DNA from: Neophaeotheca triangularis
Taxonomy: Eukaryota
Assembly (NCBI GenBank): GCA_054600435.1
Contig: BAAIJX010000030.1
Location: forward strand, 248,001-271,363
Length of the DNA: 23,363 nucleotides
Direction: 5' to 3'
Below the pieces are notes generated by a model. That model saw only the letters and a program-made list of their open reading frames with translations. It was not told where the DNA came from and searched no databases. The position numbers and the translations under genes are program-made. This document shows positions 1-23,363 of this stretch, piece after piece (position 1 is the first letter of the stretch; every line of letters begins with the position of its first letter).

Positions 1-64
1 GCGGCATAGATTGCGCGGCGACGAGGCCGGCGAAGATGCCGACTGCGATCTTGAGTCCGAGCAT
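1..64 (-). CDS. 5' end of a probable secreted protein (partial; runs off the window edge)
   Basis: The reverse complement of 1-64 reads ATG CTC GGA CTC AAG... = MLGLKIAVGIFAGLVAAQSMP. This has a basic residue, a hydrophobic core and a V-A-A|Q signal-peptidase-like site. The ATG follows an A-rich leader, with a TATATAAA about 155 nt upstream. Too short to assign a family. Confidence 0.65.
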   Translation of the reverse strand, partial: MLGLKIAVGIFAGLVAAQSMP

Positions 65-217
65 TTTTTTTCTTCTTCTTAGTACGTGTATAGATATCGT
101 GAGTTTTGTATAGATGAAAGAAGGGTGATCTGCGTCAAGGGTATATGAAAGCCGGGAGAATGAAAAAGAAGAGAGTACGAAAAAGCTGTCGAGCTCGCGA
201 CCCTTGCATCGTGCAGC

Positions 218-225
218 TTTATATA
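218..225 (-). promoter_or_regulatory. Putative TATA box (TATATAAA) of the secreted-protein gene
   Basis: The + strand reads tttatata, i.e. TATATAAA on the - strand, at a plausible distance upstream of the ATG at 64. Confidence 0.45.
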
Positions 226-659
226 CATGTACGACATACAACCCGACAGGCCCTGCGCGATATGCCGGTTCTGGGGGGGAGAGGGGGCGAAGGGCCGCAG
301 CGCGCATATCAAAACGGGTCGCTACCTATCACACCTTGCTCGCGACTCCACACGGGCTACGGCGAGCTGGAGAGGCTATTAAGTTAAGGCCAACAACAAG
401 ACGCTTTCGCGCCGTCGGTTTCGTGAGACGTTGGGGACAGCAGCACAGCTGTTCCCCCCGAGTGATGAGAGTCAGCGCGGCGCGGAGCTTTGAAACTTGA
501 GGTGCTGTTCGAGTCGCGTTCTATCGTGTCGTGCAAATCGGAAGCAAGAAGGCCGCTGCTCTGCCACGTTTTGTAGTAGTGAGTGTGTGATGATGCAGGG
601 TCGGCGTGGGAATTGCTTGTTCTGTCGGCGTGAAACCGATGGCTTCGAAGTCTGTAGAC

Positions 660-715
660 TAGGTAGTAGGTAGTAGGTACTACTACTCACTATTACTAGG
701 TACTAGTAGGTAGGT
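660..715. repeat. Degenerate TAG/TAGG/TAC low-complexity microsatellite
   Basis: taggtagtaggtagtaggtactactactcactattactaggtactagtaggtaggt is directly visible in the sequence. Confidence 0.65.
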
Positions 716-1706
716 GAAGGTTGTATCTCATTCTCCACCTGTTTTGTGCGGGCCAACGGGTTTTTTGGGCTGGTGGTTGGTTTCACAGACGGGAAACGTT
801 TGCAAGGGTCCAAACAGTAGTCTACCTTACAGAGATAATAATGCTTGCGGTCGGCGGTCGGCCGATAAGACACGGTGCATAGGTGTGTCAATATTGTGCG
901 ATTGTTGCTAGTAGGAAACAGCAAAATTCCAATATTGTCCAATCGTTATCGCTGAAGATTTACAACCTTGCATGAAGTTGCGTATATACATATTATCATT
1001 ACATACCTTGCACAACGGTGATTTTCGGGCGCGGGTTTAGAGCTGGGGCGTCAAGTGGAGTCAGCTGACTCGCGGTGGAATCTGACGAGTCAACAACAGA
1101 ATCCATCAGAAGCTGATCCCACTTTCTTCACTTCTACAGGTAACAGGGCATCTTCAAATCTTACACGGATTCTTACTTGTGTGACGAGTAACTTGTCAGA
1201 GTTTGTCGAGGCATCGTCTCCAACGGACAAGCGCGACGACTTGAGCAGGATTTCAATAGGTAGAGTAGTACCATGCCATGTCGATTCATGCCACATGGAT
1301 ACCTGGCCCGACCCCTGTGAACTTCTTGATCGACCTCGAGATTTAAGGTGAACCCGCAATCGTTTGACCTTTCGGAAAGTTACCCAGCTGATGACTCGCT
1401 GCCAATCAAAGGCTGTCCGTGGGCTCGAGTCTGGATTGCTTCCAACCCTCAAGCAAGTGCGCGAACTGGACGCTCGGCGTGGTTGCACTAACGTTAGTAG
1501 TAGCTAGCAGCTCGGCATTAAGTATTGCTGGTGGACTCGTTCACGTTCGCAACCATATATTGTGACGACATTTTGCGTTGCAGTACTTAGCAGTCAATAG
1601 TGGTGGTTGACTCCTAGCAGCGGAACTCGGTTTGTAGTGCATCACACCTGGGCACTGGGAAGGTGGTCGAGGCCGGTGGAGGCATGATCAGCTTACAGCG
1701 CCGCCT

Positions 1707-2810
1707 TCAGCTTTTCTCAGTCGCGACTTCAGCACCGATAGCATCCAGCCATTTCAATCTCCAGGCCGAAAACTCGTCCTCCCTGCCATCCCACGACATC
1801 TTCGCTGTCTCGCTAGCAAGCTTCGCCTCGTCAACACATCCCTTCAACTGTTCCCTGACGGCCTCTTCTTCCAAATCATAGAAAGCACTAGCCAAGTCAT
1901 CAACCTGGTGCGGTATCTTCTTCAACGCATCCATCAACCGATCAAGCCTCTCCGCACCCGCGAGCTCACCACCACTAACCGCCGTATCCTCCATCTTGAA
2001 AGTCTTCAACCGCCTTTTCCCCAATGCAGCATACAGCAGCGTAATCTTTTTCAGCTTCCCCATAGCCTCTTCCACCAGCCTCTTCAACTCCGGCCGGTCC
2101 TGCGGCATGCTATTCGCCGCGTTAAAGACATCGTCCAAACTATCCGTATCCCCCGCCACCGCTTCATCATCACTATCCAGCAAAGCGTCCTTCTGCCCCT
2201 CCGTATCCAAATCCTCGCCTTCCATCCACTCATGCAATTCCGTGATAGCGTCCTTGATAGTCTCCCGCCACTGCTCAGCTTTCTGCACAGCCAAGCCCGC
2301 GATCCCCAACCCCTTCAACTCCGCGAGCGCATCGCAAGACTCCCAAACGACGCCCGTAGAAGCCAGGCTGTCGCGTCTCCGGCTCACTACCGAGCTGTCT
2401 CCTTGAGAAATCGCACGCACTTCTTGCAACAGCATTTCCATTTCCTTGAAAACTCGTCTTGTTCGGAGCTCTGCTTCTTTGCCCGCGAAGGCCCCCCATG
2501 TGGCTTTCTCTTGCGTGAGGATTTGGTTCGCGCTGATCATGGCGGGGAGGCATGTCGTTGAGAGCTCGCGCAGGACCGTGGTGACCGCGGAAGGCGTGAA
2601 GGGCTTGTTGATGGCGAGGAGGCTCAGTTTTGTCGTGTGGGCTTTGAGGAGGAGGGCGGAATCGTGGAGGACATTGAGGGGGTTTGGCGGGTTTGCAATC
2701 GTGGCGCTGGCTTCGGTTGCTCCCAGAGATGAGACGAAGCGTTCTAAGAGGGCCAGTGTTGATGCTATGAGGTCGGCCAGAGCCTTTTGTTGATCTTCTT
2801 TCGACGCCAT
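1707..2810 (-). CDS. GCIP / cyclin-D1-binding protein 1 (CCNDBP1)-like helical protein, 367 aa, intronless
   Basis: First true ATG is at 2810 in a good context (ccaccATGG); the ORF-track start at 2915 is a TTG. The motifs LLKAHTTKLSLL..KPFTPSA, LASTGVVWESCDAL, IKDAITELHEW, a central acidic tract and VDDLASAFYD resemble fungal GCIP-family proteins. Confidence 0.75.
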   Translation of the reverse strand: MASKEDQQKALADLIASTLALLERFVSSLGATEASATIANPPNPLNVLHDSALLLKAHTTKLSLLAINKPFTPSAVTTVLRELSTTCLPAMISANQILTQEKATWGAFAGKEAELRTRRVFKEMEMLLQEVRAISQGDSSVVSRRRDSLASTGVVWESCDALAELKGLGIAGLAVQKAEQWRETIKDAITELHEWMEGEDLDTEGQKDALLDSDDEAVAGDTDSLDDVFNAANSMPQDRPELKRLVEEAMGKLKKITLLYAALGKRRLKTFKMEDTAVSGGELAGAERLDRLMDALKKIPHQVDDLASAFYDLEEEAVREQLKGCVDEAKLASETAKMSWDGREDEFSAWRLKWLDAIGAEVATEKS

Positions 2811-3066
2811 GGTGGATGTGCAGTGTGTTAGGGTGACGGTGGGTTTCGAGCAGGGAAGATAGGTTGCGAAAGAAAGTTTTGGAGTGGTCGAAGACGAGAG
2901 CCCGGTAAGCTTCAATCAATGTGGCCAAATCTTAATCAATATCGGCGCAATTTACCCCACCCACTCTACGCGTCTCAAGTTTAGCCACGCGCATGACCTC
3001 TACTTTCTTTCTCAACTTCCACCAACCTTCCAATTGCCTCGTAGAGTGAATGGTTACAACACCGCA

Positions 3067-4509
3067 ATGGCACGCTCAAAGAACCAACGGCAATCGAACG
3101 CCAACGCCGCAGCAGCCGTCAACAAGACGCTGATCCTCGACAACGGCGGCCACAGCATCAAAGCCGGCTTCAGTTCACCGTCGCCCGAACCTAGCACCTC
3201 CGACTGCCACATCCTACCCAACGCTATAGCAAGAAGCACACGAGACCGCCGCACCTACGTCGCCTCGGAAATCGACACTTGCATCGACTACGGTGAGCTC
3301 GCGTTCCGGAGACCGATCGAGAAAGGCATCGTGACCAACTGGGAGAGCGAGAAAGCCATCTGGGAGCATGAGTTCGCGGAAAAGGCCAAGTTGGGGGGTG
3401 TAGAGCCGGAGCAGACGCAGTTGGTGCTGACGGAGGGACCCAATGCGCCTGCGACGCTGCAGAGGTGGGCGGACGAGATGGTTTTCGAGGAGTTTGGGTT
3501 TGCCGGGGCGTGCAGGGTTGGAGGTGGGTGATTATTTGCTTCTTGCTGCTACGGCTCTGCGGGTGGGTAGTGCTAGCTGTTGGGGGGACGTTGGACTCGC
3601 TGACATTTGGGTTTAGGGGTCACGCTGAATGCTTTTGCGCCTTCGCCGTTTGAGGGAGCTGCGCAATTGCCGCCAGGACAGCCTTTGGAGTGTCTTTTGG
3701 TGGTCGATGCGGGATATTCGCACACTACAGTCACCCCGCTGTATCATGGAAGACCGATACATCCGGCTTGCAGACGACTGGAAGTCGGTGGCAAAACTTT
3801 ATCGAATCAGCTCAAGGCAGTACTATCTCGGCAAGCTGAGCTGCAGAAGGAGGACTGGATCGCGAACCAAATCAAGGAAGATTGCTGTTTCGTTTCACAA
3901 ACGCCCGGAGACTTTGCCAGGAACCTCGAAAGGACGTGGAAAGGCGGTGCCAAGGATCCACGAGACATGGATCACACTTTGATGCTCGACTACGTACTGC
4001 CTGACTACGAGAACATCCACCGCGGATTTGCTCGCCCACACGACCCTTCCAAAGACGCAAAGAGCAGGCGACTAGGTCTTGCAGGACAACCCAAAGAAGA
4101 TATTATCACTTTGGCAAACGAGCGCTTCACCGTTCCAGAGCTATTGTTCTCGCCTGCCGACCTTGGCATGCAGCAGGAAGGCGTGGTAGGAACTGTGCTC
4201 CAGGTCGTAAACGCACTACCGGAAGCCCTGAGGCAGCCTTTCTTAGCTAACGTGCTGGTCGTCGGGGGTACTAGTCTCTTACCTGGTTTCGTGGAAAGGC
4301 TTGACTTTGAGTTGAGGAGCTTAATCGACGTTGAGACGGTGGTTCGGGTCGCGAAGCCAGAGGATCCCGTCAAGAACGCTTGGCTAGGGGGTGCCATGCT
4401 TGCATCGAATCATGAAGCTCTACGACACTTTGTCGTTACGAAGCAAGAGTACCAAGAACACGGCCCACAGTGGGCGAGTAGGAAATTTGCGGGAAAGATA
4501 GGCCGGTAG
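3067..4509 (+). CDS. ARP6: Actin-related protein 6 (SWR1 complex subunit), 449 aa; exons 3067-3523 and 3617-4509
   Basis: Actin-fold motifs: TLILDNGGHSIKAGF, FRRPIEKGIVTNWE, VFEEFGF, LVVDAGYSHTTVTP, DYVLPDY (Arp6-typical), NERFTVPELLFSPAD and VTKQEYQEHG. Phase-1 intron 3524-3616 (GTGGGT...GCTGAC...TTTAG) joins the two ORFs in frame. Confidence 0.93.
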
Positions 4510-4677
4510 CACGCATCCTAACCGCCGACTGCTGTCATACTCGTCACGAACACGGTTGTGACGAGTAGACGAAGCCGCTCTGTTCTTGCGGATGTGCATC
4601 GAAGAATCGAGAGACTCCGCGAATATCCACATAAAGTAGCCACGATGCTATCCTAGGCTGAAGTCGCGAAAGTCTCG

Positions 4678-6126
4678 TTAGGTCAAGGCTCCTGCAGACG
4701 GCTCAATACTCATCTGCGGGCCCTCTGCGTTGTTCTCATTATACTCCGCCACCGCAGCCTGCACGCTCAGATCGCGAAAGCGCTCTCTGTTGCGCTCAGA
4801 GTACTTGCCAAGGGCACGCAGCAGGTTCTTGCCTTCGGTAACAACCTGCGGCATCTCGTGGCTCAGCAACTTCTGCAGAGCGGGCACAGTCCTCTCATCG
4901 TCTCCCACGGCTTCGGCCACTATCAAGGACTTGGAAGTGAGGATCCACATCCATAGCAGGCCGGTGATGGAGTGCAGGGTATTGGCGCTGTCACTGGACA
5001 GTATGCCTGCCAATATGGGCATGTGTATGTGCTGTCGCTCGACTGTATTGAGATGGAATTCAAAAGGCTGGCCGATCCAGAGAACGTTCGCTAGAATCTG
5101 GCATCCTGCTGCTGATACAATCTCGCTTTGTACTGCTTTTTGCCCGTTGGTAGATGGCTGGTTACTCCTGTCCAGAGATTTAATTGCATCAAAAATCGTG
5201 TCCCACGCCGCAGAGTCGGTAAGAGGATGCTGAACTCTGAAGTAGGGATTCGTAGCAGCGTCCGATAGAACCCAAAGCAGACTCGCAGACAAGGGTGCCA
5301 CGAGCTTCACATCGTCCTCTTCCGCACCGTCTTCTTTGAGGTGCATGACAAAAGCCTCGTTCTCTTCAAGTAATCGCCACAGACGTAAAAGGCCGTTTTG
5401 AGCAATCATTTCCTCTAGCCAATCCTCCTGCTTTGCAAACAGTAGCACCGTAGACACGAGAGATGCCCAGTCTTCGGCTCCGAGCCACTCTTGTGACGAC
5501 TGCCAGTTCTGCCCAAAATACCTGCGAGGGACTTTCATCAGGACGCCAACGTCGGACGGCTGCAGTTGCTCGACGGTGCGCCCTTCTTCCTGTGTCATTT
5601 CTCGTGCTCGGTTACCCAGCTGAAAGAGCAGCTCTGTAGCCACTGGTACAGCTTTCACGTGAAAGTGGCCATCGAGCGCGTGGAGAGTTTGCCGAAAGCA
5701 GCGCGATTCGCTGCACGCGCTCAAGGTCGTAGGTGAGTCGTGGCAGATGTTGTTGAGCACCCCGACAATGATACCGTTTTTCTCCACCTCGAAGGTATTT
5801 GCCTTCTCAGTCGTGAAAAGCCTTGCCGCCCAATCGAAGCCGTGATTTCTGGATACATGCTCTCGAGCGGCATGGTTGTCGATGACAGCGTTGCCGATAC
5901 AGCTCAAGGCCAGAGAGATGACTGAAGTATCGCAGGCTTGAGTAATCTCGATGAGCTTGTCGAGAACGTTCGGGTTACCCAATCGTTGGCGGGATTTCTC
6001 ATTTTCCCGGCTGCATGCTCGTAGTTTTATCAATGTCTCCGTCAAAATAGTTGCCGTTGGCTCGGAGACTAGGAGTTCTTCTATGGCATTGTCCAGATCT
6101 GGTGATGGGACGTCGGCCGGAACCAT
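4678..6126 (-). CDS. Armadillo-repeat protein, distantly SmgGDS/RAP1GDS1 (Bem4)-like, about 482 aa
   Basis: Long open frame with first ATG at 6126. Leu-rich helical repeats, and ALSCIGNAVIDNHAARE resembles the N-terminal ARM motif of SmgGDS-like proteins; AAGCQILANV and LLRALGK are ARM-like. The family call is tentative. Confidence 0.6.
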   Translation of the reverse strand: MVPADVPSPDLDNAIEELLVSEPTATILTETLIKLRACSRENEKSRQRLGNPNVLDKLIEITQACDTSVISLALSCIGNAVIDNHAAREHVSRNHGFDWAARLFTTEKANTFEVEKNGIIVGVLNNICHDSPTTLSACSESRCFRQTLHALDGHFHVKAVPVATELLFQLGNRAREMTQEEGRTVEQLQPSDVGVLMKVPRRYFGQNWQSSQEWLGAEDWASLVSTVLLFAKQEDWLEEMIAQNGLLRLWRLLEENEAFVMHLKEDGAEEDDVKLVAPLSASLLWVLSDAATNPYFRVQHPLTDSAAWDTIFDAIKSLDRSNQPSTNGQKAVQSEIVSAAGCQILANVLWIGQPFEFHLNTVERQHIHMPILAGILSSDSANTLHSITGLLWMWILTSKSLIVAEAVGDDERTVPALQKLLSHEMPQVVTEGKNLLRALGKYSERNRERFRDLSVQAAVAEYNENNAEGPQMSIEPSAGALT

Positions 6127-6442
6127 ATCTGTAAAGCCGTCGCCCTCTGATGGTTGTTGCAAAGTTATCACAAGCGCGCTTAACAGTAGTGCAGTAAACG
6201 TAGTTGGATCCGGAAGGATGTTCTTGTAGGATGCTCAAGTTATATGAGTATTGCTAGGTAGTCTTTGGGTAACTTCCATTACTACCTACATTGCAGGGCA
6301 AGCACCTCACGATCCACGGATCTTAGTCAGCAAGAGCTCCAGCTCAGCAAGCTACCTTACCTGGTACGAACCACATCAAGCCAGCTATCGCAAACGAGCC
6401 TTACTACACCCCAGTGATACTACAGCACCAACGACCGCCAAA

Positions 6443-6857
6443 ATGACACGCGCCCAACAACAACTCTCCATCCTCCTCGTAGCGGCCTCGGTAAGGCCGA
6501 CCCGCACTTCCCACAAGCAGCCTGTATGACCCCAGCTAACCCGCAACCCGCCAAACAGATATATATGGCCCTGTACACAGGCCTAATACCCCTCCCCAGC
6601 AAGATACAAGAAGACATTGTCCCCGTCGTACGCTACCCTTAACTCTCAAATCAGTCCCCCAGACCTTTCGCTTTTGATCCTAACTAGAACGACAGCTACC
6701 TTTCTGGGCCCTCATATCTTTCGGCGCGCTGCTGCTTTTCCAGCTCGGCTACGGTGTTGCGACTTTCCACGATGTGCCCGAGGCGTATGATGAGTTAATG
6801 AATCAGATTGCCGTTGCGAGGGAAGACTTGAAGAAAAAAGGGGTGGAGGTTGATTAA
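6443..6857 (+). CDS. DPM3: Dolichol-phosphate mannosyltransferase subunit 3, 92 aa; exons 6443-6490, 6559-6627, 6696-6857
   Basis: Spliced product: MTRAQQQLSILLVAAS|IYMALYTGLIPLPSKIQEDIVPV|LPFWALISFGALLLFQLGYGVATFHDVPEAYDELMNQIAVAREDLKKKGVEVD. It has two TM segments and the DPM3-typical TFxDxPEAyxEL...ArxDLxxKG tail. Introns are GTAAGG..GCTAAC..CAG and GTACGC..CCTAAC..CAG, both phase 0. The full gene is absent from the ORF track. Confidence 0.95.
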
Positions 6858-8140
6858 GGCATTGGGAGTTCCAGGTCGGGGGATTGGAATGACGGCAATG
6901 CGAAGCGTGGAGTTTGGGGCGTTGGTTTGATCAAAAGTCTGGGTTATGCTAAGAGGTTAGGCCAGGGATCGGGGTAAGGGATGGATTTTGGCGAGAAGAC
7001 CGTCGATAGGTCAATATGTAATATGGTGGGAGCTGGCCCAGGAATTGGCGGACTTCAATAGGTGCTGGAGCTGCCTTTGTGGCTGGCCGCATACCGTTTC
7101 TCGAGACGATGAACCCTCCACGGGTCTGGCACGCTGTTGCCCCTGACCTTAAATCGCTTTTCATTTCCTTCACTACTCAAGACCGTCAAGCTAAGCTACC
7201 AATGAAGTTGAAGCCTCCCCCGTCACGGCATGTCAATTCTCTCAAAGCGTCCAACTGTCATCATTGAGTTGCTACGGGTCTGCAACTCATCGTTATTTCT
7301 CAGCTCTCGGCCTAGCTTAACCGAGCAACATTGTCAAGTAGGTATTTCATTTGGTCTCGTATTTGCGAGTCTGGTTGTTATGTGCTATCACGGCGCACAG
7401 CCTACAACAGCACTGTATAATCAGTAAGTTTGTATGTGTGTCCGGCGCATCTCGCATTCCTCGAGTTTCATTTTCTCTAGTATGCGGTCCTCAGCGCGGG
7501 CGAGACAACGGTTGTTCATTAGGAGCATGCGCAAGAAACGAATGTATGTCGTTTCAAGCTCCGGGTTCTGACTCCACAGGCCACTACTATAAAGGTACCT
7601 AGATTTAGGAGGTATGTTCGTCGAGGTAAGTGAAGCATCTACTAGTACTCAGCGGGACGACACTTGAGTTGCCGATAATAACACATCCTGTGCGCTTGAG
7701 CACATTGACAAATGCCCACTTTGTGGCCAAACGTCTACGAAAGGAAAGCAAAATCCTAACGAGACTCACGTGGAAGTGATAAGGTACTGGCTAGGAGGTA
7801 GAAGATGTATCGAGGCCAGGTCTTGCTTGCTCCACCAACAGACCTTGGGGCTCTGCGGGGACAAGCTTCAGCCAAGGACAAGCGCTTGCAGGGGTCAGCT
7901 GTGAGCAGCACAAGCAGCGTCACGAGCAAGACAGCCTCGAGCTCCGAGTACTTCGACAACACCACCACCACCTCCGCCTCCGCCTTCGACTCCGCCTCCG
8001 ACTCTTGGACCCGTCTTCGCCGCCTCGTATCGCAAAATCATCCCTACAGACATCTACCTAGGAATCAACCCAACACCCTACCACAGAATCCACGCGAATC
8101 TGCATCTACAACTGCATCTTCGTCGCAGTGGGCGGCGTCT

Positions 8141-11100
8141 ATGTCGCTCCAAATCTTCGTTGCACACACTGGCCAGCGACTCGCCCTCGATTCCTCGCAG
8201 GTCAATACCCCCGAATCCCTACGGTCATGGATCGCAGACAGTGCCTCAATACCGGCCCGAAATCAGATCGTCCTCACAGCCAAGGGTAAGCTCGTGCGCG
8301 CGCAGACCTTATTGACTGAGACGGAGCTTTTCGTATTTGAACGGAGCCTGTTCAGTGGCGAATCTCCTACAGCTTCGGCGGCGACGTCGACGACTTCCGG
8401 GGAACATAGCACACACTATCAACCAGGGCCACCACCGGACCGAGTCGGCGATCAGGGGGATTTGCAGACATGGCAGAGTCTGTTCAAGTCGAGGAGAAGC
8501 TGGGCAATAACCTTGTTGGACGGATGTACGGGAATTGCGAGACAGGCGGAGAGACATCAAGACGAACAGGCTGTCATCGAGCGTAGTGTCAGCGTAGCCG
8601 TGGCCAGCTTGCGCCAACATCTCAAAACGGCCGAGCAGAAGCAGGCTACGATCGAAGATGGTTCGGATGAATTACTCAGGGGTCAAGAGGCGTTGCTCGA
8701 CAGCTGGGAGGCGAATCTGGACAGTCTGAGCCGTGTACCTGCACGCTCTGAGTTTGCGCGCTTCGTTCAGCCGGAAGATTCGAGACCAAAGGCCCGGCGA
8801 ACGTCGTCGGCAGGTGTGCAAGCAACGCTTCAGAACTTTGTGGACGTCAGTGCTATCAGGAAAGCCGCGGGCTCAGCAGAGTCAATTATCGCAGGCTTCT
8901 CTGACCAGATCACTGGCCTGAGGACCACCATCAACGATGTCAAAAAAGATAGCGATGAGCTCGTGCAGGCTGTGGATCAACTCGTCACAGCATCTCAGGC
9001 TAGTAACAGGTCGGAGCCCGCGCAGCTTCTTGAGGAAATCGAGATGGTGGTCAAGAAGATGACCTCCGATCTAGAGCATCTCCAATCTCTTCCCAAGACC
9101 TCACAATCTGTGGCCCAGGCTTCGAAAATGGCGTCTCTACACGGTCGCAACTACCTCCCAAACCTCGAAGAGTACTGCCAAGAGATGAATGAGCTCGTTC
9201 AGAGGACAAAAGAGCAACGCGACAACGCCCAGGAGACCGCCATGAGGCATATGCGAACGCTCTCCGCCATTGAGAGCCAGCTCGCAGACGTGTTCTCGCA
9301 AACAAAAGGACTCGAACAGCCCAGTGAGGATCACGAAGCCTTTGCGCCGCTTTCCGTGGTAGCTAGGTTACCTTCTGTATACGGCCAGCTGCTCGTGGAA
9401 TCGGTCAGGCGTCGCGAGTGGGTAGCAAAGATGAAGCGCGATGCTGCAACACTGCAGGAAGAGATGGCAACTTATCAGGAAGAAGAAGAAAAGCGACGTA
9501 AGAGGTGGCTGCGCTCGGTTGAAGATGTGGTCCAGCCCGAAGCCTTGCAGGCGCGAGCGCTTGGGATAGAATTCAATCTCCAAAACGAAGGCGGAAGTTG
9601 GCCGGTAGTCTCTCGCCAAGAGCTGGATGCATATTTAAAGACGCTGTATGATATCTACGGAGAGTCACCACTGACGGAAGAGATGGATTTATCGATCAGG
9701 GACCTTGACAAGCCTACTCGAAAACAGATCAAGCATGCAAAAGCTTTCAAGAATGGTAGCATGCACGAGGCGGCTTTTGGCGACACGTCGCTTATGTTGC
9801 GCGGCGACGACCAACACAAGGGTCTCAAAGAGAGCAATTCCCGGCTGGAAGAAGACCTCAAAGTCCAGAAAAGCAGAGTGCGCAGGCTTGAGGATCTGTT
9901 GTATAGGCAAAACACTGCAACCCGCGCATCGACCGACCTGTTCACGCCCCAGAGCACTACTATAGGGCCTCCTGGCATACCATCGCCGCAACCTTCGGAA
10001 GATGCTGTCAGGACATCCTCGCCTAGACATCGACGTCTGTCTTCGACCGCGCAAGCCATGGAAGAAAAGAAGCTTGCTCGGCGGGTCGTTGACTTGGAGG
10101 CCGAGCTGCAAGCTTCGAAAGAGAAAGTTGCGGCTCTCGAACAGGAAGCCAACGTTCGCCGTGACTCGGATGCGGAAGCACAGCAGCGCGTCGAAGAAGC
10201 AGTGTCAATCAAGAAGGACCTGATGGAGAACATGGAAGCGCAACAGCGTGAGTTTGCTGACGAGCGTAGGACGCTGGAGCAAGATTTGCGTGATTCCAAG
10301 GAGAAGATTGAAGAGCTTGAAGGCGCGATCGAAGGCATGGAGGATGAGCGGACTGTTGCTGACGCCCGTATTTTATCGCTGGAAGAAGAGATTTTGCACC
10401 TTAGGCACGATTCCTCTGGACATGCTGCGCGAGCCGCAAATGAACAAGACGCGAAGGTGGTAATGGAGAAGAAGCTGCAGGCTGCGCTGGAAGCCCAGAA
10501 GGCTGCCGAGCTGGAAGTTAAAAATTTGAAGGCTGCGCAGAAAGAGCGCGAAGGCGTCGAAGCTGAGCAGCTGGAACGTCTGACTGAGGCACATGCTCAT
10601 CTTGTTCCGGATGCCGAAGCGCCTAGAGGTCTGACTACTCTTTCCGCAACGCTCGAGGAGGTGGCTCGCAAGTCTGCCGCACATGCTAGAGACCTGGCGG
10701 AAGCCGTTGCTTTTGCAAAATCCGAGAACGAAAGCCTGCGTTCAAACAACGAGCAGCAAAGATCTCAACTGACAGAGGCCAACGGGCAACTCGGCGAGAT
10801 ATCCCAGCAGTCATCGAAACTCGAAGAGCAAGCTGCGGCAGAAGCCGCCAAATCATTTTCCCTTGAACAGCAACTCCGAGATGAACAAGAGCAGCTGCGC
10901 CTTCTTCGCAATAAATTTGCGGAAGGCGAGACAGGATCAGAAGTGCTGAGGCAGCGTGTGGCGGATGCAGAAGCTCAGGCCGGCAAGCTTTCATCAGAAC
11001 TCGCGGAGGCAAATTCTCACATCAACCACCTCGATATTGAGCTCATGCGCTTGCACAAGAAGCACCAGACCTACCACAGCACGGCCGAAGGTTTGGCGGA

Positions 11101-12346
11101 GCGCTTGGAGAAGCGCGCAGAGCGCGCCAAGGACATCTCGCAACGTCTGTTCACTTACAATGCTCGACTTAGTAGGCTGCTGGAACGGCTCGGATTGGCC
11201 ATCTCCTACCAAGATGACAAAATGGTAGTTGAACGAGCTTCCAAGCTGGGGGCAAGCACGAACATTAGTGATCCTCCCGCTGCTATGAGCAGGACGACCA
11301 CGCTTACATCGCCTCCTCCTACCAGAAAGTCATCTGGAGCGGAAGAGCCTGCTGCGTTGTCCATGGTACATTGGCCTGACGCCCAGAGCATCGACGAAGA
11401 GACTGCGCAGTTTGAGAGCTACCTGCAACACATTTCTCAATTCAACGTTGACACTTTCAGCGAAGCTGTCGCCAAGCGTCTCCGTGACTTCGAGTACACG
11501 GCCAAGAAGTACAACCGTGAAGCGAAGGAGTCCACTAAACGCGCCGAAGGCTACAAGGAACGGTCAGTGAGACTCAAGAACGAAGCCTACGCCAAGGTTG
11601 CCGTCAAGGATTTCAAAGAGGGAGATCTCGCGCTCTTTCTGCCAACGAGAGGCCAGGCAAAGGGCGCTTGGGCCGCATTCAACATCGGTTGTCCGCATTT
11701 TTTCCTTGCTGAACGGGAGGGAATGCGCTTGGGCAGTCGTGACTTCATCGTTGCGCGCATTACCAAGGTAGAGCAGCGGATTGTCGATTTGAGCAAGTCC
11801 ATGTCGATGCAAGTTGCAGAGAATCGCAGCGTTGACGAGGGCAGCGAGGCGCCGTCCTATGATGATGACAATCCGTTCGAGCTCTCCGACGGCCTTACGT
11901 GGTGGATGGTGCATGCCACGGAAGAGCGTGGACCAGGCGCAGCGCCTACGACACCCGGGCTCGGCAAGAGCACCGTTGCTGCCGCCAATGTTGACGCTAG
12001 AGGCAGTATCCGCATCAAGAGGACAAGCAAGGGAGATGATGCCAGTAAGCATCTAAACAAGAGCCTAGACAGCAGAAGGAGCAGTTCCAACTCCAAGCGG
12101 AGTGTGGCGGGAGTGGCGGTGCCGACTATTGCGAATACTAACGGTAGTCCAATAGCCACTCAAGCAGAGACCTCGAGCCGCGCAGAAGCAGAGACTGTGA
12201 AGCAGAGACCCGTTGCCCCTGCCGACCTAGGCATAGAGGGCAGCACGCAGCCTTCTAAACGACCACCCCAACCCTCATCCCAGCAACCGCAGAGCGAGGT
12301 TCCGAGCTCTCAGGTACGTGATATCGACCTTCTGGTGAGCCCTTAG
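8141..12346 (+). CDS. ATG11: Autophagy-related protein 11 (selective-autophagy scaffold), about 1401 aa in the unspliced form
   Basis: Conserved-type N-terminus MSLQIFVAHTGQRL; Atg17-like region (LLVESVRRREW, EEEKRRKRW); long coiled coils; C-terminal claw domain DFKEGDLALFLPTR..WAAFNIGCPHFFL..DNPFELSDGLTWW. The frame is also open from an ATG at 7805, and there is an alternative last exon (see findings). Confidence 0.95.
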   Translation: MSLQIFVAHTGQRLALDSSQVNTPESLRSWIADSASIPARNQIVLTAKGKLVRAQTLLTETELFVFERSLFSGESPTASAATSTTSGEHSTHYQPGPPPDRVGDQGDLQTWQSLFKSRRSWAITLLDGCTGIARQAERHQDEQAVIERSVSVAVASLRQHLKTAEQKQATIEDGSDELLRGQEALLDSWEANLDSLSRVPARSEFARFVQPEDSRPKARRTSSAGVQATLQNFVDVSAIRKAAGSAESIIAGFSDQITGLRTTINDVKKDSDELVQAVDQLVTASQASNRSEPAQLLEEIEMVVKKMTSDLEHLQSLPKTSQSVAQASKMASLHGRNYLPNLEEYCQEMNELVQRTKEQRDNAQETAMRHMRTLSAIESQLADVFSQTKGLEQPSEDHEAFAPLSVVARLPSVYGQLLVESVRRREWVAKMKRDAATLQEEMATYQEEEEKRRKRWLRSVEDVVQPEALQARALGIEFNLQNEGGSWPVVSRQELDAYLKTLYDIYGESPLTEEMDLSIRDLDKPTRKQIKHAKAFKNGSMHEAAFGDTSLMLRGDDQHKGLKESNSRLEEDLKVQKSRVRRLEDLLYRQNTATRASTDLFTPQSTTIGPPGIPSPQPSEDAVRTSSPRHRRLSSTAQAMEEKKLARRVVDLEAELQASKEKVAALEQEANVRRDSDAEAQQRVEEAVSIKKDLMENMEAQQREFADERRTLEQDLRDSKEKIEELEGAIEGMEDERTVADARILSLEEEILHLRHDSSGHAARAANEQDAKVVMEKKLQAALEAQKAAELEVKNLKAAQKEREGVEAEQLERLTEAHAHLVPDAEAPRGLTTLSATLEEVARKSAAHARDLAEAVAFAKSENESLRSNNEQQRSQLTEANGQLGEISQQSSKLEEQAAAEAAKSFSLEQQLRDEQEQLRLLRNKFAEGETGSEVLRQRVADAEAQAGKLSSELAEANSHINHLDIELMRLHKKHQTYHSTAEGLAERLEKRAERAKDISQRLFTYNARLSRLLERLGLAISYQDDKMVVERASKLGASTNISDPPAAMSRTTTLTSPPPTRKSSGAEEPAALSMVHWPDAQSIDEETAQFESYLQHISQFNVDTFSEAVAKRLRDFEYTAKKYNREAKESTKRAEGYKERSVRLKNEAYAKVAVKDFKEGDLALFLPTRGQAKGAWAAFNIGCPHFFLAEREGMRLGSRDFIVARITKVEQRIVDLSKSMSMQVAENRSVDEGSEAPSYDDDNPFELSDGLTWWMVHATEERGPGAAPTTPGLGKSTVAAANVDARGSIRIKRTSKGDDASKHLNKSLDSRRSSSNSKRSVAGVAVPTIANTNGSPIATQAETSSRAEAETVKQRPVAPADLGIEGSTQPSKRPPQPSSQQPQSEVPSSQVRDIDLLVSP

Positions 12347-12405
12347 GCCCTTCCTCCTAGTCCCCTGCCTACCTTCCAGAGAACGACCCTGACAGCGAGC
12401 TGTAG

Positions 12406-12618
12406 ACCACCACTCGCAGCGCATCTCGCCAGCGCTCAAAGTCGCCATCAAAATCCATCAGGTCTTTGCAAAAACATCTTGACACCCAGTCGCCCGTGCG
12501 TTCGCCCGCCAAGTCACCTTCCAAAGCTGCCGATAAGGGAAAGCAGCCTGCCATGTGGGAAAGTCTGTGGCAAGCGGAGTTCTCAATCGAGAGTCCGGGC
12601 AAAGGGACCGATAAATAA
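12406..12618 (+). CDS. ATG11: Candidate alternative terminal coding exon of ATG11 (70 aa)
   Basis: Phase-0 donors at 12314 (GTACGT) and 12335 (GTGAGC), branch CTGAC at 12389-12393, acceptor TAG ending at 12405. The exon is open in the ATG11 frame after splicing: TTTRSASRQRSKSPSKS...AMWESLWQAEFSIESPGKGTDK*. Confidence 0.65.
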   Translation, partial: TTTRSASRQRSKSPSKSIRSLQKHLDTQSPVRSPAKSPSKAADKGKQPAMWESLWQAEFSIESPGKGTDK

Positions 12619-12730
12619 AGCCGAGAAGACGTAAAGAAGAAAGAAACGGCCTGGGTAGCTAGCCTGATCGCTACATAAAGCCAAAATCAAACATCCCTGC
12701 GCAAACATTACCACCGTGCATCCCCCTCAG

Positions 12731-14224
12731 TTACTCCCCCAGACTTCGAATAAGCCTAGGCAACAAATCCTCCGTAAAAGCCCACACATTCCCCGAATAG
12801 TCACCCGACCACAGGTTTCCCGTAAACCACGTCGATCGCCTGCCTTGCAACGCGTACAGATCCCGCACGAACCCTTGCCTCAGAATCTCGGGCGACTGCC
12901 GCCACAGCACGGAATTATGGTCCGCAAAAGCCACAAACTCGACGTCATCATCACTGCCAGAACCTGCAAAAGACCCGCCCTCTTTGAACAGCGCCCCAAC
13001 CCCCTCAACGACCATCCCCTTTGCTTCATCGTGAGTGACCGCGAAATCCGTCGAAAACAGCACCCGGAACAGGCCCGCGCCCGCCGGCCCCCTCGAATCT
13101 AACCGCAGCGTCCACGGCCAGTCGCGGATTGCCAGATAGTCCGCCGGAGCAGCTTGCGGGGAAAAGTAGTTTACGGAAATGTTGGCGGGCAGGGATGGAA
13201 TGCGCGCGACGCCTACAAAAGACCAAGTCGGGGTCCATGTGGTGAGGGCGGCGGTTTCGGCGGCGTCTGGGCAGAGGGGCGAGAGGTTTGCGAGGCTGGG
13301 TGGCGGCGTGAAGAGCAGTTTGCGGGCTTTGATTAACTTTTTGCTTCCCCTGGCGGGTGAGTGGACGAGGAGCTTTACGCCGGCGTCTGTGCGTTCGCCC
13401 GCTATGACGTGGGTGTTGAGCAGGACGTCGGAGTTGAGGAGCTGCAGGGCGCGGCTGTAGAGGAGGCTGTTGCTGCCCGTTGCCGGGACGAAGAGGCTGC
13501 TGGCGAGTAGCTCGCGGGTTATGGGCGCGCCGAAGGCCAGCATGACGTGCAGGGTTAGGACTTTGGAGATGCCGCCGACCCCGAGGTTGGAGATTGAGGC
13601 CATCAAGGGCGCGGCGTCTTCGATGCCGTAACGTTGGGCTATGGTGCCGAAGGGCTCGAGGAGCTCGTCGGGGATTTCGGAGCCCTTGGGGAAGTCCCAG
13701 TAGCCGGGGAGGAGGTAGGGGGAGTATTTTTCCGTGAGGTTTAGCCATTTGGCCAGAGCAGGGAAGGTGTTGTTTGGGGGGACGTAGGAGAGGTTGCTGC
13801 CGGAGGAAATGTCGACGTTTATGGGGGATAGGGTAGAGCGGGGGTATGATTTGAGAGGTACATCGAAACGGTCGAAGAAGGCTCTTGAGTTGCCGTACTC
13901 GAGATAGGTTTGTACGCCGTACTCGATCGAGGTGTTGGTCCCGGGTACAAAATAGGTATCAACGTGACCCCCCTAGAGAATGTGAGCTTTCGGTTGGTAA
14001 ACGAGAGGTTTGATGTTACGTACGAGGTGGTCTTTTGGCTCGATCACAATCACGCTAACATTGAGATCTTCTCGTAGGCGGACGGCTGCGTATGTACCCG
14101 ATGCTCCCCCTCCAAGAATTGCTACGTCTCTCTCGATGATGTCCTCCACAGCGAAGTCGCTCTCGTCGATTGCTCGAGCCAAGCCAGTAGCAATGGCTGA
14201 CACGAAAACTAGGCCAAAGCGCAT
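12731..14224 (-). CDS. Secreted FAD-dependent oxidoreductase (flavin amine-oxidase-like superfamily), 480 aa; exons 14224-14024 and 13972-12731
   Basis: Signal peptide MRFGLVFVSAIATGLARA; Rossmann motif DVAILGGGASGTYAAVRL...VIE. A 51-nt intron (13973-14023, GTACGT..GCTCAC..TAG) restores LGGHVDTY. The C-terminal LYALQGRRSTWFTG is typical of this fungal family. Confidence 0.88.
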
Positions 14225-14317
14225 AGTTGCTGTAGGTGACGAATCGGAGACGGACAGAATGTTGTTGCGTTCAACTGACGAAGAGAAATACCATGCAAAT
14301 TTTGGAATCGTTCAACC

Positions 14318-14323
14318 TTTATA
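14318..14323 (-). promoter_or_regulatory. Putative TATA box of the oxidoreductase gene
   Basis: TATAAA on the - strand about 95 nt upstream of the ATG at 14224. Confidence 0.4.
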
Positions 14324-16413
14324 TCATGTGAAATAGCTGGCACAAGGAAAAATCCGCCGAGCACTACTGCAAGAGTAATAAAGGAAGGCTTACGCGAATA
14401 TTGACCGCCTCGAGCCTGGAGCTGCACCTACTTTAGTGTGCCCAATAACCGGAGTCAAGAGGATCAAGTTCCAATGTACTTAGCTCACAGAGCTATCAGG
14501 TAGCTTGCGAAGCGGCTGTTGCTCATGATGCACGCCCAGCAGCTAACGCGAAAGATGCTTCCGCAGGGCCCTGAAAACGCAACCTCGTAGGATTAGTCCA
14601 AGGGCCAGACTCGTTCCTCGAACCCACGGTGTTTTGAGCGCTGAGAACTAAGTCCTAGAAGAAACTCTGAGGACATGTGCGACGAATCGCTGCAGACATC
14701 AGACTGGCCCAGAGTTGATGCTGGAGCTAATTCTGCCCCTGTCTCTCAACTACCGAGTGTAGCGTTGGGGCAACTGATGTATAAGATCTTTGCCGCGAAG
14801 GGCTGGACCCTTCCAATGTACCAACAGGCGAGGCAGCTTAAACTTGCCTTCTCGCCTTAGATTGAAGACCGTACACCTCCGTCGAAGGCGGCAGGCCCGG
14901 TGGCTAACAAGGTTTCGAGAGATCACGAGTTCGTTGCTTTCAATGTCGCTGACTGGACAGCGCAGGCTCAAGTGGCTCCCGGTAGAAAGTTTCGGCCTTT
15001 TAGCCAAGGGTATCGACTTGGTTCCTGGGCCTTAGTACGCCAGTAGGCTATCAAGGTGAACCGCTCTTGTCGCCAAACGTAGGCTTGGGTCCTCTCCTCG
15101 CGATGCCAGAAGCGCGCTCCACACGTTACGGCCTTCCATTGTCGAAAAGGGCGTCTGAGAATGCACTTTTCGACGGCAATCCAGTGGGCCTGGCACGCTG
15201 TAGTCCTCCGGCTGCCACGAGGTGCGGTACGATATGCTTGTCATGTGTCCCGTTATCCTCCGGAAAGCCTCCCAGCGTAGCCCAAATGACCCCCAGATGG
15301 AACAAATATCGATTGAGAGTGCGCCATATCCTTCAGGTCATGCCATGCGGGTACGCATTCGACAGTCAGGGCGTGCTCGCTTCCGAATCATAAGGCGTTA
15401 TTCGCCGCGGATGCGAGCAAGACGCGGCTCGTTGTCTGCGCCATTCGCGCAATCGCGACTACCGGCCGAGCGCTCTTCGTACTTCGTAGAGGTATATTCG
15501 TACCGATATCCACGCGGCGTTGAATTTTGCAAGTTGTGCCTCGATTGGAAGTCGGGTATCAGGCAACGGTGTAAGATTGACAGAATGCTGACACGTGACG
15601 CCGAGACACCAAGCCTTCCGCTTGAACCTCAGCTCTTATAAGTTCTCATCATCCTTTCTGGCCGCTCTGTTCTTTTCTTCATCAAGAAGCTTTCCAGTAA
15701 AGATGATTGGTGAACGATCAGCGTCGAGATGTGTTCCCAACAACGAGCAACATTCACCAACCAAGTCTTCGAGCCTGCAACTCTCATGCCACTCTTCAGC
15801 TCTGCCGAGTCGAAGAAGAGAGCTGTGCTCTGATCCCTGCAAGACCATGGAAGATGGGCTCTTCATGTAATAAGCATGCCGAATACCAAACTACCTTGAC
15901 TACTACTGTCTCCTGCAGCGAAGGAGGAAAACGAACAGTAGTGCCAATAATGATGGTGATGCGCCGCCGCTTCTGCTGCTCCGACCGGAACCGTCAACAA
16001 CGTTGGCGACCAACCGGAGCCCCGCATTTGCCTTTTGGAGGCGCTGAATCGCCGCTGATCGCTCGCAAACCTAAATATTCTATCACTCGCCATTCGCCGC
16101 ACAGTGCTACCTTAGCTATTCGGAGTAATCGCACTGAATCATGGTGGATTTCTGAAGGCCGACAACGGGCAATGATGGACACCTGCGGTCATTCTCAAGA
16201 GAATACCTTATTAGGGCTGGAAAACTCAAGGTCAATACTACCCGGATAAGTAATAGGTTGGTGGGCGGAGTCCCTTTTTATCTGGGTGGGCTCCTTGTCA
16301 TTATCTCCAAGCATTGCGGAGTCCTCTGCTTTGGAGCTTGTTTTGTCTTGTCTTCTCCCTATCCTTTTCCACTTTCCGGAGCTTCTACTCGCCCCCCTTT
16401 TACCTTCTCTACA

Positions 16414-17989
16414 ATGACCCAAGCAAACGACCCCAAAGCGCCCATAGAGGCCGAACTCGTCGATGGAGTTGAAGCTATCAAGAACAAGGAAGCTCAGGGC
16501 AATTTCATCAAACCTACTGCGAAGGAAGAAGCCGCTGTCATTCGAAAACTAGATATTCGCTTGTTACCGCTCATTCTGATACTCTACACGCTTGCTGTGC
16601 TCGACAGATCCAATCTTGGAAATGCCAAATTGGCCGGTATGCAGGATGAAATTGATCTTTCAGGAAACCGATACAATTGGCTAGGAACCATCTTCTGTAC
16701 GCGCCACCAAATTCGCTTCTCATTAGGTCGCTAACCATGAATAGACATTGCCTACATCCTCTTCCAATGGACGATCATCGGCTGGAAGCAATTCAAACCG
16801 CACAAGTGGGCTGCCACTGTTGTCTTCTTCTGGGGCTTCGTTGCCACAATCCAAGCCACTGCATACAACTGGGCTGGACTGATGGCCTGTCGTTTCTTTT
16901 TAGGAGTTGCGGAAGCAATGTTCGGGCAAGGTGTTGCGCTTTACCTGACATTTTTCTACCCCCGCGAAAAGGTCGGCTTCCGACACGGTGTCTTCGTAGC
17001 AGGAGCTGCGCTGGCCAACGTCTATGGTGGAGCGCTGGCCTACGGCATCACGCAGATCCGAGGCTCCCTGGCCCCTTGGAAGATCCTGTTCATCATCGAA
17101 GGCTTACCGACTTGCGTTTTCGCGGTGGCTGCCTGGTTCTTGATGCCCGACTCCGTGAGTACCGCCAAGTTTCTAAACGCCAGAGAAAAGGAGATCGGCG
17201 TGCACTTTGTAGCTCGCAACCAGCGGCTGGATACGGGCAAAGAGAGCGGTCTTAGGCCTCGTGAGATGCTCGATGGGATACTAGACCCCAAGTCGTGGAT
17301 TCCCGGGATCTGCTACTTCAGCTGGTACGTTCAAATCCTAAAAGTCATTGATCTTTCAACGCCGACTGACCCGCAACAGCAACGTCTCATTCGCCTCGCT
17401 CCCCCTCTTCGTACCAACAATCATCCACCAAATCGGCACATTCGACGAAATCGAGAGCAACGGCCTCAGCGCTCCCCCCTACCTCTTTTGCTTCTTCGTC
17501 ATCATCGCCTTCTGCTGGCTCTCAGATCACTATAAAGTCCGCGGCCCTTTCTGCGCGACCGCCGCATTTCTATCCTTTGTCGGTTTCGTCATCAGCGCCA
17601 GCACGACGGGAACGGCACCGAGGTACTTTGCCCTGTTCCTCGAAGTCCTGATTTTTGCCTCCGTCGCGCTGTTGTTGAGCTGGGTTGCCAATATACACGC
17701 CACTGAGAGTAAGAGGGCGGGCGGGTACACGGTCCTCGCGACCGTCGGACAGTGCGGGCCCTTGCTCGGGACTAATGTTTTTCCCGCGGACGAGGGCCCG
17801 AGGTATGTCAAGGGCATGTGGATTAGCGCTTCTTTCTCGCTCTTGGTGGCTGTCTTGAGCGTTGTCCTTAGCTTTTGGCTTGTTCGCGAGAATAGGAAGA
17901 TGGACAGGGAGGGAGTCGCGGACATTCAGGAGCTGGAGGACACGACACAGGAGGGTGGGAAGGAAGCGAGACACCGTTACATCTGGTAG
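16414..17989 (+). CDS. MFS transporter, anion:cation symporter (Dal5/Tna1-like) family, 490 aa; exons 16414-16696, 16745-17324, 17380-17989
   Basis: Family motifs: IRKLDIRLLP...LDRSNLGNAKLAG, LMACRFFLGVAEA, WKILFIIEGLPT, FLMPDS..AKFL, LSAPPY, WLSD..KVRGP, GPRYVKG and ENRKMD. Introns 16697-16744 and 17325-17379 (GTACGY..CTRAC..YAG) join the three ORF pieces in frame. Confidence 0.92.
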
Positions 17990-18064
17990 ACGGCGCTTAC
18001 GGGGTGTGAAAGCGCACCTCGCAGCATGAAGGATAAGCTTCTTGGAGTAGTCGATACCTCCGGC

Positions 18065-19193
18065 TCAATCTACTTCAGGCACTGGCAGGCCGTCGTACAG
18101 CTTCATCCGCCGTCCCAGCTTCTCCATAGCAGCCATGGCCTCTTTTTGCCGCAGCTTCTTCGATTCCTCATCCGTCACAAGCACAAAGTCATACTTGATC
18201 AGCCTGCTGCCTTCATTCACCCCATACTGAGCAGCCTGCTCAGCATCCACCTCGTACAGATCAATCAGCAAGGACTCTTTAACCCCGAAAACCGCATCGG
18301 ATGTTTCGTAAGGGTCGCCTCGGAGGTACAAAGCTCTGCGATTTCAAAAGTGTCAGCCAACAATCCACCGCGGCAGATTCAACGGCGTTGGTGTTTTCCT
18401 CACGTTATGAGATGGTCGTATCCCTCCTTCTGGAACATGAAGTGCATATGGCTCGGCCGGTAGCAATGTCTCTTCAGCTGCTTCAACAGCTTGCCCACGG
18501 GCCCGTCGTGGGGAATGGGATATGGCACGGGCACAATGGCCTTGAACCAGAAAACGCCGTCGTCCGCGCTCTCCATCACGGCTCTTCCATCCGGACCATT
18601 CCGCTCTTGGTATTGTACATCGTAAAAGCCCTTGCTGTCCGTTTCCCATATGTCAATCTTGACGCCCGGGATGGGTTGGCCGTTGGTGTCTTTGACGGTG
18701 CATAGCACCAGACAAGGCTCGCCGTCTGGATCGTGCGAAATCACTGTGCCGTTGGCTTCGTTTTCGGCTTCGTGAGAGTGGAAAGGCCCGAGGACGGTGC
18801 CTTCGGTGCTCGCTGGCGGTTTGGGATGATCGATCGAGTCTACAAGGAGTGAAAGCCCGAGAATGTCGGAGAGGAGGATGAATTCCTGTTTGGACATGTT
18901 CATCAGCAACAAAGCTCATCATCGTCCAGCGCAATGATATGGGAGTCGAAGCGTACTTGGCGAACATCAGTGCATATTTGTCCCACGGATGTTAGGAAGT
19001 GAATCCCCGTCATCCATTCATCTGTGCTCAATCTCGTCTCGCGAGCAAAGTCGTGCAGGTGTTGGACTAAGCGCTCGAGAATGTATTTGAGTCTGGGGTT
19101 TGGACATTGCGAGTTGATCAACTTGACATTATCTGTGATGTTGTCGATTGTCAAGTCCTTGAGAGGAGGGACGTCGACCTCAGACGGATCCAT
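18065..19193 (-). CDS. Intradiol ring-cleavage dioxygenase, hydroxyquinol/catechol 1,2-dioxygenase type, 329 aa; exons 19193-18957, 18885-18404, 18335-18065
   Basis: N-terminal dimerisation domain LVQHLHDFARETRLSTDEW...RQEFILLSDILGLSLLVD, then TEGTVLGPFH. Fe(III) ligand motifs GFYDVQ, PVPYPIP and RPSHMHF, followed by SDAVFGVKESL. Introns 18886-18956 and 18336-18403 have canonical signals. The hydroxyquinol preference is inferred from the RQEFILLSD/GPFH/DAVFGVK signature. Confidence 0.93.
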
Positions 19194-19832
19194 GTGCGAC
19201 GCGGTACTACCTTTGTTTTCCTGTGGGTCTATTGAAAACGAGAAGGGTCGAGCATCTGGTCAAGGGCTGCAAGCCGGTTTTGTCGAATGCCAGAGGGTGA
19301 ATTCCACTGTAATAATAGTTGGACGTATGAATTGGAGCAAACAATGTCGGAATAGAGCCGTCTATAGGTACAGTACATACCCCACACCCCACTTGCGAGG
19401 CTCTAGAAGATTATAGGTACAAGTAGGTATTATCGGCGTCGTTCTTCGGCTTTTAATTCTAAAGTCGAAATGCCGATTGACTACCTTTAAGTACCTGTTA
19501 ACATCGATCTGTGTTCTTTTAAAACTTGATATAGTAAGCAATTAATGAAGTTAAACATTCATTATAAGTACATCTACTTTCAAGGTGAAGTATCATAATC
19601 ATATGGATGAGGTGTAGGACCTGTTTACTTAGTTAGGTAGTGCTAGAGAGATCGAGAGGCCGTTAAGCGTACAGCCCTAGACTGATGCCATATCAGGTTA
19701 AGCCGACCTTGGCAAAATTCGGCCTCACCACAGCTTTCGGTAGAGAGTATCAGCCCTGAGTACAAGCCCAAGTGCCTACGGCTTCAACAAACTAGTGGGA
19801 CAACAACAACGCTCGCCTTTCTTCTGCCCAGC

Positions 19833-20586
19833 ATGCCTGGCGCAGGGAAGCAGGCGCAAGATGTGCAAGACCAGATCAGAGAGCTGCTCCAGGCTGGCGT
19901 CGATCCCACAACCATCCATCGACGCCTCAACGTGGGTCGAAGCAGCGTGTATCGCATGCGTCGCAGCATCGCCCAGCATGGCACTGCATACGCCCCTGTC
20001 GAGCTGAACAAGAGAAATGGCAGACCCAAAACCCTCACCAAGGAGCAGGAGTTGGTAAGTCGATAATCAAATAACGCTTTGTGCGCTTGTCGGAATTCAT
20101 TTTCTAACCTCACTTCAGATTGTGTGCGACTGGCTCCGTGACCCCAAGAACCGCGAGGGCTACCTCGACAACATGGTATGGTACATCTACAACACTTTCA
20201 AGGTCGTTGTCAGTACTACCACATGCTCGAAGATGAAGCGCAAGTGGCTACAAGTCATCGACGCCCAGGAACGTGGCGAGGAGCCCCCAGACCCTGACAC
20301 CATCCAGGTTGTCGTCCACAGGGGCCCGAACAAGACACCCCGCAAGCGCAAAGCCAGGACACCAAGTGTCGAGCCAGCTGAACAGCATGAGAGCATGTCC
20401 TACCCGCCTCCTCAGCTCGACCCCCATCATCACATCCAACCTCCACTGCCGACCCAGCCTCCTGTCAGGCAGCCTCCTTGGGCTCCGATGACACAGCAGA
20501 TGCTACAGCAAGCAAGCATGCATATGGGAGAGGGACATGTATTGCCGCGGCAATCCGCATCCGGAGCGACGAACATCGGCAACTGA
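19833..20586 (+). CDS. HTH DNA-binding protein resembling the N-terminal domain of Tc1/IS630-type transposases, with no catalytic domain, 229 aa; exons 19833-20054 and 20119-20586
   Basis: Consensus intron 20055-20118 (GTAAGT..CTAAC..TTCAG, phase 0). HTH1 is IRELLQAGVDPTTIHRRLNVGRSSVYRMR, followed by the linker NGRPKTLT and HTH2 YLDNMVWYIYNTFKVVVSTTTCSKM. A basic TPRKRKAR and a P/Q/H-rich tail follow. Confidence 0.75.
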
Positions 20587-21120
20587 AGATCCCAAGTACC
20601 ATCCTTTCCCTCGGACACAGGTGGACACGCAGGCAACAATGGCGTTTGGAACTTCATTACAATAGGCGCGAGCCGGTCTTGTGGTTTGTGACGGCAAGTT
20701 TAGTGTAGTATACCCATACCCACGGCGTTCGGTTGAACATTAACCTTGCTAGCAAGATATACCCGCAGTCTGTTTCCCGGTGATTCAACAAGTATGCAAA
20801 ACTGACCGCGATGAGAAACAAATCAATTGCTCTTGCCCTCTGATTTTCCTTGCTGTTGCTCTGAGAGTGTGCCAAGTAAGTCATACTGCTTGATCAAACA
20901 GGGAGAGCTTGGCTTCCATAGGCGATCCAATCTCCCCGATTTAATTTCGACGTAGTGCATGAGAAGAAAGGGCACCGTATGCTGGATAATGGTCACGATG
21001 CTGATGACGCTTAATGCGAAGCTCACTCAACGATGCCGCAAAGTTACGGCGTTCATTATTGAAGTTTGAAACAGCGCTGCATTTTGGGTATCGAGAGATC
21101 TATCAATTCTACAAGGTTTC

Positions 21121-22194
21121 CTAGACCTGTGTTCCGTCGCTGCCACGTTGTATCATCTCCTGCAAAGGCGTGTCGATGCGCTTCGTTTGCTCTTTGAGGT
21201 TGAAGTCTTGTACTAGCTTCCTCCAAGATGTCGCTGCTCTGTCTGCATGTTCTCTGGGGACGTTCTCACTGCTATCCGTCAACGTTCGTGAGAATAACTC
21301 GGCGGCAAGGCACCCTTCGAAACCCAGATCGACCAGAATCGTGTGCAGGACTTCTTTGACGGGCAAATAAGCGCCACGGTCCTCCTCGCCATAAAATAAC
21401 CGGCAGTTTCTCGACCAGCTCATTCGCGCAGGCTGACTGGCGTCATAATAAGCGTGGCCCTCTCGTAGAGGCGCCTCAAGCCTTTCCGCATCTACGACCT
21501 GCACCCAGACAATCTTCTCGACATCGATCGAGCTCGCCATCCGCTGCAGGGAAGCTCGCATTCTTTCCTCGGCGTTTTCATTCCTCCCAGACTCCGCCGC
21601 AGGGTCCGCGTAGACGCGCGCCGCGATGTTGAAAGTATCGAGACAGATGCCGAAATTGGGCCTATCGACTCGGCGCACGACATCCCAGCATTGCTCCCAA
21701 GTGTCGACGTGAGTTCCCCAAGCCAGGCTTTCATACGAAAAGCGAATGTCGTGAGGGGCACCGAGATCGGCCACAGCCCGGAAGTCGGCGACGATGGTGT
21801 CGATGTCGCCGGTCGTTTCCTCGGCGGACAGAAAGGTCGAAGGAATGGCGATGATGTCCGTTCGCAGAATTCTCGCCAGATCGATCCACAGCCGCATTTC
21901 CTCGACACGCTGCTGGTGCCTCTGTCGGTCGCGAAGGCCCTCGTAGTGCATAAAGGGTTGGAGGCAGACGATTGCGAGGCCCCGCTCATCACACATTGAG
22001 CGAACCATCTTTGCCGCGGCTCGCAGTCTCGCGTCACTTGTGTCCAGGGTCAGTTTGTCGGCGATGTAGCTGAGGTCTTCGTAGAAGAGTTCCAGGTCGA
22101 AGCCGATCCGGGCCGCTTGGTCGAGCTTGGATGGCAAGTCGTGGACCCATGCTCTGCCGAGCGAGTGGCTCGAAATGGCTGGGTAGCAAGGCAT
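21121..22194 (-). CDS. qutC: 3-dehydroshikimate dehydratase (QutC/Qa-4-like; AP-endonuclease-2/xylose-isomerase TIM barrel), 357 aa, intronless
   Basis: The motifs SLGRAWVHDLPSKLDQAA, ELFYEDL, CLQPFMHYEGL, YESLAWGTHVDTWE, RVDRPNFGICLDTFN, VQVVDAERL, MSWSRNCRLF and ELFSR match fungal DHS dehydratases as I know them. Confidence 0.88.
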   Translation of the reverse strand: MPCYPAISSHSLGRAWVHDLPSKLDQAARIGFDLELFYEDLSYIADKLTLDTSDARLRAAAKMVRSMCDERGLAIVCLQPFMHYEGLRDRQRHQQRVEEMRLWIDLARILRTDIIAIPSTFLSAEETTGDIDTIVADFRAVADLGAPHDIRFSYESLAWGTHVDTWEQCWDVVRRVDRPNFGICLDTFNIAARVYADPAAESGRNENAEERMRASLQRMASSIDVEKIVWVQVVDAERLEAPLREGHAYYDASQPARMSWSRNCRLFYGEEDRGAYLPVKEVLHTILVDLGFEGCLAAELFSRTLTDSSENVPREHADRAATSWRKLVQDFNLKEQTKRIDTPLQEMIQRGSDGTQV

Positions 22195-23215
22195 CTTCTG
22201 GGTTCGTTTGCGTGATGGTCAATTAGTTGCTGCTAGATGGATATGGATTGTGCTGGTTTGGGGGGCGAGTGCAAAGCAATGTCATCAAGGGTTTCGAGGA
22301 AAGTGGACTGCGTGAATGCTGCGAGAGGATTCGTCTTCTATTATATGACGTCCAGGGTTGGGCTATCAAGATAACACGAGCGGCCTAGAGATAGCTCAAC
22401 TCAAAAATGCTGAACCGAGATTATGATGGATGGATGAATGCAGGGCGGAGGACGGCGGCGAAATGCTACTTCCTACTACGGTGAGGTTACTCAAGGCTTG
22501 GTACAGTACTTGGAAGCTCGTTCCATTATTATCCTTGGACCAGATCCGCGGCATAACAACACCTCGTGACTCGAGCATGCCATGATTATTGTGCCAACTT
22601 TCCGCTGATAATAACAAGTGTGGTGGCTATTACTGACGGAGGTGTCGTCCGTGGACAGTAGGTAGGATTCAAAAAAGATCTCGCACTGGCCACATACTGC
22701 ATGCACTCGCACATCAGGATTCAGGGGGATAGATAAAGTCAATCCTTGGTCCCTGCATGGCCAATCTTGTGTACCACATCCGCGGTGTAGCTATTGTCCA
22801 AGAATAGAAATAGACGTTGGGGCTTGTGCAACCAACCATGTCCATACCTTACCGCATTGTTATTATTGACTGTTGCTTCCTCTTCTCTCTCCGCCTTTGC
22901 TATCCGCTCGCTCCTCATCAGTAATGAATGAGATAAGTAAAAAAGCACCATTCAACCCAGCGGGCCCTCCATCTCTGCACGAACCTCAATAACAGACTCC
23001 CCGCCCCCCCAAATTGACCCAGCATACGGTACTCACCAGCCATCGTCTTGACAACGGCCCCGAGAGTCTAGCAAACCTTCAAGACGCAGCACCCAGACCG
23101 TGAAGATCGACAGACCTCACAGCTTTGCTCGCATGGCAAAGGCACGTTTTACAAAAGACGATAATTTCGTGTTGGGGAGCTCGACGCCCGTCTATTATGA
23201 TGCTCCCTCGAAACC

Positions 23216-23217
<2 letters not shown>

Positions 23218-23277
<60 letters not shown>

Positions 23278-23295
23278 CGGGGGGGGGGCGGGGGG
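23218..23295 (+). repeat. Poly-G tract (60 uninterrupted G, then G runs broken by two C)
   Basis: Directly visible: G at 23218-23277, C at 23278 and 23289, and G to 23295. Confidence 0.95.
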
Positions 23296-23363
23296 AGGAC
23301 TTCTTGCAAGGGTTGAAGAAGAAGAGTTTTGGGCCTGGGAAGTCTGGGGGCACGGGGATTGGA

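Follow-up and report, generated by a model that had tools for sequence, protein, structure and literature searches.

A conserved helix-turn-helix protein homologous to the DNA-binding end of Tc1/IS630-type transposases and encoded beside catabolic genes in Neophaeotheca triangularis

The stretch of DNA analysed here (the window) comprises 23,363 nt of Neophaeotheca triangularis contig BAAIJX010000030.1 (positions 248,001 to 271,363), and carries at window positions 19833-20586, on the forward strand, a gene of two exons encoding a protein of 229 aa in total. Exon 1 (19833..20054, 74 aa) encodes an N-terminal helix-turn-helix (HTH), a linker and the start of a second helix-turn-helix, and is followed by a phase-0 intron of 64 nt (20055..20118, GTAAGT...TTCTAAC...CAG) and by exon 2 (20119..20586, 155 aa plus the stop codon), which encodes the remainder of the second helix-turn-helix and a Pro/Gln/His-rich tail. 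The gene resembles its neighbours in GC content (0.51-0.61). An earlier note on this DNA had described a two-exon gene of 229 aa with a consensus intron, a GRPK linker and a Pro/Gln-rich tail, and our gene model agrees with this, with intron signals of the form GTAAGT...CTAAC...CAG, the linker at residues 63-66 and the tail in the final 102 residues, 30% of which are Pro (20) or Gln (11). Upstream of the gene, on the reverse strand, lies an intradiol dioxygenase gene of the hydroxyquinol 1,2-type, the first two coding blocks of which (18400..19193) match the Pfam families Dioxygenase_N and Dioxygenase_C; its first exon starts at 19193, and hence the two genes stand head-to-head, as had been noted before. 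They share a divergent intergenic region (19194..19832) with an AT-rich core (GC 0.37). Downstream of the HTH gene, also on the reverse strand, is a gene for a 3-dehydroshikimate dehydratase of the qa-4/qutC type (21121..22194, Pfam AP_endonuc_2), which was assigned through relatives so named by their sources and shows at most 66% identity to any named protein.

The encoded protein can be divided into a PAI-like subdomain of three helices (19857..19976, residues ~9-48), a linker of the form NK[KR]NGRPK (19977..20039, with GRPK at nt 20019-20030), and a RED-like second subdomain (20040..20274, residues ~70-126), which is interrupted by the intron and ends in a recognition helix STTT.SK.KRKW. 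The third helix of the PAI-like subdomain carries the run RSS.YRMKR, which is invariant in the family except that the window copy reads RMRR. Further downstream are a basic patch, TPRKRKAR (20335..20358, residues 147-154), and a degenerate copy, MTQQMLQQASMHM (20488..20526), of the C-terminal helix motif of the family, which was recognised by eye. The basic patch had been put forward as a nuclear localisation signal; it is indeed present, but is specific to the window copy, as the orthologues have either no basic patch at this position or just GKK. Signs of transcription were limited to a single 203-nt RNA contig from one metatranscriptome library (19803-20005, one mismatch), which covers part of exon 1, ends before the intron and may reflect carry-over of DNA; in the RNA screen, one run contained a tenth of the words.

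Relatives of the protein were sought by several routes. A Pfam search with exon 1 gave matches above the curated cut-offs to HTH_29 (31.8 bits, cut-off 28.1) and HTH_7 (30.9 bits, cut-off 23.8), while the Pfam matches of most family members fall under these curated cut-offs. A word-index search with exon 1 returned three relatives, and the same search with exon 2 gave 10 candidates, none of which scored. One of the three relatives, an Acrodontium crateriforme protein (P0005, 348 aa), has the same layout as the window protein, with a conserved N-terminus of ~125 residues followed by a Gln-rich tail, and its residues 1-133 were used as query in an exhaustive HMMER search of 1.84 billion cluster representatives. 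This gave 92 hits at E ≤ 1e-3, the best 54 of which (E ≤ 1.6e-9, 52-368 aa) are family members or exon-sized pieces thereof. Beyond these, identity falls to 26-38% and the hits include transposases. Among the 38 distant rows (P0060-P0097) we scanned 34, leaving out P0065, P0076, P0077 and P0081 because these are short pieces with 46-64% identity that look like family fragments; DDE_3 was found in five of the 34 and HTH_Tnp_IS630 in one, with HTH_32, HTH_33 or HTH_23 in most.

The relationship with transposases is clearest when profiles are compared. A profile of eight full-length orthologues aligned by hhalign with a profile of six DDE_3 transposases over 116 columns (probability 99.4%, E 2e-21), pairing family residues 4-122 with transposase residues 2-120 and placing the GRP of the linker on the GRP of the transposases. 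Against solved structures, the family profile matched the PAI subdomain of Sleeping Beauty with an E-value of 7.7e-5, compared with only 0.056 for a single sequence. The assignment to a Tc1/IS630-type DNA-binding domain, originally made from a fungal transposase motif, is thus borne out, and that motif is real, being visible in the consensus of the six DDE_3 transposases (...GRP..LT.E.E..L..YLEDRPTAYLDE.A.YLYDEFGV..S.STISRLLKR.RWSRK). A protein-atlas search pointed to Tc1-like helix-turn-helix clusters at scores of only 0.84-0.87, which we treat as leads rather than evidence. Judged from these sequence comparisons, the first ~125 residues constitute a two-part helix-turn-helix domain, a homologue of the domain with which DDE_3 (Tc1/IS630-type) transposases bind DNA.

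A fold was predicted for the Peltaster orthologue (P0012) with an alignment of eight sequences, and stands in for the window protein. The model had a mean pLDDT of 73.9, with values of 81-94 over both subdomains, and contained helices at residues 9-20, 25-32 and 36-48, then the linker, and further helices at 70-80, 83-86, 90-101 and 107-126, as well as a low-confidence C-terminal helix (171-187) that corresponds to the C-terminal motif of the family. Foldseek gave no match for this model at E ≤ 0.001. The top three matches were the Pax paired domain-DNA complexes 1pdn, 1k78 and 6pax, at E-values of 4.7e-3 to 2.7e-2 and with probabilities of 0.99-1.0 but TM-scores of 0.26-0.39, and the two-part domain of Tc3 ranked eighth. 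The predicted fold therefore agrees with the sequence evidence, and would be insufficient to carry the case alone.

Eight or more named genera of Dothideomycetes carry full-length orthologues that lack a DDE domain, orthologues in related fungi having been among the checks suggested earlier. Their sources are Zymoseptoria tritici (five strains), Teratosphaeria destructans, Friedmanniomyces endolithicus, Zasmidium cellare, Hortaea werneckii, Acrodontium crateriforme, Polychaeton citri and Peltaster fructicola, and the genera belong to the Mycosphaerellales, the Capnodiales and an unplaced Dothideomycete genus (Peltaster). Each of the five Z. tritici strains contributes one member to a 90% cluster, the Z. 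tritici member being MYCGRDRAFT_107867 (strain IPO323); the members of Zasmidium cellare and Polychaeton citri are M409DRAFT_24103 and K431DRAFT_343475, respectively. A scan of metagenomes added 31 family loci (numbered with the prefix L below). All orthologues start with MPG[AS]GKQ, and across eight of them 69 columns are invariant, clustered in the third helices and the linker, with the blocks RSS.YRMKR (third helix), NKKNGRP (linker; residues N59, K60, K61, N62, G63, R64 and P65 are invariant in all eight) and STTT.SK..RKW (last helix). Invariance is thus concentrated in the GRP linker and in what are predicted to be the two recognition helices. The window copy retains 60 of the 69 invariant columns and deviates at the other nine; it is the most divergent member and sits on a long branch of the family tree.

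Gene structure and substitution pattern were likewise conserved. Of 20 distinct sequences, the window copy among them, 19 share the position of a frame-compatible GT-AG phase-0 intron, the length of which is 48-238 nt. Locus L006 lacks the intron, and its uninterrupted reading of EQELEVLTYLRDP confirms the exon junction. The frame of exon 2 was open in all 24 relatives in which it is complete, with lengths of 117-217 aa and highly variable spacers. The C-terminal motif [ID].QL.QQ[LIV]Q.E[IV]A.A, scored by eye, was clear in 21 of the 24 complete tails; L019 lacks it, and for L028 and the window copy it is doubtful. For 13 representatives and 122 domain codons, dN/dS was 0.006-0.207 in 68 of 78 pairs, synonymous sites being saturated in the remaining 10; this ratio had been suggested as a check on the host-gene reading, and the values amount to strong purifying selection. 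The family has been inherited vertically and has been under strong purifying selection across the Mycosphaerellales, the Capnodiales and Peltaster. A tree of the 127-column domain had good support for 3 of its 28 inner branches, and sets no direction of descent, whether from transposase to host gene or the reverse.

Hallmarks of a transposon were searched for in the window and around its relatives. Exon 2 had no match to any Pfam family, which indicates that no DDE domain follows the HTH domain, and a DDE domain was detected in none of the best 54 HMMER hits at E ≤ 1e-5. In tblastn searches, five DDE_3 transposases matched the window and the metagenome loci solely via their first ~145 residues, the DDE part remaining unmatched across the window and all 31 loci (flanks of up to 10 kb included). 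The sole pair of inverted repeats between 18900 and 21400 was 17 nt long and 82% complementary (19809-19825 and 20962-20978), no more than chance would give; one of its arms is 8 nt ahead of the ATG. Terminal inverted repeats with a TA target duplication were thus not seen, and the window holds one copy of the gene. The absence of a DDE domain and of terminal inverted repeats, both stated in the earlier note, therefore stood up to these searches.

The neighbourhood of the gene differed among lineages. In six of the 31 metagenome loci, representing four lineages (L001/L002, L003/L004, L027 and L028), a gene for a catabolic dehydroquinase II stands head-to-head with the HTH gene, and in each of these loci the dioxygenase gene adjoins that of the dehydroquinase. 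The most extended arrangement is found in L027, where the genes follow in the order dehydroshikimate dehydratase, sugar transporter, quinate/shikimate dehydrogenase, inositol monophosphatase-like protein, dioxygenase, dehydroquinase and HTH protein, which reads as a full quinate-utilisation cluster; the best structure matches of its dioxygenase are to hydroxyquinol 1,2-dioxygenase. In the window the dehydroquinase gene is missing and the dehydratase gene lies on the opposite side of the HTH gene, which consequently has catabolic genes on both sides. Of the 12 lineages for which 1.5 kb or more of upstream sequence was available, five, among them the window, showed linkage to quinate or hydroxyquinol genes. 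In the unlinked lineages, in which the HTH protein is equally conserved, the upstream gene encodes a short-chain dehydrogenase/reductase (SDR), a biotin ligase, Arf, an alcohol dehydrogenase or a hemerythrin. Other classes of neighbour were mitochondrial-carrier, UBX and Pam16/Pex24 genes, with downstream Pam16/Pex24 common to the linked locus L004 and the unlinked loci L005 and L029. Microsynteny of the family is thus conserved across several lineages. Among the named species, the HTH and dehydratase proteins are encoded on the same contig in Z. tritici (all five strains), Zasmidium and Polychaeton, at accession-number distances of 7 (the same in all five Z. tritici strains), 13 and 11, respectively, from which we infer proximity on the assumption that accession numbers follow gene order. 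In the family tree the linked loci are spread out, which suggests that the linkage is old; since the tree is poorly resolved, the loss of linkage cannot be dated or ordered from it.

The upstream regions of five linked loci were compared for shared sequence elements. Exact words of 7-10 nt common to all five were few, and some of these lay within dehydroquinase coding sequence. When one mismatch was allowed, 11 9-mers were shared by all five intergenic regions compared with 1.4 in mononucleotide shuffles, most of them being CT-rich tracts, and TGGCAAA-like words occurred without a fixed position. Overall, the five regions yielded no convincing common binding site. Only one element, of the type CAC[CA]AC.T, was conserved in position, and seven of the 12 loci have it 80-121 nt ahead of the ATG; since L016 and L029, which are unlinked, carry it too, a core-promoter or leader element is the more probable interpretation. 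A query with the site of the Neurospora activator qa-1F gave two matches with three mismatches in the window compared with 1.29 expected by chance, and none near the HTH gene, and this candidate was rejected. A search in all frames with the Zn2Cys6 pattern CX2CX6CX5-12CX2CX6-8C gave no match in the window or in L001-L004, L027 and L028.

Taken together, these results are best explained by a host protein that consists of a PAI plus RED paired-like transposase DNA-binding domain without the catalytic domain, followed by a rapidly evolving spacer of low complexity and, in the majority of relatives, by a short helix at the C-terminus, and which probably acts as a sequence-specific DNA-binding regulator of host genes (a probability of roughly 70%). 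Like Tc3, Sleeping Beauty and Pax, the protein would bind as a monomer to a two-part DNA site, with its two recognition helices occupying the major groove and the GRPK linker contacting the minor groove, as in known Tc1 and paired domains. The variable spacer and the C-terminal helix may recruit partners, and regulation would then be exerted through the tail, giving the protein a putative transcription-factor activity. The quinate and hydroxyquinol catabolic genes next door are candidate targets only, and a putative role for the HTH gene in quinate catabolism is suggested by their position.

The same domain could also belong to something other than a regulator of host genes. A transposase-type DNA-binding domain without a catalytic domain, in a copy on a long branch, might represent a transposon fragment that is decaying or was truncated recently, or else a spurious open reading frame, but either origin is extremely improbable here: flanking genes are conserved in several lineages and inverted terminal repeats are absent, and the intact frames in 24 of 24 complete relatives, the conserved position of the intron, the low dN/dS (0.006-0.21) and the lack of any DDE remnant (0 of 54 close relatives) exclude a dead transposon for practical purposes. 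This bears out the earlier proposal of a host gene, to which the DDE-less orthologues also point. A host protein may still bind DNA for purposes other than transcription, such as chromatin or centromere architecture, or the silencing of related transposons through binding of their ends, for which pogo-derived CENP-B-like proteins and transposon repressors consisting of a DNA-binding domain only offer parallels. The domain evidence for such a role is identical to that for a regulator, and seven of the 12 lineages conserve the protein irrespective of what lies next to its gene. In Drosophila, domesticated Tc1/mariner modules have been tied to cell-cycle and chromosome functions, according to the available part of PMC13548663. 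The Gln/Pro/His-rich spacer and the conserved short C-terminal helix would be more typical of transcription regulators, however, cognate transposon ends were not seen near any locus, and a repressor of a single transposon family is not expected to be near-invariant across two orders, which makes a non-transcriptional function distinctly unlikely.

A narrower possibility is that the protein is a regulator tied to the cluster itself, controlling quinate, protocatechuate and hydroxyquinol catabolism via the shared divergent promoter, either beside or in place of the qa-1F/qa-1S module. The location of the window gene between the genes for a hydroxyquinol-type dioxygenase and a dehydroshikimate dehydratase speaks for this, as do the head-to-head arrangement with dehydroquinase II in four further lineages, the L027 gene order running from dehydratase through to the HTH gene, the shared contigs in Z. 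tritici, Zasmidium and Polychaeton, the absence of a Zn2Cys6 pattern from the window and the six linked loci, and the apparent age of the linkage. Against it, linkage is seen in just 5 of 12 lineages while the protein is equally conserved elsewhere, and the five intergenic regions share no convincing site. Moreover, Pam16/Pex24 synteny occurs with or without the cluster, and hence the catabolic adjacency may be inherited gene order, and the qa-1F and qa-1S genes may sit beyond the stretches covered (11.9 kb for L027). On balance we consider dedicated control of the cluster doubtful. A further step, in which the quinate cluster of the Capnodiales and Mycosphaerellales, with a hydroxyquinol dioxygenase added, recruited a transposase-derived paired-like HTH protein as its resident regulator, is speculative and on present evidence unlikely. 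A regulator of host genes, with targets that may or may not include its neighbours, remains our preferred reading.

Proteins of similar composition are known from other lineages. Pax paired domains, for which a common origin with the domains of Tc1-type transposases has been proposed, appear to have the two-part PAI/RED arrangement in common with the window family. However, the match of exon 1 to the Pax family PF00292 (E 0.13, 12.7 bits) is under the cut-off of 22, the P0012 model lacks the N-terminal beta-hairpin, the family has neither homeodomain nor octapeptide, and its lineage is fungal whereas that of Pax is animal. Transposases of the Tc1 family (Tc3, Sleeping Beauty) and of the DDE_3 type likewise share the two-part DNA-binding domain, but the window family has no DDE domain, terminal repeats or sign of mobility, and represents one conserved intron-bearing locus under purifying selection, with an identity of only 26-37% to the transposases. 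Among fungi, the pogo-derived CENP-B homologues of S. pombe and Pdc2 of S. cerevisiae are examples of a transposase-derived helix-turn-helix serving the host, which is of the CENP-B/Tc5 type and is often accompanied by DDE_1 remnants; neither the CENP-B N-terminal nor the Tc5-type helix-turn-helix was among the eight Pfam families listed for exon 1 (E ≤ 10), or among those for P0005. Close precedents are the Drosophila genes CG4570, cag and toy, which the available part of PMC13548663 describes as domesticated Tc1/mariner DNA-binding modules; like the window family these are host genes that keep just the DNA-binding module, with evidence from orthology, microsynteny and purifying selection, but they belong to a different kingdom and represent an independent event. 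The co-option of a Tc1/mariner DNA-binding module is a described route (PMC13548663, same part).

Compared with the established regulators of quinate utilisation, the activator qa-1F/qutA and the repressor qa-1S/qutR, the HTH gene is likewise located next to the structural genes, but its product has a different fold, qa-1F being a Zn2Cys6 protein and qa-1S AROM-like. In the available part of PMC12610400, the qa and qut gene lists include no helix-turn-helix gene, and qutH is given as a Gfo/Idh/MocA-type oxidoreductase. Our literature searches found nothing on the window family or on MYCGRDRAFT_107867 or Mycgr3G107867, and no description of a Tc1/IS630-derived regulator in Dothideomycetes. The window family is an uncharacterised fungal case of the already known recruitment of a transposase DNA-binding module.

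Host genes that keep the DNA-binding module of a transposase are a known route to new regulators, as illustrated by Pax in animals, by the Drosophila genes and by the yeast proteins derived from pogo. What makes this family of interest is its tight conservation, with 69 invariant columns across two orders, and its location beside a classical catabolic cluster, where the adjacent quinate and hydroxyquinol genes provide testable candidate targets. With genetics and RNA-seq available for Z. tritici, the function of MYCGRDRAFT_107867 could be settled quickly. If the protein were to control the cluster, the classical qa/qut paradigm would gain a regulator of a new type. If it had been recruited as a resident regulator, one of the oldest eukaryotic model clusters would have switched to another type of regulator, and this would represent a fungal parallel to the origin of the Pax proteins.

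A CAC[CA]AC.T-type element was found 80-121 nt 5′ of the start codon of the helix-turn-helix (HTH) gene in 7 of the 12 loci, both in those where the gene lies beside quinate/hydroxyquinol catabolic genes and in those where it does not. The copy in the window lies at about position 19728, 105 nt 5′ of the ATG, and equivalent positions are occupied in the homologous loci L001, L003, L027, L028, L016 and L029; it probably belongs to the core promoter or to the leader. One homologue (L006:2-340) has no intron, with its reading frame running uninterrupted across the intron site of 19 of the 20 distinct sequences. In the same locus, the downstream Pex24 gene is reversed in orientation relative to Pex24 in L004, L005 and L029.

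Upstream of the HTH gene, the window contains a block of housekeeping genes (1707-12346), which includes genes for a GCIP-domain protein, an intron-split actin-family protein and ATG11 (a 1514-aa frame), as well as a 518-aa frame that gave no Pfam match. A 413-aa open frame and an adjoining 112-aa frame are located at 12734-14311 on the minus strand, of which the former had no Pfam match and the latter contains an NAD/FAD-binding Rossmann motif; together they may represent a flavin monooxygenase gene split by an intron and belonging to the same catabolic group. Just past the dioxygenase frame, an open frame on the plus strand (17990-18463) showed 38-47% matches to L002 and L027; it probably reflects the final exon of the dioxygenase read in antisense, not a separate gene. 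The frame that leaves the end of the window (23052-23363) carries a long Gly run, read as a Pro run on the opposite strand, and is low-complexity sequence, either coding or repeat.

The hydroxyquinol 1,2-type dioxygenase is found within a quinate-utilisation cluster in L027 (1-9800), and likewise in L001-L004 and L028, where it is flanked by an inositol-monophosphatase-like gene and a dehydroquinase gene. This position inside the cluster suggests that the fungi represented by these loci route protocatechuate via hydroxyquinol.

Distant relatives of the HTH domain were also recovered by the HMMER search. The 754-aa P0061 of Acrodontium crateriforme (37% identity over residues 3-112) combines an HTH domain and a linalool dehydratase/isomerase domain in a single gene model, which could be a genuine fusion or a merged model. 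Distant versions of the domain, in the range of 33-34% identity, are present in two fungal proteins lacking the DDE domain, P0079 of Delitschia confertaspora (285 aa) and P0097 of Venturia inaequalis (316 aa). Transposase DNA-binding modules free of the catalytic domain may be common in the Dothideomycetes.
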